64,000 nucleotides of DNA from positions 736,001 through 800,000 of the forward strand of contig CAVQMO010000010.1 of NCBI GenBank assembly GCA_963713605.1, read 5' to 3'. The number at the start of each line of letters is the position of its first letter. Positions within the stretch are counted from its first letter, which is position 1. A model generated the notes under the pieces. The model worked only from the letters and a program-made list of their open reading frames with translations, did no database searches and was not told the origin of the DNA. Position numbers and translations under genes: made by a program. The DNA comes from an uncultured Nitrososphaerales archaeon. Lineage in GTDB: Archaea > Thermoproteota > Nitrososphaeria > Nitrososphaerales > Nitrososphaeraceae. Positions 1-64,000 of this stretch are shown here, piece by piece.

Positions 1-273
1 GGGGGAACATTGGTTGGACTTTCAATACCAATGTTTAACATGATCAACCTATTGACCATACGCGATCCGCTAGAAATGGCATTCAAGTATCCTAGGCCAA
101 CACTGCCTCCATACATGACACCAATCGAACCACAGGTCGGTAAATTCTATAATAGTCCAGTGGCCTTAGGAGCTGGCGCGGGAGCCGTGCTATCTGTGCC
201 AATAGCGGCTTTGGGTGCAAAACTCAATACGTGGACTTACAGATGGATGGCCGCTTGGAGTAAGTGGGACTAA
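1..273 (+). CDS. amoA: Archaeal ammonia monooxygenase subunit A, C-terminal part (truncated by the window start)
   Basis: Frame 1 is open from base 1. It ends in the archaeal AmoA signature DPLEMAFKYPRPTLPPYMTPIEPQVGKFYNSPVALGAGAGAVL...KLNTWTYRWMAAWSKWD. Confidence 0.97.
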   Translation, partial: GGTLVGLSIPMFNMINLLTIRDPLEMAFKYPRPTLPPYMTPIEPQVGKFYNSPVALGAGAGAVLSVPIAALGAKLNTWTYRWMAAWSKWD

Positions 274-290
274 GCCAAATTCAGCCAATC

Positions 291-312
291 CTTTTATTTT
301 TTCTTTTTCGTT
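291..312 (+). terminator. Putative oligo-T archaeal terminator of amoA
   Basis: The pyrimidine run cttttattttttctttttcgtt begins about 18 bp after the amoA stop. Confidence 0.5.
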
Positions 313-425
313 TAAGTAAGATTCACTTATTTTCTCAAATTGCTTCGAACATTCGTAGTTAGTTATAGTCACAATCCAATGCGTGTTGATCAGAAATGGG
401 TGAAATTAGGAATCAGGCACCGTGC

Positions 426-3429
<3,004 letters not shown>

Positions 3430-3488
3430 TATTATTGCTTCTAATTTGCCAGCTTTTATTAGTTTACAATTTTATTTCGTATCAAAAT

Positions 3489-3632
3489 TCATCCGCCACC
3501 AGTCGCAGCATCATAAAGGCAACATTCACATTTATCCCGTTCACCACAATATGGACAAACACACAAGCATGCTTCAATAGCATTACCGCAAATGTCGCAT
3601 GGTGGAGGATCCACCTTGGTCTCATCAACCAT
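3489..3632 (-). CDS. 47-aa cysteine-rich small protein (putative metal-binding, metallothionein-like)
   Basis: Manual translation: MVDETKVDPPPCDICGNAIEACLCVCPYCGERDKCECCLYDAATGGG. It has an ATG start and 9 Cys, lies co-oriented just upstream of the oxidoreductase alpha gene, and is below the ORF-track cutoff. Confidence 0.8.
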   Translation of the reverse strand: MVDETKVDPPPCDICGNAIEACLCVCPYCGERDKCECCLYDAATGGG

Positions 3633-3764
3633 CTCTTAAAATATTCAGTTTGTGACTTATTATACTTTTAATAACAATTCGAATATTGTTCTAAAAGGGC
3701 AATCAATCTCCAATCGATACTCGACACTAATCTCTAAATAACTGTTTGAGGTACACTTCTGTAA

Positions 3765-4737
3765 ATGACGATATCTCTTGTCCCATCCGAAATTGTTGAG
3801 CAGAGAAATATTCAAAGTCGTGGTACTGGTTCTCATTCGCCATTTACTACAGGGACAACCTTGGTCAAGAGAGGATTCGCGCACATGCAGAAACACGGAG
3901 TCATCATGGATGTAACCAATATTGAGCAAGCGCAAATTGCGGAAGAAGCAGGAGCAGTCGCCGTAATGGTGCTCGATAAACTCCCATTCGATGTCCGGTT
4001 GGCTGGTGGTGTAGCAAGGACTGCTAGTGTGAAGGTTGTCCAAGAGATAATGGACGCAGTTACAATCCCTATCATGGCCAAGTGTAGGATTGGTCATCTT
4101 GGAGAGGCTCAAATTTTAGAAGAGATAGGTGTTGATATGATTGACGAAAGCGAAGTACTTACCCCAGCTGATGAAGAAAACCATCTTTGGAAATGGAATT
4201 TCAAAATACCATTTGTAAATGGCGCCAAGAATCTCGGTGAAGCCCTTCGCAGAATAGAAGAGGGATGTTCTATGATAAGAACCAAAGGTGAACCTGGGAC
4301 CGGCAATGTAGCCGAAGCAGTGTCACATATTAAAGCAGTCAACAATGATATACGAAGGCTTAATTCGATACTAGATGATCCGCAGGAACTCATAAAGGCG
4401 TCTAGACATTTACAATCGGCTCTACCTTTAGTTGAAGAGACAGCTGAGGCTAGGAAAGTTACCCGTTGTAAATTTTGCGGCAGGAGGAATATCCACACCA
4501 GCTGACGCCGCACTTCTGATGAGTCTTGGCTGTGACGGCGTGTTTGTGGGTTCTGGAATTTTCAAGTCAGACGATGCCTCACAACGAGCTCAGGCGATAG
4601 TCCTCGCTACCACATACTTTGATGACCCTGCCACCGTGCTTGAATCACAGAGAATGGTTGACGAAAAGAAGTCTATGTTGGGGCTTGATACGCAAAACTT
4701 AGCTTTGAGGATGCAGGAAAGAGGACCATCCGTATGA
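3765..4737 (+). CDS. pdxS: Pyridoxal 5'-phosphate synthase, synthase subunit (frameshift near 4445)
   Basis: [30 protein letters not shown] and [11 protein letters not shown] in the first frame, then [21 protein letters not shown] and [11 protein letters not shown] in the second. Confidence 0.95.
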
Positions 4738-5408
4738 GTCGAGATGGGCTTATCATAGGAGTACGAGGAATTCAAGGAGATGTCGAAGAGAACGTTTCCC
4801 AGACTAGGAACGCTTTTAGTTATCTTGGAAAGAAGGGTAACGTGAGAATTGTTCGACACTCTAAAGACATTTCTGGAATTAGTGGTTTAATTTTACCTGG
4901 TGGAGAAAGCACTGTAGTCAGCAACTTCGTCACCGTTAATGGGGAACTTTTTCGTAAGATTGCCAATGTGGTATCCAGAGGGATGCCAGTATTGGGAACT
5001 TGTGCAGGTATGATTATCCTATCCACCAGAGCTCATGACAGGATAATTGGACAAACTAAACAAAAGTTACTATCTTTGTTGAACATAGTAGTAGAAAGAA
5101 ACGCATTCGGAAGACAAAGGGATTCCTTTGAGGCAGATATGGAAATCCCTATGATGGGAAAAAGGCCTTTCAAAGGCATATTTATACGAGCTCCAATTGT
5201 CTCGAAGGCAGAGGAGGGCGTTCAAGTTATTGCAAAGCTAGAGGACAAGGTTGTAGCGGTAAAGCAAGACAATATAGTTGCCACAGCTTTTCATCCTGAA
5301 CTTGGCTCTGACAATAGATTTCACCTACACTTAATCAAGTCTGCTACCGAATTCAGGGATCACACCAATTTGATGCGGGGGGTGGGATTCGAACCCACGA
5401 ACCCCTGA
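4734..5408 (+). CDS. pdxT: Pyridoxal 5'-phosphate synthase, glutaminase subunit
   Basis: Motifs [40 protein letters not shown] and FHPEL. ATGA overlap with pdxS. Confidence 0.95.
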
Positions 5409-5493
5409 GAGACGGGATCACCTATAACTGTGATCTTAAGTCCCGCGTCTCCAAGCATACGATTACAATTTGGCCAGGCTCTACAACCCCCGC
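5374..5493 (-). tRNA. tRNA-Leu(TAA) with two introns
   Basis: Reverse complement: GCGGGGGTTGTAGAGCCTGGCCAAAT[19 nt]ACGCGGGACTTAAG[16 nt]ATCCCGTCTCTCAGGGGTTCGTGGGTTCGAATCCCACCCCCCGCA. A full cloverleaf with a long variable arm forms once both inserts are removed. Confidence 0.9.
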
Positions 5494-5538
5494 TGTTGCT
5501 TCATTGGACGAATCGATTAGTCCTTACTTAAATCTTAC

Positions 5539-5582
5539 AGGAGGGGACAGCGTGTAGGAGGGACAGCGTGTAGGAGGGGACA
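5539..5582. repeat. Short tandem repeat (about 2.6 copies of AGGAGGGGACAGCGTGT)
   Basis: aggaggggacagcgtgt, then aggagggacagcgtgt, then aggaggggaca, directly upstream of tRNA-Leu. Confidence 0.85.
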
Positions 5583-5810
5583 ACCGAATAATCGAGGTTT
5601 GTTTTCCAGATCCTCAAGAATTCTCTGCCGTCAGACCCATTTCATGGAAATCGAGAATCAAACTAAAAAACATTAAGATACTAAAAAGATTTAGATTTTA
5701 GTGGGCTGGACCTTCAGGTGAAAAAGCGGGCCTGCATAAAAAGAGTGCAGTTAAGCTTATGTAGGTGGCCGTAGCGAATGTAACTTCCTGCCTTGTAGGG
5801 TGTTGTTAGT

Positions 5811-5884
5811 GCCTTGATAGCTCAGCCTGGTAGAGCGTTGCCTTGGTAAGGCAAAGGTCCGGGGTCCAAATCCCCGTCAAGGCT
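5811..5884 (+). tRNA. tRNA-Thr(GGT)
   Basis: GCCTTGA-TA-GCTC-AGCCTGGTA-GAGC-G-TTGCC-TTGGTAA-GGCAA-AGGTC-CGGGG-TCCAAAT-CCCCG-TCAAGGC-T. All four stems pair. Confidence 0.95.
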
Positions 5885-6166
5885 TACCTTCATTCCCAAA
5901 ATGTTCAGAAAGAATTGGCTTATGATGTGTTTACTCGGCATTCAAATGACGTTTAAGGCCGTCCGTTCAAAATGAGAATTAGCTTCTGAACTAAATATTT
6001 GGCAGTTTCAAGTCAAGAGAAGATCCGTATATATCAATTAGTAGATGTTGCTGAGCCAATTCAAATACCAATAATACCTGATTCATATTTGAGAGAAATC
6101 GGAAACGGTGGTGCATGAATGCAGGAATATTAGAAAAAATAGTCTATTAACCCATTTTCATTACCA

Positions 6167-6421
6167 TCATACTGCTTCTGAGAATACTTGCTCTACTGTT
6201 TGTGACACTGCATCCTAATCTCCTTGAATGAAATGCAGCCAAAATTCTTTGGCAAGAATCCATTGGTCACAGTCATTTGCTTGTGAAAATTGAATGGCTC
6301 TTCGAACTCTCTGTGTCTGTGTCAGCTTGCAAATGCGCTTTCAGTTGTTGCGGTGGATGTTGCTCCAATGAACATGTTTGCCATCGCCGCCATTAAGACC
6401 AAATATTTGGTATTTATTCTG
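6167..6421 (-). pseudogene. Decayed gene for a small secreted protein
   Basis: The minus strand gives a signal peptide INTKYLVLMAAMANMFIGATSTATTESAFA, then a stop and fragments in shifting frames: SQANDC, NGFLPKNFGC and IQGD*DAVSQTVEQVF. Boundaries are approximate. Confidence 0.55.
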
Positions 6422-6530
6422 TACCGAGAAGAATGGTTCGTTTATTTGCATTAAGCAAATTCAGATACGGGTCATAATTCTAAATTATATTAGACTCCGA
6501 ATAATGAAAATCATCTATATTCCAGAACGG

Positions 6531-6728
6531 TTATTCCTGAGGTAAACCCGCTTGCTTTCGAAGATAATCCAGTAATTCTTTGTTGTCATCGTGATGTTCT
6601 ATCCGTAAATAATGTTTCATTCCATTCAGTAAATCATTACTTTTAGAATGTTGAACCGAATTGTCTTGCTGTTGGCTTTTATCATGTCGTGAAGTGTTGC
6701 ATTGATCACTATATAGACTACAATGCAC
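6531..6728 (-). CDS. Hypothetical small protein
   Basis: 65-aa ORF with an AT-rich TATA-like element upstream and no recognised motif. Confidence 0.35.
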   Translation of the reverse strand: MHCSLYSDQCNTSRHDKSQQQDNSVQHSKSNDLLNGMKHYLRIEHHDDNKELLDYLRKQAGLPQE

Positions 6729-7381
6729 GTAATTTGTGAGCTATTATAAGGATATTTATTACTAGATTTGGCTAAAATATTTTCGACCTATTTTACCGTT
6801 TTTGATCTATATATACTACTCGTATACATATCAATATGAATATACCCGCCGCTCGGCTTGCTACTCAAAGGAATCTAAACTTTAGTACTATTTGCTATTC
6901 TTAGGACTATACGACTATTCAATCTTGCGTCGTTATATGATATTCATTTCATAATCATCTTTAAGAATATCTTTGCCTTCTATCAATGGATTTTTAGAAT
7001 CCATCTACCTTATTTATGGTAGCTCATAATAACTCCAATCATCGATTCTTGCGATTTTTTTTGCCGATCGTTATAAACGGGCGCAACTGGCCAATAAATC
7101 AATGCTCAATTTTAGGCTTAGGATTTCTAATTGCCTCGACAGGATCCGTGACCCTGCGTCGAGCACATGAACGTTCGTCATTTACTTAGCCCTGTCATAT
7201 TACGATCAGGGATGATCCTATTGAACCCATCTGCAAATGTCATGCTTGGTTAGTCACACCCACTCCTGTAAAAGCCCTATTTAAATTCATGAGATGAATA
7301 TTCGTTAAATTATTAACATATGCAGGAAGGCCTACATTATGCTCGTTACCACTTGTGATGATAAAGACAGAAATTTAAGGG

Positions 7382-7633
7382 CTAGCCACTAGGTATTTTC
7401 TTTACGATCATGTTCTCATGTACTGTGATGACTGTTTCACGTTGTCGCAATTTGGCCTTATACTTCAAATTTCTGGGTTTAGTTCTTAACCTATATCCGC
7501 AGCATGGGCACCATAATCCTTCCCATTTCAAAAATATCTCACATATCTGGCATCTTTTTTGGCCATTAGCGTATCTTCCCATTCCCACTGGTTTCTGAGC
7601 TTTATGCCTAGAACATATTCCTTTACACGTCAT
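7382..7633 (-). CDS. Small basic zinc-finger protein of the type common in Nitrososphaerota
   Basis: MTCKGIC...RYANGQKRCQICEIFLKWEGLWCPCCGYRLRTKPR has three Cys pairs. The start is placed at MTCK. Confidence 0.85.
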   Translation of the reverse strand: MTCKGICSRHKAQKPVGMGRYANGQKRCQICEIFLKWEGLWCPCCGYRLRTKPRNLKYKAKLRQRETVITVHENMIVKKIPSG

Positions 7634-8047
7634 ACATTTTAGCCTTGTCAATTCATGATAAAAAATACGCTTATTAATCTTTCTCAACATCAATGCATAA
7701 AATCATAATCAAATGTTTTCTAATTTAGAGGAACGTATGTAGTAAGTAACATATTTTGGAGAATGAGTATGCAGTTGCACGCTTGCCTGAAAACTACTAG
7801 AACCAAATCGCTATAAACGCCCTTTTGTCGTCAAAAAGTACCCTTACTAATGTCCGTGGTTTCGCATAATTTAGGGGGGGTCTTCTAGTACATGATTAAA
7901 GGAAGAAAGCAAGAATTTATCGATATGTGCAGGATCAATTTGGCGCAATTCTGGATGCCAAATAGAGCATAAATACAAGTCGTTTGCCTTCATATCATCG
8001 GGATATGATAAGATTGAAAGCTTCAAATGCTATACATCGAATCATGA

Positions 8048-10368
8048 TCATCTATTTCTAATTATGTTAAGTGCAGAACCCATCTTGAACCATTCTATTT
8101 GAGCCTCATTGTAAGAATGCTGAAGCCAGATTGTCTCTTCCCCTTGATTACCATGATGTAGTATACACTCTAGAGGTTTGCCGGGTTCTAATCGACTTAA
8201 CCCATGTATACTCACCCTATCATCTTCACGTACCTTTTCAAAGTCTGATTTGTTGGCAAAAGTAGTCTGCAAGGACACCCTGCTTCTTCAAGTTAGTTTC
8301 ATGAATTCTTGCAAAAGTTCGAGCGATTACCGCAACACAGCCTAAATACCTTGGAGACATGCGGCATGCTCTCTACTACTACCCTCTCCGTAGTTCATAT
8401 CACCTATTATGATCCATTTTATTCCCCTGTTCCTGTACGTTCTAGCAATTTCTGGAAAGGTAGCAATCTGATTGTTGGACACGTTCTTTCCAACGCCAAT
8501 TTTTCCATTAAAGGAATTCACTGCGCCTAGGAGCAGATTATCACTTATTTTATCAAGATGCCCTCGATACATGAGCCATGCTCCTGCAGGAGAGATATGA
8601 TCGGTAGTACATTTCCCGGCTACTTTGGCCAGTATTACAAGGTGTTCAAAATCCCTCCCATCCCAGGCTGGGAAGGGTTCAAGTAATTGGAGTCTATCAC
8701 TATCCTTTCTGATAACCACGCTGATGTTTTCCGGATCTCTAGACTGGTGCTACATATGTATCTGCCACGTCCGCGAATCCTAGATTGGGAATCTCTGGCG
8801 CAACCTTGGGAGGTTCAAGCTTAAACAAGCTTCCATCGCTAGCTACTAATTTATCATTGAGGGGATTAAATGATAACCTGCCACCCAGAGCTAACGCAAT
8901 GACCATCTCTGGACTGGTGATGAAATTCATAGTCTCACGTCTACCATCATTTCTACCTGGAAAGTTACGATTGTACGATGTGACGATAGAATTAGGCACG
9001 CCAGTTTTCAATTCCGATCTCTGCCATTGACCGATACATGGTCCACACGCATTAGCAAGGACATTAGCTCCAATTCTCTTAAGCAGATCCATCTGTCCGT
9101 CTCGTTCAATTGTTGATCTAATCATTTCAGAGCCAGGCGTGACCTGCAAAGGTATCTTTGATTTCAATCCGCGCGCATTGGCCTGTTCTGCAACATCGGC
9201 CGCGCGTGACATATCTTCATACGATGAATTGGTGCAACTACCTATTAATGCAACTGATATTTCGTCTACATATGCATTTCTTCTTACGTCAGAGGCCATG
9301 TTTGAGACGGGACGAGCAAGATCTGGTGTATGAGGACCTACAATATATGGTTCTAATTCGGAAAGGTTCAACTCTATTAATTGATCAAAGTACTTTGAGC
9401 TATTTTTTCGGTTTCGTAGTATATCCCTCTCTATTTCTGGATCTTGTTGTAGTATGCTAAAATGTTGGTTCGCGAGCTCAGCTATTTCACTCCTTCCTGT
9501 AGCTGCCAGATATTCACCCATCTTTCTGTCGTAAGGAAAAATTGAAGTTGTAGCACCAATCTCAGCTCCCATGTTAGTAATGGTTGCCTTACCTGTGGCA
9601 GCTGAGGGTCGTGCAACCTGGACCAAAATATTCAATTATCGCGTTCGTGCCCCCAGATACAGTCAAGATTGAGGCTACATGTAAGATAATATCTTTAGGA
9701 GATGTCCATCCACCAAGCGCTCCAGTGAGAAGTACTCCAATTCGCTTGGGGTACAACAATTCCCAAGGTAGTCCTGCCATTACTTCGGCCGCATCCAAAC
9801 CTCCAACACCTATAGCCAGCATACCAAGACCACCTGCATTAGGTGTGTGTGAGTCGGTACCAATCATTAGGCCACCAGGAAAGGCATAGTTCTCTAGGAC
9901 AACTTGATGAATAATACCTGCGCCAGGCTTCCAGAACCCTATTCCGTATTTTTTGCTTGCAGATTCTAAAAACTGGTAGACTTCACTATTTTCGTAAAGT
10001 GCTTCGCGTGTGTCTTGCTGACCTTCTGCCCTCGCCTGGATCAGGTGATCACAGTGCACGGTAGTGGGTACCTGCGTATGTTGCAACCCAGTCTGCATAA
10101 ATTGGAGCAGTGTCATTTGTCCAGTTACATCTTGGAGCGCTACCCTGTCCGGACTTAATGACACGTAACTCTTACCCCTCGCTAAATTATTTTCTAGATC
10201 GGGCATAACTTGATGATCCAAATGACCAACGAGTACTTTTTCACTCAAAGTAAGGGGTCTATTTGTTAATGTCTGAAATCTTGATATATTATTCTGAAAT
10301 CTCCAGTAAAACTCTGCAATAACACGGGACGTCGATTGTATGTCGATCGAATCATTTTGCTCGGTCAT
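8048..10368 (-). CDS. Aconitate hydratase (mitochondrial-like type), split into four ORFs by apparent indels
   Basis: Colinear motifs [73 protein letters not shown] and WFKMGSALN. Confidence 0.93.
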
Positions 10369-10842
10369 ATACTATCTAAACATTTAGGCAATATATACAT
10401 GGTTTAGATTATCAAGGGATTCGCTGTATCCGTAAAACATGAAATTATTTTAACCAAATATTTCCTTTAGTGTGGCCAAATGTCATGATGCGAATGAAAA
10501 TTCTCTCTGTGAGGAGATTAGTATTGATCTGACCAACGTCGATTGTCAGCATATGTGCAAAGGGAATTGAGTACTACACATAACCATATGACAATCAATT
10601 GTTTAATGTGAATTCGTTAACATTGGCGATTTTTTTGAATGCAAGAACAATACTTTTTAATCGTTTTTGTTTAACCACGTGGAAATATATTCGCTCTTAT
10701 AACTTGTAGTGATATCGAAATGAAATATATCAGATGTAATACGTATTTAAAATGTAATGTAGTTAATTTTGTTGACGCAGGGTAATTGGTGACAGAAAAA
10801 TCAAGAGCGGTATAAACTACTCAGCGATAACTCTAAACAATA

Positions 10843-11169
10843 CTAGTTTTGAAGCTCATCGGCACCCTTCCGTACTACCTCTTCAAAATTAACTAATGGG
10901 ACTATTTTGGATGAATTAAACTTGGCAGAGCCTATATCAATTAAGAATTTCTCCAGTTGATGAGCGCTCTCTGCGTCGACGATCCAAATAAACGTGTGCT
11001 CCAATGCTGAGTGATATCTACCAATCATCTTGTTTATTCCATATTTAGATTGGTTATTTGTTGCATTTGCGCTCTTGTCTGCCATTTGGACCATAGTCCT
11101 AGCACTTGTTTTGTTGTTTAAAGGACACAGATCTACGGTGTGTGTGCCGAAAATTCCAAATAATGCCAT
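10843..11169 (-). CDS. Hypothetical protein
   Basis: MALFGIFGTHTVDLCPLNN...YHSALEHTFIWIVDAESAH. The start is placed at the internal ATG, downstream of a TATA-like element. Confidence 0.7.
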   Translation of the reverse strand: MALFGIFGTHTVDLCPLNNKTSARTMVQMADKSANATNNQSKYGINKMIGRYHSALEHTFIWIVDAESAHQLEKFLIDIGSAKFNSSKIVPLVNFEEVVRKGADELQN

Positions 11170-11558
11170 GCAACTTGGTTTCATGAAAAGTATATAGCCT
11201 TTATGTTTTTTGGACTCTTCTTGGTTGTTCAATTTCGATAGACAGGCACAAATCCATTTACTCAGTTTTTCAAGTCTGAGTAGGGCCCATCATTGTAGGT
11301 CCCTACCTCGTTGGACGTCGAAGGAGGGCCTCTTGTTGCATCAAGTTTCATCCTTAAAGTAATGCTCTCAAAATACCCAATCTACAACAAGAATATTTAT
11401 CCACCTGGCTTCGGACTATTCATTATCCCTTCTAGGCATAGTAATAGTTGTTATTTTGATATTCTAATTGTCGGGTATTTTTGTGTCATGGTTTTCTTGA
11501 ACCTAGATATCTCGCTAAATAACGGTTGTCAAGAATTGATTCATGGCGAAAGGGTTAA

Positions 11559-11747
11559 TTGAGATCGATCCCTTTCAGGATGCTGCGAATGGTAAAGAGG
11601 AAGCAGGCCATAGGAATCTTGGGGATGGCCTTTGCGGTTGCAGGCGGAATTGCCTGGTTTTTCAGACAGACCTTTGTAGCAGTAATGCTATGGGGTGTTG
11701 CTGGGTTGATCCTACTTAAGTTGAACAAAAGAAAGAAGAACGTTTGA
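11559..11747 (+). CDS. Small membrane protein (two predicted TM helices)
   Basis: Two hydrophobic stretches flanked by basic residues (KRKQ...KLNKRKK). Confidence 0.6.
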   Translation: MRSIPFRMLRMVKRKQAIGILGMAFAVAGGIAWFFRQTFVAVMLWGVAGLILLKLNKRKKNV

Positions 11748-12197
11748 CAAATAGTTATTCCTAGAACAGTAATCATAATTACTATATGATGAAACGTCTT
11801 ATGAAAAGGGAAACAAGTATAGTAAACTCAAGTGATATCTTCAAGTAATAATGATTACGATCTGAGGAAGCAAGATGGACCAAAATGCTACTGCATAGCA
11901 AAGGCTCTTTTATCACAGTAGGAAGTGAATGTCTCTTTCGTTTTAACCTTCTATGGTGAGTTCCTTATGACCCAAACATTGGTTAAGGAGGTTAGGAACC
12001 GAGAACCCAAAATAGCGCTACTATGACAAATAAAAAGAACAAATCAACATAAAGGTCATAGGCGAATATTTTTGCATAGACTTTTGTAAGATGCTTTTGG
12101 TATGATCTCGATAAGCATCAAAGATATGAGTTTCGAGTATTCTACATTAATCAGCACTTGATTCCACTAGAATAACAGCCCATCGAGCAACTACTAA

Positions 12198-12356
12198 CTA
12201 AATAGCTCCCGTTCTACCGCCTTCTGATGATCCCGCTGAACCAGCTGTTAATTTTCTCTCTTCAGCCTTACGTTTACCCCTTGAACCGAATAGTATTCCC
12301 GTCAGGACAGCGAACGCGCCAGCAGCGATGCCATACATAAATATTTCATCTGTCAT
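12198..12356 (-). CDS. 52-aa single-pass membrane protein
   Basis: Manual translation: MTDEIFMYGIAAGAFAVLTGILFGSRGKRKAEERKLTAGSAGSSEGGRTGAI, a TM helix followed by a basic cluster. Confidence 0.65.
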   Translation of the reverse strand: MTDEIFMYGIAAGAFAVLTGILFGSRGKRKAEERKLTAGSAGSSEGGRTGAI

Positions 12357-12644
12357 TTTTTCACTGTCGAATATGCCTAGTTGAAAATAAATCTATATCT
12401 TGATTCATTTCATGAAAAAGAATTAATGATAACTTAACAGAGAATAGATAATAACATAAGTTATACGATGCATGTTAATCAGAATTGCTAATTATTCTTC
12501 AATAATCGAGAAGCAATATGAAGTCATTTACACATGATACATACATATCGGTAAAGTTAGCAGAACACCGACGTGACAAGTATAAAAGTCGTTCACGCAT
12601 TATGATTTAATCCAAATGAACACTAGAGAGGGCTATTTCAGTTC

Positions 12645-14547
12645 ATGATAGGGGCAAGGCTATCAAGGCTGAATATTGCCATCCTAGTGATCATAGTCGT
12701 AGTAGGCTTCTTGTCTTCGTCCCTTTCATATCAATACTCTTCCATGACAGCGAACAAGGTAGAAGAATTGGCTTCTGATAATATTAGGTCAAACGCAAGG
12801 ATTACCGCATTTGATCTCTCAAGAATCTTTTATCACACTGTGAATCCAGTTGTCAATAAGTTAGGCGTTTTATCGAGTAATCTTTCAGAAGGATTTGACA
12901 ACCAAAGCATGAACCAAATTCTTCTCAAATTTGCACAGGATTCCACAATGGATTTGACAGAAGGATACTATCTTTTTGATAAGGAAGGACAAATATTGTC
13001 GTGGACCGGCTTAGATCCTAAGAATCTTACTACATTCGGGTCTTCAGACCTGATGGATGAGGAATTTGTTCGAATTCCTCTCGAAACTTCATTACCCTAT
13101 TACAGCAATGTTCTTAACTTTCATGATAGTCAACCAAGGCTCTTGATTTCTTTTCCTATCTTTCGAGGAGGCCCTGAAGTAGGCACCGGAGATTCTGAGA
13201 TATCCAATTCAACTACTTTATCTAATGACCATTCTCCAGTTGGTGTAATAGTTGCGGCTATCAATCTGAATACTGTGGGCGAAATGTTACAGAGAGATTT
13301 GTCTCCCGAAGTAGTAAGTAATGTGGGATTCATGGACCGAGATGGAGTCATTGTATATGCTAGGGAGCCTTCTTTGGTTGGGAAGAATTATCTGTCCCCT
13401 GAATTTCAATCTCTTGTTTCTGAAGAGATAAAGAGTTCTTATAATGCGATCATAAATAACTCGCTAAGGGATAGGAATGGTGGAGTTAACGACATAGAGC
13501 TTCCCAATACAGATTCTATCGTGACTATGGCCTATCAGCCTGTCCGCATAGGCACTGAACATTTGTGGACACTCTACGTGAGTGTACCGCACAGTCTTGC
13601 AACAGAGGTTGGGGTCTTAATAGATCAATTGAGCACATTTAGTACGATAGTGGTGATAACCACAGCATGCGTTGCGGTGTTTATCTCATTCATCGTCCTA
13701 TCCTGGAACAAAAGGTTAGACAACGCAATCAGATCAAGGACAGGTCAATTGAAGGAGATCAATAATTCACTTGGGGAGACCAATCGACGCCTAGCAGTCG
13801 CCAACAAGGCAGCTTAAAATCCATGATAAGATGCAGAAAGAGTTCATAAATGTGGCAGCCCACGAATTGAGGACTCCTATCATGCCTATTCTTGGTGAGG
13901 CACAGTACATTGAACGTCAATTTATGGCATCGAAGCCCTTAGTGGCAGTGGACAATGAACAGGTTGAATCAATCATGCGGAACGCCAGAAGACTAGTAAG
14001 ATTAGCTTCAGACATTTTGGATGTAACCCGCATTGAAAGTAAAAGCCTAAAGCTTAGTAAGGAACCATTTGATCTCGACCTAATTATACATTCAGTCTTG
14101 GAGGATACGAAGAACGCTTTGAGGGCAGACGAAGAGAGAGCAAATCAAGTTCAGCTTCAATACAGATCAACAGGGGCAATTTTAGTTCATGCTGACAAGG
14201 GAAGGATATACCAAGTTATCTATAATCTTCTAGCTAACTCAGTAAAGTTCACGCAAGAGGGATACATACGTGTTGCCGTCGAAAAGAATTCCCATGACAT
14301 TGTACTCAGTGTTACAGACACTGGTAAGGGAATCGATTCCGATATCATGACTAGATTATTTACAAAGTTCTCGACCAAATCGGAGACTGGAACTGGGCTG
14401 GGTCTATTCATATGTAAGAGCATAATAGAAGCTCATGGGGGCAAGATTTGGGCAAAAAATAACATTGATGGAAAAGGTTCAACATTTAGTTTTACACTAG
14501 CTTGTGGTGTTATCGATCCCACAAAACGATTATCTGATAGTCGATGA
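12645..14547 (+). CDS. Membrane sensor histidine kinase with an extracellular Cache-like domain (frameshift near 13808)
   Basis: TM-sensor-TM-coiled coil layout, then H-box EFINVAAHELRTP, N-box NLLANSVKFT and G-boxes DTGKGI and GTGLGLFI. Confidence 0.9.
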
Positions 14548-14655
14548 AGAACGGCGGAAGTAAATAAGCATTGTTTACTGTCTATTCCTTGTTACTTCAT
14601 ACCAGAAATATGACTTTGATGTTGGTAACCATTTAGTACTTTGCTCTAATCTCGT

Positions 14656-14710
14656 TGCATGATCAAGCCAGCAAGAGTGCACAAGTACTTGTGCATGCAT
14701 GATCAAGCCA
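14656..14710. repeat. 15-bp direct repeats flanking an 18-bp perfect palindrome
   Basis: tgcatgatcaagcca at 14656-14670 and 14696-14710, with tgcacaagtacttgtgca at 14678-14695. Confidence 0.85.
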
Positions 14711-14737
14711 ACGCCTCAACATGTACCACCAAACAGT

Positions 14738-15091
14738 TTATCTCGCAACCATTTTCAGAATACTCTCTATAATCTTATTATGGTCTGCATTTACCTCTGT
14801 GGTTACTAGGAGTAGGTGATTTTGTTCTAATGGAACAGTTATTCTCTTGATTTTTTCATATTCGGCCATCGCATACCTTCCTTGTCCTATTTTTGAGGCG
14901 AGGGAATTCCTCAGGGCCCATCTCGCCAATGCCTGCAAATTTGATCGTTTCGTTTCGTCTGGAGACAGGTAATTGGTTATTCCTTCTCTTTGTCCACCAT
15001 ACTTTATCACTCCTGAATCGTCACAGACACCAGCGAACCTCACTCCCGATTCCAAATCAAGAACATCCTTACAGAGTCTGTCAAATTCCAT
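14738..15091 (-). CDS. Roadblock/profilin-like small protein of a family expanded in Nitrososphaerota
   Basis: LCKDVLDLESGVRFAGV...GGQREGI...YAMAEYEKIKRITVPL...LLVTTE. Confidence 0.8.
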   Translation of the reverse strand: MEFDRLCKDVLDLESGVRFAGVCDDSGVIKYGGQREGITNYLSPDETKRSNLQALARWALRNSLASKIGQGRYAMAEYEKIKRITVPLEQNHLLLVTTEVNADHNKIIESILKMVAR

Positions 15092-15403
15092 ATTTATAAC
15101 ATATTAACGTCACGGATCTAATAAGCATTGCCACCACTGGTTAGGCATGATTCTGGATCATACGACATCTAGCCTTTGAGATACTTTTACCAGCACGCAA
15201 CAGTAAATCGAATCTAATGCGACGACTTTTCCTTATCTTCAATTTAGTAAATGTGGCTTTTTTTGATAGTGACGGCCGTCAACTTAAGCTAACGTTGTTA
15301 ATATAAATAACCCTTCTTCATTCTCAACAGAGTATTTCCAGAAGCAAGGGAAACGCTCAAATTGTTTAACAAGCAATTCACAGGAGGAGAACAAAAATAG
15401 TCA

Positions 15404-16222
15404 ATGGTAAGATTCCGGGGTAATGAACGCTTTCTTCACCGGCTAGTTGATAACTCTTACAAGGCATTGGATGATGGAGCATATGATTTCAACACTTCGC
15501 ATCTCAAATCACACGATATTTTAGATCTTAGAAAACGTATAGTCTCTTGTCTATATGTACCTATAATAGGAGAAATAAAATACCGCTCGCCAACACACGG
15601 AGACTTGATAGATAAAAAATTCCAACCTTCAGACATAGCGGAAACGATGATAAATTCTGGAGCAATAGCAATATCAGTCTTGACTCAGCCCTATGAATTC
15701 CACGGATCTATATCCTATCTGTCAGACATTAGGCATAAAATAAATGCTCCCATTCTCATGAAAGATATAATTGTCAGTGATGTACAGGTTAGCATTGCCA
15801 GAAAAATCGGAGCAGATAGCATATTACTTATTAAATCAGTCTTCGACAATAACTTGGCTGAGGGTGATATAGAAGAATACCTAGATTATGCAAATCGGAT
15901 AGGTTTAGAGGTAATCATTGAAGTTCATTCCCAGATAGAATTTGCCGAGTCAATGAAATTAATAGAGGGTTCAAGCAATAATATCCTCGGAATAAACAAT
16001 CGTGACTTGGATACTCTGGATGTGGATACATCAGTAACGTCAGAGATCCTTACTAATCGGAACAAAGGCAAGAATGTGGTCATAAGTGAAAGTGGCATTT
16101 CAGATTCACAAACTATCCGCCAGCTCAGGAAAGTTGGAGCGGATGGTTTTCTAATAGGGGCAGGTCTCATTCAGTCATCAGATATTGGTTATAAGGTGCA
16201 GGAGCTAGTTCAAGCTATCTAA
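15404..16222 (+). CDS. trpC: Indole-3-glycerol phosphate synthase
   Basis: Motifs IIGEIKYRSPTHG, AISVLT, PILMKDII, GADSILLI, LGINNRDL, VISESGI and DGFLIG. Confidence 0.92.
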   Translation: MVRFRGNERFLHRLVDNSYKALDDGAYDFNTSHLKSHDILDLRKRIVSCLYVPIIGEIKYRSPTHGDLIDKKFQPSDIAETMINSGAIAISVLTQPYEFHGSISYLSDIRHKINAPILMKDIIVSDVQVSIARKIGADSILLIKSVFDNNLAEGDIEEYLDYANRIGLEVIIEVHSQIEFAESMKLIEGSSNNILGINNRDLDTLDVDTSVTSEILTNRNKGKNVVISESGISDSQTIRQLRKVGADGFLIGAGLIQSSDIGYKVQELVQAI

Positions 16223-16771
16223 GCCTATGTAGATGCTCAAGTTGCATTCGGGAAATAGCAGATTAATACCAGGTAAACTCTTACTCAAAAATTATAGCAA
16301 AATACTCCACTGGCTAGCCTTAATTCGCAACCTTGTGGCAAGAGCGAACCTCTGTTCAAAAATAATCTTTTTAATTATACCATGTCAGTTCCTCGGCGCC
16401 AATTGGAGTAGGTTAACCCCATCTTGAATATTTGTAGCAAGTCATGTACGTTATCGTTTATGAAGTCGATTGCAGTACTATGCTCTTGCTATCTTCCGGG
16501 GTCAAAGTGAGAGCCGTGATAACATTAGGTGTCACGAAAGATAACTAATTCTCTTACTGCACCTCACGATTAAGATAGTTATACCACAAGCCTCTGATAT
16601 GTTAGGTGACTATAGGAAACCGATTGACTGACATAATGCCCTAATAGCTTAAGTTTTTGGCAATTGCTAGTTTCAGACAGTGTAGATAGTCGATATTTTC
16701 ATCACTCGCGAGCATTCGACGTCTGGAGGTTGAAATCTATGCGAACTGCTACAATAGGATCGGATATTCAG

Positions 16772-16909
16772 CTATGTAAATTCACTAAACCTCTCGTTGA
16801 ACACTTTGCAACCTATCTTCTTGTGAATGTCTACCATCTCCTTTGCATCTCGATCGTCATCAATCTCAAGATGAAATCCACAATTTCTACACACTATCTC
16901 ACTCGACAT
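16772..16909 (-). CDS. 45-aa putative zinc-binding protein
   Basis: MSSEIVCRNCGFHLEIDDDRDAKEMVDIHKKIGCKVF carries a CxxC...H...C pattern. Confidence 0.55.
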   Translation of the reverse strand: MSSEIVCRNCGFHLEIDDDRDAKEMVDIHKKIGCKVFNERFSEFT

Positions 16910-17480
16910 TCCCTTGTGTCCTATTTCTATCTGATTCATAACGAACCTTACTGACATTGTATCTTAAATCCCATTGACAACAAAATTTGAGCCAGAATTG
17001 AGCAAAAAGCTTTCCGGTCGTATTGAATGCCAATTAGTCCTTCTCAGAAGGAGATACATTTGACCGGGAAGGTAGGTGAAAATATTCACAAAGGCGAAGA
17101 TCTCTGGCGAACCAGCATTAATCAAATATTCCCAGGTATTTATAGTGGCTTGTCGTCAATCCCGGTGAACCTTCTTTTGAAATTTTCCGATGAAAAATAC
17201 ATTGAAGGTGATCAATCGAATCGTCCATTTGCAGTAGAGACTTAAGACCATTTACATCTCAAATGTAGAATTCATTGATGATGGCCACTCCCGTGTTGAG
17301 AGTGCTACCCTGACCGACCGTTGCGAATATGTTGAAAGGGTCATCACAGCTTTAGCACGTCGTTTTGTGTTATTTTATTCCATTTACGTTTATCAATCTT
17401 CTTAAGTCAGCCGTAATGTTAGTCGATGCTTGACAAGTCTATGCGGATCATATTTATGTTTAAAAACTCTAACATCTACC

Positions 17481-17903
17481 ATGCCAGAAGTTGTAAAGAA
17501 TATAATGACTCGAGAAGTTATTACTATTGACAACGATAGGAATATCGTGGACGCTGCGAGATTAATGACAAGTAATCAAATAAGCTCATTAATTGTCGAG
17601 AAGAATCACGATGCGATTGGAATTATTTCCGAAAGAGATTTTGTTCGAAAAGTTTGTTCCAAAGACCTCCGCTCCTCAGAGATCTTGGTATCAGAGATAA
17701 TGTCCAACATATCCATAACGGCTGAACCTGATACCCCACTGGAAGTGGCTGTCCAGAGAATGATTAATCACAGGATAAGAAGACTGCCAGTCCTAGAGAA
17801 AGGGAAGATTGTCGGTATTGTGACAGTGACAGACTTAGCAAGAGAATTAAGAAAAGTCGTCCTACAAGAAGGAGTACTTTACGAACTTTTAAATTCGCAA
17901 TAG
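17481..17903 (+). CDS. CBS-pair protein
   Basis: Two CBS repeats (VKNIMTREVITI...GIISERD; VSEIM...IRRLPV...GIVTVTD). Confidence 0.9.
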   Translation: MPEVVKNIMTREVITIDNDRNIVDAARLMTSNQISSLIVEKNHDAIGIISERDFVRKVCSKDLRSSEILVSEIMSNISITAEPDTPLEVAVQRMINHRIRRLPVLEKGKIVGIVTVTDLARELRKVVLQEGVLYELLNSQ

Positions 17904-18566
17904 AAACGACTCTCAAGTATCACGGGTACGCTGCCAGGTTACTCCACAGACTTCCGGGATAATACTACGAATTAAATAATATCAGTGTATGAGGAACCCT
18001 GTTTGTATTAATTGCAACTTCCTAAATATACAAAGGCTTCATGTTTTGGAACTCACGCTGCCCATGTGAGTCTCTAACCATTATCGGATTTATTTACTGA
18101 AAGTTAGATCCATTAAATTCAATCAAACTTTTAACGAATAAAGCCCAATGCAGGACGTTTGTGCTCTATTATTAGGAATTACTCAGCGCTTTTATATATC
18201 TAATAAAAAAAACAACCGGTAAATCGATTTAACTAGGATGACAGTCGTATTCTGAAAAATAGTCGATACAGTATATAGACGTGTACCACGTGCAGTCAAT
18301 TGTATATATACCACTATTAGTATAGACTTCTACGCAATTCTAGAGGATTATCAACCAACGACCATTATTTAGATGTTTCATGCAGGATAGGGGATAACCT
18401 CTTCTTGGTCTTTCATTATTGAAAACATGACTGATGTCTGCACGTCGCATAACGGATGAATTAACAAATATAGGACTAAATTCTTTCATGTGTCAAGCAT
18501 ACAATACATACTCGGTAGATAGTTAAAGTAATAGTAAATAATGGGAATAGACCTGTTACACATTGA

Positions 18567-19829
18567 ATGATGTGGACTGAAAAATACCGACCTCATAGGT
18601 TTGATGACCTAGTGGGAAATCTTGAAGCTCGCTCGCAGATCATAAAATGGCTAGACACCTGGGTCAATGGCAAAAGGCCATTGCTTATCATAGGTCCACC
18701 GGGTGTTGGGAAGACGTCATTTGTCCACATACTATCAACCGATTATGATTACGATTTAATTGAAATGAATGCCAGCGATTCTAGAACTAAAACTTTATTG
18801 GAATCTAGGATCCTTCCAATACTCAATAATACTAGCCTTTATGGTAAACGAATGCTTTTGTTTCTTGACGAGGTAGATGGAATTTATCGAAGGCAAGACA
18901 CGGGGGGAATTGAATTCCTAATTAAGATCCTAAAGGAGCCCACAATACCAATTTTATTGGCATCCAATTCCAAGAACCAACGGATTAAGGAGTTAACTAA
19001 AAATTGCAGAGTAATCGAATTTCATTCAATATCCTTAGACCTGTCTGAAAAACTTTTGGACCAGATTCTGTCTAACGAAGGATTAAACTTTCCTGTATCG
19101 GAAAAAGACTTAATCGTGAAGAGAAGCCATGGAGATATACGTTCTCTACTTAACCTTGCTCAATCTGCACATGCTCAGTACATGGTAGAGAAAGAATACA
19201 TGTCTGAAATAGATATTGGGCCAGCTGTTGACGCATTCTTTGCTGAAACCTCTCTAGAAAATGCGAAGAATATTCTTGCTAGATCAGATTCCCATTACGT
19301 GGACCCCCGGTTCGGGTTATCTCCTGAAGACAGGAGAAGGGATATTCTGTATGCCTTCTTTACAAGTATTATTTCGTCTCGTGCACTAGATATGAAAACA
19401 AAAGCTGGCCTACTTGAGATTTTATCCTCGATTGACGTCTGGATAGGAAGGATATTTCAGAACCGAAATTGGAGATTGTTAAGGTATCTTGATGAGATGC
19501 TTGCAAACAGAATATACAGCCTATCCCGAAGCAGGGCGATAAACTATTCTCAATATAGTTTTCTATGGCCTACTATTATGCAGGCTATTTCAAGAAGTCA
19601 AGGTTTGAAACCTCTATTCCCTATCCTTTCAGATGAGACTCATTCAGGGACCAGTGCATGTGGGTCATTGACCCTGCCTTACTTTATTTACATCCTGTCC
19701 AAGCATGAAAATCTTGAACATATCCTCACGTTACTTGACTTAGACCAAAAACAAGTGTCGGCAATAGCAAAGGAAATGGATGTATTCCAAAAGCGTATGT
19801 CTCGGACGCGCCTTCGCTTACAAGGTTAG
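18567..19829 (+). CDS. rfcL: Replication factor C large subunit
   Basis: WTEKYRP, Walker A GPPGVGKT, EMNASDSR, Walker B LDEVDG and GDIRS. Confidence 0.92.
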   Translation: MMWTEKYRPHRFDDLVGNLEARSQIIKWLDTWVNGKRPLLIIGPPGVGKTSFVHILSTDYDYDLIEMNASDSRTKTLLESRILPILNNTSLYGKRMLLFLDEVDGIYRRQDTGGIEFLIKILKEPTIPILLASNSKNQRIKELTKNCRVIEFHSISLDLSEKLLDQILSNEGLNFPVSEKDLIVKRSHGDIRSLLNLAQSAHAQYMVEKEYMSEIDIGPAVDAFFAETSLENAKNILARSDSHYVDPRFGLSPEDRRRDILYAFFTSIISSRALDMKTKAGLLEILSSIDVWIGRIFQNRNWRLLRYLDEMLANRIYSLSRSRAINYSQYSFLWPTIMQAISRSQGLKPLFPILSDETHSGTSACGSLTLPYFIYILSKHENLEHILTLLDLDQKQVSAIAKEMDVFQKRMSRTRLRLQG

Positions 19830-19947
19830 CGCTGTTAGAAGTAACATTGTTATTCCACTCATTTCTAAACGCGAGCTATGAGGTACGTTTTTCCTCTTAG
19901 CTCTAGTCTCATCTCCAATACGTGATAGAACTACAAAGCAATTCAAT

Positions 19948-21051
19948 CTATGATTGGGGATCGAAGCGAAGTCGAAGGAAATTCTCTAGTTTCCCAATAT
20001 TATATCCTGTCTTGGACGATATAAGCATGAAATGGCAAGTCAGGGGATCAAATGCGTTCAATTTTGTCAGTGTCGTGACAAATGAATCGTAGTCTTTAAT
20101 CTGATCGGCCTTATTGAATAAATAAAGGATCCTGGTTAGTGGAATCATTAGGTCATTCATCACCTTTGTTGAACTTTGTATCTTCTTGTCAATTACTTTC
20201 AGCGGATCACTTCCATCAATAACTAAGAGAGTCAAGTCAGAAAATGTCATCTCATTTAATGTAGATCTAAATGCATCTATCATATAGGGCGGAAGTTTGT
20301 TAATGAAACCAATTGTGTCACTAATAAGTAGTTTCATATTTCTGTTGACTTTAAACGACCGTGTATATGTAGAGAGGGTAGTAAACATTCCTTCTCCTGT
20401 CCGCTTTGTCTCTCCGGTGAGCCTGTTGAATAGCGTCGTTTTTCCAGCAGAAGTGTATCCTGCGATCGAAACCGTTGGAAGCCCTGATTTTCCCCGTTGT
20501 ATTCTGTGCATCTCTCTCTTCTTTTTCTCTTTTTCCAGCTTTTTCTTCAAAAATGAAATTCTCTTCTTAAGATCTAAAGAAAAGACGTCGGCGTCATATT
20601 TACCTAGACCAAAAAATCCTGGCTGCTCACCTAATTTAGCAAGTCTGACTTTATCTTTTATTCTGACTGTTTCATATCTTAGCTCGGCTAATTTCACCTG
20701 AATCGTAGATTCCTTTGTGATTGCCCTTCTCTCAAATATGTCCAGAATTAACCTCTCACGATCCATTACTTCTATTCTGCAGAGGCTGGCAATATTATAC
20801 TGCTGTGACGGTTTCAAGACTTCATCAAATATGATAACATCTGGATTGGAGATTCTAACCATTTCCTGTACTTCAAGAGCCTTTCCATGACCGATTCCAA
20901 ATCTTGATCTCGTTATATTCTTTTGAGTAACTGTTCTCCAAACCTTGTACCCGGCCGCGTCGGCAAGTGCCGTCGCCTCTTCAATAGATCCCGTTTCCGG
21001 GTAGGTGATAAGAATTGCCGATCGGGGGCTATCTATTTTTATCACCTTCAT
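19948..21051 (-). CDS. hflX: GTPase HflX
   Basis: Motifs LILDIFERRA, GYTSAGKTTLFNRLT, FTTL, SDTIGFI, NKAD and ISSKTG. Confidence 0.93.
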   Translation of the reverse strand: MKVIKIDSPRSAILITYPETGSIEEATALADAAGYKVWRTVTQKNITRSRFGIGHGKALEVQEMVRISNPDVIIFDEVLKPSQQYNIASLCRIEVMDRERLILDIFERRAITKESTIQVKLAELRYETVRIKDKVRLAKLGEQPGFFGLGKYDADVFSLDLKKRISFLKKKLEKEKKKREMHRIQRGKSGLPTVSIAGYTSAGKTTLFNRLTGETKRTGEGMFTTLSTYTRSFKVNRNMKLLISDTIGFINKLPPYMIDAFRSTLNEMTFSDLTLLVIDGSDPLKVIDKKIQSSTKVMNDLMIPLTRILYLFNKADQIKDYDSFVTTLTKLNAFDPLTCHFMLISSKTGYNIGKLENFLRLRFDPQS

Positions 21052-21858
21052 TTTAGTTTGATAAAGTAAGAGTTGTTAAAAGTCGTAACATCCTTGGTGA
21101 GATTGCATGGGGCATACAAAGATACCTTCAATTCAGAGGACAGCCTAATGATTTATAAATGTAAGCGGAAGTCCCACAATTAAAATAACTTCGTTTGAAC
21201 CCTGTCTATTCTAGACAATCCCACCCAAATTCGTATATTTGAAATTTTGAGGGTTGAATATACATTAGACTAATAGCATATACTTTTGTACAGGTCCGCT
21301 ACATACTACGAACGTATGTACAGCGGATTTATATATCGCAAACGTTCGCCGAGTCATCAGCAGAGTTGATCTCGTATGGTGTTGCAATGAATGTATCGTG
21401 ACTTCGTCTTTTGACGCTTAATAAGTATGGGAGGTTAAGCTATCGGTCACTGCAACACATGCATGATATGATCTATTTTGAGCATTATTTGGCTGCATAC
21501 TGTTCCCACTAATCGGGAAATAGGTTATAACTTAATAATAAATTCCATTTCCAACGGTCGGTATCAAACTATTAGTCAAGTTCGTTTACGTCAAACCGAA
21601 ACTGATTTCACAGAAATTAGTTTTTCGTTTCCAATCGGAGCTATCTAGAGTTTCGCCATCAAACTAAATACGAACCAGACCTTATCTTAGTTAGGGAAAC
21701 CTTGATAGTACACCTTTAGATTCAAAAATGCCTATCCCAAAGTGAACTGAATTATAGAAACCTATGCAAGCTGATTTAAGGCAATGATCAATTCTAGTCT
21801 GTTGCTATGGTTGGTATCAATTCGTTAAGTTAATGGAATACATCGGTTCGACAATCAA

Positions 21859-22398
21859 TTATCCATATAGTGAATATCTATCCTTCAATATTTGCCTCAA
21901 TTTTCGAGACAATTTTTCACTGACATTTTTTTGCTGATCATTCTTCATGAGGGGGCTAATATTTGAAAACGCAAATGGACCATATGCATAACTTCCTTGT
22001 TGAGACGGTATAACTGGTTCAATTGAATTTAATATATTGACTAAATTGGTCCTTGGTCGTCCGATCGGCTTCACCGTACCTGTTTCGTCGTCAACCGTTC
22101 TCAGCAAAATCTTTAGTATTGAATCTGGGTCGATCTTTCTGTAGCCAAAAGGAGCAGATTCAATCTGTTTATAAACCGTAGTAACGTCCGCATCAACTTT
22201 GGTTCCAATTATAATAGGGACAGGTTTATAAATTGAATCAACTTTAATTTGCCATACCTCATCAAAATTAGAAATTGTTGCATCAAAGAAACCATCGTCA
22301 TGGTTTGAAGGACTAATCAAAAACTTCCAATTTTTAGGATTAGTGCAGTATTTATCAAATAGATATTTTCCCAAATTTCTGTCTTGGAGTATCTCCAT
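21859..22398 (-). CDS. Hypothetical protein
   Basis: 179-aa ATG-started ORF with a TATA-like element upstream and no recognised motif. Confidence 0.75.
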   Translation of the reverse strand: MEILQDRNLGKYLFDKYCTNPKNWKFLISPSNHDDGFFDATISNFDEVWQIKVDSIYKPVPIIIGTKVDADVTTVYKQIESAPFGYRKIDPDSILKILLRTVDDETGTVKPIGRPRTNLVNILNSIEPVIPSQQGSYAYGPFAFSNISPLMKNDQQKNVSEKLSRKLRQILKDRYSLYG

Positions 22399-22484
22399 CT
22401 ATGACACTTCGCCTTGATAGCAATATATGAATTTTGCCACTATTTCAACAGGGAAAGTCCTACGCTTTACCGCAAGCTACTCAT

Positions 22485-22676
22485 TTACGTATCAGTGATT
22501 TGACGCTTATTTCGTATCCGAAGTATGTATGCGACGGCAACTAGAGCTACTAGTATACCCAACATGGCAAAAAAAGTACCCTCATTCTTTACAGTCCCTT
22601 GTGGCAATATATTCAAAGTACTTGCTTTAACAAATGAACAAGATGCTAGTAGCCCAGTCAAACAGAATACTGACAA
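22485..22676 (-). CDS. Small membrane protein
   Basis: A C-terminal TM helix FFAMLGILVALVAVAYIL followed by the basic tail RIRNKR. The start is uncertain. Confidence 0.45.
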   Translation of the reverse strand: MSVFCLTGLLASCSFVKASTLNILPQGTVKNEGTFFAMLGILVALVAVAYILRIRNKRQITDT

Positions 22677-22812
22677 TTGATGAATTTGGACTAGTCAGTA
22701 TTTAAAGTTCTACCCAGTCTGGCAGGTTATCATATTTTGACCCTCAATTTCCTACTTCGGTGACCACTATTACAGGTTATACATTTATTACTTATTCGCC
22801 TTCAGAGGCAAT

Positions 22813-22884
22813 GATGCTAATGATGAAAAGGAAGAGCCGTCTGAGATAAGCCTCAGTGATGTTGATTATGAGTCCTGAAGCATC
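22813..22884 (+). ncRNA. C/D-box 2'-O-methylation guide sRNA with two guides
   Basis: C box ATGATGA (22820-22826), D' CTGA (22841-22844), C' GTGATGT (22856-22862) and D CTGA (22875-22878), with 12-14 nt spacers and a 6-bp terminal stem GATGCT/AGCATC. Confidence 0.85.
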
Positions 22885-23219
22885 CACTCCTAATCAATGA
22901 GCTTCACAATTTTGAGCTTTCAATACTTAGTTAGTTGTAAGTCATGGGAAGGAAGGTGGGATAATGAAGAGAGAAGTGGTGTGAATGATGGTGGTGAGGA
23001 TGCGACCAAGTCCAGAGGGATCGGAACCAGAACAGGAAGGCGGTGGTGGAAGAGAAGACGTGGATGAAGACAATCTTGAGAACGACTATCGATTCAGTTG
23101 TGCTGGCAAATAAAGTACGACCCATGACATTCGCTATTCGACATCACTCTATATCCACTTGAGAAAAAGCTAAACTCGCTTCAATACTTATTTATAGCTA
23201 CATATGGAAGGTAACCCGA

Positions 23220-23906
23220 ATGAGGCTTGGCTGTCTTTTTTCTGGAGGAAAGGATAGTACCTATGCAATCTATGAAAGCATACGGCATGGGCACGAAATC
23301 AGTTGCCTATTGACGTTATTTCCGCCAAGCAACGAAAGCCTACTTTTTCATTTTCCAAATGTCTATATCACTCCTCTGGTTGCAAAAGCAATAAGACTTC
23401 CACACTTGGTATCGTCGGTTAAGGGAACTGATTTAAAATGTGAGTTAGCAGCACTTGAAGGCCTAATCAATCAGGCAAGGGTTCAATATCATATTGATGG
23501 AATTGTGCACGGCGGTATTTCAAGTAGATTTCAAAAATCCAATTTCAGCAACTGCTGCTCTAAGTATGGCCTTCATGTTGTTAGCCCACTGTGGGGTAAA
23601 CCCGCAATCAAGTTCATGAGAGGACTAATTTCGAATGGCTTCAAAACTCTAATAACAAGTGTTTCAACTATGGGTCTAGACCGATACTGGTTGGGGAAAA
23701 TAATAGACGAGAAGGAACTGGAACGATTAATTGAGTTGAGTGATCGTAATCACTTTAATTTGAATTTTGAAGGAGGAGAGGCAGAAACTTTAGTCTTGGA
23801 TAGTCCTATTCATCATGAAACAGTTGATGTTATGGACTTTGAAATTCAATGGGATGGTCAGCGTGGAATTTTTAAAATAACTAGCGTAGGGCTAAAATCA
23901 AAATAA
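23220..23906 (+). CDS. Diphthine-ammonia ligase family PP-loop ATPase (Dph6-like)
   Basis: Motifs LFSGGKDS, SLLFH, PLWG and FEGGEAETLVLDSP. Confidence 0.88.
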   Translation: MRLGCLFSGGKDSTYAIYESIRHGHEISCLLTLFPPSNESLLFHFPNVYITPLVAKAIRLPHLVSSVKGTDLKCELAALEGLINQARVQYHIDGIVHGGISSRFQKSNFSNCCSKYGLHVVSPLWGKPAIKFMRGLISNGFKTLITSVSTMGLDRYWLGKIIDEKELERLIELSDRNHFNLNFEGGEAETLVLDSPIHHETVDVMDFEIQWDGQRGIFKITSVGLKSK

Positions 23907-23919
23907 GGAAACAAAAGAT

Positions 23920-25287
23920 ATGCTCGACAGCCTGCGAACAAACCTGAGAAGCGCGCTTAAGAAAATCATTGGCGCTTCTGACATTAATCGTGAGCTAATA
24001 GAATCACTTTGCAAGGACGTCCAAAGGGCATTGTTGCAATCTGATGTTAATGTAAAACTCGTGCTTACTGTCACGCAGAATATTAAACAACGCTGCCTTA
24101 GTGAGCAGCCGCCGAAGGGTCTTTCTCGCAAAGATCATATAATAACAATACTTTACAGTGAATTAGCTGAGCTCCTCGGTTATACGGGTGAAGAGATAAA
24201 AACCATAGATAAATCGGCTCAGCCTGAGGTAGATCTATTCTCATTCAAGCCGGGGAAACTCAACGTTGTACTCATGTTGGGAATTCAAGGAAGTGGCAAG
24301 ACAACGGTTTCCTCAAAACTAGCAAGGTGGTTCACAAAGCATGGGCACAAAGTTGGTGTAGTGGGAGCGGACACATTTCGGCCGGGAGCTCTGACCCAAT
24401 TAAGGATGAACTGTAGCAAGGTCAACGTAGAAGTATATGGTAAAGAAGGCGAGAATGATGCCGTAAGGATTGTTGGGGACGGGATCGATTATTTCAGAAA
24501 ACAGAACATTGACATTGTGATCGTTGATACTGCAGGGAGACATAAGGAGGAATCAGGTCTTTTGGCCGAGATGACAGGCATGTACGAAGTCGCCAGACCG
24601 GAACTCGTATTGTTGGTCATCGATGGCACTATTGGCCAACAAGCCTTTAACCAGGCCAAGGCGTTCCATAGTGCAGCTCCGATCGGGGGCATAGCTATTA
24701 CGAAACTCGATGGAACCGCAAAAGGCGGAGGGGTTCTGGCTGCAGTAGTGGCTACAGGTGCCAAAGTGATGTTCATCGGGACAGGTGAAAGAATTGACGA
24801 TTTAGAGCTGTTTTCTCCAACACGATTTGTTGGGCGTTTGCTTGGGATGGGTGATATAAAAGCCTTGCTCGAGATGGCCAAAGGATTAGAGCTTAAGGCC
24901 GATGAAAATCAGGCAAAAAGGGTATTAAGCGGGAAAATGACAATAGAAGACTTTTATGCACAGATGGAAAATGTAGGAAAAATGGGCCTTAGGAACATTA
25001 TTGATAACCTCCCTGGTTTGTCTGGAATGGTAAAGGAAGATCAGTTAGATGCAATCCAAGGCAAATTGGAAAAATGGAGGGTTATTATTCAGTCTATGAC
25101 AACCGCTGAGCGCTCGGATCCAGATATCGTGAATGATTCTAGGAGGAAACGAATCGCCCGAGGGTCAGGGTTAACGGAACATGATATTAAAGATCTTATT
25201 AAGCAGTACAGTAATTCTAAAGCGGTTATGAAGCAGGCAAAAGGAAGACAGATGCAGGGAATGCTCCGACGATTCGGGATAGGATAG
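23920..25287 (+). CDS. srp54: Signal recognition particle protein SRP54/Ffh
   Basis: GIQGSGKTT, DTFRPGA, DTAGRH, TKLDGTAKGGG and the M-domain RIARGSG. Confidence 0.97.
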   Translation: MLDSLRTNLRSALKKIIGASDINRELIESLCKDVQRALLQSDVNVKLVLTVTQNIKQRCLSEQPPKGLSRKDHIITILYSELAELLGYTGEEIKTIDKSAQPEVDLFSFKPGKLNVVLMLGIQGSGKTTVSSKLARWFTKHGHKVGVVGADTFRPGALTQLRMNCSKVNVEVYGKEGENDAVRIVGDGIDYFRKQNIDIVIVDTAGRHKEESGLLAEMTGMYEVARPELVLLVIDGTIGQQAFNQAKAFHSAAPIGGIAITKLDGTAKGGGVLAAVVATGAKVMFIGTGERIDDLELFSPTRFVGRLLGMGDIKALLEMAKGLELKADENQAKRVLSGKMTIEDFYAQMENVGKMGLRNIIDNLPGLSGMVKEDQLDAIQGKLEKWRVIIQSMTTAERSDPDIVNDSRRKRIARGSGLTEHDIKDLIKQYSNSKAVMKQAKGRQMQGMLRRFGIG

Positions 25288-25304
25288 GCATTAGTAATTA
25301 GAAT

Positions 25305-26408
25305 TTGAAGTATTACCTATCATTATGTAAGCAATGCAGGATTAGACAAGGATTCATCGACAGAAAGAATCTAGAAGAACCAAACGAGTGCTTTATTTGT
25401 AATAATTTGATGAGCAAGTTGGAGACCATTAATAATGCGTTAGTCAGCAGGGTGAGTGACGGTTATGAATTTAGAACATTTCAGATCGGAGTCTCGCTCC
25501 CTTCCTCTTACGTTGAAAGAGAGGACAATATTAGGTCAAGACTGAGGGTTAAGGGAAGAAACAGTATAAAGAATCAATTTTTGTCAAATCTTAGAGAAAT
25601 GTTCAAACATGCTCTAAATAAGGAAATGGATTACACATCTCCGGATCTCAGAATAGATCTGGTAATTAATGAAGATAATGAGTTTTTTTTTAATATTATT
25701 CCTACACCTATTGTACTCACATGTAGATACTTAAAAAAGAGACGTGGGATACCTCAAAAACAGACTGTACTGCCCATTATCAAAAGTCAACTCCTAAAAG
25801 ATGATTCCCATTGCGAAAAGTCCACCAGTTTGGAAGAAGTGGTATCTGAATATCTTAAGCAGATAACTTCAGGTGTTAAAGTAAAATTTTCATGGATAGG
25901 CGGAGAAGATAAAGAAAGTCTTGTACTAGGTAAAGGTAGGCCATTTTTTGCTGAGATTATAAAACCGAAGCGTCGAATTATAACTGAACACAATATTAGT
26001 TTGAAGGAGAAAGGGATTGAGCTTTTTGTGTTAAGCGCCTCCAAGAATTTGCCACAATATCCCATGAAATTTGTTTCTATGACACGGATTTCAATTCTAG
26101 CCGAAAGATTAGTATGTAGTAAGGAACTTAATTGCTTACCTTCACTTAGTGGGCGGACTATTTGGTTTAGAAACAAGAAGAGGATCATTAGTAGGGATGT
26201 GCATAGTGTTAAGGTAGTCAATATCCATGGGAAGAATTTTGAACTCGAAATCATCGCGGAAGGTGGGTTACATATCAAACAGTTCGTGGGTGGGAAGGAG
26301 TATTGCGAACCGAATATTTCGACCATATTGGGAGTGAGGTGTGAGTGCATAAGTTTTGATATTATTGATGTATGGCTACGAGACCTTCACGCATTGGAGG
26401 TTTTTTAG
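25305..26408 (+). CDS. pus10: tRNA pseudouridine synthase Pus10
   Basis: N-terminal Cys pairs, YLKKRRGIPQ, catalytic-loop GGEDKESLVLGKGRPF and AEGGLHIKQFVGG...PNIS. Confidence 0.82.
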   Translation: MKYYLSLCKQCRIRQGFIDRKNLEEPNECFICNNLMSKLETINNALVSRVSDGYEFRTFQIGVSLPSSYVEREDNIRSRLRVKGRNSIKNQFLSNLREMFKHALNKEMDYTSPDLRIDLVINEDNEFFFNIIPTPIVLTCRYLKKRRGIPQKQTVLPIIKSQLLKDDSHCEKSTSLEEVVSEYLKQITSGVKVKFSWIGGEDKESLVLGKGRPFFAEIIKPKRRIITEHNISLKEKGIELFVLSASKNLPQYPMKFVSMTRISILAERLVCSKELNCLPSLSGRTIWFRNKKRIISRDVHSVKVVNIHGKNFELEIIAEGGLHIKQFVGGKEYCEPNISTILGVRCECISFDIIDVWLRDLHALEVF

Positions 26409-26781
26409 CAACCTTCATCCGTAAAAATGTCAGTAAACGAGGAGGATGATTAAGGTATCTATGTGGCAACTACATTGGTCGATGTAGAAACGACTGTTCA
26501 TCCACTTCAATGCATTTCATGCTCTCCTATTTTTAAACCATATTAATGCAAGTCAAACGCGATTCAGAAAGCGATGCGTAATCAAAACTCAAAAACGAAC
26601 GAACGGATTGCAACGATAATTCAATTTATAGCACGAGAGTGGAACCGAATTACCGGGTGAAAATAATTGCCTAAACTCCTTTAAAATGTCCCAAATCGCC
26701 AAGGTAGGACTTACTGGTAGGACTTGAACCTCTATGACTTTGGGAATGCATGATTTTACCATAATGTGAAGAAGTCCCTTT

Positions 26782-26967
26782 TCAAGCTTTCGTATTATCC
26801 TTTTTACTGAATTCAGTAAATCCACATTTTCCGCAGCTAAGTCTGTCCTTGTGTTCAGCCATAAATACCCCTTTTCCACATCTAGGGCAATCTCTCTTGG
26901 ACCTGGTTACCTTATCACCGTCAATCTTGTAAAATTTGTAAACAGATCCTGTATTGGTTTTCGCCAA
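26782..26967 (-). CDS. rps27ae: 30S ribosomal protein S27ae
   Basis: YKIDGDKVTR..RDCPRCGKGVFMAEHKDRLSCGKCGFTE. Confidence 0.95.
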   Translation of the reverse strand: MAKTNTGSVYKFYKIDGDKVTRSKRDCPRCGKGVFMAEHKDRLSCGKCGFTEFSKKDNTKA

Positions 26968-26968
26968 A

Positions 26969-27391
26969 TTATTTACCTCTACCAGAACCCTTCGCCTCTG
27001 AAGAAGCAGCTTGTTTCGCCTTTAGTTTAGCAGCCTTTTCCTCACTGATCAGCTTCTTTCTTTCCTCTTTAGATAGATTTCTCAATAATCTGTATCGAGG
27101 GACTTGACTTTTGGTTTCCTCCTCTGTATTAAATGCGTAAAATGTTCCGATTAAATCCTTTTTGCCTCTCTCACTTTTCAGATTCATAGGGATAACGCAA
27201 CTCTTGCTCAGCCCAAATTTTTTGGCAACCTCCTCTGATGCCTCGGTTCTCCTTAATTTGCCTGCCTGTTCCTTAAAAAGGACCGTGATCTCCCTTCTAT
27301 TAAGTAATATATTTGTCCTGTCTGACAGGCCAACGACTTCTTGCGACAACACCCTTCTCTCCTTATGATTATCTATAAATATTTTTGCCAA
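26969..27391 (-). CDS. rps24e: 30S ribosomal protein S24e
   Basis: NILLNRREI motif, basic composition and the canonical position upstream of S27ae. Confidence 0.8.
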   Translation of the reverse strand: MAKIFIDNHKERRVLSQEVVGLSDRTNILLNRREITVLFKEQAGKLRRTEASEEVAKKFGLSKSCVIPMNLKSERGKKDLIGTFYAFNTEEETKSQVPRYRLLRNLSKEERKKLISEEKAAKLKAKQAASSEAKGSGRGK

Positions 27392-27537
27392 TTGAATCGG
27401 CGAATGAATGGTTACTCTAATTACAATCGGTTAGATATGAAATATATCAACACACGACCTAACAAAATACGAGGAAACGTCCTCTCTTGTATCAAATCAT
27501 CTTCTTCCGATACTTCTTAAATCATGAAGTGTGTTCC

Positions 27538-27627
27538 CGGGTCCGGTGGGCTTCGATCCCACAACAGCTGGCTTCGGAGGCATGTGCTTATGGTATCAGC
27601 ACCCTCTCCTGACTAGGCGACGGACCC
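27538..27627 (-). tRNA. tRNA-Arg(CCG) with a 15-nt non-canonical intron in the anticodon stem
   Basis: Reverse complement: GGGTCCG-TC-GCCTAGTCAGGAGAGGGT-G-CTG[ATACCATAAGCACAT]GC-CTCCGAA-GCCAG-CTGTT-GTGGG-ATCGAAG-CCCAC-CGGACCC-G. Confidence 0.88.
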
Positions 27628-27800
27628 ATTTAATATTAACTCAGAATTTCATATTAAAGCCTTTACACAGTGCATTTTATGGTACTTTAAATAATATTGA
27701 CCCAATATTGATATTAAGGTTCGAATCGTACCAATATTCAGAAATTATTACATTTTTTGATATCAAAACTGTTATATTGTAATTGTGTTTATTTTAGACT

Positions 27801-28160
27801 GTGTATGTAAAGATTGATCAACTAGAAATAATGGGTACTCATTTGAAAGAAGTCAAGGTAGGCGATATACTGTCTTTTGAAGCGCTGATCAGGAATCCCT
27901 TAGATTGGGATCATTTCTTCGAGCAGATTGAAATGTTGAAGTATCACCGAAATACACCGTTCACAGTGGTAACACGGGAGGGCGATAGGATCCAAGGACT
28001 TGGAGAAATCATTTCTGCAGAGAAATGGCGAAATGGAATACACTTCGGGTTCAAGATCAAGGTAAAGGTCAAGAAACAAAAGTCGTTGAGTGATAAGAGA
28101 ACGCATGAAAGGTACATCAACCAACCCGTCGTAGCTGAACTGAGTCCCTTACCGTTCTGA
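27801..28160 (+). CDS. Hypothetical protein
   Basis: 119-aa ORF with a beta-rich pattern and no recognised motif. Confidence 0.7.
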   Translation: MYVKIDQLEIMGTHLKEVKVGDILSFEALIRNPLDWDHFFEQIEMLKYHRNTPFTVVTREGDRIQGLGEIISAEKWRNGIHFGFKIKVKVKKQKSLSDKRTHERYINQPVVAELSPLPF

Positions 28161-28390
28161 CATTTTTAAGAAACATGATTCCAAATCTCAAAGTGCTTTT
28201 TTTGAGTATCTGAGCTGGAGCGATGGCTTGTCATTGACATATCGGTGACTAGTTACCAACGAGGCTTAGGCAGGCTCAACCCACTTTGGATAGTGTAGTC
28301 GATCCGGGCATGTACTCACTAATGAAGGCTTTTCCTCTATTAATTTGAAGAATGTTTAAATAAACAAATCTGTTTCATACTCAAATCATT

Positions 28391-29095
28391 TTGCGGCAGA
28401 TTACCTCGTTTGCAGTTGACATTGACGGGACTATAACTGAGAATGGTGGAGGGATGCTTCACCTACCAGCGGTCCTTGAGCTCAGGATTCTCGAAAGAAT
28501 GGGATTTAAAGTTATTTTTGTTACAGGAAGATCGTCGTTTGAAGCTTATACTTTGGCTGTCTTCGCAGGAACAACAAAGGTTGCCGTTTCCGAAAATGGT
28601 GGAGTAATCACCAAGAGCCCAGAGGAACATTTGGTCTTAGGAGATAAGAAAATTTGCGTGGAAGGGTATAATGTACTAAAGGATCATATTGAAGGCATCA
28701 AGAATAAGCCAGTCTTTGGGCGAATGTCAGAAGTTGTCTTGTGCAGAAATTTTGACATTGATCGTGCTCGACAGATACTCAATGAGCATAAACTTCCCTT
28801 GTATCTCAGCGATAGTAAGTATGCCTACCATATTAACAATATTGGGGTAGACAAATTTACAGGGCTGACTGAAGCATTAAGAATTCTAGGGCTTGAAGCT
28901 AGGGACAGTGTAGCAATTGGAGACAGCGAGACTGATATCCCCCTTTTTAGATCTTGCGGCTTTAGTATATGCTTAGGACATGCTGAAGAAAACGTAAAAC
29001 AGAATGCAACCCAAGTGACGTCGGCCAAGCATGGTGAGGGACTCGTGCAAGCCATTCAGTTTCTGTCTCAAAATTTTTTTGAACTAAAGCCATGA
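28391..29095 (+). CDS. HAD-IIB hydrolase (archaeal phosphoglycolate phosphatase type)
   Basis: Motifs DIDGTIT, VTGRS, SENGG, VDK and AIGDSETD. Confidence 0.9.
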   Translation: MRQITSFAVDIDGTITENGGGMLHLPAVLELRILERMGFKVIFVTGRSSFEAYTLAVFAGTTKVAVSENGGVITKSPEEHLVLGDKKICVEGYNVLKDHIEGIKNKPVFGRMSEVVLCRNFDIDRARQILNEHKLPLYLSDSKYAYHINNIGVDKFTGLTEALRILGLEARDSVAIGDSETDIPLFRSCGFSICLGHAEENVKQNATQVTSAKHGEGLVQAIQFLSQNFFELKP

Positions 29096-31010
29096 GCTTA
29101 AGAACCCTCAGGAAAGAAGCGATGCTACTTGTGGATAAATTATTACTAGATAGAAAAATTGATGGCATAAATTATACACTTAACGAGCCTCAGAACACTG
29201 AATTTGGAGAGCTTACTAGCAATATTGCATTTCAGCTAGCTCAACGATTACATAGTAATCCGTCTCTCGTAGCAAAGGATCTAGTAGAATCTCTTTCTAT
29301 CGAACTAGATAAACAAAGATCACAGAGGTCACTGCTCAAGACAATTGAGGCCCACCCTTCAGGACATATAAATTTCAGAGCAGCTTGGGACGTGTATCCA
29401 AGAGCAGTAATTAACGAGATCTTGGATGACGGTTACGGAAAATTTGACTTTGGAAAAGGAAAAAGGGTCATTATTGAACATACGAGTGTAAACCCTAACA
29501 AAGCGTTACATGTAGGACATTTGAGAAATATGATTATTGGAGATGTTCTGTTCAGGATCCTTTCGGCGGTTAATTATGACACAATTGTATTCTATTACGT
29601 AGACGACTCAGGTCTTCAAGTGGCCGACATAGTTGTTGGATTTATGTATGCTGGATTTCCGGTTGATCCCCCCGATCCTACTACAAAATTCGACCAATAT
29701 TGTGGGAATGAAGTTTATGTGAAAATCAATGATTTGTATCTCAAGAATCCAGACCTCCAAGATAAGCGGAAATCAGTCTTGAAAAGCATTGAAATGGGTA
29801 ATTCTGATATATCAAAGTTTGCGAAGGTTATCAGCCTACGCGTCTTGAAGGATCAACTGAAGACATGCTGGAGTATAAAAGTAAAGTACGATCTACTAAA
29901 TTTCGAATCAGATATTGTGGCTTCCAAGTTGTGGGAGAAAATGTTCGAGATCTTGAAAAATAAAGGTAAAGCAGTATACGAAACTGAAGGAAAAAATAAA
30001 GGTTGCTGGGTAATCAGAGGTTCAGACGCAGACGACGACAAGGTGTTGATCAGAAGCGATGGCACTCTGACATATATGGCTAAGGATATGCCTTACGCAG
30101 CATGGAAGCTTGGCCTGTTTTCCGATCCTTTCCTTTATTACGCATTTTCAAAGCAGTGGGACACTTCTATTCTCTGGGCAGAAACCCTTGATAGGTCGAT
30201 CGGTTTTCCACCAGTACCGACAGTTTGGGGGCGCTGAGGTCATAATTAACTTAATAGACTCCAGACAATCTAGGTTGCAAACTATTATTTCTACGTACTC
30301 TTTCGGCCGTTGCTAAATATGACAAAGAGCGCTATATGCATCTAAGTTACGAACCGGTTACCCTAAGTTCTCGGACTGCGAAGTCGCTAGGCATCAACAT
30401 TGGGGATGCTTCCGCTCATATGTCCGGAAGGAAAGGGATTTACGTCGGCGCCGACCAAGTTATGGAGATACTTTACAAGAAGGCAAAGGAAGAAATCCAG
30501 CGTCGGCATCCGAATTTGACCGGCTCAGAACTATCTGCTATTTCTGAAAGTCTGGGCAGGGCTGCCGTCCGGTATAACTTGATTAAACAGGATTTGGAGC
30601 GGCCAATAGTGTTCGACCTAGAGGAGTCACTGAGCCTGGATGGTGACAGTGGGCCATATTTGCAATATGCGTTCGCGAGGTCTCAAAGGCTCCTTGAAAA
30701 GGGCGAAATAATGCATCAAAGTATCAGCTTTGCCAATCTTCTGCATGATAAGGAGCTAAATTTGATTCGAGAATTATCAAAAATGGATCTAATTATCGAG
30801 CAATGTTCATCACAAATGAACCCAAAGCTCATAGCAAGGTATGCCCATAAACTCGCCGTAGCGTTTAATCTATTTTACGAACAGGTACCTATTCTAAAAC
30901 AGACTGATGATTCTCTAGTTTCTGCAAGGCTTATGTTAGTAAGGGCCTTCAACATAGTGATGAAACTTACGTTAAACTGTCTTGGTATCGATCCATTAAA
31001 TATGATGTGA
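29092..31010 (+). CDS. argS: Arginine--tRNA ligase (apparent frameshifts between about 30200 and 30330)
   Basis: EHTSVNPNKALHVGHLRN, RSDGTLTYMAKD, IDSRQ, HMSGRKG, GDSGPYLQYAFAR and the C-terminal LGID..NMM. Confidence 0.95.
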
Positions 31011-31401
31011 TGAGGGTCACGAACTCTATCTAGTTCAATGTGCGCACCAAAAACAATGAAGGTCGCTATATATTGTTCATTTTTTTTGCATCTGTTGGCA
31101 AGGACATTATTCATCACGTTACTGCTCGCAATATGGTTGATATAATGTTCCCTCATGTTAGCACTTTAGTCAAAAAATGACATTAAAACGTAACCATATG
31201 AAGGATATAGATATGAAGCAGTTAGTTGGTATTTATTGAGTAACATTTTTTTGGGATTTCTTTAATACCCATTATGTAACCTAAATAAATTTTTTGTTTG
31301 TATCACTGGATTAGGTAGTATATTGAAAATCCTCCTGACATCCAAAATACGGGATGCATCGATTGGAACGTTCTCTATCTATTCATCGGAAAAATATTTT
31401 G

Positions 31402-31992
31402 CTAACCACCTAGCGTAAATGCTGCAGATTGTTTCTGAGAAGAATAGCCCCCCAGAAATGCTTCGACCGTAAGAGTCGTGTTATACAGCTCATCAGCTTG
31501 GGTATGTAGGGTAAATGCAGATTTCCCATTACTATCGGTCAGTCCACTGAAGAAGTATGTAGAAATACCACTCCCATTTGCAATCCAACCATCGATGCTG
31601 ACGCCAGAAAGTTCAGAAGATGTCTCCGAGTCTAACGCAGAAAAATTGAGGTTTAGGGTTGTGTTACCGGCTTCTTGAGCTGAAACACGGAGAACAAACT
31701 CTTTCAATTCTAATATGCGGGCAGTTTCATTCAGAACATTTTGGGTAACATTGAGTATGACCTTGTTCATTGCTATTGATGCGAGTGCACCTATAGTTAC
31801 AGGATCAGTAGTGGTTACAGTCTCATTGATCATGGTTTTAGTTGTGTTTTCAAAAATAGGAACTGTCGAATTTTCATGGCTAGTATTTTGGATCGACATT
31901 TGCACCTGTTCTTGCGAATAAGCATCTGTATAAAATATCGTCATAGGACAGATGAGGTATATGAGTAGCGTTAATAAACTGCTGCGCATCAA
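31402..31992 (-). CDS. Secreted, probably N-glycosylated hypothetical protein
   Basis: N-terminal signal peptide, many N-x-S/T sequons and an Ig-like C-terminal pattern GLTDSNGKSAFT. Confidence 0.7.
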   Translation of the reverse strand: MMRSSLLTLLIYLICPMTIFYTDAYSQEQVQMSIQNTSHENSTVPIFENTTKTMINETVTTTDPVTIGALASIAMNKVILNVTQNVLNETARILELKEFVLRVSAQEAGNTTLNLNFSALDSETSSELSGVSIDGWIANGSGISTYFFSGLTDSNGKSAFTLHTQADELYNTTLTVEAFLGGYSSQKQSAAFTLGG

Positions 31993-32009
31993 TGTAAATA
32001 TTCTATAGG

Positions 32010-32699
32010 CTACTCCAATCTGTTATAAAAATACTGGCAATCTAAGCAAGACATCTTTGGCGCAAAAGTGGCTATTCTTATCTTATCAACCAATATGTTT
32101 GCTATTCTTATCAACCAATATGTTTGGGCCGTTCTTGCATTGAAATAGGCTGATGGTTCAGCAGAATACGAAACTACAATCCATTTATTATCTTTCACCG
32201 TCCAAGCTTGAGTTTGCCTAATTTCTGATTGATTCCCAGCTACAGTGTATGTTATTTTATGAGCCGGAAGCCCTGAAACTTTTGTCGGAAGAGATTCCTG
32301 TAGGGTGAAATTGTTTAAATTTCTTGAAAGAATTCGAATAGTGGAGTTAGTGAACTTATCAAGCGATTCGGGAGCCATGTTGTGAGGATCTGATACTATA
32401 ATGTTTGCATTTTCTGAGTAACCAAATGATCCGTTAATCCCAGTATGATAAAAGTCCGCTAGGATATTGTTCCCCGAAATATTTCCAAGCTGTTCAAGTA
32501 CATCCCAATTTGAAGGGTATTTAATTCGGACACCTGAACTCGTATCACCAAAAACTAAATAATTAATCTCGCTTGAATTTTCTTCAAAGTCAAAGAAAAC
32601 TTGTCCGACAGCGACAAATCCTTCGTATAATTCCAATGTATTCAATACTACAAACAATAACCCGCAAAATAGGGCCGCACATACAATAATGAATTTCAA
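32010..32699 (-). CDS. Exported PsbP/Mog1-like protein; C-terminus possibly disrupted
   Basis: Signal/TM segment, then GVRIKYPSNW, TKVSGLPAHKITYT, QAWTVKDNK and VVSYSA. The tail runs through a tandem duplication. Confidence 0.75.
   Translation of the reverse strand: MKFIIVCAALFCGLLFVVLNTLELYEGFVAVGQVFFDFEENSSEINYLVFGDTSSGVRIKYPSNWDVLEQLGNISGNNILADFYHTGINGSFGYSENANIIVSDPHNMAPESLDKFTNSTIRILSRNLNNFTLQESLPTKVSGLPAHKITYTVAGNQSEIRQTQAWTVKDNKWIVVSYSAEPSAYFNARTAQTYWLIRIANILVDKIRIATFAPKMSCLDCQYFYNRLE
32071..32125. repeat. Tandem duplication (30 and 25 bp copies)
   Basis: gctattcttatcttatcaaccaatatgttt is followed by gctattcttatcaaccaatatgttt. Confidence 0.85.
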
Positions 32700-32829
32700 T
32701 CTAATCAGTCCTCTACTGAGAATAAAGCTTCTGGATCCAATTTCAATATTCCTATTTCGCTGGTCAAAGCAACTATGTTATGATTTCACTTGAAATAAAT
32801 ATAAAGAAACATAATAAAGATGAATGTAA

Positions 32830-33568
32830 TTGATCATAGCGTTCAGACAGATTGGCATCATAGCCTATATGACAGGAATATTGTGGCTAAGGAGAAACCC
32901 ACTTTCGATGGTATTTTCAGCTTTGAGTCCATTCTCAATTTTGTTTGTCCTTTTTGTAGTAAGCAATGGCGAGTACACAGATCTTGCAATCGCTGGAAGT
33001 CTTGTCATGGCAACTGTCGGATATGGTTTGGCACTTGGGCAAGACATTTCATTCTACAAGACTGAATACAAAATTCAGGATGTCTTCGTTGCAGCTCCTG
33101 TGTCACCCCTCACATATATGACTGGACTCGCATTGTCAGAATTATTATTTGGCCTCCCTGCACTTATTGCGCTTACTACCTTAGCTATATTGTTCGGAGA
33201 CACTCTAGCTACACTACCACTGCTGATTTGTAGCATACTCTTGACTTGGGGTGCAATGTCTGCAATGGGCTTTTTCTTATCTTCTCACATGCTTCATATG
33301 CGAAATGCAACTCAGGTTATTTCTTTTGTTAACGTGATACTCGCTGTGATTCCTCCAGTCTACTATTCTATCGAACGGCTCCCTTTGAATCTCCAGTACC
33401 CTAGCTTACTCAGTTCCGACAACTCACGCCTCTTTGATGATACAGGATAGCATGGGACTTGCTACGCCGGAAACTTGGTCAATATATTTGGGACTTGCAG
33501 TTCAATTTGCATATTTGATATGCTTCTTAGCTTTAGCAAGGGCGCGTGCGGTTTGGAGGGATTTGTAG
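32830..33568 (+). CDS. ABC-2 type exporter permease (frameshift near 33400)
   Basis: Multi-TM protein with APVSPLTY and PPVYYSIERLP. It continues in another frame as VPTTHASLMIQ...ARAVWRDL*. Confidence 0.8.
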
Positions 33569-33656
33569 CTCTCACCTCAGTGTTCACGCCTGACATTTTT
33601 TTTGTTCCCGAGGTCTTGATTCCAATGACACGGATGCTAGTATATTCGTTATATCT

Positions 33657-33920
33657 TTATAGATCAAGATTGTTATCTAGGCATACCAGTTCTTTAAGAT
33701 CATTGTAGAGATTTAGAAATTCTGTACCTTTGACGGTCATAATAATTTCCAAAAAGTGTGGATCGAAGGAGATGAGGTCATAATGCTCTAATTCAATTAA
33801 ATACTTCGGAATTTGTGAAATGTGCTTATCAAGCATTTTTTCTATTTTTTGAATCTTCAATCTTCCAGTTCTGTCCGAAAAGGAGAGTATATCCGCGACT
33901 AAATCCAGACCGGTGTACAT
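33657..33920 (-). CDS. Small winged helix-turn-helix protein
   Basis: DLVADIL...KYLIELEHYDLI...MTVKGTEFLNLYNDL, a pattern typical of archaeal small wHTH regulators. Confidence 0.7.
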   Translation of the reverse strand: MYTGLDLVADILSFSDRTGRLKIQKIEKMLDKHISQIPKYLIELEHYDLISFDPHFLEIIMTVKGTEFLNLYNDLKELVCLDNNLDL

Positions 33921-34123
33921 CGATTACGATACTCAAAATCACACCGTAAATAAAAGGGTCACCCAGACAAATAGGAGAAAATTGTGACTCACATTTCCCT
34001 AACCAGCCTTTTCAGTTACATCGATCAGGCATACGATAAGGGAAGAATACAATTTTACTAGGAACAATTCAATATATCAGTTGAATAGTTCTGTCAACAA
34101 AAGGAGAAAATAGTAGTATTCGG

Positions 34124-34465
34124 TCAGTACCCTGACCTCTTTCGTTCTCGATTTACGTAATTCTTGTCCATATATACATCCAACACATCTTGTGGAGTCA
34201 TTTGTAGCTCCAGAGCAACTTGGATTACAAAATGTAGTATGTCAATCAATTCGGTTTGAGCAATTTTGACTTCAAAACCAGAAGGTCTTTTCCACCACTT
34301 CCAACTCGTGAGGTCTTGTAACTCGATGGCCTCGTGAATGATCGCTGTCATTAGCGCTGAAACCCTCTCTTCAGTCTTTTTTGGATACCTATCTGCCACC
34401 AAATATTCCACTAACTTCTTTTGTTCATCAAAGATTTTCTCTAACCTATCTTGATTATGATTCAT
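34124..34465 (-). CDS. Dimeric all-alpha dUTPase-family protein
   Basis: HEAIELQD..SWKWWK, ELIDILHF and YMDKNYVNRER..SGY. Confidence 0.82.
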   Translation of the reverse strand: MNHNQDRLEKIFDEQKKLVEYLVADRYPKKTEERVSALMTAIIHEAIELQDLTSWKWWKRPSGFEVKIAQTELIDILHFVIQVALELQMTPQDVLDVYMDKNYVNRERKRSGY

Positions 34466-34610
34466 TCCATTCTTAGTCTGGTACTTAACATATATGAGAA
34501 CTTCTGGCTCTAACAAAGCTGGAATTATAGGATACTATGAGACAACTGGTCTACAAGGGAACCTTTTTATTGTAGCCTGTGTGCTTTCACTTCCAAAGTG
34601 ATAAATTGAA

Positions 34611-34865
34611 TTGTCGTCCCCCGCGTCATCACAACAATCCAAAAGACCATTAACAATATTACAGCGTTCAGTGAATAGACGAGTGGCAGTACGATTGAAA
34701 AGTGAAATAGAATATCGAGGGAGGATGAGTAATGTAGATACATATATGAATTTGATATTAGTCGATGCTGAGGAATTCAATCGACAAGATCTGTTAGCAA
34801 ATTACGGAAAGGTAGTTATTCGAGGAAATAATGTTCTATTTATAAGACTGGAGAAAGATCTTTGA
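34611..34865 (+). CDS. Sm-like archaeal protein (Lsm/SmAP)
   Basis: RPL, Sm1 motif YRGRMSNVDTYMNLILVDAEE and Sm2 motif VVIRGNNVLFI. Confidence 0.93.
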   Translation: MSSPASSQQSKRPLTILQRSVNRRVAVRLKSEIEYRGRMSNVDTYMNLILVDAEEFNRQDLLANYGKVVIRGNNVLFIRLEKDL

Positions 34866-34901
34866 TGGTCTTCTTGTGAGAATTAAGGTATATGGTGACT
34901 A

Positions 34902-36062
34902 ATGGTAAGAAGGTATATATTCACTTCGGAAAGCGTAACAGAAGGTCACCCTGACAAGATATGCGATCAGGTTTCTGATTCTATCTTAGATGAGTTTCTT
35001 GCAAGTGACTCAGAGTCTAGAGTCGCAGTAGAGTCATTAACTTCCACCGGAATAGTTTTTGTCGCAGGAGAGGTTACATCAAGACGTAGGATCGATATAC
35101 AAAAGGTGGTAAGAACCGTGATACGTGAGATCGGATACGATCGACCCGAATACGGTTTTGATTCCGAATCTTGTTCTGTGATAGAATCTATACACGAACA
35201 AAGTCCTGATATTTCTTTGGGGGTCACTCCTAGTATGCATAGAGAACAGGGAGCAGGTGATCAAGGCTTAATGTTTGGATATGCAACTAATGAAACCGCG
35301 GAACTCATGCCGCTACCTATCATAATGGCTCACAAACTCTCAATGAAGCTGTCTACCCTCAGAAAGCAGAAAAAACTAGGTTGGATAAGACCTGATGGTA
35401 AATCCCAAGTTTCGGTCGTTTATGAGGGTACAAAGCCGGTAAGGATTGATACTGTCGTGATTTCAACCCAACATGCTCCAGACATAAGCCTGGGCCAATT
35501 GAGGGAGGAGATTGTAGGTAAAGTGATAAAGGAAATCTGTTCGGAGTGGATAACCCCAAATTCGAAATTTTTGGTCAACCCGACTGGAAGATTTGTTATT
35601 GGCGGTCCTCAGGCTGACACCGGTTTGACGGGAAGGAAGGTAATCGCAGACACTTACGGTGGTGCAGGAAGACATGGTGGAGGAGCATTTTCAGGCAAGG
35701 ATCCATCCAAAGTTGATAGATCGGCATGTTATATGGCTAGGTATATAGCTAAAAATATAGTAGCTGCTGGGCTGGCAGACAAATGTGAAGTGCAACTGGC
35801 ATATGCAATAGGATTGCCAGATCCCGTCTCTGTGATGGTGAATACGTTTGGGACGTCTGCAATCGACGATGAATTAATCGAGGAACGAGTAAAAAATTCA
35901 TTCGAAATGAAGCCCGCTGATATTATCAGGATTTTAGATTTGAAAAGGCCTATTTATAAAAAGACAGCTGCATACGGACATTTTGGGAGAAATGAACCTG
36001 AATTTACATGGGAAAGGACTGATAAGGTGTCAGATCTGGCCGGCGGAGCTATCGATAGATGA
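34902..36062 (+). CDS. metK: S-adenosylmethionine synthetase, bacterial/eukaryotic type
   Basis: Motifs [47 protein letters not shown] and TAAYGHFGR. Confidence 0.97.
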
Positions 36063-36189
36063 CTTGAATATTATAGCCCACGATGGAGAAAAAGCGTACC
36101 CCAATCCGCAACTCGATTCTTGGCTAGAGTTTAAATCGTTCAAAATGTTCGCATTTACAATATTTTTACTAGATTCTTGTGAAACATGA

Positions 36190-36963
36190 TTGGCCCTGGC
36201 TAACAAAGTCGCTCTAGTCACTGGTTCATCTAGTGGTATCGGGTTCGCAATATCTAAAGAATTTGCTGAAAATCAAGGAGCGACGGTGTTGATATGTTCT
36301 AGAAATATCAATGATGCTATCAGGGCCTCACAAGGGATCAAAGGAAATACTCAGGCTATCAAATTAGATGTTACTAACGAGAGAGATGTAAGATCAGTTG
36401 TAAAAGGAACGGTATTGGATCACGGGGGTATTGATATCCTGGTGAATAGTGCCGGGCATCGGTTCGAGAATGCGATCTGGTACAAGAAATATCATCAGAT
36501 GACCGATCAAGCCTTGGATGCTATTTTGGAAGTCGATCTTAAGGGTACAATACATATGACAAGGGCATTTCTTCCAAGCATGATAAGAAAAACTAATCGC
36601 TCTCGTGGCATTTCAGGCGTAATTATTAATATTGCCTCGACGCCTGCATTGTCAGGTCATACGGAAGGTGCCCCTTATACTATTGCCAAGGCAGCCGTTG
36701 TTGCTGTAACCAAGCACATTGCTCTAGAATATGGGAATAAGAATATTAGAGCATACACTCTTGCGCTAGGAAATATTGCAACGGATGCCACTTATTATTC
36801 TATGACTAAGCAAGGAAGGAAGAGAGCAATTATTGGACCGGCTATGAAGAGGTGGGGTTCAGCGGAAGAGGTCGCCAGAGTGGCCGCGTGCCTGGGAAGT
36901 GAAAGCTTTTCATATGCTACCGGCAATACTATAGTAGTCGACGGAGGCAAAGTAATTGTTTAA
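36190..36963 (+). CDS. Short-chain dehydrogenase/reductase
   Basis: TGSSSGIG, LVNSAG, the YxxxK motif YTIAK and VVDGG. Confidence 0.92.
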   Translation: MALANKVALVTGSSSGIGFAISKEFAENQGATVLICSRNINDAIRASQGIKGNTQAIKLDVTNERDVRSVVKGTVLDHGGIDILVNSAGHRFENAIWYKKYHQMTDQALDAILEVDLKGTIHMTRAFLPSMIRKTNRSRGISGVIINIASTPALSGHTEGAPYTIAKAAVVAVTKHIALEYGNKNIRAYTLALGNIATDATYYSMTKQGRKRAIIGPAMKRWGSAEEVARVAACLGSESFSYATGNTIVVDGGKVIV

Positions 36964-37074
36964 AAATCATATTTTTATTTGGAACAATGAAAAGAGATAT
37001 TTATAACTTGGTAGATAGCAAATGATTACGGGCATATTAAGGAAGATACGAACAACTTCCGTTTCGATGTAAAA

Positions 37075-38182
37075 TTGAAGGTCAATAGTTCTACACTTAG
37101 AAAAGGATATACTACTGGCACCTCAGCTGCGGCTGCCACTAAAGCGAGCACTGATTCAACTTCTATTGGAGGAGGAAGTAGATTGTGTGGAAGTTACGTT
37201 GCCAAGGGGAGGAAAGATTGTCATACGAATTGAGTGGACTCGAGCTGGTAGCGGATATGTGACCTGTGCTGTCACAAAGGATGGTGGAGACGACCCTGAT
37301 GCTACCCACGGCGCGCAGATCCTATCTACTGTTTCACTAAATAATGACGTCGGTACTATCAGAATAGAAGGAGGGAAAGGTGTCGGACGCGTAACAAAAC
37401 CTGGGTTAGGCCTTCCAATAGGTGCAGCTGCGATAAATCCTGTGCCATCCATGATGATCAAGGCAGCTGCTTTGGAGATTCTGGGGGAACTGATTGAAAC
37501 TAAAGGTATTACAGTAGAAATATCGGTACCTAGGGGGGAGACCATCGCGCAAAAAACTGATAATCCACGTTTAGGTATCCTGGGTGGAATATCGATACTG
37601 GGAACAACGGGAATTGTTATACCTTATTCTACGGCATCATTTGCGGCATCTATCCGACAAAGTCTAGATGTAGCATTGGCAATGGGTGTTGACACCGTTG
37701 CCTTGACAACAGGCGGCCGGAGTGAGGAGTTTGTTAAAAAATTTTTCAATGACGCTCTCCCAGAACATTCCCTTATACAGATGGGGGACTTTGTAGGGTA
37801 TGCAATAAAGCAATGTCAAATCAAGAAAGTGAAGAATGTCGCCATTGCTGGCTTTATTGGGAAGCTAACAAAGATGGCAATGGGAGTAAAACAGACTCAT
37901 GTCAAAGGTTCTCATGTCGACATGGAATTCATGGCAAACATTGCAAGAGATTGCGCCTGCTCCGCAGAGATATTATCCAAAATATTGAAAGCTAATACAG
38001 CGCGTCACGTTCAAGAGATAATAACGGAGCATGATATAACCGGATACTTTGACATGATCTGCAAACACGCTCATACATCATTGATCAAAAATGACCACCG
38101 TTCATTGAATCTCCAAATTGTAATGTTTGATTTCGATGGAAAGGTGTGTGGCCTTTACCCGAGAACAAAGCATAGCCAATAA
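37075..38182 (+). CDS. cbiD: Cobalt-precorrin-5B C1-methyltransferase (frameshift near 37148; start approximate)
   Basis: The upstream frame gives LRKGYTTGTSAAAATKA. The main ORF has KDGGDDPDATHG, GVGRVTKPGL, AINPVP and NPRLGILGGISILGTTGIV. Confidence 0.92.
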
Positions 38183-38313
38183 TAATATAAATTAAGGGGT
38201 GTGATGGTAAGATGTGGATCTTTCCTACATTTTGTCCGCGTAGATTTCAACGGCTCTCTTCCTTGGAATAAGAATAAAAGAGGGTTTAAGAACCCAAGCC
38301 AGTAGGATCCAAT

Positions 38314-39396
38314 CTGTACCACCCGAGACCGCCCGCCATTAGTGTAGTAGCAATAACCAAGAATGGAATTAGAATAGCCAAGCGTATAAGAACCAATTGG
38401 CCAGAGGTCAAGATCTATGTTCCTCAAAAGTATTATGAATCATCAAATGATATTCATTGGTTCGAGGAGCCGACCTCTCAAATAATGGAAAAGCTATTCA
38501 AGACCAACAGTGCATTAATTTGCATTTTTTCTCTTGGAGCAGTGATCCGACTTATTGCTCCTCTTATAAGTAACAAGAAATATGATCCCGCAGTTGTAGT
38601 TATCGACGATAAGGCGAAATTTATCATTAGTGCATTATCTGGTCATCTAGGTGGAGCGAATTCTTTAGCAACAGAGCTATCGACCTTTTTCGAAGGAAGC
38701 ATGGCGGTTATAACTACCGCTGCCGACGTTAATCAGACTATAGCTGTGGACATTTTAGGGAGGAATCTAGGATGGACAATAGATGGCCTAGATACAGTTA
38801 CACAAGTAAGCGCCTGCATGGTCAATGAAATGCCTATGGGGCTTTACCAAGACTCTGGAGAGCGCAATTGGTGGCCAAGTAAGGGTCTTCCTCGGAACGT
38901 CAGACCATTGTCAGAACTTGATAATCTGAAATCTAAAGAGTTCGTTGCAGGCCTTATAATTACAGATAGGATTCTAAGAGATGAGGAAATTTCATCTAAA
39001 TCGGTAATCTACAGACCTAAGAGTCTTGTAGTAGGGATCGGGATGCATTGGAATACGAGCAAGGAAGCGATAGAATCGGCAATATTTGACGTATTCCAGG
39101 GCAATTGTCTAAGCATTAAGAGTATAAGAAATCTAGCTACAATTAAAAATAAAGCCCAGGCTAGTGGATTGAATGATTTTTCAAGAACATACCAAATTCC
39201 AATAGAATCCTTCAATGACGATCAGCTTTCTAGAATGCAGGTTCCTAATCCGTCTGAACTAGTGGGACGGTTTCAGGGCACTAAGAGTGTATCTGAAGCC
39301 GCTGCGCTATTGAGCTCTAAAGGGGTTCTGGTGGTCCCCAAGCTTAAATTTCCGCCTGACCTAACTCTTTCTGTTGCAAGGATGGAATATAAATAA
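38314..39396 (+). CDS. cbiG: Cobalt-precorrin-5A hydrolase
   Basis: In-frame N-terminal extension ISVVAITKNG from a CTG at 38314, then DPAVVVID, LSGHLGGAN, VITTAAD, VVGIG and SVSEAAAL. Confidence 0.9.
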   Translation: MYHPRPPAISVVAITKNGIRIAKRIRTNWPEVKIYVPQKYYESSNDIHWFEEPTSQIMEKLFKTNSALICIFSLGAVIRLIAPLISNKKYDPAVVVIDDKAKFIISALSGHLGGANSLATELSTFFEGSMAVITTAADVNQTIAVDILGRNLGWTIDGLDTVTQVSACMVNEMPMGLYQDSGERNWWPSKGLPRNVRPLSELDNLKSKEFVAGLIITDRILRDEEISSKSVIYRPKSLVVGIGMHWNTSKEAIESAIFDVFQGNCLSIKSIRNLATIKNKAQASGLNDFSRTYQIPIESFNDDQLSRMQVPNPSELVGRFQGTKSVSEAAALLSSKGVLVVPKLKFPPDLTLSVARMEYK

Positions 39397-40167
39397 TTGG
39401 TTAAAGCGATGCTGATCGTAGATAGAGGCAGTAGAGAGCCCGAAGTCAAACAAGAGTTGGAGGTTATTTGTTCAACTATTAGCAGGACGTGTCCTGGCAA
39501 GTACGGTTATGCAACTTACTGCTTTTTGGAAGTGGTTCCCCCATATATCGAGGAGGGAATTTCAAAATGCATTGCCAACGGCGCCGACTTCATTACCATC
39601 ATTCCATATTTTCTATATCCAGGTATGAAACTGAAAGATTCTGTGAAGAAAGCCGCATCGATATCTAAGAAGAAAGATGTTCGAGTAGCTATAGCTAAGC
39701 CACTAAGCAAGAACGTAAGGATGGTCGAAGTCGTAATAAATAGAGTCCACGAGGCTAAGCGAGAGCACTCACTACTGCTGTCAGACTTAGAGTGCGACTT
39801 ATTACTAATTGGTCATGGTAGTAGTGATAGAAGGGCTAGAGAAGCATTCGACTACGTGGTAGATTTGCTTAGACCTCATTTTAGACGCGTCCGATTCTGT
39901 TTCCTTGAGCTCGACGAGCCTGATATCATGAAGGGCATCAGAAATTCCTTGGCCTCTTCACCCAAATGTCTTCTGGTAGTTCCATATTTTTTGCACAAAG
40001 GAGCTCACATTAAGTATGACATAATACGGGAAATCAATTCGTCGATTATGGAACAAAATCCAACTAATTTATACCTCACGGAGCATTTGGGAGCTGACTG
40101 TCAGTTAGCAAATATAGTTTTGGAAAGGGCAATGGAAGTTGAGCGAGGAATCTTCCCCCAGACCTAA
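39397..40167 (+). CDS. cbiX: Sirohydrochlorin cobaltochelatase (two-domain CbiX)
   Basis: RGSRE...FLEVVPP...PYFLYPG in domain 1 and GHGSSD...FLELDEP...PYFLHKGAHIKYDI in domain 2. Confidence 0.9.
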   Translation: MVKAMLIVDRGSREPEVKQELEVICSTISRTCPGKYGYATYCFLEVVPPYIEEGISKCIANGADFITIIPYFLYPGMKLKDSVKKAASISKKKDVRVAIAKPLSKNVRMVEVVINRVHEAKREHSLLLSDLECDLLLIGHGSSDRRAREAFDYVVDLLRPHFRRVRFCFLELDEPDIMKGIRNSLASSPKCLLVVPYFLHKGAHIKYDIIREINSSIMEQNPTNLYLTEHLGADCQLANIVLERAMEVERGIFPQT

Positions 40168-40837
40168 TTACTACAACGCAGATCATGATCTGCGCAATAT
40201 GTCAACAAAAGCATTTGGGATTGAGAATAAGAGTTTCGCAATAATAGATAGTGAAGTGGGAGTACATACGTACAGTGAACTTGAATGGGCAATCGTGAGG
40301 AGGGTAATTCATGCTACGGCCGATTTTGATTTTGCAGGGAAAGAAAAAATTACCTTTCATGGAGCCGTATTCACATCAGCTTTTGCAGCGATTGAAAATG
40401 GCTGCCATCTTGTATCTGATGTAGATATGGTATTATCAGGCATAAACAAGCAACTGGCAAAGGAACTAGATCTGAAAACTCTGTGTAGGATTTCAGATGA
40501 TTCAGTCGCCAAGTACTCTCGTGATAATAATCTAACCCGGTCTCAGGTTGCAATGGATTTTTCAGCAGCTCAGATTCAAAACGGCATAGTTGTTATAGGT
40601 AATGCCCCTACAGCCCTTTTTCAAATAATATCCATGTTCAGAGAAAATAGAGTAAAGCCTGCTCTCATAATTGGAATTCCTGTAGGCTTTATTTCCGCGC
40701 TCGAATCGAAAAAAGAATTATTGCGCACTCCAGTTCCGTCGATTACCAATATCGGACGCAAAGGGGGTAGCGCGGCTGCTTGTTCAATAATCAATGCGTT
40801 AATGCTAATTTATAAGACCAGATCGCGTCAAGATTAG
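40139..40837 (+). CDS. cbiC: Precorrin-8X methylmutase
   Basis: IE..SFAII, RRVIHATADF, IGNAPTAL, IGIPVGFI and GRKGGS. Confidence 0.93.
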   Translation: MSEESSPRPNYYNADHDLRNMSTKAFGIENKSFAIIDSEVGVHTYSELEWAIVRRVIHATADFDFAGKEKITFHGAVFTSAFAAIENGCHLVSDVDMVLSGINKQLAKELDLKTLCRISDDSVAKYSRDNNLTRSQVAMDFSAAQIQNGIVVIGNAPTALFQIISMFRENRVKPALIIGIPVGFISALESKKELLRTPVPSITNIGRKGGSAAACSIINALMLIYKTRSRQD

Positions 40838-41005
40838 TCGAATATTCTGGCAAACTTGATTCTATCAACTGTCAGATGAAAGTTTTTCCTTGACAGGATT
40901 AAAGGTGTCGATCGTCTTGCTCCACGTCTGTATATCAAGTTCTAAACTATATAGTTAGCGAGTAAATCGTATCCATAATATACTTGATGAGACTTCCATA
41001 GATCG

Positions 41006-41458
41006 ATGTTAACGCTGGAATCTATCAAGAAGATAATGACCCACAAGTTAGAAGCGATTCATTTACATGAAACGGCACAGGAAGCTGCTAAGAAGATGAA
41101 GCATAAGGATATAGGCTCATTGTTAGTCGTTGATGAATCCGATGTACATATTGGCATAATAACCGAGAAAGACCTAGCCTCAAAAGTTTGCATGCAGAAC
41201 AAAAAGAGCACGGAGGTATTCGTAAATGACATAATGTCTTCCCCCCTTGTATACATTGATTATAAGGCAACCCTTGAAGAAGCGGCTAAGAGGATGGTTG
41301 ATAACAAGATACAGCATCTGTTGGTAAAAAATGCAAATACCTTGGTTGGCATTCTCACCACAAGTGATCTGAGCACTTACCTAAGGCAACATATTGATTT
41401 GGACGAAGTCAATGCTAGTATTCTAGAATCATTGATGGAACAAGAAAAGACAAGATGA
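41006..41458 (+). CDS. CBS-pair protein
   Basis: IGSLLVVD..GIITEKD and IMSSPL...GILTTSD. Confidence 0.9.
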   Translation: MLTLESIKKIMTHKLEAIHLHETAQEAAKKMKHKDIGSLLVVDESDVHIGIITEKDLASKVCMQNKKSTEVFVNDIMSSPLVYIDYKATLEEAAKRMVDNKIQHLLVKNANTLVGILTTSDLSTYLRQHIDLDEVNASILESLMEQEKTR

Positions 41459-41569
41459 GTCTAAATGTTGGTCGGAAAACCTCTGTGTTCAAGCTTCAGT
41501 AATACAATCAGTACATCTACTCGGCCTATTGGGGGATAGAATTGCCATTGAAAAGGAGACATCTAGCGC

Positions 41570-42004
41570 TTGAAAGAAATAATCACAAGGATAGAAATTA
41601 GATCAAAGCCGGAAAAGGTTTGGAAGATATTAACTGATTTCCAACATTATAAATTATGGAACCCGTTCATAATTGGGATTACTGGGTCTCCTATTAGGGG
41701 TGAGAAGATCGAAATAGAATTAAGAACCGCAGCACAAAAAACACGCGTTTATCATCCAGTGATAACAAAGGTGGATCCACCTACAGAATTAAGATGGTAT
41801 GGAAAGGCGATTCTCCCACTAATATTAGATGGAGAACATATCTTTACAATCCAAGAGAACGAAGAACATGATACAATCTTTACTCAAAAAGAGATATTGA
41901 AGGGTTTAGGATCCTATTTTGGAAATGCCAGAATGTTTGATGATATACGGAAAAGCTTTCAAATGATGAATTCTAGCTTAAAATTAAGAGCAGAGAGTAA
42001 TTAA
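41570..42004 (+). CDS. SRPBCC/START-like domain protein
   Basis: IEI...PEKVWKILTDF..Y..WNPFI, ELRWYG, DGEHIF and MNSSLKLRAE. Confidence 0.88.
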   Translation: MKEIITRIEIRSKPEKVWKILTDFQHYKLWNPFIIGITGSPIRGEKIEIELRTAAQKTRVYHPVITKVDPPTELRWYGKAILPLILDGEHIFTIQENEEHDTIFTQKEILKGLGSYFGNARMFDDIRKSFQMMNSSLKLRAESN

Positions 42005-42445
42005 TACTGACCTCGGCTGAGCATTCTCATATTATTACCAATACCTTTTAGCTAACGCCTTATAGATCAATTTCAATTCCTTAAGTTTGCTGTATTGAGC
42101 CCACAGTACAAGAACTGCCTTGAGTTATGCTCCATTCTGAGAGTGAACTAAAAAATGTTGACTTTCTCTTGACAACTCGCTCAGGCAGTCAAACCTTGAG
42201 GTGGTTAAGGAAGGCTTCAAGCTCACTTTCCGCATGTCAATCTTATTAATGTTTGAAATCAATAATTCCATAATGGCTTGAGCCTTCGTCTTCTACAGCT
42301 TTAGCGATAACATAATCGTAATATGATACAATTAGTGAAATGATGAGTATAGATATTCAAGTAAAGGTGAAGTTAAGATCACTATATCTTGCAATACAAG
42401 TTAATGAGTTAATACAGCTCAGGGATTTTTTCGCGCTCAGTCTAT

Positions 42446-42527
42446 TCTAGTGCAAACCGCCAAAATTCGTCCTGGAAGTCAAGATTTGGACGAAGTCTAG
42501 TGCAAAATTCGTCCTGGAAGTCAAGAT
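42446..42527. repeat. Imperfect direct repeat with a 25-bp identical core
   Basis: caaaattcgtcctggaagtcaagat at 42461-42485 and 42503-42527, each preceded by tctagtgcaaa. Confidence 0.85.
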
Positions 42528-42777
42528 GTAATCTAGTTTTTTTCACTACAGGCTACAGCCTATCTCAGATTTTGGAAGATCAGATTCTCCTTATAGACGA
42601 AGTATCATTCATTATTCGAGATCGCTTCCCATGGTTATGCTTATCTTAAATGCACGTATCGATGAAGCCAAAAAAATAGAAGTTCATCAGTTCTGAGGAA
42701 AATCAAAATCTCTACAAATGGTTACATTAAATGGGGTCTATCGCCTTCTATAATTCTTGCACCTGTCTAAAATTCTT

Positions 42778-44133
42778 CTAAGTAACTCTAGGATCAGCAA
42801 AATGTAAGTGCATATATGATGCAACACATGCATTATATGTTAAACCATCGTACTTCCCATTAATTCCTCGACCTCTTTGCATCTCAAATGAGAATTGAGA
42901 ATCTGAAGATAAGTTTACTAACTCAGAATAGTGAAATTCGTGGCCGTGAATATGAGAAATTCGACCCATTAGCTCACCACTACTTTGAGCCTCTGTATAC
43001 CCTATTGTAACACGGTCGGTCATAGACGTTTCTGTATCAAAAATATTGACCATCGAATATCTTCCCTGCTTCTGTCTTCGATTGTCATTTATTACTTTTG
43101 TCAGGTACATTAGACCGCCACATTCTGCAAGTGTGGGCATTCCATTGACAATCGATTTGTGTATTGACTTTTTCATTGAATTGTTCATTTCTAATCGTCG
43201 TGCCAAAATTTCAGGAAAACCTCCACCTATCAAGAGTCCGTCAACATCCTTAGGTACTGACTTATCCTTGATAGGACTAAAAAAAACTAGAGAAACATCA
43301 TTTTTCCTAAGTGACCTTAGATTATCATAATAATAAAAATTAAATGATTCATCAAATGCGACTGCAATTTTGCATGAGGGCTCTCTTTCATTTTTAAGTA
43401 GCCGGGGAGATCTTTTTTGATTTCTTTCGTTGGTCTTAATCGGCAGTATGCTATCAAGGTTGATCTGATCAGCAACATATTTAGCACAATTTAGAATAAC
43501 ATTTTTAGTCTTGCCTTTGATTTCAATAGGGGGGATAAGCCCCAAATATCTTTCGGCAGAACGGATCTCCTCATTTCGGTAAATGATCCCCAAAAGCTTT
43601 TTCTTTACATGAATACCCAATGCTTCGAGTATCATGTTTGAATGTTTTTGGCTCCCAACATTGTTTATGATAATCCCTGCAACATTCAGGCAAGGATCAA
43701 ACTTTGTATACCCAAGAATCATGGCAGCTACAGATTGTGAAGTTCTGGCTGCATCTACCACTAATATAACTGATGCATCGAGTAACTTTGAAATATGAGC
43801 AGTGCTTCCGAAATTCCTCTTCCCAGAGATCCCGTCAAATAGGCCCATTACCCCCTCAATTACTGAGAGATCTGCGTCCCAAGAGCTTCTATCAAAGCAT
43901 TCTAAAACTCCTTTTTTTCCCATTAACCAGAGATCAAGGTTCCTTGATTGACGACCAGTGACAAACGTATGGTAACAAGGATCGATAAAGTCTGGACCAA
44001 TCTTAAAGGGTTGAACAATAAATCCACATTCTACAAGTTTATGCATAATTCCCATTGATACTGTCGTTTTTCCTACTCCACTAGTTGTTCCAGCGATGAC
44101 AATCACTGGCTTTTGCAACAAGTACCTTCTCAC
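42778..44133 (-). CDS. cbiA: Cobyrinate a,c-diamide synthase
   Basis: SGVGKTT, FKIGPDFIDP, EGVMGLFDG, FNFYY, GGGFPE, AECGGLMYL, HEFHYS and SYMHLHF. Confidence 0.95.
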   Translation of the reverse strand: MRRYLLQKPVIVIAGTTSGVGKTTVSMGIMHKLVECGFIVQPFKIGPDFIDPCYHTFVTGRQSRNLDLWLMGKKGVLECFDRSSWDADLSVIEGVMGLFDGISGKRNFGSTAHISKLLDASVILVVDAARTSQSVAAMILGYTKFDPCLNVAGIIINNVGSQKHSNMILEALGIHVKKKLLGIIYRNEEIRSAERYLGLIPPIEIKGKTKNVILNCAKYVADQINLDSILPIKTNERNQKRSPRLLKNEREPSCKIAVAFDESFNFYYYDNLRSLRKNDVSLVFFSPIKDKSVPKDVDGLLIGGGFPEILARRLEMNNSMKKSIHKSIVNGMPTLAECGGLMYLTKVINDNRRQKQGRYSMVNIFDTETSMTDRVTIGYTEAQSSGELMGRISHIHGHEFHYSELVNLSSDSQFSFEMQRGRGINGKYDGLTYNACVASYMHLHFADPRVT

Positions 44134-44207
44134 CTCATGAATTAGGTTTAGTAGTATTCCGACTCAAATTGTACTCGTAAAATGGTTGTCTGAAATATCT
44201 GTAGTGG

Positions 44208-45860
44208 TCATAGACGACGTCCAACCGCGCTTTTACGAATGTTGATGTTGTATTTAAGACCGAACCTGTGAGATTCATCTCTTACATACCGAAGTAGCTT
44301 TAGTCCTTCATCATTAAAAGGCAAAATGAGTGGGTACTTATTACTGGTTGAATATATTTCTTCATTATCTTTTGCAATAGAAAAACAAGGTATATCCAAG
44401 TCAAGTAATCTCAAAGTTTCGACTGCACAGTTCAGATGTCCCTTACCTCCATCTATAAGTATCATATCAGGCAGTGGCAAACCCTTACTTACACTCTCAT
44501 TAGAATCTGGTCGGTATCTTCTCCTAACAATTTCTCTTATCATAGCAAAATCATCCTGTATTCCTTTATTTTCAATTCTGAATCTCCGATATCCGGATTT
44601 GGAACATTCGCCATTTACGAATCGCACACATGCGCCAACTGCTATGCTTGTTCCTAAATTTGATACATCGAAGCAGTCGATAATATATGGTATAGCTTCC
44701 AATTGTAGCTTGTTCCTTAGATTTAGAAGTGACGGGTGATATCCCTGTTCGACATACAGTAATAGGTTTGTCATTATTAATTCCATAATTTTACTACTGT
44801 CATCATGATGGAGCCCCTTTTGAACTGGTAGTATTGTTACTTTATGCCCAGAGATAGATTCAAGATACCTTCTAAGTGCATCAGCATCTTGAACTTTTTC
44901 ATTTGTATAAATATACCTTGGAACCATACCATCTGAATTATAGTATTGTGAAATGAACGTACCTAGGGAATTATCCCCTACGAGATCAAAGCTAGTATGA
45001 TTCCTATCCATTATTACTCCTTTTCTACGCTTCAAAGTTAGTACGTGGGCAACTCCCGTATCTTCGTTCGCCATGATACCAAAGAATTCTTCATCTGCAC
45101 CTCGATTTGATTTTGTTTCTATTTTTTGCTTTACTGTTATATTTTCAAGTCTTTGAATAGTATCGCGAAGGTCCTTTGCTATCTCATATTTGTGCTTCCT
45201 TGATGCTTCAGTCATCTCCTCTTTTAATCTGCCTTTTAATTGTTCCATATCGCTTCTTTTTGTAAGTACCTCATGCAACATCGTCACCTTGTCCATATAT
45301 TGTTCCCTTGATACATTTCCAATACATGGAGCCTCACAATTCTTAAGAAAAAATTCTAAACAAGGTTTCTTAGGTAATTTTTTACAAATTCTTACTTTAA
45401 ACAATCTTCTCAATGATCCTGTGGACAATATCTTTGAACTGCCATAAACAAATGGACCGTAGACCTTTCCCTTAGGACCAAAAAATTCACCGTTTCTGTT
45501 CCTTCGCGCAACAAGAAGGCGAGGGAATTCTTCTTGAGTTATTTTCAGATAGGTATATTTCTGCTGATACTTCAGCTCGATATTAAAGATTGGCCTGTAT
45601 TGTTTTATCAGACTTGATTCGAGAAGAAACGCTTCTGTTTCGTTAAGTGTGACTACGAAATCAATGTCTGCAACCTGTGAGAGTAAACGCGCTGTCTTGA
45701 TAGCATGATAACTGTCTTCAACCTTATTTACAACATAACTTTTTAGTCTTTTTTTTAGATTTTTTGCTTTGCCTATATATATCACTCGGCCGCTCTGGTC
45801 TTTCATAAAATAGACGCCCGGACCGTCGGGAACATGAATGATTTTTTGTTCTAAACTCAT
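44208..45860 (-). CDS. uvrC: Excinuclease ABC subunit C
   Basis: GIY-YIG region [14 protein letters not shown], then [21 protein letters not shown] and RDESHRF. The ORF ends before any HhH tail. Confidence 0.93.
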
Positions 45861-48768
45861 TTTCTTGGATCCTGCTCTCTTATCACAGTGTTAAGTATCT
45901 GGTTTGGAAACAATTTTGATTTGAGGTATTTACCTGTTTGGCTGCAATCGCTTCGTGAGATCTCTTCCGGTGTGCCGCAGGCAACTATCTTTCCTCCCAA
46001 TTGTCCTCCTTCAGGTCCAAGATCTATTATCCAGTCGGCAGAGGCGATTACATCTAAATTATGCTCTATGATGATGACAGTGTTGCCAAGGTCAACTAAT
46101 TTTTGCAGGACATAAAGCAGTTTACTAACATCGGCGAAATGAAGCCCAGTAGTAGGCTCGTCAAGGATATAGACAGTACTTCCTGTGTCTTTTTTCGATA
46201 GTTCAGCCGCAAGTTTGATCCTTTGAGACTCTCCACCGGAAAATGTTGTCGCCGGTTGTCCCAAACGTATGTAACCTAGACCAACGTTACTAAGGAAGAT
46301 TAATTTTCTATATATGCTTGGAATATTCGAAAAGAACTCGAGTGCTTCATCGACAGTCATAGTCAAAATATCTGCGACTGTCTTTTTCTTGAATGTAATG
46401 CTTAGAGTTTCTGAATTGTATCTCTTACCCTTACAGGTATCACAGGTTACATATACGTCAGCTAGGAACTGCATCTCAATTCGCTTTACCCCCACCCCTT
46501 CGCATTCTTCGCACCTGCCATCGGGAACATTAAAAGAAAATCTTCCAGGCTTGAATCCTTTTTCCTTTGCCATTGGCGTCTTTGAAAATAGTTCTCTTAT
46601 CGGCGTGAATGCATTTACGTAAGTTGCAGCATTTGATTTTGGGGTACGACCAATTGGGGATTGATCGATCCCTATAACCTTGTCTACCAATTCCAGTCCT
46701 GTAATGCCTTTGTGTTTTCCAATCCGTTCTCGAGAATGATAAAAATGAGCCGATAATCCCTTAAAGAGTATATCATTGACCAGAGTAGACTTCCCCGAAC
46801 CAGACACACCAGTAACTAGAGTCAAGCAGCCCAACGGGAAGGAGACATCGATGTTCTTTAAATTATTCTCTTCAGCTCTATGCACTGTGATGAATTTATT
46901 TGCACTCCTTCTCTTCTCCTTTGGTCTTGTGACATGCAAAGCGCCAGTTAGGTATTGACCGGTAACTGATTCAACCGACCTAGATACGTCTTCTACAGTC
47001 CCGCATGCTACTACCTCGCCTCCATGGTTACCAGCTCCTGGTCCCAGAATCTAATACCCAATCAGAACTTCTTATTACTTCCTCATCATGTTCGACGATG
47101 ATTAGCGAATTCCCTAGCTCCCTAAGTTTTTTCAGAGTTGCAATGAGTTTCGCGTTATCTCTTTGATGTAACCCAATTGTAGGCTCATCTAGGACATAAG
47201 AGTACCCCAGAAAGATTTGAACCAATTTGAGTCGCCAACCTAATTCGCTGCGATTCACCTCCCGACAAAGTAGAAACGGTACAATTTAGCTGTAAATACT
47301 CTAAGCCTACATCCAAAAGGAATTGTAGGCGTGCTCTTACCTCTTTTAATATGGTTCTTGAAATGATCAAATCATTCGTTGAAAGTGCAATTTGGTTAAA
47401 GAATTTCAGGCAATCGCCTATTGAAAGATTGCACACATCCATTATGGATCTTCCATCAATCTTTACTGAGAGAGCTTCTTTTCTAAGCCTTTTCCCACCA
47501 CAAAACTCGCATAGGTGTTCACGCATATACTTGGCTATCTCTTCTCGCTTTGAATCAGATTCCGTTTGACCAAAAAGCCTTTCCAGATTGGGAATAACGC
47601 CTTCGAAATTTCCAGTGTATTCCCACTTACTCTCCGAATTTCTCGATTTGTAAATATACTGAATACGTTTGTCGGTCCCGTAAAGGATTACTCTAAGCTG
47701 ATCTTCAGTAAATTTGGAGATAGGTACATTCAAATTGAAACCAAAGTGTTTACCAACATCTCTGAGTTTCGACAATCTGAAGGAAGCGAACCGTCCTAGC
47801 CAAGGCTTGATGGCCCCTTCCAGTATGCTTTTCGACTTGTCGGGAATTATTAAATCGGGATCGAATTTTAGCTTGAAGCCTAATCCATTGCATTCTTTGC
47901 AAGCTCCGAATGGGGAATTAAATGAAAAGGAGCGAGGCTCCAACTCCCCTATGCTTAGTCCGCATGTAGGGCACGCATTTTGCTGAGAATAGATGTGTAA
48001 CTCATTATCCACCAGCATTGCAGCCAATCCGTTGCCTAACCGCAATGCCAATTGGACTGACTCAAATATTCGAGCTCGCTCTTCTTTGGATATCTCGAGC
48101 CTGTCGACAACCACTTCGATAGAGTGTTTCTTTTGTTTATCCAGGACAGGCAAATTTGACTCCCTCTCCACATTTCCACCTACTTGGTTGCTCTTGCCGT
48201 AACTATCTAGATTCGACAATACGCCATCAATTCTAACCCTTGGAAATCCATCTTTTTTTAGGCCTTCAAGTAGCTTTCTAAAGGATCCCTTTTTCTCTCT
48301 CACTACTGGGGAGAGCAGAATCCCTGTTCTTGCTTCAAAAGATGTAAGCATCGAATCACTAATGGCCTCTGTAGATTGTCGACTGATTCTTCGTTCACAA
48401 TTGGGGCAGAACGGAATTCCTATTCGAGCGTATAGCAAACGTAGATAGTCGTAAATCTCTGTAACTGTGCCCACGGTAGAACGCGGGTTCTTGTTTGTTG
48501 TTTTCTGCTGAATCGAAATAGCCGGAGAAAGTCCATCAATAGAATCAATATCAGGTTTGTCCATCATCTCTAAAAACTGTCTGGCATAAGCTGATAAAGA
48601 CTCCACGTATCTGCGTTGTCCCTCCGCATAGATCGTATCAAATGCAAGGGTAGATTTGCCTGAACCTGACAGGCCAGTAAAAACTACTAATTTATCCCTT
48701 GGGATAGTAACACTTATGTTCTTCAAGTTGTGCTCGCGCGCTCCCTTTACGATTATGTTATCAATCAT
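45857..48768 (-). CDS. uvrA: Excinuclease ABC subunit A (two apparent frameshifts, about 47040-47210)
   Basis: [28 protein letters not shown], two SGGESQR signatures and two LDEPT motifs. Confidence 0.95.
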
Positions 48769-48786
48769 CGATAGTCCCTAAGCTCC

Positions 48787-50727
48787 TTAAGTTACAGGTT
48801 CTCCTAAGGCTTTTTTTATTTTGTATAATTTGCTTCTCAATTCAATTGCACGTTCGAAATTAAGATCGTCTGCATTCTTTATCATTTGATCTTCTGTATT
48901 ACGCGCAAGTTTAGCAAGATCTGATCTACTCATTGACTTTATATTCACATCTATAGAATCATTCTGAGAACTTGTTATGGGTTTCATAATGGATTTTGGT
49001 ATAATGTTATTTCTCGTGTTATATTCAACCTGCTTTTCACGCCGCCGATCGCTTTCACTAATTGCTCTTTTCATTGAATCAGTGACCTTCTCAGCGTAAA
49101 GGATAACTCTTCCATCAATATTTCTGGCAGCCCTTCCAAAAGTCTGGACGAGGCTAGTAGAATTTCTTAGAAAGCCTTCCTTATCCGCATCCAAAATTGC
49201 GACTAATGATACTTCGGGAAGATCGAGACCTTCTCTAAGTAGATTTACACCTACTAATACGTCGAATTCTCCGATTCTCAATTGACGAAGAAGCTCAGTT
49301 CTATCCAAACCTTTTATTTCCGAATGAATATACCTTACCCTGACATTCTTTTTGGTTAAGAAATCAGCAAGATCTTCCGACATCCTCTTTGTCAAAGTTG
49401 TAACAAGAGTCCTCTGTTTCCGCTCTATTTGCCCCCGAATCTCTTGGATTAAGTCTTGCATTTGATTTCGGGCCTCGCGCACCTCAACTACAGGATCGAC
49501 TAGACCGGTTGGCCTTACTAATTGTTCGACAACCTGCCAACTCCGCTTCAATTCATAATCGGCTGGGGTAGCTGAAATGAAAATTACGTTTTTCATGTAC
49601 TCTTCGAATTCTTTGAATTTTAAAGGTCGATTGTCTGCTGCACTTGGAAGTCGAAATCCGTAATCGATAAGTGTTTTCTTTCTTCCATAATCGCCATTAA
49701 ACATAGCATGTAACTGAGGTATGGTAACATGAGACTCATCTATTACCAGACTAAAATCTTCACCGAAGAAATCCAAAAGGCAATACGGAGGATCACCAGG
49801 ATTTCTTCCGTCGAAGTGTCTGGAGTAATTTTCTATTCCTTGACAATAGCCTAACTCTTGTATCATTTCTGTATCATAATTAGTCCTGGAAGTGAGCCTC
49901 TGCCTTTCAAGTTCAGAAGGGAGATTGGGTAGCCATTCTTCAAGCTCTTGACGTATAGCTGTGATAGCTGATTGCCTTCTGTCGTCACTAACGACGTAGT
50001 GCTTGGCTGGGAATATCTTCAATCTCTGTATCTCTCTCTTGGTATCCATGGTGATAGGATCGTGCAGAGACATCATTTCGATATTTTGCCCAAAAAGCTC
50101 TATTCTCAAAAGATCCTCCGAGTAGGCAGGGATAACGTCAATGGTATCTCCTCGAACTCTAAATCCTCCAGCCTTTAACGAAAGATCGTTTCTTTCGTAT
50201 CGAGCATCTATGAGCCTACTAATAATCCACTTTCGATCAACCTTGGAATTTCTGTCAAGCAGAATTGAATTCTGGTCCCATTCAACAGGGGAGCCTAAAG
50301 AGTATATACATGAAACGGTAGCTACTATGATCGTAGGCTCTCCAGACATTAACATTGCTGTTGCCTCTAACCGCATCTTCTCTATTCTTTCGTTTATTTC
50401 CGTATCCTTTTCAATATAAGTGTCCGTCTGAGGGAGGTAGCTCTCTGGTTGATAGTAATCATAAAAGCTCACAAAATAACCTACATTGTTTTGTGGGAAA
50501 AATTCCTTTAATTCGGTATAAAGCTGAGCTGCTAACGTCTTATTGTGGGATATTATGAGAGTGTTCTTATTAATAGCCGCTATCACATTTGCAACTGTAA
50601 ATGTTTTGCCGCTACCAGTAACTCCAAGTAGAGTTTGGCAACCACTCTTCTCTAAGGCTCCATTAGAGAGTTTGGATATCGCAGTAGGCTGATCCCCGCT
50701 AGGAGGAAAACAATTCGGAGATAGCAT
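48787..50727 (-). CDS. uvrB: Excinuclease ABC subunit B
   Basis: PSGDQP, LGVTGSGKTFT, HNKTLAAQLY, YDYYQPE, IDESH, GFRLPSA and GRAARN. The start is placed at MLSP. Confidence 0.96.
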   Translation of the reverse strand: MLSPNCFPPSGDQPTAISKLSNGALEKSGCQTLLGVTGSGKTFTVANVIAAINKNTLIISHNKTLAAQLYTELKEFFPQNNVGYFVSFYDYYQPESYLPQTDTYIEKDTEINERIEKMRLEATAMLMSGEPTIIVATVSCIYSLGSPVEWDQNSILLDRNSKVDRKWIISRLIDARYERNDLSLKAGGFRVRGDTIDVIPAYSEDLLRIELFGQNIEMMSLHDPITMDTKREIQRLKIFPAKHYVVSDDRRQSAITAIRQELEEWLPNLPSELERQRLTSRTNYDTEMIQELGYCQGIENYSRHFDGRNPGDPPYCLLDFFGEDFSLVIDESHVTIPQLHAMFNGDYGRKKTLIDYGFRLPSAADNRPLKFKEFEEYMKNVIFISATPADYELKRSWQVVEQLVRPTGLVDPVVEVREARNQMQDLIQEIRGQIERKQRTLVTTLTKRMSEDLADFLTKKNVRVRYIHSEIKGLDRTELLRQLRIGEFDVLVGVNLLREGLDLPEVSLVAILDADKEGFLRNSTSLVQTFGRAARNIDGRVILYAEKVTDSMKRAISESDRRREKQVEYNTRNNIIPKSIMKPITSSQNDSIDVNIKSMSRSDLAKLARNTEDQMIKNADDLNFERAIELRSKLYKIKKALGEPVT

Positions 50728-51006
50728 GAATCTACTAGACTTAATATTGCTCTGATACAATCCATCCTTACAAAGATCATTACGCGAATATAATACTATT
50801 ACATAAGTTATCCTAGCGAAAACTATCTCTGCATTTGAAGTCAGACTTGAATCGTTCACGTTGGCGAGCGCTTTTCAGAAAAAATCAGGGGCTTATATTG
50901 CCGTTTTCAGCTAAAACCTATGCTCTATATGTGTTGTCATCGATAGATGGAATCCGCAAAAAATAGAGTTAACATCGCCCGTTAACTATCTCTTCAATGT
51001 TGGCGG

Positions 51007-51174
51007 TTAGCTCTCTGATGCGTTTTTGTGGTTATTTACTGCTGTCTTTTTTTTGGTCACTTCGTGACGTAAATCATCTGCCGTTAGTCCCCTGCCGCCT
51101 TCTACCGCTGTATTGTAGTTATCACGCTTTAGGGCGCTTTGATCCTTGAGTCTTTTGAGATTGTTTGTGCTAAT
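51007..51174 (-). CDS. Possible 55-aa hydrophilic protein with an ATT start
   Basis: Open frame ISTNNLKRLKDQSALKRDNYNTAVEGGRGLTADDLRHEVTKKKTAVNNHKNASES, preceded by an SD-like GGTGA. Confidence 0.3.
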   Translation of the reverse strand: MSTNNLKRLKDQSALKRDNYNTAVEGGRGLTADDLRHEVTKKKTAVNNHKNASES

Positions 51175-51308
51175 TGGTTCACCCTACTCCAAAGAGGAGG
51201 CAGAGTATTGTGACCTGTGCCATGACAAGAGTGAAAGATTCTTTCAAAACTATAGAAGAATCTTATATAAACAATATCTTCGTTATGAGCACCTTACAGT
51301 GAGATGAT

Positions 51309-51536
51309 ATGAAATGGGAATGTATTCACTCTAACAGTATAATTGATAGGGCGAAGTTCACAGATTTCATAAAGCAAAGTGACAATGACAAGAACAGCAT
51401 TCAAGAAGCAAGAGTACAGAGTGGCGTCTACTACCAGACTAACTTAATGCCAGAACTGCAGAGTAAGACGAATAGCGTCGTTTTTCAAGTCCATAGTGTT
51501 TTTAAGCGGGATCGGCCAGGTACACCTGTAAAATGA
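51309..51536 (+). CDS. Hypothetical protein
   Basis: 75-aa ORF downstream of a TTATATAA box, with an ATGA overlap with the next ORF. Confidence 0.45.
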   Translation: MKWECIHSNSIIDRAKFTDFIKQSDNDKNSIQEARVQSGVYYQTNLMPELQSKTNSVVFQVHSVFKRDRPGTPVK

Positions 51537-51751
51537 ATGCTGAAGAAGCTAAGGCATTGTTGAATGATAGAGGAATATCCATTATGAATATGCCTGATGG
51601 CTATATGCTAACGGTATCCAGCAGGGAAGGCAGTCCGTCACGGCGTATCGAAATGGATGAAATGGATGCGATCTTAGTATTAGGCAAAATTAGACTGATT
51701 GCAGTTGAGGACACGGTTGGAGACATCCTTATCGAAGTATCAAAGTCCTAG
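51533..51751 (+). CDS. Hypothetical protein
   Basis: 72-aa ORF translationally coupled to the previous one. Confidence 0.55.
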   Translation: MNAEEAKALLNDRGISIMNMPDGYMLTVSSREGSPSRRIEMDEMDAILVLGKIRLIAVEDTVGDILIEVSKS

Positions 51752-52061
51752 ATCGTTGGAATTGCAATCTGATTTAGGCTACCATTATTTCAACTAGATA
51801 GCGCTTAATATAATCAGCATAACAAATTATAGACTATCTTCCTTAATATTCTCTTGTATAGAACACATTTGACAACCCTTGGCAGTATTCATGTCTTCAT
51901 GTTCTAAATCAGCAATCCAATCCTAGAACTAACGTCCATCATAGTGAACTCCGCTCGTCTAAGGTATAGAAATATGTCATTGAACCACTACTGTGGTGTA
52001 GGTTATGGACCAGAGTTTTTCTTTATAGTAAGTTAATATTGTTTATATTATTTGCAAGCAC

Positions 52062-52740
52062 ATGAAGGATATCGTGAATGACTACATAAACCCTGATAGT
52101 AAACACTCTGCTCTTCTTGTAATTGATGTTCAACTTGATTTTACTCTAATTGGTGCTGCCAGCTGAAATACCAGGTACATTGCAGGCTGTACGGTATATC
52201 CAGCGTCTAATTCGGAAGTATAGAGAGCAAGAAGCGCCTATAATTCAAGACTTTATAATGCAGATGGGTCTAATGCTGACCTCTGTAGAAGAAAGTCTAT
52301 AGAGAGTGGAAAGCAACTGGTCATTCCTGAAACTGATGGCGCTGAGCTGATGGACGAACTCAAGCCCTCAGCCGATATCAAATTGAATTCAACTTTATTG
52401 CTTTCTGGTAATCTTCAGCAGATAGGATTCTATGGAATGGATAATTTACAAACCCCGATGGGGCGCATTTTACAAAACAACATTAGAAAAGCATTTGCAT
52501 AATCTAGGTGTTAATACAGTAGTTGTATGTGGATGTAACTTTCCCAACTGTCCCCGCACAACAATATATGAAGCAAGTGAGCGAGATTTCAAAATTGTTA
52601 TGGCTAAAGATGCTACATCACTTGTTTATGACATAGGACTACAAGAGCTACAAAACATTGGTGTATCAGTAATGGATACTGATGAATGTATAGCCTGGCT
52701 TGGAGAATCTTATTCAAAATTTAAGACTATAAGCAACTAG
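52062..52740 (+). pseudogene. Isochorismatase/cysteine hydrolase family, frameshifted twice
   Basis: SALLVIDVQLDF, then AEIPGT..., then RLYNADGSNADLCRR...YKPRWGAFYKT...GCNFPNCPRTT, in three different frames. Confidence 0.7.
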
Positions 52741-53089
52741 AAAAACTAAATGTAAAAAGATAGAGAAAAAAAGATATGGCCAATATCAACTTAGAAGTTT
52801 GGATTCAGTTGTCCAGAGCATGCTACATATATTTATTCTTCAAGTTGAATAAGATGGCCTATAAATAGCCTATAAATAACCATGCAAAGGGAATAATAAG
52901 TTCAGTGCTCGGGGTAGGAAGAAAGGGCAATTTCGAGGCTCGTCGAATGTCCTTCTTTTCCTCTCTATCCTAACTGACGTCTAACTGAAAAACTATGTAA
53001 TTTTGCTGAGGTTGGTTATTGATACGCCCCAACCCGAAGTTCGGTATTTTGAATAAAAATTCCCCTTTCAGATCCAATAACGACTGTTC

Positions 53090-53590
53090 TTAGTTTACCA
53101 CCAACACAGGGCATCTCGAATCTCTTAATACTTCGGATGCTACACTTCCAAGCAATACTTTCTTAATGCCAGATCTCCCCCGTGTTCCAATAACTATAAG
53201 GTTCACCATATTATGTACAGCGTAGTCCATTATTGTTGCTGATATTGAAGTAGATGTTACTATAACATCGTTCTCTAGCTTCATATTATATCTATTCTTA
53301 TCCGAAGTGCTGTTAACTTGTGCTATTTTATGATTAATAGTATTGAACTACTGGCCCGCATCCTGTTTCGCTGAATCCAGTATTGCAGCTAATGAGGTAG
53401 AATCTTCAAGTTTATTCAAATATGAAGCATATGCATAACCTAACTGTGAGTAAAATACATAAAGTGCTATTAATTTGGCCTCGTATTTTCTTGCAATTGA
53501 AATAGCAATATCAGCTGCATGCATGGACTGTTCGGAACCATCTATTGCAACCAAGACCCTGGATAATCTTTTTAATTTAGTTAGGTTCAA
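53090..53590 (-). pseudogene. Universal stress protein (UspA family) interrupted by an in-frame TAG
   Basis: VLVAIDGSEQSMHAA and LIVIGTRGRSGIKKVLLGSVASEV...CPVLVV are in the same frame, separated only by the TAG at 53348-53350. Confidence 0.85.
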
Positions 53591-53996
53591 TATCTTCGTT
53601 TAATAAAACAAATAATTAAGCTAAACTATGGAATGACTGTACAACTTCGTGTTGCCGGTAGCAGTAAAGGTTCATTAGAGTGATTTAAAGGTCTTAACTG
53701 CCAGCACTAATTATATAACAATGAAGCGAGTATACTTCAGCAATCAGAGACGCTGAGGCAGCGAATTCTAGGGGTGATACAAATTCGGAGTCCTTCATAC
53801 GCCTAAAGGAAATAGAGATTTTTAAGGTAGTGGCAGTTCCTGTAATTCAATTTTTGATCAGGTACTAATTTGATGCATCAATGAGTCAGCCCGGGTTGTG
53901 ATACATGAGCGAATGAGCGGATCTTCAATTAAGCCATTTTTCGTTTAGCCAAAATTGTCGAGCAAACCTTTTCTTTAACTTCGCTTATATTATGAC

Positions 53997-54719
53997 ATGG
54001 AACTATCCGTCGAGTCGCTTACCAAAGAATCCTTTCTTTCCTTTTTGGAAAATGATGCAAACATTCGAGTAGATGGTTTCCTTGAGAGCGCGATGGCTGT
54101 TGCCGAAGAAGTTCATGAAGGTGTCACGAGAGAAGACGGGGTTTCATCATTTTTAAATACACATATTTGGCCAGTGGCAAAGAATGTGACAGTTCATTAC
54201 CGGAAGAATAACAAAGCCATTACAACAGTGGAGATTGCAAGCACGGTTCTACATGACGTCCTTGAGGATAACGATCGAATCCTCAATCTTTATGAAACTA
54301 GATCTTATGGATTTGACGCATATCTGCGATATCAATTTGGAAGTCGCGTGCTTAATGTACTTCACACTTTAAAAACTCCCGCACTGGATACTTATGGCGC
54401 CGCAAAGAAAGATATCGAACAAGAAAGATTTCACGATTACTGTGCTCATTTGGCCAACGCAGATTATGACATCAAGTGCATCAAGCTTTTCGATCGGGTG
54501 AATAACATGAAGTTCATTGAGTATACAGCTTCAACGAATAAGAAACCTGTAGTCTATACGAAGATAAAAAGATACCTTCTGGAGGCTGAGGACTTTTATC
54601 TAGCCTATACAATGCTAGAGCCAAGAATGCCAGAGCTATACAAGGAATTGAGGGGCTTATATGAACAATTGCGTTCGTATTATCTTGAGCAAACCTTAAG
54701 CCTACCTCATGCTCAATAG
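53997..54719 (+). CDS. HD-domain hydrolase (SpoT hydrolase/Mesh1-like)
   Basis: A...HEG..R.DG...F..H...VA, VLHDVLED, FG..V..V and IKLFDRVNNM. Confidence 0.8.
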   Translation: MELSVESLTKESFLSFLENDANIRVDGFLESAMAVAEEVHEGVTREDGVSSFLNTHIWPVAKNVTVHYRKNNKAITTVEIASTVLHDVLEDNDRILNLYETRSYGFDAYLRYQFGSRVLNVLHTLKTPALDTYGAAKKDIEQERFHDYCAHLANADYDIKCIKLFDRVNNMKFIEYTASTNKKPVVYTKIKRYLLEAEDFYLAYTMLEPRMPELYKELRGLYEQLRSYYLEQTLSLPHAQ

Positions 54720-54850
54720 AAATGGATGCATAATTTCTAATTTCTGTTAAGACATAACATCTAATCTGGTGTTGGTCTTTTTTTGTTAAGAAGATCTGTG
54801 CGCCCTATCCAAAAGCCATTTAAAGGGTATTTATGGGTAGGTATGACTGC

Positions 54851-55744
54851 ATGCCAGTACGACCATTGAGTGTGGGAGTAATAGTCAAATTAGAGCCGGA
54901 CTTTAGTGAAGGAAACGTAAGTTACAATCCAGACGGTACCTCTTAACCGGGCAGAAACTAAAAATATACTTGGCCCTCATAGCGCTGCCAGCCACACTGG
55001 CTTCCTTTTATTGCAAGGTGAAATATGAAGCAAGAGTGGCAATTGGTACGATGGGACCACCCATCGCTAATCAAGCACTGAGACAGGCTCAAATCATTTC
55101 CAATGCAGACGAATTGCACTTGTACAGTGATAGGATCTTTGCGGGCGCGGATACCTTGGCGACTGCAGAGGTACTTAGACTGGGCGTATTACGTATGAAT
55201 AATGGTTTGGGCGCCGATATCGTCATTTCTGGTCATAGAGCATCGGACGGCGAAACTGGCCAAACTGGTCCACAGACCGCATGGAAGCTTGGTTACCCTT
55301 TCATAGGAAATGTAATCGACTTTCATATAGATCAAGAGAGGAGAAGTATTTATGCTAAAAGATTCATCTCATTATATGGCTTTTATGATGTGATAGAAGA
55401 GATTCAGAGCTCCTCTACCTGTTTTTATATCAGCCGATCCTTCGTACAAGCCATCATTTAATACAGTATCGGAGAGGCTCTCCTTGGCGAGGAATCTCAA
55501 CGAAGCAAGGAGTAAGGCCGACAACTTTGAAAAGTACCTTCAAGTATATAATTCAGAAGGTCTTGGCGCAGATCCTAGATTTGTTGGTCTTCCAGGATCG
55601 CCAACGATTGTGTATAAAGTGGAAAAGATTCCAAAGGCGAAGGCCAAGAGGAGAGTAGAGGTTGTTGATGGGAATGACACAGGTCAGCTCGATATGGTAG
55701 CAAAAAAACTACTTCAACTCATGACGGAGGCCCCAATAAAATGA
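54851..55744 (+). CDS. fixA: Electron transfer flavoprotein beta subunit (frameshifted)
   Basis: VKLEPD...NPDGT, TMGPP, SDRIFAGADTLATA, G.RASDGETGQTGP and GLPGSPTIV across three frames. Confidence 0.88.
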
Positions 55745-56973
55745 GCGAAGCGACACAGAGTTTAGAATCAAGCTCAGAAAATTTAGTTAGTGAACCTTAC
55801 CAACATCTCTACGTTGTTATTGAGCACGAAGAAGGCATTCCAGTGCCTGTTAGCTTGGAAATGCTAGGCGAAGCGAGACGACTCATGGATAATTTCAACA
55901 AGAAATACTCAAGTAATGAAAAAGTGGTCGCTGTAGTACTCGGCGATAATGTTAGACATTTGTGTGAGGACCTAATCAAGTCTGGTGCGGATGTTGTGGT
56001 GTACGCAAATAATCCATCGCTAAAACATTATACTAATCTATTGTACACCAAGATAATCTGTCAAATGGTTGAAGACAAAAATGTCGCGAGATCGATATCT
56101 CAAATTAGTAGTGAAAATTACAAAAAACCAAGGTACATGTTCTTTTCGGCGGATAACACCGGACGACATTTGTCTTCAACCGTAATGGCACAGCTAGAGT
56201 CCGGACTGGCGTCCGATATCAATAAATTGGTGATTTCGGACCTTGAAATTAGGCACGAGCACAAGACTAAAGGTCAACTTGCTAAATACGAAAAAACTTT
56301 AGAAATGTATAGGCCAGACTTCTCTGGGTTTCTATGGACTACTATCTTATGCCTTGATAATAGGAATCCTGCTATCGCGAGAGAATATCATCCGCAATCA
56401 TGCAGTATCATTCCAGGGGTCTTCGAGCCAATAACTAAGGAAGATCAGCGGACAGGAACGATTGTGGATTTTGAACCCCAAATCTCCACCGAAGATTTAA
56501 GAGTCAAGGTTCTAAGTAGAAGGATTTTAAAGTCCACGATTGATTTTGAGAGTTGTAAAATCATAGTTAGTTATGGCCGAGGGATAAGAGATTCTCCAGA
56601 AGAGAATTTCAAATTGATTGAACAACTCGCAAAGTCACTCGATGCAGAGATAGGCATATCTCTTCCAATCTCAAAGAGACCATATCAGACTAAAGACCAA
56701 CATTTGCTGTCTTACATGATTCCAGAACGGGTGATTGGCACCAGTGGTAGAAAAGTTTCACCTGTCGTATATATTGCCATAGGCATCAGCGGAGCAGTTC
56801 AACACCTTGCAGGGATGAAAGAGTCAGGATTTGTGATTGTAATAAATCCTGACACGGATGCACCATTTAGAGATGAATGTGACATTTTTATAAAAGGTCG
56901 AATGGAGCAAGTTTTGCCCGTTCTCACGGAACTCATAAAAAAACATATGTTAATGATAGAGAAGAGGGCCTAA
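55741..56973 (+). CDS. fixB: Electron transfer flavoprotein alpha subunit
   Basis: SLEMLGEARRL, GLASD, IVSYGRG, IGTSGRKVSP, YIAIGISGAVQHLAGM and INPDTDAP. Confidence 0.92.
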   Translation: MSEATQSLESSSENLVSEPYQHLYVVIEHEEGIPVPVSLEMLGEARRLMDNFNKKYSSNEKVVAVVLGDNVRHLCEDLIKSGADVVVYANNPSLKHYTNLLYTKIICQMVEDKNVARSISQISSENYKKPRYMFFSADNTGRHLSSTVMAQLESGLASDINKLVISDLEIRHEHKTKGQLAKYEKTLEMYRPDFSGFLWTTILCLDNRNPAIAREYHPQSCSIIPGVFEPITKEDQRTGTIVDFEPQISTEDLRVKVLSRRILKSTIDFESCKIIVSYGRGIRDSPEENFKLIEQLAKSLDAEIGISLPISKRPYQTKDQHLLSYMIPERVIGTSGRKVSPVVYIAIGISGAVQHLAGMKESGFVIVINPDTDAPFRDECDIFIKGRMEQVLPVLTELIKKHMLMIEKRA

Positions 56974-56976
56974 AAT

Positions 56977-58857
56977 ATGGAAAGATATGATGTTGCGGTA
57001 GTTGGAGGGGGAACCAGTGGTCTTACTGCACTACGCCAACTCTCAAACCTTGGAAAACAGGCTGTTTTGATTGAAGCAGGGAGACTCCACAGGAACCAAG
57101 AACGTTTCAGGAGGAATTCTCTACTCTAAAAGACCGAAAAACGGTAGAGTGTATAATATTGAAGATGTGTTTGGAAGGGAATTTATTGACGAGGCCCCTT
57201 ATGAGCGAGCTATTACGCAGTATGTATTGCACGCCACTTCTAAAGATAAGTTGTACTCTATTGATTTAACTCCAGTCCACGAATATCAAATTAATTATGC
57301 CTACTCTGTCTTACTAAGTAAACTCATTCCATGGCTTGCAAAAGAGGCTGGCGACATGTCAGAAAAGATGGGGGGAGGAATAATATCTGGTGTCCATGTA
57401 AGGTCAGTTAGATGGGAACAGGGTAACAATGATATTGTGATAGAGACAGATGAGCTAGAACCATTTAGTGTAAAGGCAGTTATTGCGGGTGATGGCACAA
57501 ACTCTGAAATAGACTGAAGTTACCAAGGCGCGGAACAAGTTCTCTTCCGAACAACTTTATCAAGGGGTAAAGGTCGTCATAAAGCTTCCTGAAACAATTT
57601 TGGAAGAGAGGTTTAATATTACAAGCGAGGGGGGGGCAGCGCATTTGTTTGCGGGAGACGTGACTATGAATCATATGGGCGGAGGTTTTTTGTATACAAA
57701 CAGAGATACTATTTCTCTCGGAGCCGTATATCACATGGACTCACTGATGGATAACCCTGTTGAACCTTCACGACTAATCGACGCTTTGATACGAAATCCG
57801 TTTGTGGCAGAATTCATCAAAGATAAGAGTACCGACTCGGAAGTTTAATCAAGCCTTGATCTCAAAGGATGAAGAGATTCGCCAACATTTCATGGCAGTC
57901 AAGTTACTAAAAGCGTGGAACACTCTCCGCTCTGATTTCCACTCTAGAGATGGAATTAAGCGACTAATTGAAAGCGGCAAATATAAGACAAAAGAAGAGA
58001 TAGAGAGTAGGATCAACTTTCTAGAGAACGAACTAGTAGAAAAATATAACTATGAATTTGGCGATAATTACGTAGAATTAGAGTACAGCGCTAGATTAAT
58101 TCCCGATGGCAAGCGATGTAGAATGAAAACCCCATATTATAAAAATATACTATTCGTAGGTGATGCAGCTGGTCGTGGAGTGTTTATCGGCCCCAGAATT
58201 GAAGGGCTTAATGTGGGTATAGATGATGCAGTAAGGGCGGCTAACGCCGTGGCCCGGTCTTTAGATAGGAACAATTTTGATGAGCAATATCTTGGTAATT
58301 TCTATACAAAATCTGTAGAAGAGAGCCCCTATACGAGAGATATGAAAGAAATTGATAAGGAATACCTGAAGATTTTCCTTGATTGTAGCAAGAATATCCC
58401 GAAAGATATAGTAGGTTCTAGATATGGAATGATTTTTAAATTAATGTCCAGCGGCACATTAAGAGGCATTGCGGTAGGATTTGCAAATATGCTCGGATTT
58501 GAACGTCTATTGCCATTGGTTGAATCTGTTGATACTTATGTAAATGTTCCCATTGAGTTAGCCGATAGGCTAGGTAGTTCGATTGAAAGTAATTATGTCC
58601 CAAGTACTCCATCATTGCAGGAGAGGATTGCGAAACTGGATTACGATGATGATTCTGTATCGCATATCCAGGTTACAAAGCCTCGGAGCGAGTTTATGCA
58701 AAAGATGGTGTCTTTATGTCCCACGCGCTGTTACAGTAGTGAAAATGGGGATGTAATTTTACAACACGAGGGGTGTATAGAGTGTGGTACATGTGCGTAT
58801 GAAACCCTATGGAGACATCCTCGTGGTAGTAAGGGCATCTCGTATAAGTATGGCTAG
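56977..58857 (+). CDS. fixC: ETF:quinone oxidoreductase FixC fused to a C-terminal FixX ferredoxin (frameshifted)
   Basis: YDVAVVGGGTSG, KNVSGG, AGDGTNS, GGGFLYTN, EYSARLIPDG and VGDAAG, then CPTRCY...EGCIECGTC...WRHPRG..GISYKYG. Confidence 0.88.
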
Positions 58858-58924
58858 GCGAATATTTAGTTTCAGTCCTCATCTCTTGAAAGATGATACA
58901 TCAATTCATCAGGGTTGAACAACT

Positions 58925-59476
58925 TCAGCCGATCCACTTAATGGAACATCCAATTGAAGGAAAGAAATCTTTTTCGATAACATTTCCTGAAAGGAGCCTC
59001 TTAACATTATCCTCTAAGATGGGAATTTTAGGACTCATCTGAGGATCGACTGCATCATTTATACGTCCATGATATATGAGTCTGCGCGTATCATCAAAAA
59101 GAAATGGATCTGGAGTACAAACGGCACCATATGATTTTGCTATAGTTTGACTTTCGTCAATTAAGTATGGGAAATTAAGTTTGTACTCCCTTCCAAACTT
59201 GATCATGTTATCATACCCTTCGTTCTCGTAATTGGGATCGTTACTATTTATGCCTACTATAGTCAATTCATCTGTTGAAAATTTAGACCGGAGCTGAACA
59301 AGGTCGCCTATCCTAGCCTTTACGTAAGGGCAATGGTTACAAATGAAGACGACTAACAATGTTTTGCTCTCAGAGAAATTTTCTAACGAGTATGTATTTC
59401 CATCAATTCCCCTCAATCTAAATTGTGGAGCAGGTTGGCCGGTCTTAAGGGTGTTTGAGGATTCTGTTTTAACCAT
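58925..59476 (-). CDS. Thioredoxin-family (AhpC/TSA-like) protein
   Basis: GQPAPQF.L, FICNHCPYV, INSND, YGAVCTPDPF, YHGRIND and SIGCSIKW. Confidence 0.9.
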   Translation of the reverse strand: MVKTESSNTLKTGQPAPQFRLRGIDGNTYSLENFSESKTLLVVFICNHCPYVKARIGDLVQLRSKFSTDELTIVGINSNDPNYENEGYDNMIKFGREYKLNFPYLIDESQTIAKSYGAVCTPDPFLFDDTRRLIYHGRINDAVDPQMSPKIPILEDNVKRLLSGNVIEKDFFPSIGCSIKWIG

Positions 59477-60059
59477 TCTAAGTAATATTGCTCTATGTCT
59501 CTTTAAAATGTTTTTTTTCAAACATTCAGACTCTCAGTTTTGCCGAATTCTTTAGCGAATTAAAAAATTAATACCGAATCACGTATTACGAATGAAAAGA
59601 GGACTTAGTTTATGTTTGATCATGGTTGAAATTAGATTCTGTCTAGAATAGATACTGCTGAATCATGAGATAACTGCTTGATCGTCCACTTCCAATCTTC
59701 CAACAATATCAGTAACCTTTGAATAAGGCGTCAGACTGATCCGATGGACGTTTGAATACTTATTTGATATCAGCGAGCACAATTTATGTAGTCTGAATGT
59801 GGGCAGGCTTGAAGCGTTAGTAATACATTACCAGTTATTAGTAAAGACATATAGATTTCACCATCAGTTGTCTCAGTGCTTTATCTACAACAAGCCTTGA
59901 ATTTTTTATGTGTCGCATCTAGGCTCAAATCTCGTACTAAAAAAAGGATATAACTACTATTTACTATCCAATTTCAAGTTTGGTGATACCAATGATGACA
60001 ACTTGGGTCTGGCTAGAGTATCTGTCTGTAAAAATTTTTATACTTGGGGTGAATGTATC

Positions 60060-61296
60060 ATGGAAGTGCCGATAGACAGTGGTGATACTGCTTGGATGAT
60101 GCTTGCTACGGGCTTAGTTTTACTTATGACACCCGCACTGGGCTTCTTTGAAGCAGGCCTCATCAGAGGCAAGAATTCTTTATCCGTAATGATGCAAACT
60201 TTTTCAGGCCTGGCAATTCTGTCTGTATTGTGGTTCCTGATAGGTTTCACATTGGTGTTCTCCCCATCAATAGGTGGAATAATTGGTGGATTGCAATGGG
60301 CTTTCTTCAATGAAGTACCTTTTGCCAGTGCTTTGGATTATGCGCCATCTATTCCGGGCGTAACATTTGCGACATTCCAAATGATGTTTGCGGTCATAAC
60401 TCCGCTTCTGATAACTGGCGCATTCGCTGAACGTGTAAAATTCAGTGGTTTTGTGATATTTATCGTAGCATGGAGCTTTGTAGTATATTTCCCTCTCGCA
60501 CATTGGGTATGGGGAGGAGGCTGGCTCGCTAATCTAGGAGTATATGACTTTGCAGGAGGTATTGTGATTCATACATCGGCAGGTCTCGCCTCGATCGCCG
60601 CAGCACTTGTCTTGGGGCGGCGAAAGAATTTTGGTCCAGATATTATGGTTCCGCATAATATTCCGCTCGCAGTTCTTGGTGCATCCTTGCTTTGGTTAGG
60701 TTGGTTTGGTTTTAATGCTGGAAGTGCATTAGCGTCAGGTTCCTTGGCGGCAAATGCATTCCTTGTAACACAGATTGGAGCAGTGACTTCTGCGGTAGTT
60801 TGGATTTTGCTGTCTTGGAAAAGATCAAAGAAACCATCTACAACGGCAGCGATCAATGGTGCTATCTGCGGCCTTGCCGGCGTGACTCCTGCTGCAGGTT
60901 TCATAACCGCACAGAGCCTCTTTCTTTCTAGGAATAGTGTTGGGGTTTGCTTCTTATTTTGGCATCCTCCTAATCAAGGAAAGATTGAAAATTGATGACG
61001 CGCTCGACGTAAGTTCGGTACACGGCATAACTGGAATAATTGGAGCAATCGCTATTGGGTTCGTTGCAACGACACTTGTAAATCCTGCTGGTCCTGACGG
61101 ATTACTGTATGGAAATGCTTTTCAGTTGGCGATCCAAGCCCTCGGGGTAGCAGTTGCCGCAGCACTTGCATTTGTGGGTACCATCGTTATTATGAAGGTA
61201 ATAGACAAGACTATTGGTCTCCGTGTCACTGAGGTTGAAGAAGATATAGGTCTAGACATTGCTCAACATGCCGAACGAGCATATGTGGAGCAATGA
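60060..61296 (+). CDS. amtB: Ammonium transporter (frameshift near 60920)
   Basis: DSGDTAW, LVLLMTPALGFF, FQMMFAVIT, AHWVWGGGWL, DFAGGIVIH, LWLGWFGFNAGS and DDALDVSSVHG. Confidence 0.96.
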
Positions 61297-61357
61297 GAAA
61301 ATGGTACGAGACGGTATATATATACGACCCATAATTACATACTGACGAATACCTTCC

Positions 61358-61708
61358 TTGAAAATGCTTCAGGCTATCATTAGAGCCGAGAGGATGCCGC
61401 TGGTTAAGGAGCAATTGCGCAATATCGGAATTGGAGGTATGACCGTATCTTCAGTCTCGGGGTGGAGCAGGCAAAGAGAACTACATTTGCAGTGGCGTGG
61501 ACAGCCCGTGTCGTATGATCTTGTTCCCAGGATGAAATTTGAAATCGCAGTTCCCGATGATCGGGTCGAATTGGTAATTAGGACCATTGTAAAACACGCA
61601 CGAAGCGGTGAGGCTGGAGAGCAAGGAGATGGGATTATATTTCTTTCAAGTATTGAGCAGGCCATCAATATCGCCACGCTTGAAGAAGGAGACAGAAGCT
61701 TGACCTAG
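61358..61708 (+). CDS. PII family nitrogen regulator
   Basis: MKMLQAIIRAE...GIGGMTVSSVSG...ARSG....GDGIIF. The T-loop QWRGQPVSYD is atypical. Confidence 0.9.
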   Translation: MKMLQAIIRAERMPLVKEQLRNIGIGGMTVSSVSGWSRQRELHLQWRGQPVSYDLVPRMKFEIAVPDDRVELVIRTIVKHARSGEAGEQGDGIIFLSSIEQAINIATLEEGDRSLT

Positions 61709-61780
61709 TATTCAAAAAAGCAGTACACCTCTTTATGTCAAGAAATATTATATAAGAATTGGGCATACTCCAAAGGGAAT

Positions 61781-62125
61781 TTGAAACGAATTGATCTGAT
61801 AGTTCCACATGAGTGCCTACGTGATTTGAACGATCTAATGCGCGGGCACGATGTAGGAGGACTAACCTTCTATGATGTCAAAGGCAGGGGCCGTACAAGG
61901 CAAGAGCCTGTTGCTGTTGGAAGAGGGGTAATGCGGTACGTCCCTGAATTTGGGTCACGAATGAAAGTCGAAGTCCTTGTCAGTAACGTAAAGGTGAAGC
62001 GGATAATAGATGACATCCTTGTAAAGATCGGCACTGGCTCTGTGTCAGAGGGCAAAATATTTGTTTATGATGTCTCTGAGGCATACGATATTGGATCTAA
62101 AGAGTCAGGTGACGACGCCTTATAA
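61781..62125 (+). CDS. PII family nitrogen regulator
   Basis: GLTFYDVKGRG, MRYVPEF, KVEVLV and GKIFVYDVSEAYDI. Confidence 0.9.
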   Translation: MKRIDLIVPHECLRDLNDLMRGHDVGGLTFYDVKGRGRTRQEPVAVGRGVMRYVPEFGSRMKVEVLVSNVKVKRIIDDILVKIGTGSVSEGKIFVYDVSEAYDIGSKESGDDAL

Positions 62126-62251
62126 CAGGAGATTGGATGTTGAACAAACAAACTGGCGGGCAGAGAACAAATTCATTTATCGAAAACATGAATCACACGT
62201 GCAGTACTTGAAATATATTCGAGATAGGATTCCTGACAACCATGACGAATT

Positions 62252-62629
62252 ATGATTCACTGGAAGAAGTACTATTACTTCCAGCTCGGTAAACTTGTAG
62301 TAGCTTCAATTGACATAGACTTGAGCAAATGTGACGACTGCACAGTTTTTGTACTCTTGGTAGAAGAATCATTAGGGTCTGCCGGTGGACGTGCAGGTGG
62401 CTCGGGGAGTAGAAAAATAGGTAGGATACTTGGCTTCAAGATCCACCAGTCGGAAATAGATCTGATAATTGATAGCCAACAAAAGGAAATCATAGATCGC
62501 TTTGATGTTCCCTATAGCGCAGTAGCTTTGGATATTATCCTATCGACTGGACAGGAATCATTAGTTCAAGGTATAGTTGATCCTGTCTTAATCGAGGAAT
62601 ACATGCGAATTGTTAATACGGTTGTATGA
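62252..62629 (+). CDS. Hypothetical protein (start uncertain)
   Basis: Contains VLLVEESLGSAGGRAGGSGSRKI...PYSAVALDI...VQGIVD. Confidence 0.7.
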   Translation: MIHWKKYYYFQLGKLVVASIDIDLSKCDDCTVFVLLVEESLGSAGGRAGGSGSRKIGRILGFKIHQSEIDLIIDSQQKEIIDRFDVPYSAVALDIILSTGQESLVQGIVDPVLIEEYMRIVNTVV

Positions 62630-62651
62630 AACAGTTTCTTAATCCTATTCA

Positions 62652-63023
62652 ATGTCTGAATCCGATCATGAGGAAACAGTGGAAAATGTCGCTGCAAGTA
62701 TTGAAGATCTTTTAAGAATGGGAATAATTAAATTTGATGATTCAAGTGGTGATGGGCATGAAAAAGTTATCTTAACTGCCAAGTTTTCGTTCATCCTCTC
62801 AAAGATGATGGCAGATCCGAATGTTATGAAGGACGACCAACAGGCCCTTCTCAAGGCTCTCTACTACGCACTCCTTATCTATCTTGATGATGAGCTGAAA
62901 CTTCCAAGGAAATTGACGATGGCATTAGCGAACGACATCGAAAAATTTCAAGACGCATTAGAATTATCTAAATTTGTAAGAAGGTATGTCATGGTCCTGT
63001 ACAACATAGCGCGAGATGCTTGA
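62652..63023 (+). CDS. Hypothetical protein
   Basis: 123-aa helical-looking ORF co-oriented with its neighbours. Confidence 0.7.
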   Translation: MSESDHEETVENVAASIEDLLRMGIIKFDDSSGDGHEKVILTAKFSFILSKMMADPNVMKDDQQALLKALYYALLIYLDDELKLPRKLTMALANDIEKFQDALELSKFVRRYVMVLYNIARDA

Positions 63024-63153
63024 GTTGAAACTTTGATTAGGGGGTATAATTTAAGTTTCTCTGTATAGGGATGAAATCCAGAGATTAAAGGTACAAATAT
63101 TCTTGATTTTCAAGTAATGGTTTTTATAAAGAGGAGAAGAAAATGAATCTAAA

Positions 63154-63579
63154 ATGTCGTTACTACGTGAATCAGGCGAGATCTCTACACGTAACAAAGA
63201 TAATAACTTGCCGTCATATGGTGCCCTTGACTACTTTCAAATGCACTTCATAGTGATGGGTAGTGCTAGTAACCCCTCTGAGTTGATTGCGAAATGCAAG
63301 GCTAGCACAAACGGTCATTTTTCTAAGAAGCATGTAACCAGAGTCAATTGGGAAGGGGGAAAGATTGCTGAGATAGTGAGTAAAGACCAACAATTAGAAA
63401 GTTATCTTCGAAATGTATTGCTTGATGAGGGAGAAATCTTTATCGACCCGCTTGAAGATCACGTTCGTGTATATGGAAAATGGAAGCATCAGCAAGAGTT
63501 ACGTCTGTATGAAGACCTCGTCCAGATGATGGATCGAATATGTTATCATGTCAAAGGGTTTATGAATAAACAAGAGTAG
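63154..63579 (+). CDS. Hypothetical protein
   Basis: 141-aa ORF with no recognised motif. Confidence 0.65.
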   Translation: MSLLRESGEISTRNKDNNLPSYGALDYFQMHFIVMGSASNPSELIAKCKASTNGHFSKKHVTRVNWEGGKIAEIVSKDQQLESYLRNVLLDEGEIFIDPLEDHVRVYGKWKHQQELRLYEDLVQMMDRICYHVKGFMNKQE

Positions 63580-64000
63580 TTAGAATATTGTCTGAGATTA
63601 GCTAAAATGTTAGCAATAACGACGGTAAATCATTCTTGTGACTACTCCTTCATGTTAAGCCAGGTTAAATATCGTTTCAAGTGAACCAGACAGATAGTTC
63701 TGAAATAAGAAGGTAAGGACACAAGAACAACCATAGCGAAAAAAAGATTCTTTCTGATATTTGTATGGCTATTCGGATTCGAATTGTAATTTGTATGTAA
63801 CGGCTTTCTTGTAGAGAATCTCTGTGTTATCTTTAATCGTTATTGCTCAGATATTGGTAAAAGCCTTTCAAATCTAAAACTTCGACTGAAGCTTAATTAT
63901 TTCATAAGAATGAAAATGACTACTGTACTTTTTACCGGACGAAAGTTGTGGGAAAGTCGAAAGAATCCTAGAACTCCAATAACATGTTCAATCAGGTCAT

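Follow-up and report, generated by a model that had tools for sequence, protein, structure and literature searches.

A box C/D guide RNA kept across ammonia-oxidising archaea, with predicted targets in a CAU-anticodon tRNA and in 23S rRNA

Does the intergenic gap upstream of dph6, srp54 and pus10 in this archaeal genome hold the gene for a guide RNA and, if so, which nucleotides would that RNA direct for modification? The gap lies within a window of 64,000 nucleotides (the whole stretch of DNA analysed), where a first-pass annotation had read the boxes of a C/D sRNA in a complete C-D'-C'-D layout with a 6-bp stem. This layout was borne out by the sequence, by covariation in relatives and by shuffled controls, and Pfam assignments agree with the position upstream of the three genes (Table 1). 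Comparative data confirm, at the level of sequence, that 22813-22884 on the forward strand is a genuine box C/D guide RNA gene. Our reading of its function, which we hold with a probability of about 80%, is that its product is an archaeal box C/D RNA some 72 nt long, the D guide of which would be directed to C34 of a tRNA(CAU) and the D' guide to the 23S rRNA equivalent of E. coli C2510.

Table 1. Positions in the window of the sRNA, its elements and the neighbouring features.
Feature	Positions	Strand	Remarks
A/T-rich TATA-like box TTATACATTTATTA	22767-22780	+	33-46 nt upstream of terminal stem
5' terminal-stem strand GATGCT	22813-22818	+	Pairs with 22879-22884
C box ATGATGA (AUGAUGA)	22820-22826	+	TGA core invariant in alignment A1
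D' spacer and guide AAAGGAAGAGCCGT	22827-22840	+	14 nt
D' guide pairing bases GGAAGAGCCG	22830-22839	+	Predicted partner 23S C1:883441-883450
D' box CTGA (CUGA)	22841-22844	+	Sequence and alignment A1
Variable D'-C' loop, 11 nt	22845-22855	+	Sequence and comparison with relatives
C' box GTGATGT (GUGAUGU)	22856-22862	+	Sequence and alignment A1
D guide TGATTATGAGTC (RNA UGAUUAUGAGUC), 12 nt	22863-22874	+	Predicted to pair with tRNA(CAU) nt 30-41
D box CTGA (CUGA)	22875-22878	+	GA adjoins terminal stem in all copies
3' terminal-stem strand AGCATC	22879-22884	+	Stem covariation
Spacer between sRNA and dph6, possibly transcribed leader	22885-23219	+	Gap very variable
dph6-like, diphthamide synthase family	23220-23906	+	Pfam
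srp54 (SRP54)	23920-25287	+	Pfam
pus10 (Pus10)	25305-26408	+	Pfam

The locus has the general traits of archaeal box C/D RNAs: a terminal stem of 6 bp closes the C and D boxes, and D' and C' boxes lie between them. The spacers of such RNAs (C to D' and C' to D) are usually about 12 nt long; the D spacer here is exactly 12 nt, and the D' spacer, of 14 nt, is about 13 nt in relatives with a compact form of the RNA. The C' box departs from the consensus in its final letter (U), the first two letters of the D box differ among relatives (AUGA, UUGA, ACGA, CCGA), and the D'-C' loop measures 4-6 nt in the compact 65-nt form and up to about 35 nt in some other relatives. A four-box pattern (TGATGA, 10-16 nt, CTGA, 3-15 nt, TGATG, 13 nt, CTGA) matched once in the window and in none of 100 dinucleotide shuffles. 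A looser scan of the whole 4.09-Mb assembly, in which the terminal stem was required, returned three candidates, compared with one in a mononucleotide-shuffled genome; of these three, 22813-22884 alone is complementary to rRNA or tRNA over at least 10 nt. Folded as a single sequence, the RNA does not stand out (z = -1.22), which is what one would expect of a C/D RNA. A hairpin across D' drawn by RNAfold (CUGAG...CUCAG) was dismissed because it is not kept in relatives.

Conservation of the boxes and guides in relatives, which the first-pass annotation had proposed as a check, is extensive: the sRNA was found in all 13 genomes of the same genus and, by means of a covariance model, in 122 of the 151 genomes of the class. 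By family, the model matched 80/80 genomes in f13, 3/3 in f1, 3/3 in f9, 8/10 in f21, 7/8 in f22, 11/17 in f23 and 7/9 in f18. Among the entries listed in a scan of named genomes, 63 of 80 belong to ammonia-oxidiser lineages, and all 63 have the full box architecture. Judged from these genomes, the box C/D guide RNA is kept across ammonia-oxidising archaea. In 26 relatives, 94.0% of the terminal-stem cells are paired, as opposed to 31.6-49.5% when the partner is slid; eight of nine pairs change on both sides, and none of 500 shuffles reached the observed values. These comparisons bear directly on the idea that the motifs are chance box-like words in a spacer, or part of a dph6 mRNA leader from which no small RNA is produced. 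The element does always lie in the dph6 leader, as the second of these would have it; however, the class-wide retention, the covarying stem and the joint variation of a guide and its target (see below), all while the adjacent spacer changes freely, together with the absence of the pattern from every shuffle, already contradict both versions on comparative grounds, and we regard them as very improbable.

When the guides were aligned to the CAU tRNAs of this genome, the D guide fitted the tRNA at C1:819808-819883, which carries the complementary stretch GACTCATAATCg, with 11 Watson-Crick pairs and one G:U pair (U:G41). G22870, the fifth base upstream of the D box, faces C34 (C1:819843) at N+5, and the register proposed earlier from the D+5 rule, with the methyl on C34 of a CAU tRNA, is thereby confirmed against the genome's own tRNA. 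Shuffled D guides reached the observed run in 13 of 5000 trials when the rRNA operon and 36 tRNAs were searched. A second CAU tRNA (C10:850575-850649) could form nine contiguous pairs with the D guide, one of them G:U, when the pairing is made by eye. An exact 12-nt match to the D-guide target at C15:81768-81779 lies outside any tRNA context, is at chance level for the genome size, and was set aside. From these pairings, the most likely target of the D guide is the wobble base, C34, of the GCCGGGG-acceptor tRNA(CAU), presumably the elongator tRNA-Met.

Among 153 distinct copies parsed from relatives, the D guide core GATTATGAG is kept in 144, across families with fully diverged flanks and loop, and C34 stands at N+5 in 131, which argues for selection on the tRNA guide. 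Both counts weigh against the possibility that the RNA is a real C/D sRNA in which only the 23S guide is functional, either with the tRNA match as a relic or with the RNA serving mainly as a folding chaperone that does not methylate. Such a role would fit the wider distribution of the D' guide, in that four of five genomes of family f37, outside the class, combine this D' guide with a D guide of unrelated sequence, and six of the 153 copies within the class have no tRNA guide; chaperone roles for dual-guide RNAs have been proposed in the available sections of PMC4644070. Nevertheless, experiments have established guided Cm34 formation in other archaea and in humans, and with the retention of the core also in view we consider a relic or chaperone distinctly unlikely. 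The preferred reading, with two methylation guides, has its own exceptions: in 13 of the 153 copies, from some Nitrososphaeraceae genera with a 13-nt spacer, C34 falls at N+6 and U33 at N+5, and a strict N+5 rule does not explain these copies. Because the 9-nt tRNA core never varies, compensatory change cannot support the pairing of D guide and tRNA.

A further question is which isotype the targeted tRNA represents, as the same guide RNA could be directed instead to the AUA-decoding tRNA-Ile2(CAU). Within this genome, the anticodon stem of the targeted tRNA (TTCGA/TCGAA) is identical to that of tRNA-Ile(GAU), with which the tRNA agrees in 60 of 79 columns (56 of 76 for the other CAU tRNA); moreover, the initiator tRNA was not found in the 87%-complete assembly, so that the CAU set is incomplete. 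The Ile-like stem is, however, confined to the genome's own family. Elsewhere, orthologues retain GCCGGGG as the acceptor but have stems (CCAGA/TCTGG or YTGGA/TCCAG) unlike those of their tRNA-Ile(GAU), and it is the acceptor of the other CAU tRNA (GGGCCCA) that resembles that of tRNA-Ile(GAU) (GGGCCGA). We know of no precedent for a ribose methyl on C34 of tRNA-Ile2. In several families the targeted tRNA bears an intron, like the elongator tRNA-Met genes with box C/D-guided Cm34 (PMC2584109, available sections), and the conversion of tRNA-Ile2 C34 to agmatidine (PMC7668247, available sections) also counts against this isotype. A tRNA-Ile2 target is thus unlikely, and elongator tRNA-Met is the identity we prefer. 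The portions consulted of published work on TiaS and tRNA-Ile2 identity held no usable archaeal isotype rule, and no matching tRNA sequence occurs in the files searched of the PMC7668247 supplements (all but one).

The targeted tRNA gene in this genome is 76 nt long and has no intron. In relatives, BLAST with this tRNA as query yielded mostly tRNA-Ile(GAU) matches, and the 11-mer GACTCATAATC was too short, giving many chance matches. Because the tRNA of the compact-form family is interrupted by an intron, it escaped both the pattern CTCATAATCC and a pattern written for a continuous anticodon arm; this intron-bearing orthologue was found by a later search.

The D' guide, aligned to the genome's own 23S rRNA (C1:880853-883835), forms 10 Watson-Crick pairs through guide positions 2-11 with the 23S stretch gatgtCGGCTCTTCCc. 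G22836, the fifth base upstream of D', faces C1:883444, the equivalent of E. coli C2510 (position 2784 in the alignment in the PMC4644070 supplement, from which the 23S numbering was taken); N+5 is therefore on the last C of CGGC, i.e., the C of GAUGUCGG-C. The first-pass annotation had paired this guide with the peptidyl-transferase region at about E. coli 2510 over 11 bp: the site stands, but the pairing is one base pair shorter because the genome's own 23S reads CGGCUCUUCCC. In the D' guide region GAAGAGCC is invariant in alignment A1, and shuffled D' guides reached the observed run in 103 of 5000 trials (2%; rRNA operon and 36 tRNAs). The most likely target of the D' guide, as far as pairing can indicate, is the 23S cytidine equal to E. 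coli C2510, on the strand leaving the peptidyl-transferase loop.

Variation in the D' guide among relatives is mirrored in 23S rRNA. All 17 copies from family f13 have GGAAAAGCC, whereas all 12 copies from other families have GGAAGAGCC. On the rRNA side, 69 of the 80 f13 genomes have GATGTCGGCTTTTCC; of the 70 genomes outside f13, the one genome of f20 alone has it. Conversely, GATGTCGGCTCTTCC is absent from all 80 f13 genomes and present in 34 of those 70. The G-to-A change in the f13 guide is matched by a C-to-U change in 23S, a compensatory change that supports the D' pairing.

We propose that the C/D and C'/D' boxes would fold into kink-turns to which L7Ae would bind, and that Nop5 and fibrillarin would then join the L7Ae-bound RNA; each spacer would pair with its target, in which a 2'-O-methyl would be placed on the nucleotide facing the fifth base of the guide, counted upstream from D or D'. 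The D and D' guides would be independent of each other and merely located on one RNA. An earlier suggestion that one RNA couples tRNA and rRNA modification holds insofar as the two guides share an RNA, while no functional link between them was seen. We infer expression as a small RNA, both methylations, the assignment of the tRNA to methionine and a transcript shared with dph6. The genome encodes fibrillarin (273.8 bits), a Nop domain (150.1 + 53.1 bits) and L7Ae (100.5 bits). In the assembly, the match to Nop5 is divided between two reading frames (C1, about 928,540); if this frame break were real, the RNP could not assemble.

Guides with comparable tRNA targets have been described. In agreement with the first-pass annotation, which stated that trans-acting C/D guides for Cm34 of elongator tRNA-Met exist in euryarchaea, this modification is box C/D-guided in haloarchaea by sR-tMet (PMC4033218, available sections), and a Pyrococcus guide (sR49) is predicted for the same site (PMC2584109, available sections). 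The features of haloarchaeal sR-tMet (Joardar et al. 2011) were taken via the accessible parts of PMC4033218, PMC6601510 and PMC2584109. Like sR-tMet (RF02163) and sR49, the RNA at 22813-22884 is a predicted trans-acting, stand-alone sRNA with a D-type guide to the CAU anticodon loop and C34 at the methylation position. Those two guides pair partly with the pre-tRNA-Met intron, as described in part of PMC2584109, whereas the guide here pairs with mature sequence only (in Nitrosopumilaceae-type relatives, which have the compact form, a single base of the guide pairs with the intron, at its final nucleotide); they differ further in that the present RNA has a second guide with a conserved rRNA target. 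The RF02163 model (gathering score 50 bits) had no match in the whole genome at E values up to 10 and is absent from sets of 14 and 38 weak local Rfam matches. The best archaeal Rfam family was Pyrococcus sR41 (RF01126), at 19.4 bits against a cut-off of 54 bits; its consensus D guide ends ...CCCUAUGAGcg-CUGA and shares UAUGAG, the complement of the CAU anticodon, and sR41 may itself target a CAU tRNA. Knock-outs have shown that human SNORD97 and SCARNA97 (PMC6601510, in part) likewise guide Cm34 formation on elongator tRNA-Met(CAU); these C/D RNAs use a D-box-dependent antisense element against the anticodon stem-loop. From their description they are set apart as eukaryotic, intron-encoded RNAs of 140-216 nt for which no rRNA guide is described in the portion available.

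The D' guide has parallels of its own. SNORD49 is the listed guide for human 28S Cm4456 (PMC9941101, available sections). The guide AGGAAGAGCCGUCUGA aligns with the consensus AGGAAGUGCCGUC(A/c)GA of SNORD49 (RF00277) and Plasmodium snoR28 (RF01604) in the same register to the D' box, so that the same rRNA cytidine would be selected. Both scores fall far short of the cut-offs (21.0 versus 37 bits and 22.8 versus 63 bits, respectively), one guide base differs (A versus U), the resemblance to SNORD49 does not extend beyond the boxes and the D' guide, and the remainder of the RNA is unrelated; these sequences do not allow descent to be distinguished from convergence on a conserved target. Among archaea, Methanopyrus kandleri sR7 and Ignicoccus hospitalis sR473 are C/D sRNAs predicted for the same 23S site, C2784 (Dennis et al. 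2015, PMC4644070, in part). Compared by assigned targets, they differ in that their second guides are directed to other 23S sites (G2720 and C2693) and not to tRNA.

Neither target site is new: each is known from other archaea as well as from humans, and the sRNA is one more member of an established kind of guide; no new mechanism is revealed. It is a well-supported non-coding gene, missed by ORF-based and Rfam-threshold annotation, to be added to the genomes of ammonia-oxidising archaea, and two modifications can be predicted from it, Cm34 in a methionine-type tRNA and a Cm at the equivalent of C2510 in 23S rRNA. A single RNA would serve tRNA and rRNA, stably throughout the class, unlike the Pyrobaculum tRNA-directed sRNAs with an orphan second guide (PMC7994747, available sections). 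The accessible text of two papers on thaumarchaeal box C/D sRNAs (PMC8339473, PMC3218864) does not describe the 22813-22884 RNA. Because both targets are also guided in humans, the RNA may be a useful anchor for the age of guide-target pairs. A bolder scenario, possible but in our view doubtful, is that (i) the D' module AGGAAGAGCCGUCUGA is by descent that of SNORD49 and snoR28, (ii) the C34 guide is likewise that of SNORD97, and (iii) the RNA is additionally processed from the 5' leader of the dph6-srp54-pus10 mRNA. If this were true, one thaumarchaeal RNA would preserve two guides that are split onto separate eukaryotic snoRNAs and would be among the oldest traceable guide RNAs, and the supply of a modifier of the translation apparatus would be tied to an operon in which the other genes serve translation and tRNA modification.

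The TATA-like box is nearly unchanged in the same-genus copies compared and in three of three own-genus representatives, and in other families a separate A/T-rich box stands at a comparable distance; it is likely the promoter of the sRNA and perhaps also of the downstream operon. As the sRNA gene lies in the dph6-srp54-pus10 leader behind this box, it is probably transcribed from that promoter, and the transcript would then be trimmed to its protein-protected core. (A scan for sigma-70 promoters and terminators has no meaning in an archaeal genome.) In four metatranscriptome runs no contig lay over 22600-22851, and five low-depth contigs (depth about 3), which as contigs cannot show ends, strand or level, covered 22852-23197, that is, the 3' half of the sRNA and sequence downstream. 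The three genes are possibly co-transcribed with the sRNA. A dph6 homologue was found in 39 of 54 relatives' loci. In all 36 loci in which both it and the sRNA could be placed, the two share a strand and dph6 follows the sRNA. They are directly adjacent in f23 and 36-55 nt apart in f13; in the genome's own genus, the distance from guide core to dph6 ranges from 130 to 1460 nt.

A genuine dual-guide box C/D sRNA, strongly conserved in relatives, is encoded at 22813-22884. Its four-box pattern, at archaeal spacings, was matched once in the window and in none of 100 dinucleotide shuffles. A looser scan that required a terminal stem returned three candidates from the genome assembly (4.09 Mb, 15 contigs, 87% complete) and one from a shuffled genome; among the three, only this sRNA was complementary over at least 10 nt to rRNA or tRNA. 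Rfam gave no match for the stretch at gathering scores and, at relaxed thresholds, weak C/D-box snoRNA matches alone, headed by SNORD49, Plasmodium snoR28 and Pyrococcus sR41. Two methylations are predicted for the sRNA, both directly testable in cultured strains.

Features of the sRNA, its surroundings and its predicted targets and partners (C1 and C10 are contigs of the window's own assembly; other positions are those of the window)
Feature	Location	Strand	Details
A/T-rich box	22767-22780		33-46 nt upstream of stem; kept in genus
sRNA, 5' part	from 22813	+	stem GATGCT, one A, C box AUGAUGA, D' spacer AAAGGAAGAGCCGU
sRNA, middle	between D' spacer and D guide	+	D' box CUGA, loop GAUAAGCCUCA, C' box GUGAUGU
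sRNA, 3' part	to 22884	+	D guide UGAUUAUGAGUC, D box CUGA, stem AGCAUC
dph6 (diphthamide-synthase family)	23220-23906		Pfam
srp54	23920-25287		Pfam
pus10	25305-26408		Pfam
tRNA(CAU), D-guide target	C1:819808-819883		acceptor stem GCCGGGG; anticodon arm UUCGA-CUCAUAA-UCGAA; contains GACUCAUAAUCG
Other CAU tRNA	C10:850575-850649		acceptor stem GGGCCCA; arm ACCGG-CUCAUAA-CCGGU
23S rRNA	C1:880853-883835		contains gaugu-CGGCUCUUCC-c
L7Ae	C1:446722-446994
Fibrillarin	C1:927396-928043
Nop5, adjoining fibrillarin	C1:928362-929040	-	match split over two reading frames
Second box C/D-like sRNA	C10:705263-705329	+	outside the window; degenerate boxes
tRNA-Leu(CAA) gene	C10:574120-574225		contains intron

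In the 87%-complete assembly, ARAGORN found two CAU tRNAs and no initiator-type tRNA. The D guide forms 11 Watson-Crick pairs (nt 30-40) plus U:G41 with the GCCGGGG-type tRNA, placing G22870, the fifth guide base upstream of box D, opposite C34; the claim of the first-pass annotation that this guide puts C34 of a CAU tRNA at D+5 is thereby borne out on the organism's own tRNA. Paired by hand with the other CAU tRNA, the guide would form just 9 pairs in a row, including one G:U, and then run into a mismatch at position 39. Outside the sRNA itself, the D-guide target has a single exact match of 12 nt (contig C15, 81768-81779, minus strand); it lacks tRNA-like context, is at chance level for this genome size, and was rejected. 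Of the 36 tRNAs called by ARAGORN, 35 lie on C1 and C10, and one on the other 13 contigs (~1.8 Mb).

The D' guide pairs with the 23S rRNA over 10 bp (guide positions 2-11), with G22836, the fifth base upstream of D', opposite the last C of CGGC. The register proposed earlier, with D'+5 on the C of GGC, therefore stands, but the pairing is 10 bp long rather than the 11 expected. Against the rRNA operon and 36 tRNAs, the observed runs were reached by 13 of 5000 composition-matched shuffles of the D guide and 103 of 5000 of the D' guide. Taken singly, either match is unlikely by chance, though not overwhelmingly so, and the argument is carried by the comparative data.

Using BLAST with a 131-nt region, we found close copies in all 13 same-genus genomes (including the unpublished G013) and recognisable copies in other genera and families. 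Twenty-six of the 30 BLAST loci were aligned (alignment A1), leaving out a near-duplicate (L011), the locus of the unpublished G013 (L012), one without the core (L029) and one doubtful case (L031). The nine pairs of the terminal stem were formed in 94.0% of cells, vs 31.6-49.5% when the partner was slid by 1-3 columns; both sides change in eight of the nine pairs, and the observed values were reached by none of 500 shuffles. The covariance model built from this alignment (R1) was run on a sample of 151 genomes of the class and detected the sRNA in 122 of them, including 107 of the 110 of high quality; conservation of boxes and guides in relatives, the check proposed in the first-pass annotation, thus came out in its favour. 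By family, it was found in every genome of f13 (the Nitrosopumilaceae-type family; 80/80, one being the unpublished G168), f1 (the window's own family; 3/3) and f9 (3/3), and in 8/10 of f21, 7/8 of f22, 7/9 of f18, 11/17 of f23 and 1/14 of f19. In a phylum-wide sample, good matches outside the class occurred in family f37 alone (4/5), where the D' guide is kept and the D guide is unrelated. A search of named genomes with the two-guide pattern gave, among the 80 matches listed, 63 with ammonia-oxidiser labels (such as Nitrosopumilus, Nitrosopumilaceae, Nitrosarchaeum, Nitrosotenuis, Nitrososphaeraceae, Nitrososphaera and Candidatus Nitrosocosmicus), all 63 with the full box layout; the 17 bacterial rows are without boxes and were dismissed as chance matches of a gapped pattern.

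The 23S guide and its target change together. In a second alignment (A2), the D' guide is GGAAAAGCC in 17/17 f13 copies and GGAAGAGCC in 12/12 copies of other families and in the window's own. Correspondingly, of the two 23S words, GAUGUCGGCUUUUCC was found in 69 of 80 f13 genomes (G168 among them) and, among 70 others, in the single f20 genome alone, while GAUGUCGGCUCUUCC occurs in none of the 80, in 34 of the 70, and in the window's own genome; in genomes matching neither word, the rRNA is presumably not assembled. The G-to-A change in the guide goes with C-to-U at the facing 23S base, one evolutionary event of the kind predicted by pairing. For the tRNA guide such a compensatory-change test is impossible, because the 9-nt tRNA core CUCAUAAUC is identical in all target tRNAs seen.

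We counted the tRNA register in 153 distinct copies (L012 excluded; bacterial rows fail the core pattern). The base facing C34 is at N+5, the predicted methylation position, in 131; the tRNA guide is absent in six, and three were mis-parsed. In 13 copies from Nitrososphaeraceae genera with a 13-nt C'-D spacer (L022, L024, L025, L037, L055, L195 and L219 among them), C34 is at N+6 and U33 at N+5. By the strict rule these sRNAs would hit U33; the explanation is a flexible ruler in these genera or a different target. At L019 (G032), L027 (G026), L030 (G037) and L177-L180 (f37), the 23S guide is retained and the D guide replaced. The D guide of G037, CGAATCAGAGTG, would be complementary to an anticodon arm carrying CUG, with C34 at N+5. 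Such replacements suggest that the guide has switched from the wobble cytidine of one tRNA to that of another.

The GCCGGGG-type CAU tRNA is orthologous throughout the class, and its arm differs between families: UUCGA/UCGAA in f1 (four genomes), CCAGA/UCUGG in f23, YUGGA/UCCAG, plus a T-arm insert, in f21 (L081, L113-L115), and CCAGA/UCUGG with an intron directly 5' of A31 in f22, f9 and f13. The intron is ~41 nt in three f13 genomes (L157-L159), shorter at the same place in f22 and f9 (L116/G045, L117/G032), and absent from the target in the window's genome; ARAGORN made no call for the intron- or insert-bearing genes of f13, f22, f9 and f21. In the three f13 genomes, the pre-tRNA (...AAUA-CUCAUAA-UCUGG) and the guide GGAUUAUGAGUA are joined by 11 Watson-Crick pairs and by G:U41, the final base of the intron pairing with the guide base that adjoins box D. 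This reach recalls the stand-alone sRNA described in PMC2584109, which guides Cm34 of an intron-containing tRNA-Met through partial pairing with the intron. We infer that the D-guide target is elongator tRNA-Met, because the other CAU tRNA and tRNA-Ile(GAU) have a common acceptor stem, because the likeness of the target's anticodon stem to tRNA-Ile is limited to f1, and because the introns agree with the tRNA-Met precedent.

The 23S target was numbered using the supplement of Dennis et al. (2015; PMC4644070), in which seven archaeal 23S rRNAs are aligned with that of E. coli. The target C stands in column 84 of the alignment block whose last position is 2800, and so has position 2784; the published pairs (C2830 = E. 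coli C2556, C2880 = C2606) imply an offset of 274, and since the E. coli rows are gap-free, the target is E. coli C2510. In the supplement, Methanopyrus kandleri sR7 and Ignicoccus hospitalis sR473 are both listed as predicted to target C2784. The D' guide AGGAAGAGCCGUCUGA and the Rfam SNORD49 and snoR28 consensus guides, AGGAAGUGCCGUC(A/c)GA, have the same register to the D' box. This shared register, and rRNA numbering too, fit human Cm4456 as the probable equivalent of C2510. The guides listed for this 28S modification (Cm4426 in the old numbering) are SNORD49A/B (PMC9941101).

The first-pass annotation had placed the sRNA upstream of dph6-srp54-pus10, and Pfam confirms the three genes. Of 54 relatives' loci (L003-L061), 39 have a dph6 homologue, with srp54 beyond, next to the sRNA, and in all 36 where both features could be placed the sRNA is upstream on the same strand. 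The leader of the gene row is therefore its probable source; PMC7994747 describes other archaeal C/D sRNAs as made from gene leaders. The gap to dph6 is zero in f23, where the sRNA abuts the start codon, 36-55 nt in f13, and 335 nt in the window (22885-23219); from guide core to dph6 the distance is 130-1460 nt in the same genus. About as far upstream as the window's A/T-rich box, other families carry one of their own. Five low-depth metatranscriptome contigs (four runs, two studies) cover 22852-23197, by which a small RNA is neither shown nor excluded.

Both predicted jobs of the sRNA are already known elsewhere. Guides for Cm34 of elongator tRNA-Met are sR-tMet in haloarchaea (PMC4033218), SNORD97 and SCARNA97 in humans (PMC6601510) and, by prediction, an sRNA of Pyrococcus (PMC2584109; PMC7994747); the 23S site matches that of human SNORD49 and is a predicted target in two other archaea as well. 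By sequence model the sRNA lies outside RF02163, RF01126 and RF00277, working like them as a separate family; the RF02163 model had no match in the whole genome at E up to 10. Our literature search found no publication on it; candidates may be listed in Additional file 5 of PMC2584109. Two things are apparently new to the literature, the family itself in ammonia-oxidising archaea and the stable combination of one guide for a tRNA and one for an rRNA, whereas for the tRNA-directed sRNAs of Pyrobaculum the second guide is described as an orphan (PMC7994747).

The genome also encodes the C/D RNP proteins fibrillarin, L7Ae and Nop5. The Nop5 match meets a stop after ...LKTGASTS, and the conserved PPKHGILFQHP resumes in the other frame; a one-base assembly error seems likely, the alternative being a real frameshift in a core C/D RNP gene.

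R1 matched the second box C/D-like sRNA with an E value of 8e-5. The anticodon arm of tRNA-Leu(CAA) is complementary to its D guide, GGATCTTGAGTT, which selects C34, matches 9 nt of the intron-containing gene and, on manual reading, would match 11 nt of the spliced tRNA; similar guides are present in two f42 genomes. Finally, a near-identical stretch of ~70 nt (…ggatctccatgtctagctcagacaacac CGGCTCTTC ttttcgctctgg…) recurs on at least five contigs, C2, C3, C10, C12 and C13 (e.g., C2:87592 and C10:491235), suggesting a multi-copy mobile element.
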